DNA of 64,000 nt from Octopus sinensis (lineage: Eukaryota): assembly GCF_006345805.1 (NCBI RefSeq), contig NC_043022.1, forward strand, positions 5,952,001 to 6,016,000, in the 5' to 3' direction. Under the pieces are notes generated by a model. The model was not told the DNA's origin and did not search any database. It saw nothing but the letters and a program-made list of their open reading frames with translations. This document shows, piece by piece, positions 1-64,000 of the stretch. Position 1 is the first letter of the stretch; every line of letters begins with the position of its first letter. Both the position numbers and the translations under genes were made by a program.

Positions 1-194
1 TTGGGCCAGGATGTATTTCATGCTAACAGAATACTTCCTTTCTGCGAAAGCATCATTTCTTTTGAATAATTACAAAACTTGCATCCTGTGCCAGGAGATA
101 CGATACGCTGGGATTCCGCATCATCAGAACGCCACCACACCTAATGTATACTGCCATATCCTGACTACTAAGACATCACTTCTACCATTTCTCC

Positions 195-384
195 ACACAC
201 ACACACACACACACACACTTATATATATATATATAATATATATATATATATATTATATATATATAATATATCTATATATATTTATATATATATATATTTA
301 TATTATTATATATTATATATATATAGATATTATATTATATATATATATTTATATATTATATATATTTATATATATATTATTTTT

Positions 385-416
<32 letters not shown>

Positions 417-597
417 TATTATATATATATATTTTATATTATATATATTTCTATATATATATATTATTTATATATATATATATTTATATCTATATATATA
501 TATTTAATATATATATATATTTTATTATATATACTATATTTATATATATTATATATATATATATATTATATATTATATTATATATTATATATATATT

Positions 598-632
<35 letters not shown>

Positions 633-686
633 ATATATATATTATATACTATATATTATAGTATTTATATATCTATATATATATTT

Positions 687-718
<32 letters not shown>

Positions 719-769
719 GATATATATATAGATTTATATATATATATATATAATATTTTATATCTATAG

Positions 770-821
<52 letters not shown>

Positions 822-870
822 ATATTTATATATATATAATATATATATATTTATATATATATACATCCAT
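195..870. repeat. (CA)n followed by long degenerate (TA)n microsatellite
   Basis: Directly visible; explains the I/Y-rich ORF 11..661. Confidence 0.97.
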
Positions 871-1909
871 AAACACGCTTATGTGGGTGTGTGTGTAACT
901 ACACACTAAATGTTTTACTATATTAATCAAATCCCACATAATCTCTCATCTCTTGCTTTCTGTCACTGCAAGCAGATGTGTCTCTTTCCATCATGATTCA
1001 CTTCCAGTATCTCGTATGTATGTATGTATGTATGTACATAGGTAGATAGGCATCTAGGACCGTAGGAAGGTATATATTTATATATGTGTGTGTGTTGTGT
1101 GCATATGTGAAAATATATATTATGTATAGCTTTGTCAGCATACGTATGTGTGTGTGTGTGTATTGTCTTAAAAGTAACAAGATAAGTCACTTAATAGTTA
1201 CAGAAATTGTATGTTTGCGGATGTGTTGGGCATATAGTAATATATATATAATGTGTGTGTGTGTCTATACATATATATATGCATATATGTCTATACACAC
1301 ATATATATGTTTATATATATGTATATATACATGTGTGTGTGTCTATATGTTTGTGCATAAGTGTGCTATTATGTTTGTGTGTAAGTGTGCTATTGTGTGT
1401 GTGTGTGTGTGTGTCTGTGTGTGTGTGTGTGTGTCCTGAATGTGTTGGTATGTATGAAGAGCATAACGTTTGGATGCTTTATTTCTAATCCATTTAATTT
1501 CCTCCCTTCACCAAAGCCGGGGCCAGGCTCCCCTCAAGGAAGAAATGTTCTTTTAGTCAAATTCAGAAACAGAAACTCTTAACCACAATTTCCACAACAA
1601 TCTATTCTTGTGAATTTGTTAAAAGTTTGACATATTTTTAGTCTTCCTTACAGGATTGCAGTTGGAGAACTGACATAAAATGGGGGTTGGAGGGGGGGGT
1701 CTTTACTTCGAGCCCGAAATTCCTGAATTTTCTGAGTTTTTGTTTTAACATTTAGTGTGTGTGTGTAGTATGTGTGTGCATTCTTTGAATTTCCCAAATA
1801 AGAGAACTCCTGGTGGCTAACTACCAATGTTCTCTCGTAATTTAAACATCAACGGGATAGAATAACATCATCCTGATTTTGGAATTGGCTTACCATTCCA
1901 TTTGGATGT

Positions 1910-2186
1910 TGTCTATGTGTATACATACATACATACATATATATATATAATATATATATATATGATATATATTATATGATATACATCATTACTTATATAT
2001 ATATATCTAATATATATATATATATAATGTACATACATACATATATAGATATGCATACAAATACATAATTTTAATGGAACTATATATATATATATATAAA
2101 CATATATATATTTATGTATATATAAATATATATATATACATGCATACACACTCACAACACACATTCTCTCTTTTCCTCTCTCTCTC

Positions 2187-2220
<34 letters not shown>

Positions 2221-2225
2221 ATAAT
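1910..2225. repeat. Compound (TA)n/(CATA)n/(GT)n microsatellite
   Basis: Directly visible. Confidence 0.9.
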
Positions 2226-2783
2226 GTACGTGCATTTAAGTATGGGGCGAGAGGAATGTTGCAAGAATCACACAGAGAGAATCGTTTGAGCTAAACATAA
2301 TGTCCTGAGTGATTTATTGGCAAAATTTGGTCAGTCGTCCACATTGTAAGAGTGTCTACTGCATTGCATGGGAATTGTCATCTGGTTGTGGCGGACATTT
2401 CCACAGAAGTAGGGGCTGTGCAAAACCTTTGTGCCACATGATTTTACAAGATCAATATGAAAGCCATCTCATGTTGTTTTGTGTTTTGAGAGACGAGCAA
2501 TGAGAGAAACACATGACCATCAGGGAAGGAGGTGATTGGTTGAATACTGATGAGGACTTGCTGAGAAGTTGCTGTAAGAGGGGGCATGACCCTTGGGAAC
2601 AGGAAGGGCAAGTGCAACCCCTAAAATTTTTGGTGGGTGCAAAATTAAAATTTGTATCCCTACTTTTTTCTCATGTTTAGAAAACAGGGAATAAAGAGGG
2701 ATCTGTAAAAAGTAGCTCAGAGTTAGGTTTCTTCTCAAAGAAGATAAAAAAAAAGAAAACAATAAGACCAGGTTTATATAAAA

Positions 2784-3181
2784 CTAGCAGCATATCCCGG
2801 CGTTGCCCGGTATGTAAGAGCCCCTAGTAGGCAACAACTAATCCCAATCTAGTTCTTCCCTCTAGGGAACGAAGGCGCATGTGTAGGTTGCAATGTCTTC
2901 TCTTCACTCGAATACTTCTATGTATACGATGTTCCTAGCTGTCTCCCGACAGAAAATGTGTTGCATATAAAAAGCTTAGATTCTCGACCACATGTCGACT
3001 TTATCAATTTTTTTCAGAACTGGAGGAACTTTTCAAAATTTTCGCTGCGTTAGTTTTGAATTATGACATTGGGCTATGTGTGTGTCAAGTTTCATCAGAA
3101 TCGGTTGAAAGCCGTGGTCAGGGTGAGGGTACAACCTGACAGACACACAGACAGACAAACTGCCGTTTATATAGAGAGAGA
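2784..3181 (-). mobile_element. Non-autonomous Helitron (about 400 bp)
   Basis: Minus strand starts TC (TCTCTCTCTATATAAAC) and ends CTAG (2787-2784). An imperfect CCGG hairpin (2796-2810) lies just inside the 3' end. Inserted between A and T with no TSD; (CAGA)n tract near the 5' end. Confidence 0.8.
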
Positions 3182-3469
3182 TTTTGGGGCAGAATTTGTA
3201 TCCCTAATTCAATTTCGTTCCCGAGACAGTGACAGAGAGTGAGAACTTGGATGTAGGATTATTGTGTTGGGATTGAAACATTGAAATAATAAGGGTGGCT
3301 CGGATCAGGTTCTCATTCCTGAGACAAAAAGATAAACTCATCAAATTAGTTCAGATTTGAAGGTGATATTAACCATCTTTTATGACTGGAATGGCATCGT
3401 TCTTCCTAAACTTGTTTAGTGCGATCAGACGATCAAGAAAGAGGTTTAGTCATAAATCAGGGGTTTTTT

Positions 3470-3501
<32 letters not shown>

Positions 3502-4615
3502 CAGGGCAAAGAGCAAGGCTTGGCATTTAATGGACAAACAAAACCTTGATGCTAAGGCACATTGGTCAGTGGTCAGAGCATCAGGCTCTAACCACTTGTT
3601 CGAAAATATAAGGACACAGATCGTATCGTGTAGCCAGCTGGAGATGACGTCTCCTGGGGCTAAATTACAGCAACATTCGTCCTAAACCAGGACTGCCATG
3701 TTATGTTGGCAAACAATCTTTACTACAATGCGTGATTAGTTCAAAACAATGTGAGTAAATAAGCATTGCTTTTGAAAAAGTAATCTGAATAACTTGACTG
3801 TTATTTTTTTTTTTTGTGCAGATGACGTCACTAGGTAATTTCCATGCAGACATCTTGCTTTTTCACTCTGGCATTCCATTTAGATAGAAAATAGAAAAAT
3901 AACATTTTCATTCCACTGTTAAGTAATTGGTAACCATTATCTATTAATGCTAGAATATAAATTTAAGAAACCCCAGGTAACATTCCACAGCCATATAGAA
4001 AACTGGAGATTTATCAACAACAACAGCAGCAATAAACTGTTCTGGCTCCTCGTCTTCATCAGAGTGTGACTGTGTTTGGGTTAGAAGTGGGGGGAACCCA
4101 TAAAGAATCAACAGACAAAACAGGAATTATAGATTCTTAGAAGACAGTAAAAGAGAGATTCAAAAGCATATTGTAGATTATCAGATTATCTTGACATTTC
4201 TGAAAACGGCAGCGACGGCGGCGGCAGCGGCAGATGTATGAGAGCCGAATGGTATCTGTGGTGGAGAAAATGACACTGGGGAAGTAGATATGTATTAGAG
4301 CCTAACATGGAACAGCTGTTTCATGTGAATTAGATGAGATATTGGCCGATTGTGTGCTGGGGCTTTCCGTGTGCGGGTGGGTGGGTGTGTGTATGGGGGG
4401 TACATTAATGCAGAGCTACATGTAGATATACTCTCACTGTCACACTCACACACACACACGCAGATATAGTACACTTACAGATATATTTATGAGAAGCATT
4501 CCAAGAGCTAACATCAAAATTTACAAGTACACTACAACCGAAATAGATAAACCAACACAAAACAGGGGACAACATGATGTATCCCCCACCACACACACAT
4601 ATATACAATGAAAAC

Positions 4616-4847
4616 GGCGGCGCGCTGGCTGAAACGTTAGCGCGCCGGGCGAAATGCTTCGCGGTATTTCGTCTGTCGTTACGTTCTGAGTTCAAATTCC
4701 GCCGAGGTCGACTTTGCCTTTCATCCTTTCAGGGTCGATAAATAAAGTACCAGTTTCGCACTGGGGTCGATATTATCGACTTAATCCGTTTGTCTGTCCT
4801 TGTTTGTTCCTTCTATGTTTAGCCCCTTGTGGGCAGTAAAGAAATAT
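4616..4847 (+). mobile_element. tRNA-derived SINE, family A
   Basis: A-box-like TGGCTGAAACGTT, B-box GTTCAAATTCC, body GTCGACTTTGCCTTTCATCC...GTACCAG; 15-bp TSD ATATACAATGAAAAC (4601-4615 and 4848-4862). Confidence 0.9.
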
Positions 4848-5303
4848 ATATACAATGAAAACAAAAGAACAAAAACAAACAAACATGGCAATCATCATCA
4901 TCATCATCATCATCATCATTGTTGTCATCGTTTGTTTGCCATAGCAGACAGCTATACATCTTTTCTTTTACTCATTGCAAATTTCATCACCCTCTCTGGA
5001 GTCTGATGGTCAGGTGGTTAGTTCCATGGCCAATGGCAAGATCTGAATCCCTCAGTAGGATTTGAACTCACACACACAGTATCTTGTTTGATAGTCAAAC
5101 AATTCTTTCAATTTACTCCCTCCCCCACCACCACCACCGCTCTCTTAGCTTTGGCTGTATCCATTGTTCCAATAGAAAGACAAAAGCCAAAAGAATGAGT
5201 AAGACCATCTTAAAACAGGGGAAAAGCTTGTATTTATTTAGTTGTAGTTCTTCAGGGTGTGAGATCAAACCCCATCAAGGCATATTTGCCTCTCCTCCAT
5301 CAA

Positions 5304-5492
5304 TCATCATCATCATCATCATCATAGTTTAACATCCGTTTTCCACGCTAGCACGGGCTGGAGGGTTCGACCGGGGTCTGGGAAGCCAGGGGCTGCACCA
5401 GGCTCCAGCCTGATTTGGCATGGTTTCCTACATCTGGATGCCCTTCCTAACGCCAACCACTCCGCGAGTGTAGTGGGTGCTTTTTACGTGCC
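5304..5492 (-). mobile_element. SINE/LINE 3' end, family B ((GAT)n tail)
   Basis: GGTTGGCGTTAGGAAGGGCATCCAG core and GAT-repeat tail on minus strand; many copies in the window. Confidence 0.85.
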
Positions 5493-5675
5493 AATAAATA
5501 CCAGTCATGTACTGGACACCACTTCTCTGTTTGTTTCACCACCACCACCACCACCCATTGACATGGACATTAATAGTAAATAACTGCTGGTGCTTCCATT
5601 TTGTCTAAATTTCGTGGAACCATTAGCAGTTTGCTGGTCTCTGATGCTTTCACTATTTTCATGTGAAAATGCTAT

Positions 5676-6330
5676 AGGCGCAAGAGTGGCTGTGTGGTAA
5701 GTAGCTTGCTAACCAACCACATGGTTCCGGGCTCAGTCCCACTGCGTGGCATCTTGGGCAAGTGTCTTCTGCTATAGCCCCGGGCCGACCAATGCCATGT
5801 GAGTGGATTTGGTAGACGGAAACTGAAAGAAGCCTGTCGTATATATGTATATATATATATGTATGTGCGTGTGTGTTTGTGTGTCTGTGTTTGTCCCCCT
5901 AGCATTGCTTGACAATCGATGCTGGTGTGTTTATAATAGTAATAATAATAATAATAATAATAATTGTGTACAGTGCTCAGGTGCACTACAACTCATCTAA
6001 AGTGTATATATAATCAGGTGTAGTTTCGACGGATTTCGGGAAGCATGAGGGCCTTAAAGGATGCAGTGTCATGGCAGTCAACAACTGATGCAGGCAGTTT
6101 ATTCCACGCTTCAGCAACCCTGAGCGTGAAAAAATGTTTCCGAAAGTCATGGGAGCTGTGCTGTTTTCTGTTATGTCCTCGTTACTTAGCGCTTCGGCAA
6201 AGGAGACCGATAGAATAAGTACTGGGCTTACAAAAGAATAAGTCCCGGGGTCGAGTTGCTCGACTAAAGGCGGTGCTCCAGCATGGCCGCAGTCAAATGA
6301 CTGAAACAAGTAAAAGAGTAAAGAGTAAGA
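5676..6330 (+). mobile_element. tRNA-derived SINE, family C (CORE-like TTGGGCAAGTG motif), split by a LINE fragment
   Basis: Head GTGGCTGTGTGGTAAG...CAGTCCC, central microsatellite, tail CCAGCATGGCCGCAGTCAAATGACTGAAACAAGTAAAAG. Confidence 0.9.
5935..6170 (-). mobile_element. 5'-truncated CR1/L2-type LINE 3' end
   Basis: Minus frame reads RKQHSSHDFRKHFFTLRVAEAWNKLPASVVDCHDTASFKALM, the CR1-clade FF..RV...WN.LP..V...SFK C-terminus; (ATT)n tail; TTAT duplicated at 5931-5934 and 6171-6174. Confidence 0.85.
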
Positions 6331-6482
6331 GGTCGTTCCATGGAAGCATACTTTGGTATTCGTGCAAGGGTCTTCTAAATGTAGCCCCAGGCTGACCAAA
6401 GGCTTGTGAGAGGATTTGTGTAGACAGAAACTGAAAGAAGCCAATCATGTGTGTATTTATATGTATAGATGTATAAGCAAAT

Positions 6483-6685
6483 GGTCATTATAAGCATTAA
6501 TTAATTAGAGTTCAATTAATCAAATATAATGAAATGAAGCAGATTTTGTTGTTAATGAGGGATTATTCAATTATTCAAATGAACAATTGGATAATCCATC
6601 GTTAACAATAAAATCTGCTTCATTTCATTTCATGACATTTATTGAAATCCATAATCCATTTAATGAATCAGTTCTTATAATGATC
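6483..6685. repeat. Foldback element with 49-bp near-perfect inverted repeat
   Basis: 6528-6576 vs 6581-6629 match at 44/49 with a 4-nt loop; outer 12-bp inverted match 6483-6494 and 6674-6685. Confidence 0.85.
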
Positions 6686-6709
6686 AAATTTTTCATCCAG
6701 ATAAATATA

Positions 6710-6745
<36 letters not shown>

Positions 6746-7345
6746 TGTATGTATGTATGTATGTATGTATGTATGTATGTATGCATGTGTGTATGTGTGT
6801 GTGTATGTATGTATGCCTGTATGTGTGTATGTATGTATGTATGTGTATGTGTGTATGTATGTGTGTTGTATGTGATGTATGCATGTATGTATGTGTGTAT
6901 GTATGTTATGTATGTACGTATGTATGTACGAACGTATGTATGTGTATGTATGTATGTATGTGTGTGTGTGTATGTATGTGCATGTATGTTGTATGTATGT
7001 ATGTATGTATGTATGTATGTGTTTATGTATGCATGTATGTATGTATGTATGCATGTATGTATGTATCATGTATGTATGTAGTATTACGTATGTATGTATG
7101 TATGCATGCATGTATGTATGTATGTGTGTATGTATGCATGTATGTATGTACGTATGTATGTATGTATGTACGTATGTATGTATGTATGTATGTATGTACG
7201 TATGTATGTATGTATGCATGCATGTATGTATGTATGTGTGTATGTATGTATGTATGCATGTCTGTTTAGGCATGTATGTATGTATGTATGTATGTATGTA
7301 TGTATGTGTGTATGTATGTATGTACGTATGTATGTATGTATGTCC
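6710..7345. repeat. (ATGT)n microsatellite, about 630 bp
   Basis: Directly visible; explains the MYVC/HTYI ORFs. Confidence 0.97.
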
Positions 7346-7351
7346 TCCTTT

Positions 7352-7756
7352 TTTTTCTTTTTACTTGTTTTAGTCATTTGACTGTGGCCATGCTGGAGCA
7401 CTGCTGTTAGTCAAACAAATTAACCCCAGGACTTATTCTTTGTAAGCCTGGTTCTTAATCTATCAGCCTCTTTTGCTGAACTGCTAAGATATGGAGACAT
7501 AAACACACTAACATCAGTTGTCATGTGATGTTAGGGGGACAAACACAGACGCACAAATACATACATACATACATATATATATATATATATGACAGGCTTC
7601 TTTCAGTTTCCATCTACCAAATCCACTCACAAAGCCTTGGTCAGCCTGAGGCTATATAATAGAAGTCACTACGTCAAGGTGCCATGCAGTGGGACTGAAC
7701 CCGGAACCATGTGATTGGGAAGCAAACTCCTTACCATGCAGCCACTCCTGCGCCTA
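7352..7756 (-). mobile_element. SINE family C
   Basis: Reverse-complement match to other family C copies. Confidence 0.88.
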
Positions 7757-7870
7757 TATGTGTAAATAGTGTGTGTGTGTGTGTGTGTGTGTTAGTAAAA
7801 TCACCTGCGAGTTAACCAGTTTTTTGGGGTCACACTGAGTTGTGTTGATATAATGTAGGATAAATATAGA

Positions 7871-7909
<39 letters not shown>

Positions 7910-7910
7910 C

Positions 7911-8175
7911 ATAATCCTTGATGGAATTTATAAACATTCTAATGCATTGCTATGCATGTTTCTACAAATCCTGTTTCCATATTCTTGAGATGATTATAGT
8001 ACAGTGCGTAGTATCCAGGGACGTCGGATAGATCGTGTTCATGCATTTATTTGGATACTTCGGACTGTATTGTAATCATTCTTGGAATATGGACTATGAT
8101 CCTAAGAAACATGTAATTTGTAGAAACGTATGTAGCAATGCATTAAAATATTTATAAATTTCATCCAAGAATTAT
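7911..8175. repeat. Foldback element, about 60-bp inverted arms
   Basis: 7911-7969 vs 8116-8175 inverted; next to an (AAT)n tract. Confidence 0.75.
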
Positions 8176-8195
8176 TATCATAATTACTATATGTA

Positions 8196-8227
<32 letters not shown>

Positions 8228-9184
8228 TGTGTGTATGAGAGAGAGATCTTAGTAAATGAAGACACAGACAGCCATGTATGAATGAAGACAGCTTATTTAC
8301 TGTCCAGCAGCAAATATTAAAATCTCTCCACGTCTGGACAGTATTTAAGTTACGACAATAGCAAATCCATGTCGAACAAGAGCTTAATCAACAAGCTCCC
8401 CCCCCCCCCCACACACACACACACAAACACTTCCATTCTGTTTCATAACGAGAAGAAATGGTTGAGTCAATATTAACAAACAGTTAATTAATGACTTGAA
8501 ACGAGGACAAATCTTTCTTTACACATTTTAGTTAATACCTAGAATGTATTTTATTCAGTGTTAACCATTAAAGCAGCCATCAATATCACGAACAGCTAAC
8601 GTTGCCATGTAACTCTGAGCGCACATCTGTGTGTATGTGTGTGTGTCTGTGTGTGTGTCTGTGTGTGTGTCTGTGTGTGTGTGTGGTTGATTTTGTCTTT
8701 GCGCAGAACTTGCAGCTTGCCTCCAGGATACGACATATTGTATATAACTGGTCGAGTGTACTTAACACCCAAGCAATTTGTTAAAAATAATAAAATTTCA
8801 GCAAACTAAACAAATTATATTTTTTGCTTTGTCAGCCTTGATTAATAAACGCAAAAAAGAAAAGAAAGAAAAAACACAAAAAAAAAAACAAACGTAAAAA
8901 AAGCCGTCAACACGTTGTGTCAATAATTAGTGAAATGCAAAGACAGACATTATAACGAGCGAGTGGGATGCAGGCAGTGGCTTATGTGATTAATAAGTTT
9001 ACTTTGTAAGTAGGTGGTTTTCGGTTCAATCCCACTCCATGACAGCGTCTTCTGTCATAGTCTCATGGTAATGGAAAGCATTGTAAGTGGGTAGAGGAAA
9101 ACTGTGACACCCTGCCTGGGGGCCTGGGTAGGCTGCCGCAGTTGGTCTTGAGTGGCAGACCCAATCCATTCCCCTATCTAACAC

Positions 9185-9432
9185 TACCATCCCCATCATC
9201 ATCAGCATCATTGTCACCATCACCACCACCATCAACATAACATCATCATCATCATTAACATCATCATTACCACCACCACCGTCATCGTCATCATCATCAT
9301 CATCATCATCATCATCACCACCACCACCACCATCGTCATCATCATCATCATCACCACCACCACCATCGCAATCATCATCATCTTCGTAATCGCCAAAATC
9401 ATCATCACCACCACCACCACCACCACCACCAT
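9185..9432. repeat. (CAT/CAC)n trinucleotide repeat
   Basis: Directly visible; explains the poly-D/G/M ORFs. Confidence 0.95.
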
Positions 9433-9986
9433 CTGACCACTGAGTGTTTCTATATGAAGTCTTCTCTGTTGCAAGCACTCAATCCAGGTGTCCTGTCTAA
9501 GCAAGATTTCTCCCCTTTCCTTCCTTCTTAGATCTGGCCAACCTCATTAACGGGGACAAAACCCAGATTTAAAACACTGGATAATGATGATGATGATGAT
9601 ACACAAACAACACACTGGTTTCTGCACTGTTTCTGTTTACTTAATTCCGGTCACAAGGCATTGGTCAACTCAAAGCATTGGCAAAAGACACTTGCATGAA
9701 GGTGCTGAGCTGTTGGATTGAACCCAGAACCATGTAGTTGTTAACCGAATATCTTAACTGCACAGCCATGTCTGAACTACAAGGAAACAGACTTGGATTT
9801 AGTTGAGTATATTTGACTGAAGTTGGCCAGAGATGTATCTGTACTCGTTCTGAGTACACCTCTGGTAATTATTCAAAGAACCTAACTCTGAGGATATATT
9901 TCATACTTATCCCAAGTAGATATCTGATACTAATTCTAGGCACATATGGTACTTTTTCCAAGTACATATCTGGCATTTATTGTAAG

Positions 9987-10215
9987 TACAAGGAGGTGGC
10001 TGAAAAGTTCTTGGCTTTAAGGGTGTCACGAAAGGCCTGGCTGGAGGCCCAACCTTCCGAGTTCTTTTACAGGGCTTAGAAAAAACTGAAGGGCCACTGC
10101 AATAAGTGTGTGAATCTGAGAGGGAAACATGTTGAATAAAACCATAATTAACTGATCCTCCTGTAGGTTCTTTAACTGAAAGCCAGGAACTTTTCAGCGC
10201 CCCCCCCCCCTCATA
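9987..10215 (+). mobile_element. Tc1/mariner MITE (deletion derivative)
   Basis: TA ends; TIRs GCTGAAAAGTTCTTGGCTTT / AAAGCCAGGAACTTTTCAGC; interior encodes the mariner-like C-terminus KCVNLRGKHVE*. Confidence 0.85.
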
Positions 10216-10626
10216 CATACCTGGCATTTTATCAATCTCTGCTTGATGAAAGGTAAAGTCAACTGTCATCTCATTTAGATGTTGACCACCAAAATTAAAT
10301 CCTGCCGACTCATTATATTTCCTTGCCTCTACAAATTCTTTAACTCTTTTCATACCAACCTACCTTATACAGTTTCTGGTTTTATCAAAGAAATGCTCAT
10401 ATAGCTAGTATTTGTGCTGCCTAAAATGGTCCTAGAATTTGTTGCCCTTCCCCATGAAGAATATCTTATAATGCATACAATTACCACCCAGGGTGAACTA
10501 CACTACTTCATTCCACTTCACCCTTTTTAGCTATGCTATTGGATATGAAACCTCCTTGTTTTAAAATTATCATCATTCTTCTTCTTCTTATTATTATTAT
10601 TATTATTATTTAAAATTATCATCATT

Positions 10627-10699
<73 letters not shown>

Positions 10700-10825
10700 C
10701 ATACTCATGTGTTGTGTGTGTAAAACTTACCTTTTGAAAATATACATTAATATATTTTCAGTAAAACTATTTATATGAAAACATTTGTTATGTTAAAATA
10801 TATTTGGTTATTTTTTACTTTTATA

Positions 10826-10861
<36 letters not shown>

Positions 10862-11110
10862 ATATGTATATATATATATATATATATATAAAAATATGGG
10901 GAAAAATACTTAGCTCTTATGTTTAAAAGAACAAAATCTTGTTTTGTTCAAATAAAAAAAATATGTATTTGTATTAAAATTTAGCACATTTTCAACCCTT
11001 TCTCAATATTTTTCGTGTGTGCGTTTGTGGATTTTGGGGTTAGAAGGTTGTTTGCTGTGACCAGCTATAACAAACAACCTTCTAAACATTACGACTTCAG
11101 TGCTTTAGAG

Positions 11111-11241
11111 TAGTGGTACCCAAAGCAGGTGTTATTGGCCCCTTGGGAGCAGTGGAAAGACCCAGTGAGTGGGTGGGAGAGGCATTGAGGAAAAGCAGGA
11201 TAATAATGGGGTGGCAGGCAGAAAAGGTTTGGGAACTACTG
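11111..11241. mobile_element. hAT (Charlie-like) MITE
   Basis: TIRs TAGTGGTACCCAAA / TTTGGGAACTACTG; 8-bp flanks CTTTAGAG and ATTTAGAA (6/8 match). Confidence 0.65.
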
Positions 11242-12230
11242 ATTTAGAATGTGCCCCTTTTTGAATATATGAAACACTGACGATATATACATGCATCAAT
11301 AGGTCATCTGTTAGATACGTAATCATCAAGGTATTATCTCACCTGTTTATACCTGTTGAAAATTTTACCTGCAAATGATGGTAGATTATAGGCTATGATG
11401 TAATCTATAAATACATCAACAATATTCTCTCGAAACAGTTGTGGTAAATTTTAAATCCAGTTTGTTTTCAAGCATGCAATTGTGTATGTGTGCATGTGTG
11501 TGTAAAAAGGTTAAGGTTGAAGACTCCCTTTGGTCATGAATGACCATGGGATTGCATCTAGAAAGTTCCCCTCTAAGGCACAAGTCCAGGCAAGGTTGTT
11601 CATGGAAGACCAGCAGTCGCCCATGCATACCAACCTCTCTTCTCCACGCCACTTATGTAATCTAGGAGGGGAATATGTTGAATGAAATCATAATTAACCA
11701 ATCTTCTTGTATTTTCTTTTACTCAAAGCCAGGAACTTTTCAGCGATCCCTCATACATGTCATATGGTCATGGCAGATGAAGAGGCATCTCACAGGGACT
11801 AAATGGGGCTCTGCCAGACTCTGGCACCCAGGAGGAGGAGGAGCTAGGATTATATCGAGACATGGTGAATGCAGGAACTTGCTGCAACAGTACATTCCCC
11901 CACATCTGACCTAACCTGACAATAATCACCATCATAGATATCAGGGTGGGGGTATGAACAACACACAGGTGTGACATGGAGAAGAATAAATAAATCAAAG
12001 CCAAGTTAAACTGTTCAATAAGTAATCTTCCCTGTGGCACATATATTGATCTTTTAGGTTGGGTACTGGTGGGTGGGTGTCTATTATTGATATAGCTGTT
12101 GGTTCACGATCGGGGTGGGGGGGGCTGCGTTAACAAAATATTTGACTGACATAAATATTCACGCAAATATTTGTTTTAATTATTTGTTTTACATTTTTTT
12201 TTGTTTTGTTTTGTTTCGTTAATCAATCAG

Positions 12231-12367
12231 CCTAACGATTACTTTTCCTTGTTTACTTTTTCAGGTGAGTCTTTTTTCTTTAATCAATTAACACTTCCTG
12301 CAACAGCTTGAGGGAGGAGGGTTTTTAGGTGGTCCTCACCTCGCACAGCACCTCGTTAAAGGTATGT
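12231..12367 (+). other. Candidate recursive splice site with 97-nt RS-exon (12265-12361)
   Basis: Branch point CTAAC 12232-12236, AG-free pyrimidine tract, CAG|GTGAGT at 12264/12265, second donor AAG|GTATGT at 12361/12362. Confidence 0.5.
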
Positions 12368-12589
12368 CAACTTAAACAAAACTAAAAAAAAAAATAACAA
12401 TAAAAAAACAAGCAAAAAAGACAATAGGATATTTTGTACTTTTCTGTTGTTTCAAAATTAATTGTATCAGTTAATATATTGATCTCTGTGTATCAGACTG
12501 CTAAGTTAATATAAAAGCGTATGATGTAAACAGCAACATGCTTTGATTTAAACACATACAGACACAGTCTCACATGCACACACATATAT

Positions 12590-12810
12590 ATTTCTTTACT
12601 ACCCACAAGGGGCTAAACACAGAGGGGACAAACAAGGACAGACAAATGGATTAAGTCGATTATATCAACCCCAGTGCATAACTGGTACTTAATTTATCGA
12701 CCCTGAAAGGATGAAAGGCAAAATCGACCTCGGTGGAATTTGAACTCAGAACGTAACGGCAGACAAAATACGGTTACGCATTTTGCACGGCCTGCTAACG
12801 TTTCTTTCAG

Positions 12811-12812
<2 letters not shown>
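12590..12812 (-). mobile_element. SINE family A
   Basis: Reverse-complement match to 4616-4847. Confidence 0.88.
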
Positions 12813-12853
<41 letters not shown>

Positions 12854-13139
12854 TGACAGAAACACATAGACACACATACATATATACATACACATGCACA
12901 CACACACACACACATACATATAAACATAGACATGCACACACCTACGCACGCATACGCACATATACATACACTCATATACTGCAAGTTCCTGCATGGTGTC
13001 TGCCCCCTAATTTTCTCTTACAAGGCATTGCATAACAGGAAGCTCTGATCAAGCCCTCCTTAACCAAAGTGTTGTTCAATGGGATTGAACCCAGAATCCT
13101 GTGATTGCCAAACAAAACCCCATCTCCCGATCTTACTCT

Positions 13140-13300
13140 TCTTATGGAGGTGTGTGGCTTAGTGGTTAGGGATGTTGGATTCATGATCGTAAGATTGTGG
13201 TTTCGATTCCTGGACCGAGCAACACATTGTGTCCTTGAGCAAGACACTTTATTTCACATTGCCCCAACCCACTCAACTGGCAAAAATGAATAATCCTGCA
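13140..13300 (+). mobile_element. tRNA-derived SINE, family D (partial)
   Basis: TGGCTTAGTGGTTAGG A-box, GTTTCGATTCC B-box, GTCCTTGAGCAAGACACTT body. Confidence 0.8.
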
Positions 13301-13431
13301 ACAGACCAACGCATCCCAACCACGAAGGAATATACACACTGTAACTACTCCTGTGTTCCTTATGGAATAGTGAGCACTAAACGTCTATCTACCTTACTAT
13401 ATATATATATACATACATACATATATATATT

Positions 13432-13831
13432 AGGCACAGGCATGGCTGTGTGGTAAGAAACTTGCTTCCTAACCACATGGTTCTGGGTTGAGCCCCACTG
13501 CATGATGTCTTGGGCAAGTGTCCTCTACTATAACCTTGGGCCAACCAGAGCCTTCTGAGTGGATTTGGCAGATGGAAACTGAAAGAAGCCTGTCATGTAT
13601 ATGTATGTGTGTATGTATATATTTGTGTGTCTGTGTTTGTCACCCCACCATTGCTTGACAACCGATGTTGGTGTGTTTACATCCCTGTAACATAGCGGTT
13701 CAGCAAAAGAAACTGACGGAATAAGTACTAGGGTTGCAAAGAATAAGTCCTGGGATCGATTTATTCGACTTAAGGCAGTGCTCCAGCATGGCCACAGTCA
13801 GATGACTGAAACAAATAAAAGAATAAAAGAA
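13432..13831 (+). mobile_element. SINE family C
   Basis: Full head, body and tail match. Confidence 0.88.
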
Positions 13832-14176
13832 TATATATATATATATATATCATCTATGTATGGCTGAGTGGTTTTGATTCCTGAATCGAGTACTGCATTG
13901 TGCTCTTGAACAAAGCACTTCATTTCACATTACTCCAGTCCACTCAGCTGGCAAAAATGAGTTAACCTGAGAGGGACTGGCATCCCATCCAGGTTGGGAA
14001 CTCATACACCTTGGAAACCAGCAAACCGGCCCTTATGAACCTAGATGACTCAGGAAGGAACTTTACTCTCTACTTTTCTTATTAGGGGTCATAAGGCCTT
14101 CACTACCCCTAACATACTTCTCTGTCTTCATCTCTCTCTCTCCTTCCTTCTCTTCTACTTCTCTCCTCTTAGATCT

Positions 14177-14354
14177 CGGAAACATTTTTTCACGCTCAGA
14201 GTTGCTGAAGCATGGAATAAACTGCCTGCATCAGTTGTTGACTGCCATGACACTGCATCCTTTAAGGCCCTCATGCTTTCCGAAATCCGCCGAAACTACA
14301 CCTGATTATATATACACTTTAGATGAGTTGTAGTGCACCTGAGCACTGTACACA

Positions 14355-14412
<58 letters not shown>
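14177..14412 (+). mobile_element. 5'-truncated CR1/L2-type LINE 3' end
   Basis: RKHFFTLRVAEAWNKLPASVVDCHDTASFKALMLSEIRRNYT* then 3' UTR and (ATT)n tail; nearly identical to 5935-6170. Confidence 0.85.
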
Positions 14413-14414
<2 letters not shown>

Positions 14415-15519
14415 GACATATCCATCATTAACATAGATATTCAGGGATGGCAGAGAGGGGGTTCTTTTTTTTTTATATTTTACTATTGTGGTTTAAAAAA
14501 AAAATCTTTTTTATTGTTTCTTTTCTTTTGTTGTTGTTTTTCTATTATTTGAAAATAAAAGAGAAAACCAGAAATGGTGAGAGAAGATAAATATAAACAG
14601 GAATAAAAGGCTTCTTGTTGCTACGATATTATTTCCTGAAAATGGTCATCACGTTGAGATTGCTTCTTTTGTAATTGACGTTTTCATTGTTGCCCTTTTG
14701 TTTACTTTCAACAACAACAACAACAACAATAAAAAGACGAAAAACCTCAGTGGAAATACAATTTTTACAGGAATTTCCTTGACCAAGATTCCCCCCCCCT
14801 CACCTCTTATTCAATTTCTTAATGGAATTAGAAGTCGCGAGGTGAGTTTCTCAGAGAAGGGCCTTCCTTCAAGCAGACAACATTAATTCATACATTCCCA
14901 CACGCGCATTAATTCTCACACATTAACTCATACACACACACACACACACACACACATGTATGATTACTTCCTCATTTTGAATGAAACAAGCCACAGTTTA
15001 TATTTAGCCATGAGAATATGTCTTGCTTAAACAATGCTTATGTTTTTCGCTGTGTGCCAGATATTCTGGAGGCTGGGGAAGCAGCTCTACTTAGAGTACA
15101 ACCAAAATCCTCACCACTTAAAACACAGATTGGCAACAAATTCCACAAGAGACATCAACATACTTCTCCTCGCACTCTCACTCACTTCCCCCCCATCTCT
15201 CTCTCTCTCTCTTTCTCCCTCTCTCTCTCTCTCTCTCTCTGCCCTTACTGTTTCTCTCGGATGATCTAAATTGTTTAGTTACCCCTGACCCTTTCCTGCT
15301 GCCATTTCCCCTTCTCCCTTCTAGATTTGGTTTTATACTCCCTGTACTCCTGACTCCTGTTATACTCCCAGATGCTTCTCTCTAGACGCTCTTTCTTTCT
15401 TTCTCTATTGCTACCAGACTTCCTATATTACTGCCATACTACAGTCATACACACACTCTCTCTCTCTCTCTCTCTCTCTCTCCTTCTAGACCATACACCT
15501 GGTACTGCAGCTGTACACA

Positions 15520-15870
15520 CTGCACTGCTTACACACACACACACACACTGCAATGATTCTACACACATGTATATACACCCACCCACACACAAACACACAC
15601 ACCATTATTACTACTGCTATTATACATCCTGCTCTGATTCTACACACACACACACACACACTGCATTGATTCTATACACATATATATACACACACTACTG
15701 TTATTATACATCCTGCTCTAATTCTACATACATACACACACACACTATTCTGATTATACACCCTGCACTGTTTCCTACCTACACATACACACTGCCATTA
15801 CTATACACCCTCTGCTTATTCTACTCACACACACACACACACCCTGCGGCTATTATTATACATCCTGCAC
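15520..15870. repeat. Degenerate CA-rich minisatellite (TTATACATCCTGC/TTCTACAC units)
   Basis: Recurring ATTATACAYCCTGC and ATTCTAYACAC motifs. Confidence 0.6.
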
Positions 15871-16613
15871 TCATTCTATACACTCTCTCTCTCTCTCTCT
15901 CTCTCTCTGCTACTGTTGCTGCATTCTCTCTACAGCTGTGACAAACCACCCCCCCACCCCCTGCCACACATCTTCCCCTACCCCACCCCACCTCCCACAC
16001 CACATCATTCTCAATATTACAACTGTTTCCTCTTCACTGTCTGACCCCCCCCCCCCCCACCACCATTCTCCGTTTATTACCAAAAACCTTACAAAATAAT
16101 CTCTCCTCGCAACTAATTCAGCACATTTGTGTCATGGAGGCTTTCGAAAGGTCTTTTGTTCTGAACATATACACACACATCGGGGACAACTAGGTTACGC
16201 TCGGAGAGCGTGGTCACAGCTGAATGGCTGGGGACCAGTAAAAAAAAAAAAAAAGGGGGGTAGAAAATATGGTGTGGAATATAGGGCCCACTGTGTGTGA
16301 GAAGGAGGGAGAGAAAGAGGAGGGCGAGTCTATGTGCACGTGCTAGTTTCAAGGGAGAATTACTGGAACTATTTCCTAATTTCATTAGTGGTGGACACGT
16401 GCTGTGTACCTGTGGGAGACGTATGAAATGATAATAGCAGTGCTCCAGCATGGCTGTTGTCAACTAGCTGAAACCAGTGGAAGACTAGATGTCAACGGTA
16501 TATACATAAGTACAGATGTATGTATTTGATTTTGATTTTTCCAGTTTCAGCTCATGAGCTGTGGCCATGCTGGGGCACCGCCATTTATGCGTATATATAT
16601 ATATAATGTATGC

Positions 16614-16658
<45 letters not shown>

Positions 16659-16694
16659 GAATGTGTATATATATATAGAGAGAGAGAACACTCT

Positions 16695-16860
16695 ATTAGT
16701 TACGATGACAGGAGTTCCAGTTGATCCGATCAATGGAAGAGCCTGCTTGTGAAGTTAATGAGCAAGTGGCTGAGTACTCCACAGATGCACATACCCTTAA
16801 TGTAGTTCTCAGGGAGACACAGAATGTGACAAGGCTAGCCCCCTTTGAATAACAGGTATT
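16695..16860 (-). mobile_element. 3' half of SINE family G
   Basis: Reverse-complement match to 51270-51440. Confidence 0.75.
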
Positions 16861-17087
16861 ACTCATTTTTGCCAGCTGAGTGGACTGGAGCAATACAGTG
16901 AAATAAAGTATCTTGCTCAAGGATCCAGTGCATGCTGCTGGGAATTGAACTCACAACAACTGAAGCAAGTAAAAGAATAAGAGAATATATATATATGTGT
17001 GTGTGTGTATGCTTGTATATGTAATATACATATACATATACATATACATACATATATTATATATATATTATATAATATATATATATA

Positions 17088-18169
17088 TATCCGTATAATG
17101 AAGGGTGAAATTAATTAATTTGGAATAATTATCAATTACACCAAGTAGTCTTCGGCATGTAAAAGCCTCATTCGAGGAAATTCAAGTAATACTAAGCAAT
17201 AAAGGGTTTACAACGAATTGCCTTACCACATACCGAATTTAAGAAATAGCAGTCAAAGAGTTATAGCTATTTCTTCTACTAAAAAGGGGGGGGGGGGAAG
17301 TTTCGGTAAGATGAATTATTTAATATTTAATATTTATTCTTATGCTTTCCTAAAAACTTGATTTCGAAACGTACGTCCGTAGATAACTTAAAAATGTATG
17401 ATAGATTGCCGTCAATTCATTCTCTCTTACCTGTTTGTGTCTGCCTTCCAATTGCTGTTTTTACTGAGATCCCCCCCCTTTTAGTAGAAGAAATAGCTAT
17501 ACTCTTTGACTGCTATTTCTAAATTCGGTATGTTGTAAGGCAATTCGTTGCTAAACCCTTTATTGCTTAGTATTACTTGAATTTTCCTCGAATGAGGCTT
17601 TTACATGCCGAAGACTACTTGGTGTAATTGATAATTATTCCAAATTAATTAATTTCACCCTTCATTATTACGGATAACCATATTTTATCTCAGTAGATGA
17701 CCACAGCATCTTGTTTTGGCTACACGCGGGTGGGAAGGGGCTGGTGACACAATCGTTTCATTCACACATTGAATTTGGTGATACTGGTTGCGGATTCTGG
17801 CTCGCTCTGATACTGAGTTGAGTTGGTGCCTTCTAGTATCTCAAAATTTAATATATAATCATTTATGATTATAGTATTCTACGCTGAAGAGAAAGGAAGT
17901 TTCGGTAAGATAGAATTATTTAATATTTATATTTAATTCTTATGCTTTCCTAAAAACTTGATTTCGAAACGTACGTCCGTAGATAACTTAAAAATGTATG
18001 ATAGATTGCCGTCAATTCATTCTCTCTTACCTGTTTGTGTCTGCCTTCCAATTGCTGTTTTTACTGAGATCTCCCCCTTTTTAGTAGAAGAAATAGCTAT
18101 AACTCTTGACTGCTATTTCTAAATTCGGTATGTGGTAAGGCAATTCGTTGCTAAACCCTTTATTGCTTA

Positions 18170-18172
<3 letters not shown>
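17088..18172 (+). mobile_element. Non-coding Penelope-like/retrozyme-like element: inverted arm plus about 1.5 tandem copies of a 600-bp unit
   Basis: 17088-17293 inverted vs 17471-17676; 17298-17572 direct repeat of 17897-18172; hammerhead core; (TA)n on both sides; no ORF of 60 aa or more in the track. Confidence 0.75.
17878..17983 (+). ncRNA. Type I hammerhead ribozyme (predicted, core intact)
   Basis: Stem I TCTACG/CGTAGA; CTGAAGA 17884-17890; stem II GAAA/TTTC with long extension; GAAAC 17966-17970; palindromic stem III ACGTACGT; GTC cleavage triplet 17975-17977. Confidence 0.8.
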
Positions 18173-18204
<32 letters not shown>

Positions 18205-18782
18205 TTCAGCAAAAATTTAGATTCAAATTCAAATGAATATGGTACTTAATTTAGATGCACCAGAATTCTGTATGGTGTTATCCATAAAAATCCGTGGGGT
18301 GACTATAATCAAAATAAGCAACAAGAATGACTCCGGTAATTTAGTACGATCATTTCGTACTACATCATTTTATTAAATGTTGTAAGTATTACAACAGTTT
18401 TCAAATGCTGAGCACTCATCAGCCAATTATAGAGGTTTTCCATTAATACAAAAATTTTCAAATCAAGTGGCAACATTATAGAGAAGGTAGATACATAGAC
18501 AAAGATGTGGATTTAAATGTTAAGAACACATGAGGTAGTAGAGTCCCTCTACTGACTACATATATATATATGTATGTATGCATATAATGTGTGTGTGCGT
18601 GATGAAATGGACTCCAAGAAGCTGATGTCAGTCTGCATTTGTAAGACTTCAATATTATGTAGTAAAAACGGTAAAAGAAAGCAGAATGCAGTTGCCAAAA
18701 CATCATTTCTACTGCTCACAGCATTTTTTTTTCGTCGATCTTGCTACCCCCAGAAACACATTGTATATATATATATATAATA

Positions 18783-19145
18783 TATGAGGTGGTATCAAAA
18801 GGTTTCCAGACTTGTTTATGTTTAATAAAAAACAACTTATTTGCCTGAGTTTTAACCTCATCTCCTTCAAAAATAGTCACCTTGCTCAGCACTACACCAG
18901 TCCCAACATTCCAGCCATTTTGGAGTCTGGCCTGGAAGTCGTTTCCCATTATCAAGTCAAGGATCTTCTACTATTTGCTCTGAATCTCGACAATGATACC
19001 AAAACGGTGACCTCTGAGTTGCATTTTCCTCTTGGGGAGGAGATGGAAGTCCACAGGTGCTAAATCTGGTGAATAGGGCAGGTGTGGGAGCGATACCAGG
19101 TTGTTTTTGGTGAGAAACTCAGAGTGAGGAGAGCTTGGTGAAGAA
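18783..19145 (-). mobile_element. Mariner transposase pseudogene, 3' fragment with terminal repeat
   Basis: Minus frame LPHLPYSPDLAPVDFHLLPKRKMQLRGHRF (YSPDLAPxD motif at 19055-19075); stops downstream; ends in TA plus TIR TGAGGTGGTATCAAAAGGTTTCCAGAC. Confidence 0.9.
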
Positions 19146-19267
19146 CCCAATTCTTCTGGAACTGCAACAGTATTCAACCCTTTTAATACCAACCCACCTG
19201 ATCCTGTCCTTGGTCTTATAATATGAACTTCGTGCTTTAAAATGATCTCAATTAAAATCCTCCAGCA

Positions 19268-19465
19268 ACATCATCATCATCATCATCATCATCGTTTAAC
19301 GTCCGTTCTCCATGCTAGCATGGGTTGGACGGTTCGACCGGGGATCTGGGAAGCCAGAAGGCTGCACCAGGCTCCAGTCTGATCTGGCAGTGTTTCTACA
19401 GCTGGATGCCCTTCTTAACACCAACCACTCCGTGAGTGTAGTGGGTGCTTTTTACGTGCCACCTG
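19268..19465 (-). mobile_element. Family B SINE/LINE 3' end
   Basis: Match to family B core and tail. Confidence 0.85.
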
Positions 19466-19662
19466 CACATCTCATGTTAATTTATGCTTTAAAAATCAGT
19501 TTATTAACGACAGCGTTATTTTACTAAATTGTTCGTTAGTTTCAAATTTAATTGGAACAAAAGCAGGATGTGTTTCAATAGAAATATGGTAAGAAATAGG
19601 TTGACTAAAATAGGGTTTAATAAAAAGGGAGAGAGAGAGCAGAAGAGATGATGATGATGATG

Positions 19663-19693
<31 letters not shown>

Positions 19694-19865
19694 AATGATG
19701 ATGGTGGTGGTGGTGGTGGTGATGTGTGGATTGATTCACTGAAATGTAATACCTGGCTATGGATTATACGGGGAGCAGTTTAATCAGACTGGATAATCTA
19801 AAGCAAACAGGACATACACTTCATACGCTTCTCTGATGCAGCTGCACTGGAGTGTGTATAAATAA

Positions 19866-19902
<37 letters not shown>

Positions 19903-19964
19903 AATGTATAGTATGTCTTGTGTGTACAGTTAGATGTATGACTGCTTCTGTTCAGTTCAGAGCT

Positions 19965-20014
<50 letters not shown>

Positions 20015-20613
20015 GACATGTATGCGTGTTGCACCCAAATAGTTTGGTATATCTGACATATTGAAGTGATTTAGTCCTATTTCAAGTTGTAAAATATATA
20101 TGTGTGTGTGTGTGTATAGATATATATATATATATACATATATATATATTCCTCTGACAGTGAATATGGCTGCAAAAGGTCTGAAATCTGAGTAACAGGA
20201 AATAATTGTGTAGATATGTAAGAGATCTTCTGGGGAGGTTCTGTGTCTCCCTTTTTTTTTTTTTTATGAAATAAAACTGTTTTATATAGAGACATGCACA
20301 CACGTAGATATATAAATGTGTGTGTGTGTGTAATGTGTAATATCTGTGGCTGTTAACCCTTTAACAGCCCTTGTTAATAAAGGGTTACACATCAAATGCT
20401 AGAATCTTATAGGGATAAACTGACAAAGTTTAATGGACGGATGAGTTTGAAAGATTCTTTACATCTGCACAGCATTATTACTGGGAAGTGTAATTATCAT
20501 ATTTAGTGGTCATTAGATATATAAAACACACACACATATATATATACATTATATATAAAACACACATATATATATACATTATATATAAAACACACACATA
20601 TATATATACATTA

Positions 20614-20842
20614 GGCGGCGTGCTGGCAGAAGCGTTAACACGCCGAGCGAAATGCGTAGCCGTATTTCGTCTGCCGTTACGTTCTGAGTTCAAATTCCAC
20701 CGAGGTCGACTTTGCCTTTCATCCTTTCGGGGTCGATAAATTAAGTACCAGTTAAGCACTGGGGTCGATGTAATTGTCTTAATCCGTTTGTCTGTCCTTG
20801 TTTGTCCTCTCTGTGTTTAGCCCCTTGTGGGTAATAAAGAAA
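20614..20842 (+). mobile_element. SINE family A
   Basis: Full-length match to 4616-4847. Confidence 0.9.
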
Positions 20843-21202
20843 CACATATATATATATATACTATAATATATACATGTGTATATGGTGTGTTATGAGAATT
20901 TATGGAGAGGTATCCCATAGAAACTCAACAAATTTGTTAAAAATGGAGAAGAGAAGATGTTAAAATTTGAAAGAATTTTAATACATGCATACAATCGTTT
21001 CGAACTGCAATATTAACATGTAAATAACATGGCAGAATAATTAAAATTAATTTGATTGAATTAAATTAATTACATCTCACTATTCTCTTGAGTGCAAAAA
21101 GTATACAACAGGAATTATTATTATTATTATTATTATTATTATTTATTATTATTATTATTATTATTATCATTATTATTATTATTATATGTATTTACGTATG
21201 TA

Positions 21203-21540
21203 TAGGTGTATGGCTCAGTGGTGAGTGTGTTGGGCTCACATTCATTAGGTAGTGAGTTCAATTCATGGACCAGGCTGTGTGTTGTGTTCTTGAGCAAGAC
21301 ATTTTATTTCACGTCGCTCCAGTTCACTCAGCTGTGGAAATGAGTTGTGATGTAACTGGTGCCAAGCTGTATTGGCCCCTTTGCCTTTCCCTTGGATAGC
21401 ATCAATGGCATGATGAGGGGAGGCTGGTATGCATGGGTGACTGCTGGTCTTCCATAAACAACCTTGCCTGGACTTGTGCCTCGGAAGGGAACTTTCTAGG
21501 CACAATTGCATGGTCATTCGTGACCAGAGGGAGTCTTTAC
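21203..21540 (+). mobile_element. SINE family D
   Basis: TGGCTCAGTGG A-box, GAGTTCAATTC B-box, body matches 48222-48557. Confidence 0.85.
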
Positions 21541-21954
21541 TCTTTTATATGTACACACACACATATGCACACATGATTGTACTGGACAGTGAGAATAGGG
21601 CACTCAACACTTCCTTTGTTGTCCCCTATTTTACCAAGAGGGATCTGCCAGTTTCTACTCTGTGTTTTCTGTCTCTGCCCTTTAGGTCACATCTTATTGT
21701 TTTGATGGCTTCTACCAGACATCGTTGGCTCACGCTGTCAGTGGAATAACCATTCTCTGATTGTGAACATGTCATTTACTGCTTAGACACCATGCTGACA
21801 CCTAGTGGTGTTCTCAACGTGTTCCACCATACAACAAAAAATATTGGGACCTACAAATTCCTTTTGTATTTCCTCATCCTTGTGGCTGACACAGATCCCT
21901 TTTTATTCCTTCAAACTCTCATTGTCACCCTGGCAAAAATAATCTGATGTCTCT

Positions 21955-22190
21955 GGCATGTCTAAACAAAACATGTTTTAAATCGACTTATACATCATAA
22001 ACCTAATAATACATCATAAAGTTATTACATTTATAAAGTTATTGCATTATAGGGTTATTACATTTAGATTATATTAAAGAATCATTACATGATAGAGTTA
22101 TTACAGTTATAGTGTTATTGCATTTATAGAGTTATTACATTATAGTTATTACATTTAGAGTTATTACATTTAGAGTTATTACATTATAAA
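21955..22190. repeat. Degenerate minisatellite, about 14-18 bp (AGTTATTACATTTA(TA)G)
   Basis: At least 9 recurrences of GTTATTRCAT. Confidence 0.75.
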
Positions 22191-22218
22191 GAACTAATAA
22201 TGAACATCATTAACTCAG

Positions 22219-22623
22219 TAGGCGCAGGAGTGGCTGTGTGGTAAGTAGCTTGCTAACCAACCAATGGTTCCGGGTTCGTCACACACTGCGTGGCATCTTG
22301 GGCAAGTGTCTTCTACTATAGCCCCGGCTGACCAATGCCTTGTGAGTGGATTTGGTAGACGGAAACTGAAAGAAGCCTGTCGTATATATGTATATATATA
22401 AGTGTGTATGTATATGTTTCTGTGTCTGTGTCTGTCCCCGTTAGCATTGCTGACAACCGATGCTGGTGGGTTTACGTCCTGTCCACTTAGCGGTTTGGCA
22501 AAAGAGACCGATAGAATAAGTACTGGGCTTACAAAGAATAAGTCCCGGGGTCGATTTGCTCGACTAAAGGCGGTGCTCCAGCATGGCTGCAGTCAAATGA
22601 CTGAAACAAGTAAGAGAGTAAAG
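22219..22623 (+). mobile_element. SINE family C
   Basis: Full head, body and tail match. Confidence 0.9.
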
Positions 22624-23775
22624 TATATTTTGATATTGCCATTCTCTCACTTCTAAGACAATTTGAGGGTGGAGTGGAGAAGTTATAAACTGTAAGGATA
22701 ACATGTGGACCTCTCAAATGCAAGATTGCAATTTTGGCCTTGGTTGTCCCCTATTCAGTTCCACATAGTTCTGACTATATGAATCATCTGCTGGTAATTA
22801 GGGAATGCTGAAAATTAACAAAAATATGCTACAGAACATATGAATAAATTTACTCTGTATCATAAAGTTTATATAAATAGTACATGTATGTGCGTGTGTG
22901 TGTATGTATATATAAATATATATGCATATATAAAGAGAGAGGGAGGGAGGAACATATGTATATATATGATTCTATATAAACAAAATATATTAACAAAATA
23001 CAGATACTAAACCATTATTTTTTTTCCCTCTGATATATTAATTGCTAAATCTATACCATCAGCTGATTTGTTTTTGTAAATGATGCATATAAAAATAGTG
23101 TGTGAGAACCTGTGTAATTCTAGCCCCCAAATAAAGGTAAATGAAGACCAGCTACTGTTGATTCCTGGTTTGCATTTCTTAAACCCTTCTTTCCTGTATT
23201 TTCTCTGTGGTGTTGGGGTGTAAAGCTCTGCAACTGTTCTACAGAACAGTCAAAGAGATATTGGTTGGCAGATTCTGTGTTAAAGAAATATATTTTTGTT
23301 TGTACGTGTATCTCATTTACAGGAATGAAAACTGCTTCTACTGATGGTATATAAATATATACATTTATACATACATATAAAACGAACTCATATGTGTGTA
23401 CTTTATATATATGTACACAGACACGTATATATGTACACACTCACACACACACATATAGGTATACATAAACACGTGTATATATATATCTGTGTGTGTATAT
23501 GTTTTCACATGTTTATACATACACATGTACACACACACACATACATATGACATTGCTCTAAAAAACAAAGTTGATACAGTGGAATTGGCAATATGCGTAA
23601 CTAAGTCTCAATTTGGTGTGTTTATACCAGTCACCTCTCTCACCTTGCTTCTTTCACTCTAAACACAATTACATCCATATATACACACACGTAAACACAC
23701 ACTTACTGATGAACATGATTGCGTAAAACCTTAGTAGTAATCCATCATGGCTGAAATCCAATAAGCCTGTAAAAA

Positions 23776-23825
<50 letters not shown>

Positions 23826-24282
23826 CGAGGAGAGAGAGACAGACAGACAGGTATACAGTCAGACTGACAGAGGTAGAGAAAAGTACCAAAACACTATCTT
23901 TAAGATAGAATGTTAGCACTTAGTATAAATCTAAGTTAAATTGCATCTTTCTTGTGTGTTATGGAATTGTCTCTAAAATACACTATGTTGCAGTATTTTT
24001 ATGATGGTGTATACGTGTGTCTGAGTCTCATGTCTTGGTGTGTATGTGTGTGTCTTGCTTTGCATAGAATGGTAACCATTATCTCAGAGATCCAAAAATG
24101 AATTCATCCAAAGATATATAGTTAGACCAGTCTACACAACACATCTTCCACTGGATGGTCATACTGGATTGTTATAGTTTTCTTCTCTCACTGCTCAGCT
24201 TCATTATATTTCCAAAAACAGATCAAAATCCAGAATTGGAATAAACCTTGAAAGTAGTTTGTGCTGGTAATATTGGTAATAA

Positions 24283-24550
24283 ATGTTCAAATTCTGCCGA
24301 GGTCGACTTTGCCTTTCATCCTTTCGGGGTCGATAAATTAAGTACCAGTTACGCACTGGGGTTGATGTAATCGGCTTAATCCGTTTGTCAATCCTTGTTT
24401 GTCCCCTCTGTGTTTAGCCCCTTGTGGGTAGTAATGAAATAGGTATTTCATCTGTCATTATGTTCTAAGTTCAAATTCTGCTTAGGTCGACTTTGCCTTT
24501 CATCCTTTCAGGGTTGATAAATTAAGTACCAGTTGCATACTGGTACTTAA
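24283..24550 (+). mobile_element. Two adjacent partial SINE family A copies
   Basis: GTTCAAATTCTG...GGTCGACTTTGCCTTTCATCC occurs twice. Confidence 0.8.
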
Positions 24551-24846
24551 CCCCACCACCACCACCACCACCAAAAAAAATTTGGAGCCTTGTGCCTAGA
24601 GAAGAAAAGAATATTGGTAATAAATAATGGAAGAGGAAATATGATAGTCTTAAATAAACGTAGTTATGATGGCAAAAAGAAGAAGGTCCAACATTTGTGT
24701 ATAACTTCCACTTATGACCCAATGTATTAAAGTTGTGACTATCCAGGGTCAGTTTTATAAAGTATGATACCCTGATATTACAAACTGGGTACTTTTTATG
24801 AAATTATAGACCATGGTTTGAGGAAAGTGTATGTGCTATTTTTAGT

Positions 24847-25490
24847 AGCAGGCATAGCTGTGTGGTAAGAAGCTTGCTTCCCAACCACATGGTTCCGGGT
24901 TCAGTCCCACTGCATGACACCTTGAACAAGTGTCTTCAAAGCTTTGTGAGTGAGTTTCATTGATGGAAACTGAAAGAAGCCCATCATGTCATCATCATCA
25001 TCATCATCATTTAATGTCCATTGTCCATGCTAGCAAGGGTTGGCTGGTTTGACCAGGGCTGGTAAGCTGGAAGGCTGCACCAGACTCCAGTCTGCTTTGG
25101 CATGGTTTTCTATGGCTGGATGCTCTTCCTGATGCCAACCACTCCACAGAGTGTAATGAGTGCTTTTACATGCCATCAGCAGGAGTGCTATCTGCGTGAC
25201 ACCGGGTTGCTTTTATGTGCCACTGGCACAGGTGCCAATTTACATATATATATGTATATATTTATGTGTGTTTGTTGTGTCTGTGTGTCTCCTCCACCAT
25301 CACTTGACAACTGATGTTGGTGTATTTATGTCACTGTAACTTAGCAGTTTGGCAAAAGAGACCAACAGAATAACTACTAGGCTTACAAAGAATAAGCCCG
25401 GGGTGGGGGGGGCGATTTCTTTGACTAAAGCCCTTTAAGGCAGTGTTCCAGTATGGCCGCAGTCAAATGACTGAAAACAAGTGAAAGAAC
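24847..25490 (+). mobile_element. SINE family C interrupted by a family B copy (24985-25250, minus)
   Basis: Family C head 24847-24985 and tail 25300-25490 flank family B sequence. Confidence 0.75.
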
Positions 25491-25613
25491 ACAGAACTGA
25501 TTTTTTTACTTCCTTGATGAGGAGATGAAGCTTGAAATATCAGGCACTTTCTTGGTCCTATTAATAAACAATATGTTTATTCAAACCACTACACATCAGG
25601 TGCAGGATACACA

Positions 25614-26020
25614 TAGGTGCAGGAGTGGCTGTGTGGTAAGTAGCTTGCTAACCAACCACATGGTTCCGGCTTCAGTCCCACTGCGTGGCATCTTGGGCAA
25701 GTGTCTTCTGCTATAGCCCCGGGCCGACCAATGCCTTGTGAGTGGATTTGGCAGACGGAAACTGAAAGAAGCCTGTCGTATATATGTATATATATATATA
25801 TAAGTGTGTGTATATGTTTGTGTGTTTGTGTTTGTCCCCCTAGCATTGCTTGACAACCGATGCTGGTGTGTTTATGTCCCCGTCACTTAGCGGTTCGGCA
25901 AAAGAGACCGATAGAATAAGTACTGGGCTTACAAAGAATAAGTCCCAGGGTCGATTTGCTCGACTAAAGGCGGTGCTCCAGCATGGCCACAGTCAAATGA
26001 CTGAAACAAGTAAAAGAGAG
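25614..26020 (+). mobile_element. SINE family C
   Basis: Full-length, high identity to 22219-22623. Confidence 0.9.
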
Positions 26021-26527
26021 TATCACCTTATATTTAAAGCAACATTTCTTTCCCGCATTTCTTTGCTATAAACTATATTTATCTTGCATCTTTTTAATTG
26101 AAAACTTTCCCTGTTTCTTAATGAATTTTTCTTATCATCGTTATCGACATTCTGTTTCAAAAATAGGATGCAGAGACCTAAAACCAAGCAATTCATCATT
26201 TCAAATTGCCATTATTACAAAGATTATTAGAATACATGTAGTTTTCATTTTTTTCTTTTTAATTACCATATCTTTCCCAATTAACTTAATGACACCACTA
26301 ATCACTGTTTTACTCTTTCTCTCTCATGCATACGTCCCCCCTCACCCTCTCCTTCACTCTCTCATTTATACACTTCACACACACACACACACACACTTTC
26401 ACACAGATGGTAAAGGGTTTATTCCAGACTCATTTGCTCCTTTCATTTAGAAGTTCCAAATAACTTTGTGTTTATAGATACATACATAACTGTGGGATCT
26501 ATTTTTACACACACATGTATGTGTATG

Positions 26528-26558
<31 letters not shown>

Positions 26559-27184
26559 TTTCAATACTCACACACACACACATAGATAAAGTGTTGCATA
26601 CGCACACACACGTATCTTTATTTCACCAATTTTTTTCCTTTCTCATATGTCAAACTATGAAGATGAAAATTCTTTTCTCAAATAGCTTCTAGGAATTCTT
26701 CTGTCTCTCTTCTATCTTCGGTAGAACTCCAGAAATACTCCTCGAGTGACTAAGAGTACTGTCTGCTAGAATCAAAGCTATTTAGGTTCAGATCTTAAAA
26801 CTCTTAACAACCAAAATGCCAGCAGAAGCAGAAGAGAAAATGACTGACATTAATCCGTCTTGGAAAGTTTAGGATTCCTTTTGGTTACTTTTAAATATTT
26901 TTTATATGTTTGTTTGTTTCTGCTTTTATTTATTTATTTATTTGATATTCTGATCTTGGTGATGCCACAATCGGGATATATTAAAGGGGAGTTTGTGGAA
27001 TGAGAAATCATTTAATTGGTGTGGAGAGAGGGAAGTGTAGCGTTTTGGGGGTTGTTGCCCTTCACCAGAAAGTTTCCATGTGCCAAGCAGCCAAGTATCT
27101 TTTTTCCTTTTTGTTCTCTGATGAAGGTTTAACCCTTTCATTACTGTATTTCTGTTGAGATTCTCCGTATTTCTTTCGATTACT

Positions 27185-27581
27185 TTAACCCTTTTGTTAC
27201 CAACCCGGCTGAAACCGGCTCTGGCTCTGTTGTACAAATGTCTTGTTTTCTTAAGGTTTCAATTAAAATCCTCCACCACACCTTAGTTACAATTTATGTT
27301 CCCAATACAAGCTTAATGATAACTAAGTTATTTTACTAAATTCTTTGTTATATATAAAGTAATTGAAAGAAACACAGAACATTTCAAAATAAATACAGTA
27401 ACGAAAGGGTTAAATATAACAAAGAATTTAGCAAAATAACTTCATTATTAGTAAGCTAGTGTTAGAACATAAATTGTGACTAAGGTTTGGTGGAAGATTT
27501 TAATTCAAAACTTATGAAAACAAGACATTTGTACTGCAGAGCCAGAGGTGGTTTCAGCTGGGTTGGTAATGAAAGGGTTAA
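27185..27581. mobile_element. piggyBac-like MITE
   Basis: TTAA at both ends; TIR TTAACCCTTTTGTTACCAACCCGGCTGAAACC / GGTTTCAGCTGGGTTGGTAATGAAAGGGTTAA; extra internal end at 27400-27413. Confidence 0.75.
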
Positions 27582-27776
27582 GAGTCCAAAACACAAAACT
27601 TTCTAATCTTTGCACCAAAAGGATTTGTTTGACAGTCCAGGAACTTTTTCGTTTAATATTTACCAATGCAGATTCTTGCCTCTTTCGGTAGATTCTTGAG
27701 TTTGACCATAGAGAAGATACTCAAAAGTTATTCGGTCAAAATGCTGTTCTTAACTCAGAGACGTAACATTTTATTT

Positions 27777-27951
27777 TAAAAAGCACCCACTACACTCACG
27801 GAGTGGTTGGCGTTAGGAAGGGCATCCAGCCGTAGAAACACTGCCAGATTTGACTGGGCCTGATGAAGCCTTCTGGCTTCACAGACCCCAGTAGAACCAT
27901 CCAACCCATGCTAGCATGGAAAACGGACGCTAAACGATGATGATGATGATG
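27777..27951 (+). mobile_element. Family B SINE/LINE 3' end
   Basis: Core plus (GAT)n tail. Confidence 0.85.
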
Positions 27952-29579
27952 GTGGACGATGGCTGCACATCTGCTTCACTGGGTGACATTCAATAATTAG
28001 AAGGTTGTTTTGGGAGTTTGGATGGGTTTATATATACTGTGAAGAAGAATTTAACGTTCTGAGAGAAGGGATCTAGAAGGGAGCCCTTAAAAGGCAGTGC
28101 TCCAGCCTGGTTGGCATAAAAGAAAAATTTAAAGGGAAATTATATTTGGGTTTTGTTGTTGATGTTGAAATTCTAAAGAGTAAATCCCTCATCCTGTTTA
28201 ACTTCAGGGGTAAGGTCCTGGGGTAGTTTCACTGCATTGGAAGCGTTTTAGACAAGACTTTGGTTTGAGGATAACTTACTCCCTGCCACCTTTTCATCAC
28301 ACACACACACACACACAACATTTCTGTGTGTTTGAAGAAGAGACACATGTGTATGTTTTAGGAGTATGTGCTTAAATGTGTGTGTGTGTGTGTGGTGTGT
28401 GTGTGTGTGTGTGCATAGCTAGTTGAGTGTGTGTATATGAAATGTATGATGCAGATGTGTTTATGTTTATGTTTTCCAGTTTCAGCTCTTGAGCTGTGAC
28501 CATGCTGGGGCACCGCCATTTGGTTGTTTGTGTTTGTGTGTGGGTGGGGAGGGACACCTAATTTCTTCGTTAACGATTATAAACAAAATGTTTCTCATTA
28601 GTTGTTCACTGAGTCATTAAGCCCTTTCCCCCCCCTCTCTCTCTCTCTCTCTCTCCATCTTTATCAGATCATTTCCAATCACTGTTCCAAACTTTGCTTT
28701 CGCCCTTCTGTTTCCCTACTTTGCCCCCATCACCCCCCCCCCCCCACACACACACACACACAAGGCAGGTGAGGTGTTATTTATGCCCTTGGGCAAAAAA
28801 AAAATCAAACATGCCCCCCCCGCCATTTCCCCCCCCGTCCCTGCACCCTCCCCCTTCCCTCCATATACTGACAACAGGATTAAGCAATCTACCTTCCCCC
28901 CCACTCCACCCCTTACCCCATTCCAATCTATAATATACAGCACTAATCTGGTTATCTCTGCCCTCTTCACCATGTAATCTCTTGTCTCCATCTCTCTCCC
29001 TCCAGAACAACACACACACATATTTAATACATATATAAACATATACACAAACATTCATGCATATATACACACACACATGTATGTTGATGTCATAAGTACT
29101 TCATTCTATGCTATCCACTTTTTTTTTTTCTCTCCCCCCCCCCGATGTCTGAATATATTTTACGACTGTACACGCATACATGCATTCATACATACATGCA
29201 TGCACACACACACGCACACACACACACACACCACACACACATGCATCATTAACCATTTCCCTCCCACTCAGCACTTCTACATTTTGGAAGATTCCGAAAA
29301 AAGATATCACAAAAATAATTGTAACATAACAACAACAATGCAGATAATTAGTTAATGAATTCTAACGAGTTAAATAACTTGCTGAAAGGGACACTTCCTT
29401 ATTACCATAACAACAACAGTGATACTTGTGTGTGTGTGCATGTATGTATGCATATATATATGTATATATATATGTGTGTGTATTAATGAATAAATTGCAT
29501 CTTGTTGCCGAAACAGCTGTAAGCTAATGAAGTTCATAAGGTAATTGTTTATTTCTTTGTCATCTCATTTTCAAACGTG

Positions 29580-29752
29580 GTCGATGCCAGTGCCGCCTTA
29601 CTGGCTCCCATGCCAGTGGCACATAAAAAGCACCCACTACTTTCTCAGAGTGGTTGGCATTAGGAAGGGCATCCAGCTGTAAGAAACCTTGCCAGATCAC
29701 ACTGGAGCATGGAAAGCGGATGTTAAATGATGATGATGATGATGATTATGAT
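29580..29752 (+). mobile_element. Family B SINE/LINE 3' end
   Basis: Core plus (GAT)n tail. Confidence 0.8.
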
Positions 29753-29787
29753 ATATATATATATATATATATATATTACCAGTAACA

Positions 29788-30107
29788 GAGAATAAATTTC
29801 AGGTGTGGACTAGAGCCAAAGGACCTTGGAGTTAATCTAGCAAAAACCAAAGTCATAGTAAGTAGGAAAGCAAACAAATCACAAATCCCTTGAGGTAGAT
29901 GACCCTGCTCGATGTGTAGAAAAAGTCATAGGCAGAAACTCCACAGGATGTATCTGTGCAAGCTATGGACACATAAGAGGTACAACAATATCAGGGGAAA
30001 GTTAACCGGGAAAATAGTCTTTGTGTGTGGCAGATGCACAGGTACAATAAACACTAGAAATATACTGAAAACTGACTCCATCAAATGCCAGGGGAGATAC
30101 CTAGAAG
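29788..30107 (+). mobile_element. RTE-clade LINE ORF2 fragment (degenerate)
   Basis: Translates KGLGVNLAKTKVIVSRK (RT end, GL.VN..KTK) followed by the Cys-rich PCSMCRK...CKLWTHKR...FVCGRC block typical of some RTE elements; internal stops. Confidence 0.8.
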
Positions 30108-30243
30108 GGGTTGGCCTTAGTGGGGGAATCCAGCCATAGAAACCATGCCAAATCAGACTGCTATCTGGTGCAGCTCTCTATCTTACCTTATCCAGTCAAA
30201 CCATCTAACCCATGCCACCATGGAAAGCGGACGTTAAATGATG

Positions 30244-30245
<2 letters not shown>
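30108..30245 (+). mobile_element. Family B 3' end abutting the RTE fragment
   Basis: ATCCAGCCATAGAAACC...CATGGAAAGCGGACGTTAAATGATGAT. Confidence 0.75.
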
Positions 30246-30320
<75 letters not shown>

Positions 30321-30322
<2 letters not shown>

Positions 30323-30531
30323 CTCTTTACTCTCTTTTACTTGTTTCAGTCATTTGACTGCGGCCATGCTGGAGCACCACCTTTAGTCGATCAAATCGAC
30401 CCCGGGACTTATTCTTGTAAGCCCAGTACTTATTCTATCGGTCTCTTTTGCCGAACCGTTAAGTGATGGGGACGTAAACACACCAGCATCGGTTGTCAAG
30501 CAATGCTAGGGGGACAAACACAGACACATAA

Positions 30532-30564
<33 letters not shown>

Positions 30565-30723
30565 CATATATACGACAGGATTCTTTCAGTTTCCGTCTAC
30601 CAAATCCACTCACCAGGCATTGGTTGGCCCAGGGCTATAGCAGAAGACACTTGCCCAAGATGCCACGCAGTGGGACTGAACCCGGAACCATGTGGTTGGT
30701 TAGCAAGCTACTTACCACACAGC
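30321..30723 (-). mobile_element. SINE family C
   Basis: Reverse-complement match. Confidence 0.9.
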
Positions 30724-31049
30724 AGTTTGTCACATCTGAGTTTGTTGTAGGTTATCCTACATGTTGGGACTTCCTTTTGAAATTCCCTCTGAGGAAATAC
30801 CCAATTGACTGGTTTTGAATGTGGGAGTTTGAATTGAATTTTATTTCTGTAATTGAATTGATTGGGTGAGGAAACAGCTGTAGGTAGGAATTTCTCTGCA
30901 AGAATTGAAATGTCTTTAAATAAATAACGTCTGTATGTCAATTTTATCTATTTTCTTCATTTTCTCATTCATATATATATATATATATATACAGACATAT
31001 ACATACATACATACATATATACACACATATACATATGTGTGTATGTATG

Positions 31050-31081
<32 letters not shown>

Positions 31082-31472
31082 CATGCACATATACACTTAT
31101 ACATATGTCTGTGTGAGTACATAAGATATAAAAAGCAATACCCCAATTACAGTGTGTTTGTTGTAACACACACGTGTGTGTGTGTGTGTGTGTGTGTGAG
31201 TGTGTGTGTTGTGTGTGTGTGTGTGAGTGTGTGTTCACAAGCATAATATTGAGTTTGATTCTTTGTGTTTGGTCCGATTCTTTTTGAATGGAATTGTGTG
31301 AAAGCCACCAAACATCTGCATGGGTTTAGGTACACAAGACCTTCTTTTGTTGTTCTAGCTGACGGTGGAGATGGTGGGGCGAGGGGGCGGGAGGCGAGGA
31401 GAGAGAGAAAGAGGGAGGAAGAGGGAGGGGAGAGAGGTAAAGATGTAGAAAAGTGGTAGAGGGCAGCTCCTC

Positions 31473-31480
31473 TATATAAA
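31473..31480 (+). promoter_or_regulatory. Possible TATA box (TATATAAA) in GC-richer unique DNA
   Basis: CTATATAAAC followed by E-box CAGCTG and a (GA)n tract; motif only. Confidence 0.25.
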
Positions 31481-31509
31481 CTGGCCATCAGCTGGAAACT
31501 GCAGCAGCC

Positions 31510-31930
<421 letters not shown>

Positions 31931-33082
31931 AGAAGCAGCATTAACTCCATCACCACTTCTGCCACAGCCACCACCACCATATTCTCAGTGTCTCCCACCC
32001 TCTCCTCCTCCTCCTCTCTCCCCCACTTCTGTACTCCCTCAGCAATCCTTTATCCCTGCATTCCCCTACCCTCCCACTACCACTGTTCTAACTCTTCCAC
32101 CCCCCCACCACCCCACACACACACATAATGGCCCTTTACACAACACCCATCTTCATCACCACCCCCAACACAAACTGACATGGATTTATAGGACAACAAG
32201 GAAGTCTTGACCTGCCAAAATTAGCAGCCAGGTCTTCTTTAATTCCACGCCCATCTTAGTGGTGTCCCCAATAAACATACATACATACACACATACATAT
32301 ATACATACAATACAGAAATATATATGTGTGTGTGTGTGTGTGTGATGGAGGCTAACCTGGGGCTAAACAACAACGGGGGGGGGGGGACACCACCCCTAAC
32401 ACCCTGATATGATTGCCATTGCCTATCACCTTCTGACACTTCCATATTGTCACTGATGCCCCAAACCCCTACTCTTCTTTTGTTGCAGCCCCTTCTTCGC
32501 AAACGACACACCGTCAGGAGATGTGAGCCTGCAGCCAAAGCCATCACTTTTAGTTACGTTGTTTAGCCCCAGGTGGATTCTGATCCTGTAGAAGATGTGT
32601 CATTAAAGATGTCCAACTCATGACCATCATGTCTTACTTCTTCACTAGTATTCCTCGGACTACATTACCATGTGTGTCTTACTTAAAAAAATACTATGTC
32701 GTTTGAGGAAGTTTGTGCTGTTATTTCTAGGAGATTTTTTTTATCATGAAGGATCTCCTTGCTGGCTTATGATTGTTAAGGGCCTAATTTATTAACAGAA
32801 ACTTGAAAAGAATGATAGCCACAACATCAATTGATATCAAGACTCAGTCCAATACATCTATTTGATTTATCATCTCTGACTTCAGACTTTAAAATGCCTT
32901 TTTTTAGGCATTTACCAATGTTTTCATCCTTATAGGTTTTCAGTGATCTAGAAACACTCTCAAGATGATGTGTATGTGTGTGTGCATGTTTTTAATTATT
33001 ATAAACCTTCCACTGAGGAGGGAACCAGTTTCCAACAAAGATACAAGGCTCCATCTTTGGGATGTAGTTAATACAGACAAAT

Positions 33083-33465
33083 TCACATTTGGAACTTGAG
33101 AAAAGTCTTGCATATTTTTACTGTTCCGCTCACAGATTGCACTTGTAATGTATGAATCAGCCGGTCAGTTTCTCTTTCTGAAAATCCCAGTTTATCCAGA
33201 TTCTCCTTTAAGCATTTACTAATGCTCCAATTATTATTGGTATAAATATGAATTCATAGTCTGGATATAGAAGCTGGAGGTTTCGAAGCAGTTGTCCATG
33301 GACATCCTCTTTTTCTTTGATTTTCAAAGAGATATCTATATCTGCAGGGTAGCTAACCTCTATGGTGGTCCATACCTTAGCCCTTCTCTCCCAAACAACA
33401 ATATCCGGCCTGTCATGTTTACATCTGGCAGAAGTTTCGATGGAAATATTCCACCAGTATTCTTT
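33083..33465 (-). mobile_element. Restriction-like endonuclease (RLE) C-terminus of an R4/Dong/NeSL-type non-LTR retrotransposon, frameshifted
   Basis: YWWNISIETSARCKHDRPDIVVWERRAKVWTTIEVSYPADIDISLKIKEKED...IPIIIGAL, then after a frameshift KCLKENLDKLGF...VSGTVKICKTFLKFQM*; RPD-IV and IEV..P..EK motifs. Confidence 0.85.
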
Positions 33466-33664
33466 GTATGTACGTACGTATGTATGTATATATACATATG
33501 TATGTATGTATGTATGTGTGTATACATATGTATGTATTGTTGACAGCATAAGAATTTAGAAACTTCAAGAGAGCCAGAAATAATTCTCTTCTGGAATGGG
33601 GAAACTTGAAGTAGATAAAGCTACCATTGTGAAACCTGGATTTTCTATCCCATTGAGTGCATGT

Positions 33665-33753
33665 GTTCTTGTCCGATCACTGAAGTTAAGTAACGTCGAG
33701 CCTAGTGAGTACTTAGATGGGTGCCCGCTTGGGAAACCTAGGTGCTGTAAGCA
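33665..33753 (+). pseudogene. 5S rRNA-derived sequence (about nt 31-119 of 5S)
   Basis: GTTCTTGTCCGATCACTGAAGTTAAGTAACGTCGAGCCTAGTGAGTACTTAGATGGGTGCCCGCTTGGGAAACCTAGGTGCTGTAAGCA aligns by eye to metazoan 5S, including box A and box C; 5' part disrupted. Confidence 0.85.
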
Positions 33754-33760
33754 TCTCACA

Positions 33761-33820
33761 CAAGGCGGTGCCCCAGCATGGCCACAGTCTATTGACTGAA
33801 ATAAGTAAATAAGAAAAAAA
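33761..33820 (+). mobile_element. Family C SINE 3' tail directly after the 5S segment
   Basis: AAGGCGGTGCCCCAGCATGGCCACAGTC..TGACTGAAATAAGTAAA. Confidence 0.8.
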
Positions 33821-35006
33821 TTAGTCTGGAATCTGACTGTGTTGAAGCTCAGGCTGAGTGTTTCATTGAAAATACCCTGTCTTTCTACCCTCCTGGGACC
33901 TTGTGTGTGCGTGAGCACATTAAGATAAAAGTGTTGGTCGAAGGATGTAAGAACCCTAATTTCAGCAATTAGAAGACCCCTTGTCCTCAACCCCGAGAAT
34001 CACTTATGAATGTGTGTGTATCGGAGGGGGTGGGGGATAATTGATGGTGCTAATATCCAATTCTGAAAATGGCTTGTGATGTTACAACATCTGGGTTTTG
34101 CTTAAAGTTGGGAGCAGCTGAGTAACTTTAGACAAATTACTGTCAGGTATAATTTTGTTCGTTAACAAACGAACTGGATTACTTATTTTACTTGTGAACT
34201 ATATAATTAAATAATGAAAAACATGATGCAATTATGAGGAGGGGGAGGACAGCACAAAGGTTTGAGCGTGGGAGAGAAGAAGAACACGGTAAAATAGTCG
34301 TTAAATTGCTTGGAATCATGGCTTTTATAATTAGGGATTTTACCACAGAGAAAAATTTTTAGATGGCAGAAAGAAACCAGAACTCGAGGGGAAAAGGTTG
34401 CATTGGTTCATTTTAGAAATTAGGGCTGGAGACCAAATACCAAATATGTAGAAAAATCTGAGATTCCAATTCTCATTGAAAATTAGTGAAGCTGTTAATT
34501 GGGTAAAATTAAAATCCATTGCAAATGTTAGCACTTTATTTATTTATTTTATTTTTTATTCTATAAAAACATTTTTTCCTGAACTTCTCTGTGAACCAAT
34601 TCCTTAAGAAATACACAGTTCTAAGTTTCGGTTAATATTGAAAATAATCAAAAAAATTGGAAGAATTTTTATTAGTTTTTTTTTTTTAAGCTGATGTTTT
34701 TTGGATGTTTTAAGCATGGCAAAAAGTTCACACACATTAATTTTATGATGGAATTCTTTAGATGAAATCTGAATATTTTTAGAACAGCTGGTTTATATCA
34801 TGGAACCAGAAACAGTCAGAGTTATTCTCATATGCAAATGGTTAAATAATATCTCTGTTCCTAGAACTGACTTGCTTGGCTTTGGTTAGGATTGAACCCC
34901 AGGCACTTTGTACAACAGCTATTCACTGGTTCAATCAACTACAGCATAGCCAAATGGCTTAAGAGGTTTGTTTTGCAATCACAAGATACTTGATTCAATC
35001 CCACTA

Positions 35007-35385
35007 CATCATCATCATCATCATCATCATCATCGTTTAGCGTCCGCTTTCCATGCTAGCATGGGTGGACGGGTCAACTGGGGTCTGTGAAGCTGGAAGG
35101 CTTCGTCAGGCCCAGTCAGATCTGGCAGTGTTTCTATGGCTGGATGCCCTTCCTAACGCCAACCACTCCACGAGTGTAGTGGGTGTTTTTTACGTGCCAC
35201 CTGCACAGGTGCCAGACAGAGCTGGCAAACGGCCACGAACGGATGGTGCTTTTACGTGTCACCGGCACGGGGCCAGGCGATGCTGGCAACGGACACGAAC
35301 GGATGGTGCTTTTACGTGTCACCGGCACGGGGCCAGGCGATGCTGGCAACGGACACGAACGGATGGTGCTTTTACGTGCCACCGA
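35007..35385 (-). mobile_element. Family B element with internal 60-bp tandem repeats
   Basis: 60-bp period visible 35221-35385; mirrors 59395-59793. Confidence 0.88.
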
Positions 35386-35475
35386 CAAACTGAGTTGAGT
35401 CTATAGAAAATAACATTTTCTACTCCTTGTGTTCTGATCTTTCCTTATGATCCTATCCTGGAAAGAGAGGAACAC

Positions 35476-36000
35476 ATCATCACCATTATCGTTTAATGTC
35501 TGCTTTCCATGCTGGCATGGGTTGGACAGTTTGACTGAGAACTGACTGGTCGGATGGCTGCACCAGGCTCCAGTCTGATCTGGCAGTGTTTCTACAGCTG
35601 GATGCCCTTCCTAATGCCAACCCCTCCAAGAGTGTAATGGGTGGTTTTACGTGTCACCAGCACAGGAGCCAGTCAGGTGATACTGGCATTGATCAGGCTT
35701 CAATGGTGCTTTTTATGTTCCACTGGCACAGGTGCCAGTCAGGTAGCATTGGTATCAGTCACACTCAAATGGTGCTTTTTATGTTCCACTGGCACAGGTG
35801 CCAGTCAGGTAGCATTGGTATCAGTCACACTCAAATGGTGCTTTTTATGTGCCACTGGCACAAGAGCCAGTCAGGCATCAGCCACACTCGAATGGTGCTT
35901 TTTACGTGCCACTAGCATGGGTGTCAGTCAGGCGGCACTGGCATTGGCCCAGGTATATAAAAGGATATTTTACACAGCACTGGCACAGGAGGCTTTTTAA
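35476..36000 (-). mobile_element. Older family B element with internal tandem repeats of about 66 bp
   Basis: ATGGTGCTTTTTATGTTCCACTGGCACAGG repeated at 35703, 35769 and 35835. Confidence 0.8.
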
Positions 36001-36104
36001 GTGGTGGCACTGGCACCACCTGTAAAAGACAAGCCTGTATGTGTGAAAGACAACGATTTTACTTAGCTTGACACGTCTTATTAAGTACAGCAGTTGTCAA
36101 GTGA

Positions 36105-36328
36105 TGATGGTAAGCACAGACACACAAACATTTACTCACACACACACACACACACACACATATATACAATGGGTTTCTTTCAGTTTCCGTCTACTAAATC
36201 CACTCCCAAAGCTTTACTTGGCCTGAGGCTATAGCAGAAGACACTTGCCCAACATGCCATGCAGTGGGACTGAACCGGGAACCAGGTGGCTGGGAAGCAA
36301 GCTACTTACCACACAGCCACTCCTATAT
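36105..36328 (-). mobile_element. SINE family C (5' half)
   Basis: Head and body match. Confidence 0.8.
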
Positions 36329-36917
36329 GTAAGATGAACTACCACAACCATCAGCCCCATTCCTACCACTGCCACCATGACCACCACCACCAACACCAAC
36401 ACCCATACAATCAACAGCAGACCATCAATATCACTTACACCACATCAATAACAGTAATACAAGTACCGATAAATTAATGATTATATATATGCCTGCATGT
36501 GTGTGTGTGTGTGTGTCTGAAATAAACAAAGGGACCCCTCATGATATGGTAGTAACCCCTCCCTTCTTATCACCAATAATTTCTGCTCCACCGTGCATGA
36601 CTGCATTTTACCATTTTTACTTAGTAACATTGCTTTACAATAGGGAACCCGGTCATTTCCTGTTCCTACCTGAACTAGTTTTTTCTTTTGTGTGTGTGTG
36701 TGTACTTTGTTCAATTTAATCATCATCATCATCATCAGCAGCAGCAGCAGCAACAGTTGCAGCAGCAGGAGTAGAAGTTGTAATAGAAATATCATGGATA
36801 CCACCACCATCACCACCATCATCAGTAATTAGAATTATTACATGCACGTGCATATATAATGTGTATATGTATAATATATAATGCATATTGTGTGTGTGTG
36901 TGTGTGTGTTCAATATA

Positions 36918-37160
36918 TCATCATCATCACCATTTTATGCCTTCTTTCCATGCTGGCATGGGTTGGACGTTTTGACATGGAATTGGCTTGCAGGGAGCTG
37001 TCTGGACTCCAACTGTTTGTTGTGGCATGGTTTCTACGGCTGGATGCCCTTCCTGATGCCAACCACTTTACAGAGTGTACTGGGTGCTTTTTATATGCCA
37101 CTGGCACAGGTGCATCATTGCAGCAGTGTCACAAGTGCATTTTATGCGGTGCCAGCACCT
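36918..37160 (-). mobile_element. Family B element
   Basis: Core match. Confidence 0.8.
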
Positions 37161-37232
37161 TCAACAAGGAAATATACTTGTGTGTGTGTAGAGTAGATCA
37201 GATGTCCTCAGCTTTGTGTATAGATCATTGTA

Positions 37233-37452
37233 TATGAAGAAGTGCTGAAAATTTCCTGGCTTTAAGGGTATCATAAAAAGTTTGGCAGGGGGCCCAACCT
37301 TCTGAGTTCTTTTACAGGGCTTACAAAATCTGAAGGACTGCTACAAGAAGTGTGTGAATCTGAGAGGGGAATATATTGGACAAAATCATAATTAACTGAC
37401 CCTCTTCTATTTTCTTTTGCCCAAAGCCAGGAATCTTTCAGCTCCTTCTTAT
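37233..37452 (+). mobile_element. Tc1/mariner MITE
   Basis: Same TIRs as 9987-10215; interior LQGLQNLKDCYKKCVNLRGEYI. Confidence 0.85.
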
Positions 37453-37611
37453 AAGTCTGAAAATGTCACAAAGACGAAAAAAAAAAATGCTTGATGAAGT
37501 GCAAAATCCTCAAGACTATTTTGTATAATAAAACACAGATCATCATCATCATCATCACCATTTAATGTCTGTTGTCCATGCTGGAATGGTAAAGACCAAT
37601 TATATATTAGA

Positions 37612-38375
37612 TAGAGTCATGGCTGGGTGGTTAAGAAGTTCTCTGGTCTGTGGTTCAGCCCCACTTTGCTTTGGACTCGTATATCTTTTGCTATGGCTCC
37701 TAGCTGACCAATGCCTTGTGATTATATTTGGTTGATGGAAACTGCATAAAGCCTAGTGAGTGAATGAATGTGTGTGGGTGGGTGGGTGGGGGGTGTTTGC
37801 CTTTCACCACATGACAACTAATGTGGGTTTGTTTACATCCCCATAACTTAGCAGTTTGTCAAAGAGGGCCGATAAATTAAGTGCCTGACTTAAGATTAGT
37901 GGGGGTCGATCCGATCAACTAAAAAGCTCCTTCGAAGCAGTGCTCCAGCCTGGTCACAGCCCAGTGACTGAAACATGTAAAAGAATAAAAATAAAATACA
38001 AATGTATAGGTGAAGGCATGGCTGTGTGGTAAGAAGCTTGATTCCCAACCACATGGTCCTGGGTTCAGTCCCACAGCAAGGCATCTTGGGTAGTTGTCTT
38101 CTACTATAGCCTTGGGAGTGGATCTGGTGGACGGAAACTAAAAGAAGCCTGCCATATGTGTGTGTGTGTGTGTGTTTGTCTTCTATCACTGCTTGGCAAC
38201 AGGTGTCGGTGCATTTATGTCCCTGCAACTTAGCAGTTCAGCAACAGAGACTGATAAAATAAGTACCAGGTTAAAAAAATTAAGTCCTGGGGTTGATGTA
38301 TTTGACTAAAAATTCTCCAAGGTGGTGCCCCAGCATGGCCACAGTCTAATAATTGAAACACGTAAAAGATACAAG
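37612..38375 (+). mobile_element. Two tandem diverged SINE family C copies (37612-37995, 38007-38375)
   Basis: Head-to-tail head/body/tail matches. Confidence 0.8.
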
Positions 38376-39292
38376 ATCCCCCCCACACACACACACACAG
38401 ATATATGCATGCCTGAATGGCTCACAACAGCATGCTCCAAATACAAACACACACACACACACACTCCTGCAAGTCTGCGTCAAGTTGCTGTGAGGTTGCT
38501 ATTGCCGTTGGCATAACATTGTCTTCGAACGTAACTTGTGTTATTTGCAATGAGAAAGCTATATTAAGACACTCACACGGCCTAAAATTAATTTTCCATT
38601 TTATTTGTATTTCTGTGTGAATTTATTTAATCTGTTATAAATATTGGTTTCTATGGAAACCAATAAAATTCTGACCAATGAAATATGCAAAATAAATGCA
38701 CAACCATTTTTTCTTCCTCTCCTTCTGACCTTTTGTTCTTGGCACCACAAACCATTTTGTTATTTTGTTTCTAATAAGCCAACATAATTAAGATTATCAC
38801 ACTCTAATAATTAGAGGAACTGCTGGATAAAGGAATGGGGTTTTTGGGGTTTTTTTTTGTTTTTTTGTATCACTTGATGAATCATATCTCAACATGGATG
38901 CCTGTCCCAGTTCAGATCTGTGCAAATTCCATTTCATTGTTATTGAATAATTCCTGGAACTGGTAACAGCTCTAAAACAATTGGTGTTCATTTCTGAGAA
39001 AGACATGGTGCCTGTATCTATTGTTTCAGTTTTTAGTGCAGGATATTTGTTACAAGAATGGTTGTTTGTACTTGAGCTGTGGTGCCGGAAGGAGAGAAAG
39101 ACAGAAGGCTGAGAGTGGTGAAAATTGCAGTTTGGATATGAGCTCTGAGAGACTTTAATGGCCTGGTTTTCATTCCTAGTAAACTATCTCACATCAAATA
39201 CCCTTTAAAGTAATGATTTCCAACTGGGGTCCAAATAGCCCTTTAGGAGGTCCACTTAATAAATTGGCTACACTTCCACAGTACAGAATAGG

Positions 39293-39880
39293 TTAACCCT
39301 TTAGCATTCAGATTTCTCCATCAAATGTAATCCTTATTCATTCACATTGTTTTGAACTAATCATAGATTATCTCTTAGCTGTGAAAGACTTTAATAATTT
39401 CACTCTCTCTCTTTTACTCTTTTACTTGTTTCAGTCATTTGATTGCGGCCATGCTGGAGCACCGCCTTTAATCGAGCAACTTGACCCCGGGACTTATTCT
39501 TTTGTAAGCCCAGTACTTATTTTATCGGTCTCTTTTGCCGAACCGCTAAGTAACGGGGACATAAACACACCAGCATCGGTTGTCAAGCAATGCTAGGGGG
39601 ACAAACACATACACACACATATATATATATACATATATACGACGGGCTTCTTTCAGTTTCCGTCTACCAAATCCACTCACAAGGCTTTGGTCGGCCCGAG
39701 GCTATAGTAGAAGACACTTGCCCAAGGTGCCACGCAGTGGGACTGAACCCGGAACCATGTGGTTGGTTAGCAAGCTACTTACCACACAGCCACTCCTGCA
39801 CCTATTTATTTTTAGAATGACATTGTAGGGTAAGTGTGAGAGGCCAGATCTGACCAATTTGAATGTAAACCAGGAAGAAT
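39293..39880. mobile_element. piggyBac-like MITE (TTAACCCTTTAG family) interrupted by a SINE
   Basis: Starts TTAACCCTTTAGCATTC; resumes after the SINE; matches 39902-40133. Confidence 0.7.
39401..39804 (-). mobile_element. SINE family C
   Basis: Full-length reverse-complement match. Confidence 0.9.
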
Positions 39881-39901
39881 ATATGAGCCACATACGGTCG
39901 A

Positions 39902-40133
39902 TTCAACCCTTTAGCATTCAGGTTACTCTGTCAAACGAAATTCTTTTTTATTCCCATTGTTTTGAATTAATCATGGATTATCTCGTAGCTTTGAGATTTC
40001 AGTGATGTGTTTGTCTATTTTTAGAATGACATTACAAGGTTGGTGGGAGAGGGCAAATCTGGCCAGTTTGCATATGCAAAACAGGCAGAATATTTTGGGC
40101 CAGATGTGGCTGGTTTAAATGCTGAATGGTTAA
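39902..40133. mobile_element. piggyBac-like MITE
   Basis: AACCCTTTAGCATTCAG ... GCTGAATGGTTAA. Confidence 0.7.
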
Positions 40134-41331
40134 ATTTTTTAATACAATATCTTGTCAAATTTAGTAATAATAACATAAAATGATTTTTGAAAGCTCAAAT
40201 GGTTAGGAAGATACAACCAAGTAAAATAGAAATCAAAATAGGTCCGTGGATAAAAATAGGAACCAAAGGAGTTCATGGATGAAAAAAATAAGGAGAAACA
40301 CTGCTTTAAAGGATCATCTGGGACCGTTTAAAGGATCATCTAGGACCCTTTAGAGTGCACAGTTCTTTTGGTCGAAAGATTTCTGTGAATTACCTAAATC
40401 AGTGGGGTGGAAAGTTCGGGGGGTGGGTGCATTGAAGAAAAGTGGGGCAATAATGGAGAAGCTATTCATGTAAAAACAACAAAATAATGGGTTGATTAGG
40501 TAAAGCTTTATTTGTTAAATGCAGTTGCTTTGAATTTGTTTCAGAAAGAGGTCAGTGTTTGCGGTGGTTAGTTGGGGTGAGGGCACTAGGAATGTGGCCT
40601 GGGTATCAAGGGGACAGCAGCCTGAAAAAGTTTGGGAACCACTGACTTAAATCATAATATTTTGTCTTTGCAACATCACTGCCAACACCACCACCGCTGC
40701 TGCCATCAATTTTTGTTAGTCAACTTGCTAGAAATAGCAGTCGAATATCCCTCAAATCAGACTCTAGAAGGAGACATATGTATGATGTAGTCTTGCAGGT
40801 CAAATAGTCATATGGACACCTCTTTCTTGAAGTGTTTCTAACTGGAAACAGAACTACTGGGTGGGGTTGGGGGTGGGGGAAATGAAGAGACTTCAGTGGC
40901 CCCTGCATAATGGGTTATTGTCTTTCATGTGGAAAGAATTAAGTCTCATATCAAAGCCAGAAGCAGTGCCTTCATCATCATCATCATTTTGTGGCTTTTT
41001 TCCCCCTTCTATGTTTGCATATGTTGGACAGCATTTGTGGAAACGGTATTCTAAAGCCAGACGCTCATCACTGGTGGTAGTCACTTCTTCCTTGTTTTCC
41101 AAGTAAGCTACTTCATTTCATATCCTCACACCCGGATCTGTTGCCAAAATGGTGCCAAAGACACACGGAGACACACACACACACACACACATTCCATGGA
41201 CTTCCATATAGTCTTTGTCTGCCAAATTCCACTCACAAAGCATTAAACTTAACACTTGCTGCTGAGGTGTCATATCTAAGTATTGAACCTGGAGTCATGT
41301 GGCTACAAATGAAACATAACGCCTGCACTTG

Positions 41332-41361
<30 letters not shown>

Positions 41362-41362
<1 letters not shown>

Positions 41363-41650
41363 CATCATCATCATCATCATCATTGTTGTTGTTTAACGTC
41401 CACTTTCCTTGCTGGCATGGGTTGGATGGTTTGACTGAGGACTGGCAAGCCAGTAGGTTGCACCAGGCTCCAGTCTGGTCTGGCAAGGTTTCTACAGCTG
41501 GATGCCCTTCTTAATACCAACCACTCCGAGAATGTAGTGGGTGCTTTTTACGTGCTACTGGCATGAGGGCCAGTCAGGCGACTCTGGCAACAACCACACT
41601 CGAATGTTATTTTTCACGTGCCACCGGCAAATATGCCAGTAAGGTGACGC
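41362..41650 (-). mobile_element. Family B element
   Basis: Core match. Confidence 0.8.
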
Positions 41651-41814
41651 TTGCACATCAGAGACAAGGTATGAATAGTTTAGAGAAGGAAAATTTACAG
41701 TTTACAAGGAATAAAATTCACAGTTTATAAGGAATAAAATAGAAGAATAAAGTGGCAAAAGTAGTAAGAAGAATAGAAGCAGGAGAATAATGTTCACAAC
41801 TTATCTTTTTCCAG

Positions 41815-41861
<47 letters not shown>

Positions 41862-42093
41862 TCCCTAGGTTTCTTACCAAAAAATCTAATGCTCTTAGCT
41901 TAGACTTTTTGGGGGGCAACCAGATCGAACTCTCTCAAGTGTAACTGCCCAAAACAGTAAGGACTTCTGGTAACTTGACTGAGGAAAGAAGGCCATGAAC
42001 GATCCAGCTTTCTTTTGCTTATCTTTCTAATTGTCAGAATAATTTTTGTCCTCTATTATTACATTTTTGTTCCATTTTATATATACATATATA

Positions 42094-42140
<47 letters not shown>

Positions 42141-42754
42141 ATATATATATAGGATAGATAGATAGATAGATATGGATATACACACACACACATACGTACA
42201 CATGTACACGTATGTATATACTTGTGTGTGTATGTATGCATGTCTGTATAAGTAAATGAGTGAGGTTAATGACATCCAAAACAGATGTTTTAGTCTCGTA
42301 TCAGCTCAAACTGTTCAAGACAAGTCGACTATTTTACATCCCTTTTGAGTTCATAAAGTAAATCTCAGGAAATTGAAGTTGCTCCACTTGTCTCTTCTGC
42401 CTCCCCCTTTTCCTCTTCTTACCTCAAACTCTTCGTTATATTATTTAACAGATTGGATAATTTGGCATTAATGAAGCCAGATGTGAAATAAGTATTGACT
42501 TTTGGAATTGAGGAAATCATTCCAATTTCCTTTAACTTCTGTGATTCCATCTCACTCATGTTTCGGGTAGATCTGAAGTAGGTTTACCTAAAGCTGAGTG
42601 GCCTACATTTTCCTAGTTCCCTCTCTGTTTATGTGGTCCAGTTTTAGCTAAATTAGGTCCAGTTTTGAACCTGAACTCTTAAAATGTGGTAAAACTCTTG
42701 GAATCTAAGGAATCTGAAAATGATGGTCTGCTTTGGTAGCAACTGTTGAGATCC

Positions 42755-43170
42755 TTGGCTTAGTGGTTAGGGTGTTGGTCTCATAATCATAACATTGTGA
42801 TTTCAATTCCTACCATTGCTAGAGTGTGTGCCACCCGGGGTAGCCCTTCAGTTTACCACCCCCAGATCTCCATAGAAAATGCATATTGCCTACAGCAGAC
42901 CCAAAAGTCCTGCCATTCCCATAAAAGTGCCACCCAGGGTGGAATACCTCCTCCACCACCACACCCTCTAGCTACACTAGTGCTTTCAATTCCTGGATCA
43001 GGTAGTGTATTGTGTCCTTGAGCAAAACCCTTCATTTCACATTGTTCCAGTCCACTCAACTGGCAAAAGGGAGTCATCCTAAGAGGGACTAGCATCCTAT
43101 CCAGGTGGGGAATTTATACGCCGTGAAACCAAGAACCTGGTCCTCATGAGTCGGCATAACTCAAGGAGGT
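42755..43170 (+). mobile_element. SINE family D with a 172-bp insertion (42812-42983)
   Basis: Head interrupted in the B-box; TTTCAATTCCT duplicated at 42801-42811 and 42984-42994. Confidence 0.7.
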
Positions 43171-43194
43171 AATTTTACTTCTACTGTAGAGTTA

Positions 43195-43400
43195 CATGGC
43201 TTAGTGGTTAGGGATGTTGGACTCATGATCATGAGATTGTGGTTTCAATTCCTGGACTGGGCGACACATTGTGTTCTTGAGCAAAACACTTCATTTCACG
43301 TTGCCCCAGTCTACTCAGCTGGCAAAAATGAGTAATCTTGCAATAGACTGGCATCCTCTCATGGATAGGGGTGCGGGGTGGGGGGAGTATATGCATGACA
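43195..43400 (+). mobile_element. SINE family D
   Basis: Head and body match. Confidence 0.8.
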
Positions 43401-43689
43401 GAAACCTGAAACCTGGTGTTCTGAGACTCTTTGACTTCAGAAGGATCTTGGCAGGAACTGGTTCATTTTTATAAAATCTCTTCCTTATCCTTCTATAGAA
43501 TACTATTATCACATTTGGGTTGCTGTCCCTTCTGGCATTCTTTGTCTGAAGCCCAAAAGCAAGTCCCTGTTTTGGCAGCCAGGCTTCGGATCACCCCCAC
43601 CCACCCATCCACTCGCATCCCTGGGGTTTTTCTTCTTCATTTCCGTCATATAAATACTTCCATGGTCGTTGTAACATTTCTTCTCGTTG

Positions 43690-43884
43690 TGCAGGTGGCA
43701 CGTAAAAAGCACCCACTACACTCACGGAGTGGTTGGCGTTAGGAAGGGCATCCAGCTGTAGAAACATTGCCAGATCTGACTGGCCTGGTGCAGCCTTCGG
43801 GCTTCCCAGACCCTAGTTGAACCGTCCAACCCATGCTAGCATGGAAAACGGACGTTAAACGATGATGATGATGATGATGATGAT
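43690..43884 (+). mobile_element. Family B element
   Basis: Core plus (GAT)n tail. Confidence 0.88.
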
Positions 43885-44189
43885 AAGCTTCGCTAATCTA
43901 CAAATCCAACTTTCTAGTAATGAAATATGACATGGTGGTCGTTGCTGGATTATCTTTGATCAGAGGTCTGTGCAAGCAGGGCTGACCTGGGGCTGAAATA
44001 ACAACAACAACAATAATCTATGCCAGCAAGAAGAACAAACATTACAAAATAGTGTCTCTAATGTTTGTTTTTCTTGGTGGCATAGATTGTTGTTGATGTT
44101 GTTATTGTTGTTGCTTAGCCCAGGGTCAGCCATGAAGGAGCAGATTCATGGAGAGAAAGGCGATGATGGGAGTTGATAGGATTGAAGAG

Positions 44190-44680
44190 GGTGGAGGTAG
44201 TGGTGATGGTGGTAGTGGTTGTGGTGGTGGTGGTGGTGGTTGTATGATGGTGGTGGTGTGATGGTAGTGGTGGTGGTGGTTGTATGATGGTGGTGGTGTG
44301 ATGGTAGTGGTGGTGGTGGTGGTTGTATGATGGTGGTGGTGTGATGGTAGTGGTGGTGGCGGTTGTATGATGGTGGTGGTGTGATGGTAGTTGTGGTGGT
44401 TGTATGATGGTGGTGGTGGTGGTGGTTGTATGATGGTGGTGGTGTGATGGTAGTGGTGGTGGTGGTTGTATGATGGTGATGGTGTGGTGGTGGTGGTGGT
44501 TGTATGATGGTGGTGGTGGTTGTATGATGGTAGTGGTGGTGGTATGGTTGTGGTGTTGGTGGTATGATGGTGGTTGTGGTGGTGGTGGTGGTGGTGGTGA
44601 CGCCAGCAACAATGGTGATGATGATGATAGTAGTGGTGTTTTTTATGATGATGATGATGATGATGATAACAATATGGGGG
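44190..44680. repeat. Minisatellite of about 33-39 bp (GGT)nTGTATGATGGTGGTGGTGTGATGGTA in GGT/GAT tract
   Basis: About 7 recurrences of GGTTGTATGATGGTGG. Confidence 0.9.
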
Positions 44681-45516
44681 TAGTGCTGAAAAAAAAAGAC
44701 CCCCCCCCCCCGCCCGCGCTCTGCCCAATGTTTATGTGATGTGAACTTAAACAATGGCCCTGAAGATTGATTATAACAATCTGCTGTGGTATGTCAAAAA
44801 AAAAGCACAAAAACAAAAACAAAACAACAGTAACCAAAAATACAAGCAACAAAAATGCTTCTGGACAATAGAATCCCAACAACAACAACAGCAACAACAA
44901 CAGCAACAACAGAAATAATGGTCTTTGTTCATTTATTTCTTTTTCTTTCCTGTTCCTTAAAGCCTTTATAGTGTTTTTGAACAGGAAATGAGAGGTTGTG
45001 ACATTGATGCCTTTAGTTAAGAGTATATTGAAGCGGGGGGGGGGAGATTAAAAATAGGACGGCGGGGCGGGGGGGGAGTGACTAAAGTACTAAACCCATC
45101 CCCGGTGGCAGGGTGGAGGGTGGGGTGGGGTGGGGCAAGAGTACAGTGGGGGTGGAGGTCGGAGGGTGGAATCAATGAGCTGCACTCTCTTTTTTCTTCC
45201 GCTGATGGCTTCTTTTAAAAGAAAATAAAAGAACTAAAAACACAAAAAAAAAAAATTTAAATAAAAGAACTAAAAAGACAAAAAAAATATTTTAAAATAA
45301 AAGAACTAAAAAGACAAAAAAAAGCAGGAGAAAAAAATCTCAGTAAAACTGATCATTGTTTATTGAACATGTTACATGTTGTAAGGGAGGAGAGAGGGGT
45401 GGTGGAGGCTGGGGTGGGGTGGTGGAGGGTGGTGGTGGTGGTGGCTTATTGATTTTTTCTGTTGGCTGGTCTTACTTAAAAACAACTGTGCTATTGTTTG
45501 GATCGGTCTAACTGGT

Positions 45517-45820
45517 GTTGCCATAGTAACCATTGATAGTGTTCCGGTACTTCCATACACCCTTACCCCACCCTCCTCAGCTGCTTTCACCATAGTAACG
45601 AGGTGGGGTGGGTGATTTAGTGGTCGCACTGTTGTTACTATGGTAACCAGAGCAATTGTGCATCGGCGTCGGGTTATCGTTGCCATAGTAACTCTTGACA
45701 AAGTCTAATAGTTCAGCAGTTGTTACCATAGTAACCAGTGGCAGTATTTAGTGGTCTGTTGTTACCATCGTAACCAGTGCTATTGCCCATTCGCTTCCCC
45801 ACTGTTGTTACCATAGTAAC
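45517..45820. promoter_or_regulatory. Homotypic cluster of 7 RFX X-box palindromes
   Basis: GTTGCCATAGTAAC 45517 and 45679; TTCACCATAGTAAC 45586; GTTACTATGGTAAC 45634; GTTACCATAGTAAC 45722 and 45807; GTTACCATCGTAAC 45761. Confidence 0.7.
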
Positions 45821-46106
45821 CGGGAACAGCCTTTCCTTGTTAAATCTACACTAAATGTAATGAGCCAAGACATTTTTTTCTTTTAATTGAGCCAAATTAC
45901 ATCAGTGGTAATAAATAATTCTTGTTAAGAAAGGCAAGGGAGATAACCCCAGGATTTGAATTAATTAAAAATACAAAGACATGGGGAATAAGTGTAAACT
46001 TTGAAGTAACATGGGGACAACTCCAAATTTATTTCCTAATCTTTACTGATGGCAAAGAAATTCGATTATGTGTGTGTGTGTGTTGTGTGTGTGTGTGTGT
46101 TTCTGT

Positions 46107-46380
46107 TATCTTTCACTTGTTTCAATCATTGGACAGCAGCCATGCTGGGTCACATGAGGGTTTAGTCAGACTCAGTACCAATTTTTAAGTTTGGTACTTA
46201 TTCTATTGGAATCTATAGCCAAATCACTAAGTTTTGGAGACAGAAACAAACCAACGCTCACAAGGCTTTGGCCAGCATGAGGCTATAATGGAAGATACTT
46301 ACCCAAGGTACCACACAGTGGGACTGAACCTGGAACCATGTGGTTGGGAAGCAAGCTTCTTACACACAGCTGTGCCTGCA
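46107..46380 (-). mobile_element. SINE family C (diverged, internally deleted)
   Basis: Tail and head match. Confidence 0.7.
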
Positions 46381-46392
46381 CACACACACATA

Positions 46393-46622
46393 TATGAGGG
46401 GGTGCTGAAAAGTTCTGGTTTTGGGTTAAAGAAACTACAGGAACATCAGGTAATTAATCAGTTAATTATTCAATAGTTAATTATTCCCCTTCCAGATTCA
46501 CACACATATTGCAGTGGTCCTTCAGTTTTTCAAAGCCCTGTAAAAGAACTCGGGAGGTTGGGCCTCCAACCAGGCCTTTTGCAATACCCTTAAAACCAGG
46601 AAATTTTCAGCAACCCCTCATA
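46393..46622 (-). mobile_element. Tc1/mariner MITE
   Basis: TA-TGAGGGGGTGCTGAAAAGTTC ... GAAATTTTCAGCAACCCCTCA-TA; interior reversed relative to 9987. Confidence 0.85.
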
Positions 46623-46668
46623 TATGTATATATATAAATGTGTATATATATATATATATATAATATAT

Positions 46669-46700
<32 letters not shown>

Positions 46701-46718
46701 ATATATATATATATATAT

Positions 46719-47125
46719 ACTCTTTTTTACTCTTTTACTTGTTTCAGTCATTTGACTGCGGCCATACTGGAGCACCGCCTTTAATCAAGCAACTCAACCC
46801 CGGGACTTACTCATTGTAAGCCCAGTACTTATTCTATCGGTCTCTTTTGCCGAACCGCTAAGTGACGGGGACATAAACACACCAGCATCGGTTGTCAAGC
46901 AATGTTGGGGAGACAAACACAGACACACAAACACACACATGTATATATATATACATATATACGACGGGCTTCTTTCAGTTTCCATCTACCAAATCCACTC
47001 ACAAGGCTTTGGTCGGCCCAAGGCTATAGCAGAAGACACTTGCCCAAGATGCCACGCTGTGGGACTGAACCCGGAACCATGTGGTTGGTAAGCAGCTACT
47101 TACCACACAGCCACTCCTACGCCTA
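46719..47125 (-). mobile_element. SINE family C
   Basis: Full-length match. Confidence 0.9.
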
Positions 47126-47639
47126 TATATATATATATATATACATACACATACATATATATATATGTTTGTGTGTGTATATATACACACACTTTGTACG
47201 CAAGTTTTATGTCTATGTTAGCAACAGTTATCAAAGACAGTAGCAGCAGCAGCTGAAGCAGCAGTAGCGGCCATGTTATCATCATCATCATCAGCAACAG
47301 CAGCAAGAGAAACAGGTGTAGTGGAGACAAGATCAGTGTTAGAAGCTGTACAAACATCAGATTCGCAGAATCCCTGGTTCATTATCTTTTACAATCTTCA
47401 TCTCGATCATCTCCAACTTCCTGACAGATTCCCTACAAAAACCCGATTCCTTTGCTTCTCCTTGCAGATACCCACCCTCGTCCCCGTTCTATAAAAGCCA
47501 GGTGATGGTCGTTTAAGATGAGATTTTTCACAGCTCAACTTACTAAACTGTTCAACAGATTAAGGGATTTCCAGGGGATTGCTGAGATTTCCTGGCTTTT
47601 CTTGTGTCATATTGGCTTTTTGGTAAACAAAGAACCGTA

Positions 47640-47722
47640 TACATATTCATACACACATGCATACATATATATACACATATACATACATATACATGCACGT
47701 GTACATATACACACACACAAAC

Positions 47723-47758
<36 letters not shown>

Positions 47759-47774
47759 GTGTATATGTATATAT

Positions 47775-47823
<49 letters not shown>

Positions 47824-47870
47824 GTACAAGTACATATATACATGCACTCACATATGCACATAAATGTATA

Positions 47871-47910
<40 letters not shown>

Positions 47911-47975
47911 ATGTATGTATATACATATATATTATGAATGTATATACATGTGTATGTATGTGCGTGTGTGTGTGT
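47640..47975. repeat. Compound (TA)n/(CA)n microsatellite
   Basis: Directly visible. Confidence 0.95.
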
Positions 47976-48221
47976 GAAATATTCTTCATAAGATTCTATC
48001 AACTCCAAACTTGTTGTATCTCATCTTTAGATAACCGAAAGTGTGGAGGTGAGAAACGGTGGGAGATGATATGATAGAATCAAAGAAATTCTTCTGTTCT
48101 CTGCTATGGAGACAGCGGCATAAAGGGCGGCAAACAAAAAGCCCACCAAAATCTTGATAGCCCTCTTTATTACTTATTATCTGAAACTGCCTTTAAATTG
48201 TATAATAAAGATATCTGGTAG

Positions 48222-48557
48222 AGGCGCATGGCTCAGTGGTTAGAGCGTCGAGCTTACGATCGTGAGGTTGTGAGCTCGAATCCTGGACCGGGCTGCGTGT
48301 TGTGTTCTTGAGCAAGGCACTTTATTTCACGTTGCTCCAGTTCACTCAGCTGTAGAAATGAGTTGCGACGTCACAGGTGCCAAGCTGTATCGACCTTTGT
48401 CTTTCCCTTGGATAACACTGGTGGCGTGGAGAGGGGAGGCTGGTATGCATGGGCGACTGCTGGCCTTCCATAAACAACCTTGCCCGGACTTGTGTCTAGG
48501 AGGGTAACTTTCTAGGTGCAATCCCATGGTCATTCATGACCGAAGGGGGTCTTTACC
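48222..48557 (+). mobile_element. SINE family D, full-length
   Basis: TGGCTCAGTGG A-box, GCTCGAATCC B-box; AAAGATATCTG duplicated at 48207-48217 and 48560-48570. Confidence 0.9.
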
Positions 48558-48607
48558 CGAAAGATATCTGACAGAAATCTTAGCCATCGGATGATTTTTC
48601 TCGTCTT

Positions 48608-49235
48608 GTTTTTAACGTTTTACTTGCTTCAGTTGTTTGACTACGGCCATGCTGGGGCATTGCTTTGGAGGGGTTTGTTCAAACAAATCAACCCCAGGAC
48701 TTGTTTTTGTTTTATTCAGTTTTAAGCCTGGTACTTAACCCTTTAGCATTTAAACTGGCCATATCCGGCCAAAAGTATTCTGCTTGTTTTATGTTCAAAC
48801 TGGCCATATCTGGCCTCTCACACCAACCCTACAATATCATCTTAAAAATTAACAGCTACCTCATCAAAATCTCATAGCTACAAGATAATGCATGATTAGT
48901 TCAAAACAATGCGGATAAAAAAGGATTAATTTTGGCAGAATAATGCGAACTCTAAAGGGTTAATCTATCAGTTGCTTCTGCCTAACTGCTAGGTTACAGG
49001 GACATAAACATACCAACGCTGGTGGTCAAGCAGTGATGGGAAACAAACACACACACACACATACTCATATATATACACAATGGGCTTCCTTCTGTTTCCA
49101 TCTACGAAATCCACTCACAAGTCTTTGGTTGGCCTGCGGTTATAGTAGAAGTCACTTGCCCAAGGTGCCACACTGTGGGACTGAACCCAGAACCGTGTGG
49201 TTGGGAAATAAACTCCTTACCATGCTGCCCTGCCA
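48608..49235 (-). mobile_element. SINE family C interrupted by a piggyBac-like MITE
   Basis: SINE sequence resumes after 48963. Confidence 0.75.
48735..48963. mobile_element. piggyBac-like MITE
   Basis: TTAA-CCCTTTAG ... CTAAAGGG-TTAA. Confidence 0.85.
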
Positions 49236-49260
49236 GTGCCTATGTTAGTAAAACACTTAT

Positions 49261-49487
49261 TTAACCCTTTAGTATTTAAACCGGCCATATCCGGCCAAAA
49301 TATTCAATCTGTTTTATGTTCAAACTGACCAGATCCAGGCTCTCACACCTACCCTACAATGTTATTCTACATTAAGTAATTACACCATCAAGATCTTGAA
49401 GATATGAGATAATGCATGATTAATTCAAATCAATGGGAATCAATAAGCATTATGTTTGATAGAATAATCTGAACACTAAAGGGTTAA
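49261..49487. mobile_element. piggyBac-like MITE
   Basis: TTAA-CCCTTTAG ... CTAAAGGG-TTAA; matches 48735-48963. Confidence 0.85.
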
Positions 49488-50171
49488 AATAACCTAAATT
49501 AAAACCTCACACACCACGAATAATTGGTTCAGGGCCACGTTTTAAAGTGCAAAACCACTGCAACCTAACAATGCAGATTTGTGGAAGAAATAACATGAGA
49601 GACATGCAGACAGTTTTTGTTTCATTTCCAGATTTACATCTTTTTTTCTTCCATTTTTCTTTCTTTTGTTTTCCTGTTAAAAGAGAGTTTGATAGGTCTA
49701 CAAACTTTGACATTTAAATTGTGTTTTCTGGGCCGATTTTTTTTTTTTTTTTTTTTTTGCCAGTTCTCTTTGTCATCTGGTATGGGAACATAATTTTAAA
49801 GCTTGTCTTTCCAACGTGTCTGTTCGCTTACCCTGACATCATCTTACATTTGAGAACTCTTTTCTGAGAATGAGCTGCAATAATTAAATATTACAATTAG
49901 AAGGGTGAGTGGGGGCTTTTATCATTAATTCTACTCTACATCCTTCTCTTTCAAATGGGGAACCTAACTCAGACAAAATAGTCTCTGAAGTGGGGCTTTT
50001 TTTATGTTTTCATTGCCCTTCCTGTCACTAACCCTTACCTGTTTTTCAAGCAAGGGATTTCTTATTCCGCTCAAGTTTCAAGACATGAAGTGAATGGATG
50101 ATGCAAACTGTCTCATGTTTAAGGTTCTTGTCTTTCAAGAAAAACCTTCCATTGACGAACATTTTGTTAAC

Positions 50172-50395
50172 AGGAACGGTTCTGTGTGGTAAGAAGCTTG
50201 CCTCCCAAGCACATCATTCTGGGTCCAGTCTCACTGTGTGGCACCCTGGGCAAGGGTCTTTTGTTATCGTCTCGAGTCAATCCAAGTCTTGTGAGAGAAA
50301 GTGGACCACTAGAGACTGAATGGAAGCCCATTGAGTGGATTGTATCTGTTGTATAAAGGCCTGTCCTTGTCACAAACTCTGTCATATTTACTCTA
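50172..50395 (+). mobile_element. SINE family C head (diverged)
   Basis: GTGTGGTAAGAAGCTTGC...CCTGGGCAAG. Confidence 0.65.
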
Positions 50396-50682
50396 GTTAA
50401 CATCAGGCATATCTGTGGAGCACTCAGCCACTCAGTAATTCATTGAGCAGGTAATTATTACACCTGAGGCCACTTTCAGTTCTTTTATTTTTTGTTGTTG
50501 TTGTTGTTATTTAGTTTGTTTTTACCATCAGAGCTGAGGCCATGCTGGCCCACCACCTTCCATGATACAAAACCACTTATTTTAAAATGCTTATATTTCA
50601 ATTAAAACCTTCTCTTCTAATTTCACATGAGAATTTCTTTGGTAAGTTTTCAAACATCTTCACCACCACCACCACCAACCAC

Positions 50683-50900
50683 CATCATCATCATCATCAT
50701 CATCATTTAACATCTGTTGTCCATGCTGGCATGGATTGGTTAGTTTGACCAGAGCTGGCAAGCTGGGGAGCTGCACCTGATTCCAGTCTAATCTGGTCTC
50801 TACAGCAGGATGCCCTTCCTAACATGCCAACCACTTTACAAAGTGTGCTGAGTGCTTTTACATGTCTCACATGGACACTTTTACACAGCACTATGCAGTC
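50683..50900 (-). mobile_element. Family B element (diverged)
   Basis: Core match. Confidence 0.7.
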
Positions 50901-51063
50901 ATTTTTACATGATGCCACATGGGTCTTTTATGTGGCACTGCACGGGCACTTCCACACATCCTTTACAGCACCAGAGGGATCAATCTTAACTCTTCTGCTG
51001 TGGAGTATAAATCTTCTTGAGTACAGCAAGGCAGTCCATGTTCCATGCTGGCATAGGATAAAT

Positions 51064-51446
51064 GTGGAGGCGCAATGGCCCAGTGGTTAGGGCAGCGGAC
51101 TCGCGGTCGTAGGATCGCGGTTTCGATTCCCAGACCGGGCGTTGTGAGTGTTTATTGAGCGAAAACACCTAAAGCTCCACGACGCTCTGGCAGGGATGGT
51201 GGTGATCCCTGCTGTACTCTTTCACCACAACTTTCTCTCACTCTTACTTCCTGTTTCTGTTGTACCTGTATTTCAAAGGGCCGGCTTTGTCACTCTCTGT
51301 GTCAGGCTGAATATCCCCGAGAACTACGTTAAGGGTACACGTGTCTGTGGAGTGCTCAGCCACTTACACGTTAATTTCACGAGCGGGCTGTTCCGTTGAT
51401 CGGATCAACCGGAACCCTCGTTGTCGTAACCGACGGAGTGCTTCCA
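51064..51446 (+). mobile_element. tRNA-derived SINE, family G, full-length
   Basis: TGGCCCAGTGG A-box, GTTTCGATTCC B-box; CpG-rich (young); 3' half matches 16695-16860. Confidence 0.85.
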
Positions 51447-52553
51447 AATGGTTTGACAGGATCTGATGGGTCTAAGGACTCCTTTATGCTCCAATCCTCT
51501 GTTTCAGCATGGTTTCTATGGCTGGATATCTTCCCTAACACCAACCGCTTTACAGCACAGACTGGGTGCCATGCAGCTTGCAAGACTACGAACCCCAAGG
51601 GAAATGGAGTTGGCTTTATACTAGAAGATGAGGGGGGGTTAAGATATGAGAAGTGAGGATGAGGGCTGAGCAGGTTCTTGTAGAAGGGCAGCATGGTTAT
51701 TCACATTTAGTTTGGTGAAGGAGAGACTGATCAATAAGAAGCTGTGAAAAGATAGATATTAGAACTGAGGTGTCTGGGTGGCCCCTCAAGTCCTGGGGTG
51801 GGAGTACAAGAGACAGGGGTATTGTGGGGGGGGCAGTTGGCAGCTTATTTTTGAAAATTAATTAAGACACTTAGGAAGTTGTATTTGATGAGGAACTGGT
51901 TATGAGAAGGTTAAACATGAAATAGGGTGGAAAGAAAATGAATTGCCAAAGTATTTTACAGACTTTCCTGGCTTCAAAGCAGAAATCAAGATAAGTAAAC
52001 AATGAAAGGAATAAATAAATAAACAAATATCAACTAAAATATAAATAAATATTGAGTAAAAATATTGACGAAATATCCAGCTTTGAAAGTTTCTAGAAAT
52101 ATCTGGGCAATCTTTAAATAAAGAGCCATTCCTTAAGTAAATAGAGATAAGTTTGTAGAAGACGTTGCTGTTGGAAGGTATTTTGGTAACCGGTGAGGAG
52201 AGAGAGAGATAACTGCTAGTGGTGATGATGAAGTGGTGGTGGTGGTGGTGGTGGTGGTGGTGCTAAAGGCAGAAATGCACACACACACACACACTGAACT
52301 GTGAATATGTGTGTATTTTTGTGAATACTTGCATGTGGGCTATTATACATCATTGTATGCAATAAATAAATGTATATATATAAGTGTATATATGAGTGTG
52401 TGTGTGTGTGTTTAGAGCATAAGTTGGAATGTTTAATTGAAAAGTTTGCTTACCAATCACATGATCTTGAGTTCAGTCCAACGGGGAAGCCTTCTGAATT
52501 GGATTTGGTTGACAGAAACTGAAAGAAGCTCATTTTGTGCATATGTGTTTGTG

Positions 52554-52600
<47 letters not shown>

Positions 52601-52657
52601 TTATTTATTGCAATATATAATTATGAGCAACTAATAGTTTCAAGCATGGGATATATT

Positions 52658-52795
52658 CATTATTTACATTTGGTGGATATTTGTCCTCATCTTGTTTGTT
52701 GTTAACACATTTCGGCTGATATACCCTGCAGCCTTCATCAAGTGTCTTGGAGAAATTTCAAACCTGAGTTCTCATTCCTAACGTATTTTTCAATG

Positions 52796-52831
<36 letters not shown>

Positions 52832-52929
52832 CCACTGTTTGGAATTGAACTCGGAATTTTGGGGTTAGTAGCCCCTGCTCTTAACCACTACACTATGTGA
52901 GGACAAATATCCATCAAATGTAAATAATG
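52658..52929 (-). mobile_element. tRNA-headed element with degenerate hammerhead-like 3' part and inverted terminal segment
   Basis: Minus strand: A-box TAGTGTAGTGG (52895-52885), B-box GTTCAATTCC (52850-52841), (AAT)n, then GACAC-TTGATGA-A-GGCTG..CAGCC-GAAA-T-GTGTT (52746-52704); 52658-52690 inverted vs 52897-52929. Confidence 0.65.
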
Positions 52930-53122
52930 TACATAATTCCTCATCCCTTAAATATAGAACTGTATGGGAGATGTTGTCTAGGCAGGTTTTAATAACATGC
53001 CTAGGCAATATCTCCAATGTATGAAATTATTAGTAGCTCATAACTATACAGATAGATGTATACATGTGACTGTGCTAATGTATTTAGTGCATATGTGTTG
53101 ATGTAAACATGCACACAAACAC

Positions 53123-53383
53123 ACACACACAAACTAATGCACTCGTGTACATGGCTGGTCATGTAGACATTCCCCTAGCTTGCTAGAAATAGCCATCAAA
53201 TCTCCCTCACATCCCTCTCCTCAATAAATAAGTAGATATTGGACTATGCAGTCACACACACAAACTAATGTACTCGTGTACATGGCTGGTCATGTAGACA
53301 TTCCCCTAGCTTGCTAGAAATAGCCATCAAATCTCCTCACATCCCTCTCCTCAATAAATAAGTAGATATTGGACTACGCAGTC
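53123..53383. repeat. Tandem duplication of about 130 bp
   Basis: Two near-identical copies (few substitutions, 1 indel). Confidence 0.92.
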
Positions 53384-53848
53384 GCTGACAAGACGACAGT
53401 AAACTGGTCACAGCTGGAATCCTTTTCCTCAAATATCTGTTTAATCCCAAACAAAGATAAACAGATAAACCAACTTTGTTACATTCAATCTTGTTTATTT
53501 GTTATTTTTACCAGTATTTGTGTACCTTGCAATATAGGCATGCAGTGGCATTGAATTAAATGGGACATTGTTTTATCTGTTTATCTTTCTCTCGTTATCA
53601 AATAACGATCGTTTCTTCATGCTTTCTTCATTTGATTCCAATGATGCCGTCTAGTTGTTTGTTCTTCTTACTTAATTCTGTTTTTATAATTTGTTTAGAT
53701 TTGGTACAAATGTTTGGAATTGCCTAAAATAGATTTTGAAATCAATTATGCTACATCTACAGATTTAGAGTATTACTAGTTTCTGACAAACCCTACAATA
53801 GGGTGAAAGCAGAGTCTTTGCTAAAACATTCTATTATAATCATATGCG

Positions 53849-53880
<32 letters not shown>

Positions 53881-53932
53881 TGTGAGAGTTAGGGGATGTG
53901 TCCCCTAAAACAGTGAATGATAATGATGGTAA

Positions 53933-54115
53933 TAATAATCCTTTCTACTATGGGTACAATGCCTGAAATGTGGGTCAAGGGGGTTTACTTGATTACATCA
54001 AGGCCAATGTCTCTGTTAGTACTTATTTCATCAATACCAAAGTGACAGAAGGCAAAGTCAGCCTCAGCAGAATTTAAACTCAGAAGAAGCTAGAAGTGCC
54101 ACTAAGCATTTTGTC
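53933..54115 (-). mobile_element. SINE family A variant (diverged)
   Basis: Matches 61520-61725. Confidence 0.7.
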
Positions 54116-54141
54116 TGTCAGTATCATCATCATCACCATCA

Positions 54142-54174
<33 letters not shown>

Positions 54175-54237
54175 TAAAAACAGTAAGATGACAAAAGAAA
54201 GAAAGAGACCTCAATATTATGTAAATAGAAGAAATTT

Positions 54238-54401
54238 ATCTGTAAAATAAATATGCGACAATTACTCAATAGCCAAGATAAGTCTGAGTTTTGGATGCCG
54301 AAGTGGAAATCCACAACACCATCTCTTCAGTTATCTGGCCATCAGAAACTCAGAGTTCTATCTTGGCTATTGAATAATTGTCACATATTATTTTACAGAT
54401 A
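54238..54401 (-). mobile_element. Foldback element with degenerate hammerhead-like core
   Basis: Arms of about 50 bp, 54238-54290 vs 54345-54401; minus strand GCCAGATAA-CTGAAGA-GATG..CATCC-AAAAC-TCAGAC-TTATCTTGGC. Confidence 0.6.
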
Positions 54402-54574
54402 TATATATATATAAATTCATAAATGAGGGTGAAAAATTAGATATACCAGAAAAAGGAGCTATTTTTAGCACTAGAGTTAACCACTTAGCGGTAACTCTCT
54501 TATATTTATACTGTGGATTTGTATAAAGGACACACACACAGACATTTTGCCATTTATATATATATAGAGAGATA

Positions 54575-54810
54575 TATTGTTGTCATTTAATGTCTGTTTT
54601 CTCTGCTGGCATGGGTTGGGTGGTTTTGACTGGAGCTGACCAGGTTCCAGTTGTCTGTTTTGGCATGGTCTCTATGGCTGGATGCTGCTCTTAATGCCAT
54701 CCACTTCACAGAGTGTGCAGGGTGCTTCTAACCTGCTACCAGTGCGAGTGCATCCTATGTGGAAGCAGCACAAGTGCATGTCTCACGTGTCACTGGCACA
54801 AGTGCATTTT
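54575..54810 (-). mobile_element. Family B element (diverged)
   Basis: Core match. Confidence 0.65.
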
Positions 54811-55028
54811 ACTTGGTCCTGAAATATCACTTGTCCATCATGGATAGAAGATAACAAGGTAGATGTTTTGGCCTGGGTAACAAAATAGATGATGCTACAT
54901 TGAAGAATATTCGTAATGAATTCCATTGCTATTCCACACCAGATGCCACCTGGTTACTCTCAAATTGAACTCTGCCGCCGCCACCGATGGCCTTCTGCCT
55001 CTATTTATTTCTTTGTGTTATTGCTATG

Positions 55029-55260
55029 AGGCGGCGAGCTGGCAGAATCGTTAGCACGTCAGGCAAAATGCTGAGCGGTATTTCGGCTGTCGTTATGTTC
55101 TGAGTTCAAATTCCGCCGAGGTTGACTTTGCCTTTCATCCTTTCGGGGTCGATAAATTAAGCACCAGTTACGCACCGGGGTCGATGTAATAGACTTAATA
55201 CCTATGTCTGTCCTTGTTTGTCCCCTCTGTGTTTAGCCCCTTGTGGGTAATAAAGAAATA
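55029..55260 (+). mobile_element. SINE family A, full-length
   Basis: 11-bp TSD GTTATTGCTAT at 55017-55027 and 55261-55271. Confidence 0.92.
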
Positions 55261-56231
55261 GTTATTGCTATACACTGTGAAATGTTGTAGACTGTTTGAA
55301 GTTGTGACCTCTGACCTTGAGGTCAGATACCACTCCCCTCCTGGGTCAACTTACATTGACAACAGGAATAAAAATAGCCACAAATAATGCAACATTTTAC
55401 CAACAACCTGAGACTACATTTTTTTGAAAGAGAATTCCCACCTTTATGCTTTCTGTTGAATTGTCTCTGAAAGAAAACCAAATATTGTGATTTGTAATTG
55501 TGATATTAGTTATCAGTCGAAGCAAAACGGCAACTGTTACGTCCAGTGTGTAACCAGGTAGAAATACGATTAGAAAACATTGAGTCATTGTAAGGTAGCT
55601 CTGAAAACACCACCCCATTGAATGCCACCCCTGTCAGAATAATATTCAACATCCAAGTTATTTAACGGTTGTCTGTCTGTAAGTCTTTCCTTTTTCTTTG
55701 CTTGAATATTGTTTTTGACGTGTTTTAAGAATCAGGGAAGAACGGTGGCAGGACAACCTGGGGAGAGTAGGGGAGAACAGATTACAGAAGCAGACTGACT
55801 GATTTCAAGATTAGGGGATTAAAAGACACAGCATGCGCATAATAGAGAACAACTTGTATAATTTATGTAGATCTATTCAAATGTATTTAAATAGATTACC
55901 ACAAGCTATACATTAAAGAGATTAACAATTAAGAATTGGTTTGTGAAAGACTGGAAGAATTGTGGAAACAGAACAAAAACAAAAGGATTTTTATATTCTG
56001 GGTTCAAATCCTGCTGACATCAACTTTGCCTTATATATTTCCAGGGTTGATGAAATAAAAGATCCCAGTCAAGTATTTCATTTAATATTCTTATAAACCA
56101 GGGGCCCCCAACCACCAGGCTACGGATCATTTGATGCAGGGATCATGCACAAAGAATAGATTTTTAAAATTTCATTTCTGTTTTTTATTGATTATCAATC
56201 CGCAAGTTTTTTTCTCTTTTTTTTTGCTTTA

Positions 56232-56628
56232 TGTAATCTTTTATTCTTTTAATTGTTTCAGTCATTTGACTGTGACCATGCTGGAGCATTGCTTTGAATG
56301 GTTTTTAATTGAACAAATCAACCCTAAGACTTGGTTTTTTTTTTTTCTTAAAGCTTGGTACTTATTCTATCAGTCTCTTTTGCTGAACCGCTATTACGGC
56401 GGAGGAAAAAAACCAATACTGGTGTCAAACATGGACACAAAGACACACATATACATACACACACACACACACACACTATATGAATGGCTTCTTTCAATTT
56501 CCGTCTACCAAATCCACTCACAAGGCTTTAGTCAGCCCAAGGCTATAGCAGAATTTGTGCAGCGGAACTGAACCCAGAACCATGTGGTTGGGAAGCAAGC
56601 TTCTTACCTCACAGCCACACCTTCACCT
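56232..56628 (-). mobile_element. SINE family C (diverged)
   Basis: Tail, body and head match. Confidence 0.8.
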
Positions 56629-56690
56629 GTGTATGTAATATATATATATATAATATACATATCTAATATGTATGTCATGTATATCTGGTA

Positions 56691-57020
56691 TACAGTTGAA
56701 CCTCGGCTTATGAATTTAATTCATTCCTGAAGGCCCATTCACCATCCAAAATGTTTGTAAAGCAAAGCAATTTTTTCCCCTAAGAAATCCAAGAGATCAA
56801 ACAGCAAATTTGAACAGGTGTCTGCACTGAACACAAGCTACTGACAGTTACTGACCCTTTTCTGCATCAGACTCCCAGCTGGTCACCAACTGTTGGTGCT
56901 GGCTTGTACGTCCATTGCTCGTGACACCGTTATCACCTGAGACATTCTAGGTTCAAAGAATTGTTTGTAAAGTGACTTGTTCTTAATGACAGGTGTTCAT
57001 AAACTAAAGCTCCTTTCTAT
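56691..57020. mobile_element. pogo/Tigger-like MITE
   Basis: TA-CAGTTGAACCTCGGCTTATGAA left end; degenerate right end TTCATAAACTAAAGCTCC; subterminal TTTGTAAAG motifs. Confidence 0.55.
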
Positions 57021-57052
57021 ATACAATTAATATGCAATATATATGTGCAATA

Positions 57053-57450
57053 TTACTCTTTTACTTGTTTCAGTCATTTGACTGCGGCCATGCTGGAGCA
57101 CCACCTTTAGTCGAGCAACTCGACCCCGGGACTTATTCTTTGTAAGCCCAGTACTTATTCTATCGGTCTCTTTTGCCGAACCGCTAAGTGACAGGGACGT
57201 AAACACACCAGCATCGGTGTCAAGCAATGCTAGGGGGACAAACACAAACACACACACACACATACATATATATATACATATATACGACAGGCTTCTTTCA
57301 GTTTCCGTCTACCAAATCCACTCACAAGGCATTGGTTGGCCCGGGGCTATAGCAGAAGACACTTGCCCAAGATGCCACGCAGTGGGACTGAACCCGGAAC
57401 CATGTGGTTGGTTAGCAAGCTACTTACCACACAGCCACTCCTGCGCATTA
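57053..57450 (-). mobile_element. SINE family C
   Basis: Full-length match. Confidence 0.9.
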
Positions 57451-57919
57451 TATATGCATTATGTATGTAATAATTAAACAATATATTATACTCTATATTG
57501 TTTTGTTATACATGTGATCTCCTAGCTGTGGAAAAACTTGTCTGGCATGAAACCAGTTCTTGGTGCAACAAACGTTGGGAACTGCTGCCATAAACCATTC
57601 TTGATGTGAACGGAATTACAATAGAAAGAGAGGTTTGCTATGTTACATCAAATTGTGTAGAATTCTTTGCCCCAACCCATAACGCATTATCTATTCCCGG
57701 CTTTCTGCGTATGATCTGTTGACTAAGAATTTCATCACCCAGACAAAAGCCTTTTAAATATGCTGTTTATATCATCAGAACAATCCTGTGTAATATATAT
57801 TGATCTGTATTGATTGATAGGTTGTAGGTTGCAGCATTGTGACAACAGGACTGATGGCTTTTGTTGAGGCATTTCTTATTCTCTTTTAACATGTTAGCCT
57901 GCGTGTACACACGCACGTA

Positions 57920-57922
57920 TAT

Positions 57923-57956
<34 letters not shown>

Positions 57957-57999
57957 ATATATATATACATACACAGAGACTGAGTGAAAGAGAGAGAGC

Positions 58000-58052
<53 letters not shown>

Positions 58053-58151
58053 ATATACATACACTTCTGTCTACATGTATGCATATAGGTGTGTGTGTGT
58101 GTATATATAAATATACATGTATATATAAATGTATATATACATATATATATG

Positions 58152-58182
<31 letters not shown>

Positions 58183-58334
58183 GTATATTTATATATATAT
58201 ATATATATATATACATATATATATACATGTATATTTATATATATATATATATACATGTATATATACATGTATATTATATATATATATATATATACATGTA
58301 TATATATATGTATATATACATATATATATGTATA

Positions 58335-58368
<34 letters not shown>

Positions 58369-58420
58369 CACACGTATATATATGTGTGTGTATATATAAG
58401 TACACACACACACACATACA
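57920..58420. repeat. Long (TA)n/TACA compound microsatellite
   Basis: Directly visible. Confidence 0.95.
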
Positions 58421-59394
58421 TGTGCCTACTTCCGTCTACCTGTATGCCTATAGGTGTGGGTGTAAGTTTAATGTTCTGTTTGGTTCAGTGTTGTTGGTGT
58501 TGGATTACAACATCATTAGGAGTGACTCATTAACGAATGACTCAATCACGTCTTCCAGTTATCTTTGTAGTAATTCCCCCCCCCCACGCACTACCCCACC
58601 CCCACCCTTTTATACATTATGTATGGAGTGTTTGGGACATAGATTTTACTTCACAGCACCCACACCCAGATGTGTGTGTGTGTGTGTAGCTTTGAAAGGA
58701 GAAGTAAATCAGAAAGAATTAACTTGATTTCTTTTTTTTTTTGGAGGTGGGGAGATCAGTTAACGAGATAAAAGACAAACAAGGACATATTACAGCCCTT
58801 CGTTAATAAGGAAGTTGTCTGATTACACTGATTTATTCTGCATATTGTAGCCACAGGGTGGTGTGGGGGTGGGGGTCATAAATGGATAATGCAAGTTCGC
58901 AACAATGTTTTGTGATCAACGGTAGGAAACAAAAAGGAGAAAAAAAAATTCCTTGATTTCTGTTCTACTGCAGACAGGAAATTCTTGTAAATGACTCCAA
59001 GTTTTTTTTTTTTTTTTTGAGTTTTGATAACAATTAACTTCTATCCAAGTTGAAAGATATATAATGACACTGATAAACAGAATCACACACATACACACAC
59101 ACACACAAATCAACAATGTCAAACCTGTATTGATTTCTTCACAGGATTTACCATTTTTATGACTGAATCGATGCCAGTTCTCTGCAAAACTAGTGTTTCC
59201 CTCCAAGACTTTTTATGTTTGTTTCTCTAATCTCTTTATTACCGTTTCTGCTCCAATTAATTCTGAAAATAATTTAGTGGAACAATTTAGTAGAATAACT
59301 GTTTTATTATAAAGCTGGTTGTTTGACGCATAAATTAACCTGAAATTTTGGTGGCAGGTTTTAATTTCAGATCACTTTAACCCTTTTGTTACCA

Positions 59395-59793
59395 TGCCAG
59401 CTCTGTCTGGCCCCCGTGCCGGTGGCACGTAAAAGCACCATCCGTTCGTGTCCGTTGCCAGCCTCGCCTGGCCCCCGTGCCGGTGACACGTAAAAACACC
59501 ATCCGTTTCGTGTCCGTTGCCAGCCTCGCCTGGTCCCCGTGCCGTTGACACGTAAAAGCACCGTCCGTTCGTGGCCGTTTGCCAGCTCTGTCTGGCACCT
59601 GTGCGGGTGGCACGTAAAAAGCACCCACTACACTCACGGAGTGGTTGGCGTTAGGAAGGGCATCCAGCCGTAGAAACACTGCCAGATCTGACTGGGCCTG
59701 ATGAAGCCTTCCAGCTTCACAGACCCCAGTTGAACTATCCAACCCATGCTAGCATGGAAAACGGACGCTAAATGATGATGATGATGATGATGA
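59395..59793 (+). mobile_element. Family B element with internal 60-bp tandem repeats
   Basis: Reverse complement of 35007-35385 with one more repeat unit. Confidence 0.88.
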
Positions 59794-60594
59794 TTTCTGT
59801 TGAAAGCTGGTGTTCAGAACATAAAATAAATATGAAATTTTGATGAAAGGTTTTCTAGTTTAGGTTGCTTTAACGATCCTTTTGTTACCACACGGATTTT
59901 GTTTCAATTAATTTCAAATGTAATAAAGGATTTATTAAAAATAATTTTCTTATTTCTCAGCTGATGTTTGGAACATAAGTTAGCATGAAATTTTGATAGT
60001 AGCCCTTAAAATTTTGATCCCTCTAAAACAGATAGTTTCACATGTTTTGAGAAGAAGGTTATAATAAGGGAAACATAACAAATATCCCATATTCAATGGA
60101 TGTGTGTTCGTTAAGCACTTGTAGCTGAAATATTCCATCTATGGTAGGCCCCTTCAGAGTCATTTAGTGTTAGAAAACAATATACTTCAAAGTTGGTGAA
60201 ATGAAGCTGCTTTTGAAGTGAACAAGAATGGTATACATCGAGATTTCATAGAATTTTCTGATTATCAGTGTTGTATACTTGCCTCACTTCCGAAATGAAT
60301 TTGAATTGCCAACCAGAAGTTTGCAGATGCTGTAAAAATCTATCTGCTGATGTGCAAAAGTGTTGCACAAGTAGAACAAAATTCAAACTTTGTATTGGAA
60401 GCAGCTCCATAATGTAAATATTACCAATAAAAAAATACTTGTAGATGTGGTGTTTTGTTTAGGGAGGCCCCCTGTGTCTTTTTAACACTATGCATCTTTA
60501 AAAGGGTCTTCTTTAGAAAAAAAAAACTACTGTTGCAAGTGTTTAACTAACACACAGCATTAAGTATGTGATATTGGTTGAGTGGTTTGTATAA

Positions 60595-60749
60595 CGCCTT
60601 CAATCAAGCAACTCGACCCCGGGACTTATTTTTTGTAAGCCCAGTGCTTATTCTATCAGTCTCTTTTGCCGAACCGCTAAGTGACGGGGACATAAACACA
60701 CCAGTATCGGTTGTCAAGCAATGCTAGGGAGACAAACACAGACACACAA

Positions 60750-60791
<42 letters not shown>

Positions 60792-60971
60792 GTATATACA
60801 TATATATGACGGGCTTCTTTCAGTTTCCGTCTACCAAATCCACTCACAAGGCTTTGGTCGGCCCGAGGCTATAGTAGAAGACACTTGCCCAAGGTGCCAC
60901 GCAGTGGGACTGAACCCAGAACCATGTGGTTGGTAAGCAAGCTACTTACCACACAGCCACTCCTGCGCCTA
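60595..60971 (-). mobile_element. SINE family C
   Basis: Match; extreme tail missing. Confidence 0.88.
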
Positions 60972-61472
60972 TTACACCATTATTATCCAACTTCGTTATA
61001 TGTTTCAAAAATAATCATCATTTTAATTGCAGATGGGTTGTCATTGGTACTAAAAAAACAAAAAAAATCTATAAAACTATCTGCTCCCACCCCCACCCAC
61101 CTACTATTTTATGTGACTGTCTAAATTAACAGTATTTTAACGATATCTTTGACAAACGAAAACTATTCTTTAGCTAAAAGATTCCAATAAGATTTTCAAA
61201 AGTCAGTCCTTTAGGCAGCCATTTCTTTTCTTATTTTTTCTTTTTTTTTTTTTTGGAATTTTAAAGTCTTTTCATCTTTTTCTAATGTTTTTGCATCCAT
61301 TTCTTTAATGACTTCCAGGACATAATAGGCTTTTTTTTTCTTCCTTTCATTCAAGTAGAGCCAAGATGAAGGAATTATTAAAATGGGGGCTTTTAATAAT
61401 AATATCCATTCAGATACAAAAACAAAATGGTATCTTGTGATTCTTGTTAGTGGAACAACAACAACAACAACA

Positions 61473-61519
<47 letters not shown>

Positions 61520-61522
<3 letters not shown>

Positions 61523-61845
61523 CCTTTCTACTATAGGCACAAGGCCTGAATTTGAGGGTAGGGGACTAGTTAGTTACATTGACCCCAGTGCGTAACTGGT
61601 ACTTAATTTATCGACTCCGAAAAGATGAAAGGCAAAGTCGACCTCGGCAGAATTTGAACTCAGAACGTAGTGACAGAAGAAATACTGCTAAGCATTTTGC
61701 TTGGCATGCTAATGATTCTGCCAGTTCACCACCTTTGATAAAAATGGTTTCAAATTTTGGCACAAGGCCAGCAAATTCAAGGTAGTGCATAAGTCCATAA
61801 CATTGACCCCAGTGTTCAACTGGTACTTATTTTATCAACCCCGAA
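61520..61845 (-). mobile_element. SINE family A variant plus adjacent partial copy
   Basis: GGCAAAGTCGACCTCGGCAGAATTTGAACTCAGAAC; (AAT)n tail side at 61475-61520. Confidence 0.8.
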
Positions 61846-61930
61846 AGGAAGGAAGGAAGCTAAAGATCCCTCTACTGCAAGTCAACTGCTCTAACCACTA
61901 GGCCAGCCATGTGCCTCCACTCTCTCACTC

Positions 61931-61984
<54 letters not shown>

Positions 61985-62321
61985 CTTTCTTGCTGTGTAG
62001 GACACAATACAAATTAATTATTCTTTTAGTATGAATTAGAATATTTTGTTTTTCCTGAGTGTGCAAGACAAGCATCTCTCTTTAGAAACTTATGAAATAT
62101 GGTTCCAGTCTCACCAGACAGAATTTCCATCATTGCAGCTACTACACTCATAATTACTAATTTTTGTTATTTTTTTTTTATTTTTTGTTTTAGTCATTTA
62201 ATTCTTTTATTAATCTTAGATTTTTAGAAAATGGGAGAAAAAAAAAATCAGAAATTTCCAACATTAAATGGTCACAAGAAATTAATATGAAAGGCAAATG
62301 AAATACGTGTCACAACTTTTA

Positions 62322-62356
62322 TCATCATCACCATCATCATCATCATCACCACCACC

Positions 62357-62390
<34 letters not shown>

Positions 62391-62488
62391 CCACCATCCT
62401 CATCATCATCACCACCATCCTCATCATTATCATCATCATCATCATCATCACCACCATCATCATCACCACCATCATTATCATCATCATT
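62322..62488. repeat. (CAT/CAC)n trinucleotide repeat
   Basis: Directly visible. Confidence 0.95.
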
Positions 62489-63349
62489 TTGGTATTTGTC
62501 AATTTTCTTGTCTATCATTTTCTATTGATTTCTGACTTAGACAAAATATTAAAAAATCTGGATAAGAAAGGAAACAAAAGATCAAATCCACTGGCAGTAT
62601 AGAGCTGGTCCTTGTTTTCTTGGGCCCCAGATGGCTGAAAAGTAAAGTCAACCTCTGCAGGATTTTGAATCCATGCTGTGAAGGGCCAAACAAACCGACA
62701 TTATAAGACATTTCACTTTGTACTTGACAATGTCTTTCACAGTTCTAGGGGTAAAGGATGAGACTTTGACTTTAACCTTATATGGTGATGTAGGGCTGAG
62801 AGAGTCACCATGGAAACACAGAGTATTGTAGATGAGGACACATGAGAAAATAGCAGATTTTACCAAAACAAAACTCACTGAATTTAATTACCCAGACACC
62901 ATTCACACGAAAAACGACAGTTAAGTTAGTGCTAACATATTTAATGTAATGAGTGTTTCGTAACTAATTAGATGTAATTATATGGAGAAAATAGGCATTT
63001 TAAGTTCAAAGACAGATATTGTTTTGATAATTTTGGAAGACATGTTCCATTTTAGTAAATATTAGGACTGAGGAGGTACAAAAAGTCTGAAACATACCTG
63101 AAGTTATCTCCCATAATTCATGAAATTATCAAAATAATATTAGTCATTGAGTAAATGTTGTCTTCCTTGACACAGACATTTCTAATTAAGTATTCAATGC
63201 TAATTACACTAATTATATTAACTCCAACTCAACTATTGTAATTATCGTTTGATAAATACTCTGTTACAGCGATATTGTGGTAAATTAATGCATTTGTTGG
63301 AAATAATTATTCTGAAGTAATTCTTAATTATATCAGTTAATTACTCCAT

Positions 63350-63730
63350 AGAAGTGATTGAAATAGGGTTCCTCCAAAGGATCTCTGGAATAACATTTCT
63401 CAACAGGGTCCGTTGCTTGGAGATCAAGAAGTCACTCCAGGCTGAGCCACCATTCCTCCATATAGTGGTCACAGCTCGAGTATTATGGTCATGTGATGAA
63501 GATAGTACAGGAAAGGATTACAAGATGGATTCTTCAAGCTGAGTCACCTGAGAGGAGACCAAAGGGTTGAGCAAGAACGAGAGGGTTGAACAACATCTAC
63601 AGTCTCAATTGGTTGTGCTGGGGAATGATGGTTGCTTTTGATAGGACCCTATGGAGGAGGTGCCTGAGGACTCTATGCCCACAACCCTCCCAGAGGAATA
63701 ATCGGCAGAGATGGTGGATGAATAGATCAT
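63350..63730 (+). mobile_element. RTE (Rex3/Expander-like) LINE 3' end, degenerate
   Basis: EIGFLQRISGITFLNRVRCLEIKKSLQAEPPFLHI, then after a frameshift YYGHVMKI..ERITRWILQAESPERRPKG..RTR; typical RTE ORF2 C-terminus. Confidence 0.8.
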
Positions 63731-63759
63731 AGCTGCAGTAGTATGGATGTGTGATTAGA

Positions 63760-64000
63760 ATGTCACAGGAAAGAACCACAAAACGGATTCTCCAAGCTGA
63801 GCCAACTGGCAGGAGAGGCCTAGGGGTCTCCTTAAGAACGAGATGGTTGCAGAATATCCACAGTCTCAATTGGTTGCACTTAGGAAACCAGCAGGCAGGT
63901 GTAATAATGGTTGCTTTAGATTGGACTCTACGGAGGGGGTACTTGAGGACCCTATCCTCATCACCCCTGTGGGTAGAGATGGTGGATGGATGGATGGGAT
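63760..64000 (+). mobile_element. Second RTE 3' end with (GGAT)n tail
   Basis: Repeats GGATTCT-CAAGCTGAG, ACAGTCTCAATTGGTTG and AGAGATGGTGGATG of the first copy; ends GGATGGATGGATGG. Confidence 0.75.

What the first reader, a model, noticed from the sequence alone, without database searches (positions are those of the whole stretch)
12231..12367. Textbook recursive splice site (AG|GT ratchet point) with RS-exon
Seen: branch point CTAAC (A at 12235, 29 nt upstream), an AG-free pyrimidine tract, CAG at 12262-12264 directly followed by the consensus donor GTGAGT, and a second strong donor AAG|GTATGT 97 nt downstream, all in unique DNA. Known: this architecture defines Drosophila ratchet points and vertebrate RS-exons in very long, often neuronal introns. 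Inference: a + strand host gene with a giant intron removed stepwise. I am not aware of this being documented in cephalopods. An ordinary 97-nt UTR exon that happens to start with GTGAGT is the alternative.
Basis: partly seen in the sequence, partly recalled or inferred. Interest (0 to 1): 0.7.

Follow-up and report, generated by a model that had tools for sequence, protein, structure and literature searches.

The report
Candidate recursive splice site, unproven
A short stretch of non-coding DNA matches closely the signal that lets cells cut out a very long intron in steps, and it is the strongest such match in the window, but no host gene, RNA evidence or cross-species comparison could be obtained, so it remains a well-founded prediction rather than a finding.

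Summary
CTAAC lies at 12232-12236 (branch A at 12235). An AG-free pyrimidine tract follows, then CAG at 12262-12264 fused to GTGAGT at 12265-12270. A second donor, AAG|GTATGT, sits 97 nt downstream at 12362.

With simple splice-site weight matrices the junction is the best donor of 7917 GT sites. It is the 6th best acceptor of 7103 AG sites, and by far the best combined AG|GT of 326 (17.8 bits against 11.9 for the next). The core plus tract is expected 0.005-0.04 times per 64-kb window by chance. The full architecture (branch point and downstream donor added) is expected about 2e-5 to 2e-4 times.

The sequence features of fly ratchet points are all present: TT at -5/-6, a recursive donor stronger than the exon donor, and a short out-of-frame cryptic exon with stops in every frame.

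The claims that matter could not be tested. No coding exon or host gene was found in the window, the transcribed strand is unknown, and no RNA data or other cephalopod sequence could be reached. Even the cephalopod origin is unverified.

Best reading: a + strand ratchet point with a cryptic RS-exon (about 0.45). Rivals are a chance decoy, an ordinary non-coding or poison exon, and the donor of a T-rich upstream exon. If real, it is a new member of a known kind.

The parts
12232..12236 (+). Branch-point consensus CTAAC (branch A at 12235, 29 nt upstream of the AG)
   Evidence: Read directly. Only 3 of 57 strong pseudo-acceptors in the window have a CTRAY motif with an AG-free zone, and only this one has CTAAC.
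12237..12261 (+). AG-free pyrimidine tract (14 of 16 pyrimidines at -20..-5; TT at -5/-6)
   Evidence: TT at -5/-6 is found in 99.5% of fly ratchet points (bioRxiv 10.1101/006163).
12262..12264 (+). Acceptor CAG (3' splice site; splice after 12264)
   Evidence: 6th best acceptor of 7103 AG sites on both strands, 10.2 bits.
12265..12270 (+). Recursive 5' splice site GTGAGT, regenerated once an upstream exon is joined at 12265
   Evidence: Best donor of 7917 GT sites on both strands, 9.0 bits, and best composite AG|GT of 326.
12265..12361 (+). Putative cryptic RS-exon: 97 nt, not a multiple of 3, with stops in all three frames (TGA 12266-68, TAA 12289-91, TGA 12309-11)
   Evidence: No other copy in the window. 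No significant RNA structure (z = +0.16).
12359..12367 (+). RS-exon donor AAG|GTATGT (GT at 12362), weaker than the recursive donor
   Evidence: 4.8 bits, rank 64 of 7917. It is the only other + strand donor scoring above 0 between 12200 and 12700.

Best explanation
The segment is a recursive splice site (ratchet point) with a cryptic RS-exon, on the + strand, inside a very long intron whose exons lie outside this window.

Inferred mechanism:
1. The 97-nt segment is first recognised by exon definition. U2AF and U2 bind the CTAAC branch site, the pyrimidine tract and CAG. U1 binds the downstream AAG|GTATGT.
2. The upstream exon is ligated to position 12265, which removes the first part of the intron as a lariat branched at A12235.
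3. Ligation recreates a near-consensus 5' splice site (xxx|GTGAGT). This site out-competes the weaker GTATGT donor.
4. In the second step the 97 nt and the rest of the intron are removed together, leaving no trace in the mRNA.
5. If the recursive donor is not used, the 97-nt exon is included. Within a coding region that would shift the frame and introduce stop codons, acting as a poison exon.

Shown here: the motifs, their strength relative to everything else in the window, and the absence of coding capacity. Inferred only: transcription on the + strand, use of the sites, and the order of events.
For: - Exact architecture at the stated coordinates.
- The junction is the best donor, the 6th best acceptor and by far the best combined AG|GT of the window. 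No simulation of 150 reaches it, and 0.0055 are expected per window.
- It is the only exon-like unit in 128 kb with a strong acceptor, a CTRAY branch site with an AG-free zone, and a nearby donor.
- Multiplying the core estimate (0.0055-0.04) by the branch-site frequency among strong pseudo-acceptors (about 0.04-0.05) and the chance of a donor within 30-200 nt (about 0.08) gives about 2e-5 to 2e-4 per window for the whole architecture.
- TT at -5/-6 matches 99.5% of fly ratchet points.
- The recursive donor is stronger than the RS-exon donor, and the cryptic exon is out of frame, as described for fly cryptic RS-exons (PMC8605326).
- The whole 64 kb lacks any detectable coding exon. Recursive sites occur in most fly introns longer than 40 kb (PMC6110457).
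- The site lies in non-repeat DNA flanked by later repeat insertions.
Against: - No host gene, no strand information and no RNA evidence. TA skew is +1.8% and GC skew about 0 in unique DNA, which is uninformative.
- No cross-species conservation test was possible, and conservation is the hallmark that separates real ratchet points from other AG|GT sites.
- A cruder consensus test gives 0.28 expected matches per window, with 23% of shuffles holding at least one. The rule-based estimate is up to 0.04 per window, which means hundreds to over a thousand such cores by chance in a multi-gigabase genome.
- At 97 nt the segment is longer than the roughly 50 nt typical of fly cryptic RS-exons.
- Equally strong-looking pseudo-exons occur by chance at the same locus on the minus strand: acceptor 12702 and donor 12339, 17.6 bits combined.
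- Only one such site exists in 64 kb.
- Fully suppressed intronic ratchet points are rare in vertebrates (nine definitive), so the prior outside insects is uncertain.
Confidence: 0.45

Rival explanations
1. Chance decoy. The motifs are a fortuitous pseudo-exon in DNA that is not transcribed on the + strand (intergenic or antisense), or is transcribed but ignored by the spliceosome.
For: The bare core YAG|GTRAGT is no more frequent than chance (1 observed, 2.44 expected). A loose consensus is expected 0.28 times per window. T-rich tracts are common here: 1.6% of real 16-mers have at least 14 pyrimidines, against far fewer in Markov simulations. A minus-strand pseudo-exon of similar total score overlaps the same locus. 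No gene was found in the window.
Against: The combined junction score is an extreme outlier: 17.8 bits against 11.9 for the next, no simulation of 150 reaching it, and 0.0055 expected. The extra branch site, AG-free zone and downstream donor together are unique in 128 kb. The full architecture is expected only about 2e-5 to 2e-4 times per window.
Confidence: 0.3
2. Ordinary non-coding cassette exon. A 97-nt 5'UTR, lncRNA or poison exon uses the acceptor at 12265 and the donor at 12362 and stays in at least some mature transcripts. The leading GTGAGT is a coincidence or is kept silent, for example by the exon junction complex.
For: The unit is a complete exon definition unit. Stops in all frames and the absence of coding exons nearby fit a non-coding exon. 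In mammals hundreds of annotated exons begin with a 5'ss-like sequence and are kept in mRNA by EJC repression (PMC6224609 abstract). A few fly RS-exons are included despite a stronger ratchet-point donor.
Against: An exon starting by chance with a donor this strong is rare, roughly 0.046 x 0.0056 per acceptor. Once ligated, a consensus GTGAGT would compete with the weaker GTATGT, and in fly in vivo mutants the stronger donor wins. This rival therefore shades into the main explanation: it would still be an RS-exon by definition.
Confidence: 0.17
3. Only the donor is real. CAG|GTGAGT is the 5' splice site of a short T-rich first or UTR exon ending at 12264, and the upstream tract merely looks like an acceptor.
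For: It is the best donor in the window. A TATA-like cATAAATAtt lies at about 12152-12161, roughly 105-110 nt upstream (read by eye).
Against: This needs a coincidental top-0.1% acceptor-like upstream half, a coincidental CTAAC with an AG-free zone and a coincidental downstream donor. There is no CpG or GC enrichment (CpG o/e 0.35 in 11762-12583). The promoter reading is by eye only.
Confidence: 0.05

Closest known systems
Drosophila intronic ratchet points with cryptic RS-exons (Hatton 1998; Burnette 2005; Duff 2015; Joseph 2018/2021; Pai 2018)
   Same: The acceptor and donor are juxtaposed around AG|GT with a prominent pyrimidine tract and TT at -5/-6. The regenerated donor is near consensus. 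A short downstream cryptic exon has its own weaker donor, is out of frame and non-coding. The setting is at least 64 kb without coding exons.
   Different: The cryptic exon is 97 nt rather than about 50 nt. The donor is GTGAGT rather than the fly-preferred GTAAGT. There is no evidence of use, of conservation or of a host gene. The window is presumed to come from a different phylum (mollusc, unverified).
Vertebrate RS-exons (Sibley 2015; Blazquez 2018, PMC6224609)
   Same: It has an RS-exon defined by a downstream 5' splice site, a recursive 5'ss recreated after ligation, and an exon carrying premature stops so that inclusion would be a quality-control or poison outcome.
   Different: In vertebrates most RS-exons are annotated, included exons kept in by the EJC, and only about nine fully cryptic intronic sites are definitive. 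Neither inclusion nor repression can be assessed here.
Intronic pseudo-exons / decoy splice sites
   Same: A non-coding unit of acceptor plus donor lies in repeat-rich non-coding DNA, and similar units occur elsewhere in the window on both strands.
   Different: Ordinary pseudo-exons do not begin with a consensus donor. None of the others in the window combines a CTRAY branch site, an AG-free zone and a top-ranked acceptor.

Membership tests
Drosophila-type intronic ratchet point (zero-nucleotide recursive splicing) | [quoted passage not shown] | tested here: met
   tttttCAG|GTGAGT. It is the best composite of 326 AG|GT sites, the best donor and the 6th best acceptor.
Drosophila-type intronic ratchet point (zero-nucleotide recursive splicing) | Prominent pyrimidine tract with TT at -5/-6 (99.5% of fly ratchet points) | tested here: met
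   -6 and -5 are TT, and 14 of 16 bases at -20..-5 are pyrimidines. Criterion from bioRxiv 10.1101/006163.
Drosophila-type intronic ratchet point (zero-nucleotide recursive splicing) | Short cryptic RS-exon with its own downstream donor, generally weaker than the ratchet-point donor, out of frame and non-coding | tested here: met
   The exon is 97 nt (97 mod 3 = 1) with stops in all frames. Its donor scores 4.8 bits against 9.0 for the ratchet-point donor. It is longer than the typical 50 nt or so.
Drosophila-type intronic ratchet point (zero-nucleotide recursive splicing) | Located in a long (>10-40 kb) intron of a gene transcribed on the same strand | tested here: inconclusive
   No coding exon, Pfam domain or protein homologue was found in the 64 kb. 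Skews are uninformative. This is compatible with a giant intron or with intergenic DNA.
Drosophila-type intronic ratchet point (zero-nucleotide recursive splicing) | Splicing intermediates: junction reads into the site, saw-tooth nascent RNA profile, recursive lariats | not testable with these tools
   No RNA-seq data are reachable, and an exact-protein look-up of the neighbouring ORF found nothing.
Drosophila-type intronic ratchet point (zero-nucleotide recursive splicing) | Strong evolutionary conservation of the SA|SD core against poorly conserved flanks | not testable with these tools
   No cephalopod genome is available. ORF-based retrieval and a 27-mer metagenome scan found nothing.
Vertebrate RS-exon | Exon-definition unit whose first bases recreate a 5' splice site after ligation to the preceding exon | tested here: met
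   GTGAGT supplies all six intronic positions of the donor consensus, and a downstream donor lies at 12362. The exonic -3..-1 positions depend on the unknown upstream exon.
Vertebrate RS-exon | Inclusion or skipping decided by 5'ss competition or EJC; inclusion introduces a premature stop | not testable with these tools
   Only the sequence prerequisites are seen: stops in all frames and a length that shifts the frame.

The most novel reading that the evidence does not exclude
Cephalopods (and so Lophotrochozoa) use fly-type zero-nucleotide ratchet points with cryptic RS-exons to process giant introns. This would make recursive splicing a shared bilaterian solution to intron gigantism rather than an insect speciality with a vertebrate variant. 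This site would be its first described example, and its motif could seed a genome-wide search.
Probability: 0.4. Interest if true: 0.55.

Novelty: new member of a known kind. Interest (0 to 1): 0.35.

Why it matters
Recursive splicing is documented in insects and vertebrates. The literature search found no paper describing it in cephalopods or other molluscs. Cephalopod genomes are, from general knowledge, large and repeat-expanded with very long introns in neural genes, so they are a natural place for it.

A validated site would extend the mechanism to a third major animal lineage. It would also give a motif template for genome-wide prediction. By itself, one unvalidated motif instance changes little: the spliceosome is conserved, so specialists would expect such sites to exist.

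Tried and rejected
1. Host gene search.
- Listed ORFs of at least 90 aa, then stop-to-stop ORFs of at least 45 aa.
- Ran Pfam on 124 non-repeat ORFs of at least 50 aa: no family.
- Ran a homologue search on 7 ORFs flanking or spanning the site: none.
- Ran a homologue search on a 4669-aa concatenate of 70 unique, high-complexity ORFs of at least 35 aa: none.
- Enumerated splice-site-bounded open frames: nothing convincing.

2. Retrieving the same or related loci.
- Exact look-up of the neighbouring 90-aa ORF: not on record.
- A 27-mer scan of metagenome contigs: 0 hits.

3. Taxon check through transposon remnants. Only RVT_1 proteins from anonymous ENA metagenome assemblies matched, at 43-52% identity. 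The fetched locus that was available (L001) shares no DNA similarity with the window; L002 was not available to the script. The cephalopod origin therefore stays unverified.

4. Strand inference from TA and GC skews in unique DNA: +1.8% and about 0, rejected as uninformative.

5. An intronic snoRNA, miRNA or tRNA as a strand marker: Rfam gave only a 5S-like hit and ARAGORN found nothing.

6. RNA structure. CTCACCT at 12335-12341 is the exact complement of AGGTGAG at 12263-12269 and could mask the recursive donor. It is not in the minimum-energy fold, and the region folds no better than shuffles (z = +0.16), so this was rejected.

A script replaced it.

Full report
**Observation**

Reading the sequence confirms every element at the stated coordinates.
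- CTAAC is at 12232-12236, with the branch A at 12235.
- No AG occurs between the branch site and the acceptor.
- The tract cgattacttttccttgtttacttttt follows, with TT at -5/-6 and C at -3.
- CAG at 12262-12264 is directly followed by GTGAGT at 12265-12270.
- A second donor, AAG|GTATGT, has its GT at 12362, so the enclosed segment is 97 nt.
- All three + frames of the segment hold stops (TGA 12266-68, TAA 12289-91, TGA 12309-11), and 97 is not a multiple of three.

A self-BLAST of the window shows that 11762-12583 has no second copy apart from short T-run and A-run matches. It lies between a dispersed repeat (11486-11761) and a SINE copy (12584-12815). 'Unique DNA' therefore holds as far as the window can show.

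**Is it more than chance?**

The bare core is not.
- AGGTRAGT occurs three times on the two strands.
- YAG|GTRAGT occurs once, where first-order Markov simulations expect 2.44.
- A loose IUPAC consensus with one mismatch allowed is expected 0.28 times per window.

The combination is exceptional. I used simple log-odds matrices for the donor (-3..+6) and the acceptor (-20..-3, +1).
- The junction is the best of 7917 GT donors on both strands.
- It is the sixth best of 7103 AG acceptors.
- It is by far the best of 326 AG|GT composites, at 17.8 bits against 11.9 for the runner-up.
- None of 150 Markov simulations reached it; the highest was 15.4.
- Pairing upstream and downstream halves drawn independently from the real sequence predicts 0.0055 such sites per window.
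- A rule-based estimate (exact YAG|GTRAGT with at least 14 of 16 pyrimidines) gives 0.0075 from simulations. It rises to about 0.04 using the real frequency of pyrimidine-rich 16-mers.

The remaining features add to this.
- Only 3 of 57 strong pseudo-acceptors in the window have a CTRAY branch motif with an AG-free zone.
- Donors of at least 4.8 bits occur at 5e-4 per base.
- The unit 12265-12361 is the only one in 128 kb that combines acceptor >=9 bits, such a branch site, and a donor >=4.5 bits within 30-200 nt.

Multiplying these, the full architecture is expected about 2e-5 to 2e-4 times per window. Some criteria were fixed after seeing the site, so these are order-of-magnitude figures. 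In a multi-gigabase genome the core alone would still arise by chance hundreds of times or more.

**Surroundings and the host gene**

The window is AT-rich (GC mostly 0.34-0.43), packed with microsatellites and dispersed repeats, and CpG-depleted. About 45% of it has another copy within the window.

I found no protein-coding exon.
- The long ORFs are microsatellite translations or repeat fragments.
- Pfam found nothing in 124 non-repeat ORFs of at least 50 aa.
- Homologue searches found nothing with ORFs flanking the site.
- They also found nothing with a 4669-aa concatenate of 70 unique, high-complexity ORFs.
- A query made of transposon remnants hit only reverse-transcriptase proteins from anonymous metagenome assemblies, at 43-52% identity. 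This did not identify the organism.
- Rfam found only a 5S rRNA-like element, and ARAGORN found no tRNA.
- Strand skews in unique DNA are too small to indicate the transcribed strand.

The window is therefore either wholly inside a very long intron or intergenic, and the tools cannot tell which. No RNA data and no other cephalopod sequence could be reached. The three decisive properties remain untested: + strand transcription, splicing intermediates, and conservation.

**Mechanism proposed**

If the region is transcribed on the + strand within an intron, the sequence predicts the two-step path described for flies and vertebrates.
1. The 97-nt unit is recognised by exon definition.
2. The upstream exon is ligated to 12265.
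3. The regenerated xxx|GTGAGT donor (9.0 bits) out-competes the GTATGT donor (4.8 bits).
4. The cryptic exon leaves together with the downstream intron.

In fly in vivo mutants the stronger donor wins, and weakening the ratchet-point donor switches the outcome to cryptic-exon inclusion. [quoted passage not shown] Recursive sites occur in most fly introns longer than 40 kb (PMC6110457). All the sequence-level features are met here. The differences are the 97-nt length (typical is about 50) and G rather than A at donor position +3.

**Rivals**

- Chance decoy. This is supported by the ordinary frequency of the core, the abundance of T-rich tracts, and a minus-strand pseudo-exon of similar total score at the same locus (acceptor 12702 in the SINE, donor 12339).
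- Ordinary non-coding or poison cassette exon that happens to start with GTGAGT. Mechanistically this merges with the main reading, because any exon that starts this way regenerates a strong donor on ligation. In mammals such annotated RS-exons are kept in mRNA by the exon junction complex (PMC6224609).
- Real donor of a T-rich upstream exon. This needs three coincidences and rests on a TATA-like motif seen only by eye.

A possible 7-bp pairing between the recursive donor and CTCACCT at 12335-12341 was examined and dropped. The region folds no better than shuffles.

**Comparison, novelty and verdict**

The closest known system is the Drosophila intronic ratchet point with a cryptic RS-exon. 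The vertebrate RS-exon is the same mechanism with a different usual outcome. Membership is met for every sequence-defined feature and untested for every functional or evolutionary one.

Searches of the paper library found no report of recursive splicing in cephalopods or molluscs, only incidental co-mentions. If real, the site would be a new member of a known kind in a new lineage. That is useful but not surprising, given a conserved spliceosome.

I put about 0.45 on a functional ratchet point, 0.17 on an ordinary included exon, 0.30 on a chance decoy and 0.05 on the donor-only reading. Interest is 0.35.

Noticed in passing
window 33639-33753 (+): A full-length 5S rRNA-like sequence (Rfam RF00001, 52.8 bits, E 3.5e-8). 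It lies in non-coding DNA next to a retrotransposon tail. It may be a 5S pseudogene or a 5S-derived SINE head.
   Followed up: no
window about 32800-33550 (-): Remnant of a retrotransposon ORF C-terminus (...HDRPDIVVWERRAKVWTTIEVSYPADIDI...). It is 43-52% identical to RVT_1-containing proteins from ENA metagenome assemblies.
   Followed up: partly
window 18974-19270 (-): A mariner/Tc1-like transposase C-terminal remnant (...LPHLPYSPDLAPVDFHLLPKRKMQLRGHRF...), recognised by eye. It got no significant database hit as part of the composite query.
   Followed up: partly
window 17088-18173: A young composite repeat. An inverted repeat pairs 17100-17292 with 17663-17471 (97%), and a direct repeat pairs 17296-17573 with 17895-18173 (97%). 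It resembles a foldback or MITE-like element or a local duplication. It carries identical strong minus-strand donor motifs at 17430 and 18030.
   Followed up: partly
window 35014-35387 (+) and 59417-59794 (-); also 35660-35875: A dispersed repeat family carrying internal 60-66-nt minisatellites (3.2-3.7 copies, 86-92% match). Two copies are in inverted orientation at 94% identity, about 24 kb apart. Further copies lie near 43.7, 27.8, 19.3 and 5.3 kb.
   Followed up: partly
window 12335-12341 (+) / donor at 12339 (-): CTCACCT inside the 97-nt segment is the exact reverse complement of the AGGTGAG core at 12263-12269. On the minus strand it reads as a strong donor, GAG|GTGAGG (7.6 bits, 7th best in the window). 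It is not part of the predicted fold.
   Followed up: yes
window 49764-49905 (+): A second + strand exon-like unit in unique DNA: acceptor 9.9 bits, donor 6.5 bits, 141 nt, no open frame, no CTRAY branch site. It is probably a pseudo-exon.
   Followed up: no
window 220-863, 6708-7343, 44190-44599, 57918-58398: Very long microsatellite arrays: (TA)n of about 640 bp, (TATG)n of about 640 bp, (GGT)n with a 40-nt higher-order period of about 410 bp, and (TA)n of about 480 bp. They account for most of the long spurious ORFs.
   Followed up: no

Follow-up and report, generated by a model that had tools for sequence, protein, structure and literature searches.

A seven-unit array of RFX X-box motifs in a repeat-rich stretch of the Octopus sinensis genome

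Results

An array of X-box palindromes among unrelated tandem repeats

We analysed one stretch of 64,000 nucleotides of Octopus sinensis DNA, called the window hereafter. At 45517-45820, it carries five exact matches to the X-box consensus GTNRCC-NN-RGYAAC and two copies with one mismatch (consensus GTNRCCNNRGYAAC; Table 1). The exact matches start at 45517, 45634 (minus strand), 45679, 45722 and 45807, and the one-mismatch sites are TTCACCATAGTAAC at 45586 and GTTACCATCGTAAC at 45761. Dinucleotide-preserving shuffles yielded 0.18 ± 0.41 exact matches per 64-kb window, and none of them reached five. The seven RFX X-box palindromes announced in the preliminary description are therefore present at far above the expected density, two of them being degenerate in one half, as it had stated (the left half at 45586, the right half at 45761). 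The flanks that it had quoted, CTGTT..CAG and ATTTAGTGGTC, are also found in the array, where they are common to the units.

The neighbourhood of the array is a run of unrelated tandem repeats, delineated with Tandem Repeats Finder (TRF; Table 1), which also reported a (CAA)n tract nearby. GGT-rich tracts like the one at 45396-45444 recur elsewhere, and the remainder of the window is mostly made of short repeated (SINE-like) elements and microsatellites. By contrast with this repetitive setting, neither blastn nor a near-match search found a second or partial copy of the array in the 64 kb. Its GC content is 0.474 versus 0.383 for the window (92nd percentile). The earlier statement that the array lies in unique, GC-richer DNA thus holds within the window, with a moderate rise in GC. 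Since the observed/expected CpG ratio is 0.59, the array is not a CpG island.

No gene was recognised close to the array. In the interval from ~40 to 50.5 kb, no ORF of at least 50 aa contains a Pfam domain and no plausible exon was seen by eye, in a scan that a non-coding first exon or a short exon could escape. Pfam scans of ORFs of the same minimal length elsewhere in the window found nothing either. Since the ORFs near the array are devoid of Pfam domains, there is no sign of a promoter-proximal position, which would place the array at most ~500 bp upstream of a ciliary or otherwise RFX-dependent gene. The search for the nearest gene, by ORF list and Pfam, ended with none within ~5 kb. With neither a recognisable gene or domain at that distance nor a CpG island, the promoter reading put forward in the preliminary description finds no support.

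Other features of the window were recorded in passing. The minisatellite at 44231-44599 is free of stop codons over 165-202 aa in all three minus-strand frames, which encode His/Thr/Pro runs; these frames are low-complexity artefacts, not genes. A full-length Rfam match to 5S rRNA lies at 33639-33753 (+) (52.8 bits versus a gathering score of 38, E = 3.5e-8) and adjoins a piece of the common SINE-like repeat of the window. This match may represent a 5S gene, a pseudogene or a SINE that derives from 5S rRNA. An ORF at 33208-33549 (-) shows 59% identity to the uncharacterised Octopus bimaculoides protein XP_014788340.1. It has four protein-database matches in all, two of them from short ENA contigs (66-73% identity), and no Pfam domain, and is probably repeat-derived. 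Its relatedness to the O. bimaculoides protein is the one direct sign of octopod ancestry in the window.

Table 1 Features of the X-box array and of its surroundings (positions in the window; scores from the C. elegans matrix applied to octopus DNA)
Feature	Position	Strand	Description
40-nt GGT-rich minisatellite	44231-44599		9.2 copies, 83% identity; TRF
A-rich 36-nt tandem repeat	45222-45323	.	2.8 copies; TRF, repeat family D1
GGT-rich microsatellite	45396-45444	.	72 nt left of the array; TRF; possible repeat-element tail
X-box 1	45517-45530	.	GTTGCCATAGTAAC; older unit, outside the blocks; exact; 19.8 bits, window rank 1; identical to bbs-7
Block A	45577-45692	+	Units 2-4 with spacers; paralogous to block B
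X-box 2	45586-45599	.	TTCACCATAGTAAC; block A unit 1; left half degenerate; 10.0 bits, rank 17
X-box 3	45634-45647	.	GTTACTATGGTAAC; block A unit 2; transitions C6T and A9G; 17.0 bits
X-box 4	45679-45692	.	GTTGCCATAGTAAC; block A unit 3; exact; 19.8 bits
Block B	45713-45820	+	Units 5-7; tandem duplicate of block A
X-box 5	45722-45735	.	GTTACCATAGTAAC; block B unit 1; exact; identical to osm-6; 17.0 bits
X-box 6	45761-45774	.	GTTACCATCGTAAC; block B unit 2; right half degenerate, one mismatch; 12.8 bits, rank 9
X-box 7	45807-45820	.	GTTACCATAGTAAC; block B unit 3; exact; 17.0 bits
(TG)n	46069-46100		TRF

Two of the octopus 14-mers are identical to validated X-boxes of C. elegans

The X-box is a 13-15-nt imperfect inverted repeat of the form GTNRCC-N(1-3)-RGYAAC, to which RFX proteins bind through their winged-helix DNA-binding domain, and the sites of the array are of this form. 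Moreover, two of the octopus sequences are identical, letter for letter, to validated X-boxes of C. elegans: GTTACCATAGTAAC is the DAF-19-dependent site of osm-6 and GTTGCCATAGTAAC that of bbs-7 (PMC3245922). The motif is a true X-box, as the preliminary description had named it. The weakest copy, X-box 2, departs from GTTACCATAGTAAC at two positions and from the IUPAC consensus at one.

The scan with a position weight matrix proposed in the preliminary description was run with a log-odds matrix derived from 28 validated C. elegans X-boxes (PMC3245922 Table 1), the two 14-mers identical to octopus sites being excluded. The seven sites score from 10.0 to 19.8 bits (Table 1), as compared to a median of 19.0 bits and a 10th percentile of 15.9 bits for the C. 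elegans training set. Seven positions of the 64-kb window reach at least 15.9 bits, five of which are inside the 304-nt array. The other two are isolated (62804-62817, GTCACCATGGAAAC, 19.7 bits; 38647-38660, GTTTCTATGGAAAC, 17.8 bits), and the lone site at 38647 is the sole further near-match to the core within the window. Homotypic clusters are recognised by at least three sites for one factor in a few hundred bp, significantly above background; with its seven sites in 304 bp, the array is such a cluster.

The array grew by duplication and its cores outlasted its spacers

All seven copies share one direct register of a ~24-nt unit (ctgttGTTACCATAGTAACcagtg, repeat family D2). The conserved unit exceeds the X-box and reads approximately CTGNT-core-CAG, with 3-5 additional nucleotides on each side in most units. 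The preliminary description had presented the 45634 site as the reverse complement of the site at 45722 and 45807. The letters do agree, the 45634 core being 100% complementary to that at 45722; however, this arises because the core is near-palindromic, and the flanks show that 45634 is a direct, not an inverted, copy that carries two transitions.

Blocks A and B align with each other with a local score of 64, versus 15 ± 2 for shuffles, and blastn aligns them at 70% identity over 117 columns (E = 4.5e-8). The spacers measure 25-55 nt, so that the unit lengths are irregular (39-69 nt). Only the spacer pairs 2/5 and 3/6 are alike, the remaining pairs being at the level of shuffled sequences, whereas the mean pairwise identity of the cores is ~87%. 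Because the spacers outside the A/B pairing are unalike while the cores are ~87% identical and the blocks are paralogous, the history of the array, as reconstructed from its copies, is an early multiplication of the ~24-nt unit, then a duplication of a three-unit block. Since block A was duplicated as block B, the seven sites trace back to about four independent units. The array was consequently overcounted when it was first called an unusually strong RFX element.

The nested inverted repeats at 45512-45652 were also noted. There, unit 1 and its flank pair with unit 3 over 19 nt, enclosing a C-rich tract (45559-45573) that is complementary to a G-rich tract (45601-45613). This layout is probably a by-product of the palindromic repeats.

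Between blocks A and B, 37 of the 42 core positions are identical (88%), as compared to 47 of the 65 spacer positions (72%) plus 10 gap columns (one-sided Fisher P = 0.04 without gaps, 0.002 with gaps). Together with the shuffle-like older spacers, this bears out the idea of a local duplication followed by spacer drift while the motif persisted. On the independent C. elegans matrix, the seven core substitutions cost 5.4 bits in total, versus 26.7 ± 7.8 bits for random ones; they are mostly changes that the X-box matrix tolerates. With a uniform model, the corresponding P value is 0.006; a transition bias of 2:1 raises it to 0.04, and a stronger bias to 0.07-0.15. If both A-to-G changes at position 4 are treated as a single event, it becomes 0.12, and with the full 30-site matrix, 0.05. 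These values point to a constraint on the cores that is real but modest, and dependent on the mutation model. The constraint may have operated here or, at an earlier stage, in a mobile progenitor.

A minisatellite that decays neutrally and uniformly would not leave cores that are ~87% identical beside spacers at shuffle level. Minisatellite units are alike along their whole length, which is not the case here, and TRF reported no array at 45517-45820 even at a score of 30.

Coding, RNA and transposon signatures

A dead exon encoding a Gly/Tyr/Asn repeat was considered because every unit reads G-Y-Y-G-N-N on the minus strand and four of the six spacings are divisible by three (binomial P ~0.10). 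More precisely, the minus-strand units all read (G/S/R)-Y-(Y/H/D)-(G/S)-(N/E)-x in one register. This coding repeat was rejected: the register is broken by two frameshifts and four stops, and the peptide has no protein relatives. The six frames contain 4-9 stops per 111 codons, for 5-6 expected by chance. Codon positions 1, 2 and 3 carry 7, 2 and 3 substitutions, respectively, with no bias towards the third position, and 10 of the 12 are non-synonymous. Among 5.8 billion proteins, none is related to the stitched repeat peptide at E <= 10, and no protein relative was found for a 109-aa ORF spanning units 1-4 either. A 50-aa ORF was compared with 1.84 billion representatives in an exhaustive phmmer search. 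Its three matches, to one translated tandem repeat and to two giant repeat proteins of bacteria, all have E-values that are inflated by repeats. The array is non-coding.

A structured RNA was rejected as well, as no Rfam family reaches its gathering score and nothing relevant appears at E <= 1. The region of the array folds with z-scores of -2.7 and -3.2 relative to shuffles, because the repeats are self-complementary.

Hallmarks of a mobile element (terminal inverted repeats, target-site duplication, tail, adjacent reverse transcriptase or transposase) were sought around the array. No inverted repeats span it and no remnant of either enzyme was found within ~5 kb, the GGT microsatellite being the sole tail-like feature. 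An AT-rich 22-nt pair at 44931/46027 (D7) was examined as a target-site duplication; having 82% identity and no adjoining tail, it was judged to be due to chance.

X-box arrays recur in unrelated eukaryote-derived contigs

Public metagenome contigs were scanned for two X-boxes 20-50 nt apart, and at least 120 contigs matched. The scan used the X-box core as query with no control motif, and the frequency of such arrays is therefore not relative to that of other palindromes. The search for double X-boxes in a collection of viral contigs gave none.

About 105 of the contigs listed carry one high-copy MITE-like element of 300-400 nt, and come from one host, in one set of related samples (Ga0209737, Ga0209628, Ga0209629, JGI20163 and JGI20166; for example L039:1-250 and L019:1400-1700). 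The element combines terminal inverted repeats (TTGAAGATGTAGAATACATCTAT) with a TGACGTCA palindrome and with 2-4 tandem monomers of 44 nt, each of which contains an X-box (GTTKCCATAGTAAC) and GCCATCTTG, a YY1-like core.

A second mobile carrier is a LINE. Contig L060 includes, within 494-4498, an intact ORF2 (1093 aa) in which Pfam recognised endonuclease and reverse-transcriptase domains. Its 3'UTR contains eight X-boxes with variable spacers (3819-4270), which start 47 nt past the ORF2 stop codon; the array ends in a 30-nt tandem that is followed by a (CCAGTA)n tail. Apart from the motif, no similarity was found between L060 and the octopus window.

X-box cores are also found in regular satellites (L049, 23-nt unit; L054, 32-nt unit), and L086 has four X-boxes with an even spacing of ~59 nt. 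Irregular arrays that closely resemble the octopus one, their spacers being variable, are present in L004, L058, L060, L011, L087, L096 and L116, among which L058 also resembles by eye a satellite with a ~22-nt unit. Some of these arrays are close to the coding sequences of ordinary genes. That of L004 (640-1205), with 12 sites in 560 nt, is upstream of a DEG/ENaC channel exon, and that of L116 (667-766) is beside a clathrin heavy-chain exon. Those of L096 (500-615) and L047 (1112-1197) are positioned just past the stop codons of a cofilin ORF and of a Tudor-domain ORF, respectively. The arrays of L058 (2079-2340) and L112 come from the same assembly, JAAUYG01.

In the arrays of other organisms, the half-sites vary independently, as those of X-boxes do (GTTTCC, GTTGTC, GTGTCC), and not in the compensatory manner of a hairpin. 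On the other hand, L023 (948-1020) and the L047 array consist of 18-nt units that read GYYGNS or GYHGNY on the other strand, each with an X-box-like 14-mer. Coding-like repeats can therefore mimic X-boxes, the L047 array nevertheless following a stop codon. Overall, X-box arrays recur in unrelated eukaryote-derived contigs, including a LINE 3'UTR and a MITE-like family.

Discussion

Cilia, together with many genes of sensory neurons and of spermatogenesis, are under the control of RFX factors, which are conserved master regulators whose sites are known as single promoter elements. The X-box and its RFX ligands, homotypic site clusters and transposon-borne binding sites are all textbook matters. 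What is unusual here is an array of seven X-box units outside a recognisable promoter, and the recurrence of such arrays across unrelated eukaryote contigs. No description of X-box arrays, or of RFX sites in tandem repeats or transposons, was found in the literature searched, apart from the work on C. elegans genes with several X-boxes (PMC3245922); on RFX in cephalopods, the one relevant paper reports an octopus rfx3 gene (PMC6984359).

The octopus sites have the same 14-nt imperfect palindrome, GTNRCC-NN-RGYAAC, as the canonical RFX/DAF-19 X-boxes of osm-6 and bbs-7. Validated C. elegans X-boxes however occur singly, or sometimes in pairs, at 60-300 bp upstream of the start codon (PMC3245922), whereas the octopus array has seven in tandem and no recognisable gene within ~5 kb. 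Several X-boxes are found in C. elegans F25B4.2, in the yeast RNR genes, which are controlled via Crt1, and in exon 1 of human MAP1A (PMC3245922). As in these genes, strong and weak sites are combined in the octopus (17-20 versus 10-13 bits). In those genes, however, the promoter or the first exon contains two or three sites, which do not form a seven-unit array built by duplication.

Outside the RFX family, the 5'UTR insulator of gypsy, which is carried by a mobile element, contains 12 Su(Hw) sites in ~350 bp. The Bicoid sites of hunchback also form a homotypic cluster (Bicoid is cited in PMC3245922). The octopus array shares with both of them degenerate copies over a few hundred bp and variable, unrelated spacers; the factor differs, and the octopus array may be an enhancer, an insulator or a sink. 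Binding-site monomers also make up the 5' promoter of mouse L1, a transposable element. In such element-borne arrays, as in the octopus, tandem units each have a factor site, which is an X-box in the LINE and MITE-like cases described above. Unlike them, the octopus array shows no element body, no terminal repeats and no other copies in the window. Finally, head-to-tail direct repeats, a higher-order block duplication and a region rich in tandem repeats are shared with minisatellites, from which the array differs by its irregular units, by the conservation of the core only and by the silence of TRF.

In view of these comparisons, the array would most likely act at the DNA level and serve several RFX-family dimers as a docking platform. 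The density of the motif, its identity with osm-6 and bbs-7 sites, the matrix scores, the retention of the cores, the non-coding nature of the array, its uniqueness in the window and the independent variation of half-sites in the arrays of other organisms all argue for this reading, and an rfx3 gene is present in octopus (PMC6984359). We give a probability of about 0.35 to a host element, namely a distal enhancer that responds to RFX or a local sink for it, as opposed to the proximal promoter of a ciliary gene. The absence of a recognisable gene within ~5 kb and of a CpG island, the dense tandem repeats, the modest constraint, the small number of independent units (about four) and the conservation past the X-box all speak against a host element.

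Such a host element could operate as follows. Tandem duplication placed X-boxes side by side, the cores being kept while the spacers decayed. In a tissue where the array is accessible, several RFX dimers are predicted to dock on adjacent sites. Multi-site occupancy may then give high, cooperative or buffered RFX recruitment, and the recruited RFX would affect a gene located beyond the inspected ~5 kb.

A host function need not be assumed, however, because X-box arrays elsewhere are carried by mobile elements. The array may be cargo of a mobile or dispersed repeat that decays here without any role for the host; it could, for instance, be what is left of the 3'UTR in a LINE truncated at its 5' end, or represent internal monomers of a non-autonomous element. 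In that case, the X-boxes would have been kept by selection on the element, perhaps through the recruitment of RFX in the germline or in ciliated cells, and the conservation of the A/B cores could predate the insertion, having arisen in the lineage of a master copy. That X-box arrays are cargo of a LINE 3'UTR, with eight sites and a (CCAGTA)n tail, and of a MITE-like family present in ~105 of the listed contigs makes a high-copy dispersed repeat more plausible than before. The GGT-rich microsatellite 72 nt away, the other tandem repeats around and the lack of a nearby gene are also consistent with cargo. Yet 64 kb of repeat-rich DNA contain no second or partial copy, and the array is bounded neither by terminal inverted repeats nor by a convincing target-site duplication. 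Nor is there a remnant of a reverse transcriptase or transposase within ~5 kb, or any similarity of the window to the L060 element. In addition, the younger and more regular units lie away from the microsatellite, which is the opposite of the L060 layout. We hold an origin as cargo to be nearly as probable as a host element.

If instead the array were a neutrally decaying minisatellite, nothing would be bound and a look-elsewhere coincidence would account for the resemblance to X-boxes. The array does consist of direct repeats, with an evident duplication of a block, and is set among other mini- and microsatellites, and satellites with X-box-like cores do exist (the 23-nt, 32-nt and, by eye, ~22-nt units mentioned above). 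The constraint also weakens under a strong transition bias (P = 0.07-0.15). Nevertheless, the contrast between the cores and the shuffle-level spacers of 25-55 nt, the failure of TRF to detect a repeat and the bias of core substitutions towards changes that X-boxes tolerate make a neutral minisatellite improbable.

The ~24-nt unit could also be read by a palindrome-binding protein other than RFX, one that recognises CTGNT and CAG as well, or act in a transcript through hairpins or helices between units. CTGNT..CAG flanks are not needed by RFX, and conservation runs 3-5 nt past the X-box on both sides in most units. The region also folds better than shuffles do (z = -2.7 and -3.2); however, such a signal is typical of any self-complementary repeats and there is no Rfam match. 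The core variation is not compensatory, the consensus itself having a C:A mismatch at positions 6/9, and half-sites in the other arrays vary independently. Furthermore, the flanks differ between the arrays of different organisms while the X-box core is shared, with the caveat that the core was the query of the search. A reader other than RFX is accordingly quite improbable.

Lastly, it is very improbable that the X-boxes reflect, at the DNA level, a dead exon that encoded a Gly/Tyr/Asn-rich peptide repeat: the common minus-strand register, the spacings and the 18-nt GYYGNS or GYHGNY units of L023 and L047 speak for such a relic, against which stand the frameshifts, a number of stops at chance level, the mainly non-synonymous substitutions and protein searches that gave only irrelevant, repeat-inflated matches.

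The LINE 3'UTR and MITE-like arrays suggest that mobile elements can carry and scatter RFX sites. A broader proposal, which we regard as unlikely, is that tandem X-box arrays form a recurrent, undescribed class of elements in animal genomes, spread at least in part by LINE 3'UTRs and MITE-like elements that exploit RFX, the octopus array being one instance. If this were true, X-box arrays would seed new RFX-responsive enhancers or sinks, and would thereby rewire ciliary, sensory or germline programmes. If the octopus array is only a decaying repeat, the finding is ordinary. As an array whose cores were kept while its spacers decayed, it would be a natural experiment in the origin and persistence of homotypic clusters. 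It would also be a candidate RFX-dependent enhancer in a cephalopod, a group in which cis-regulation has been little explored.
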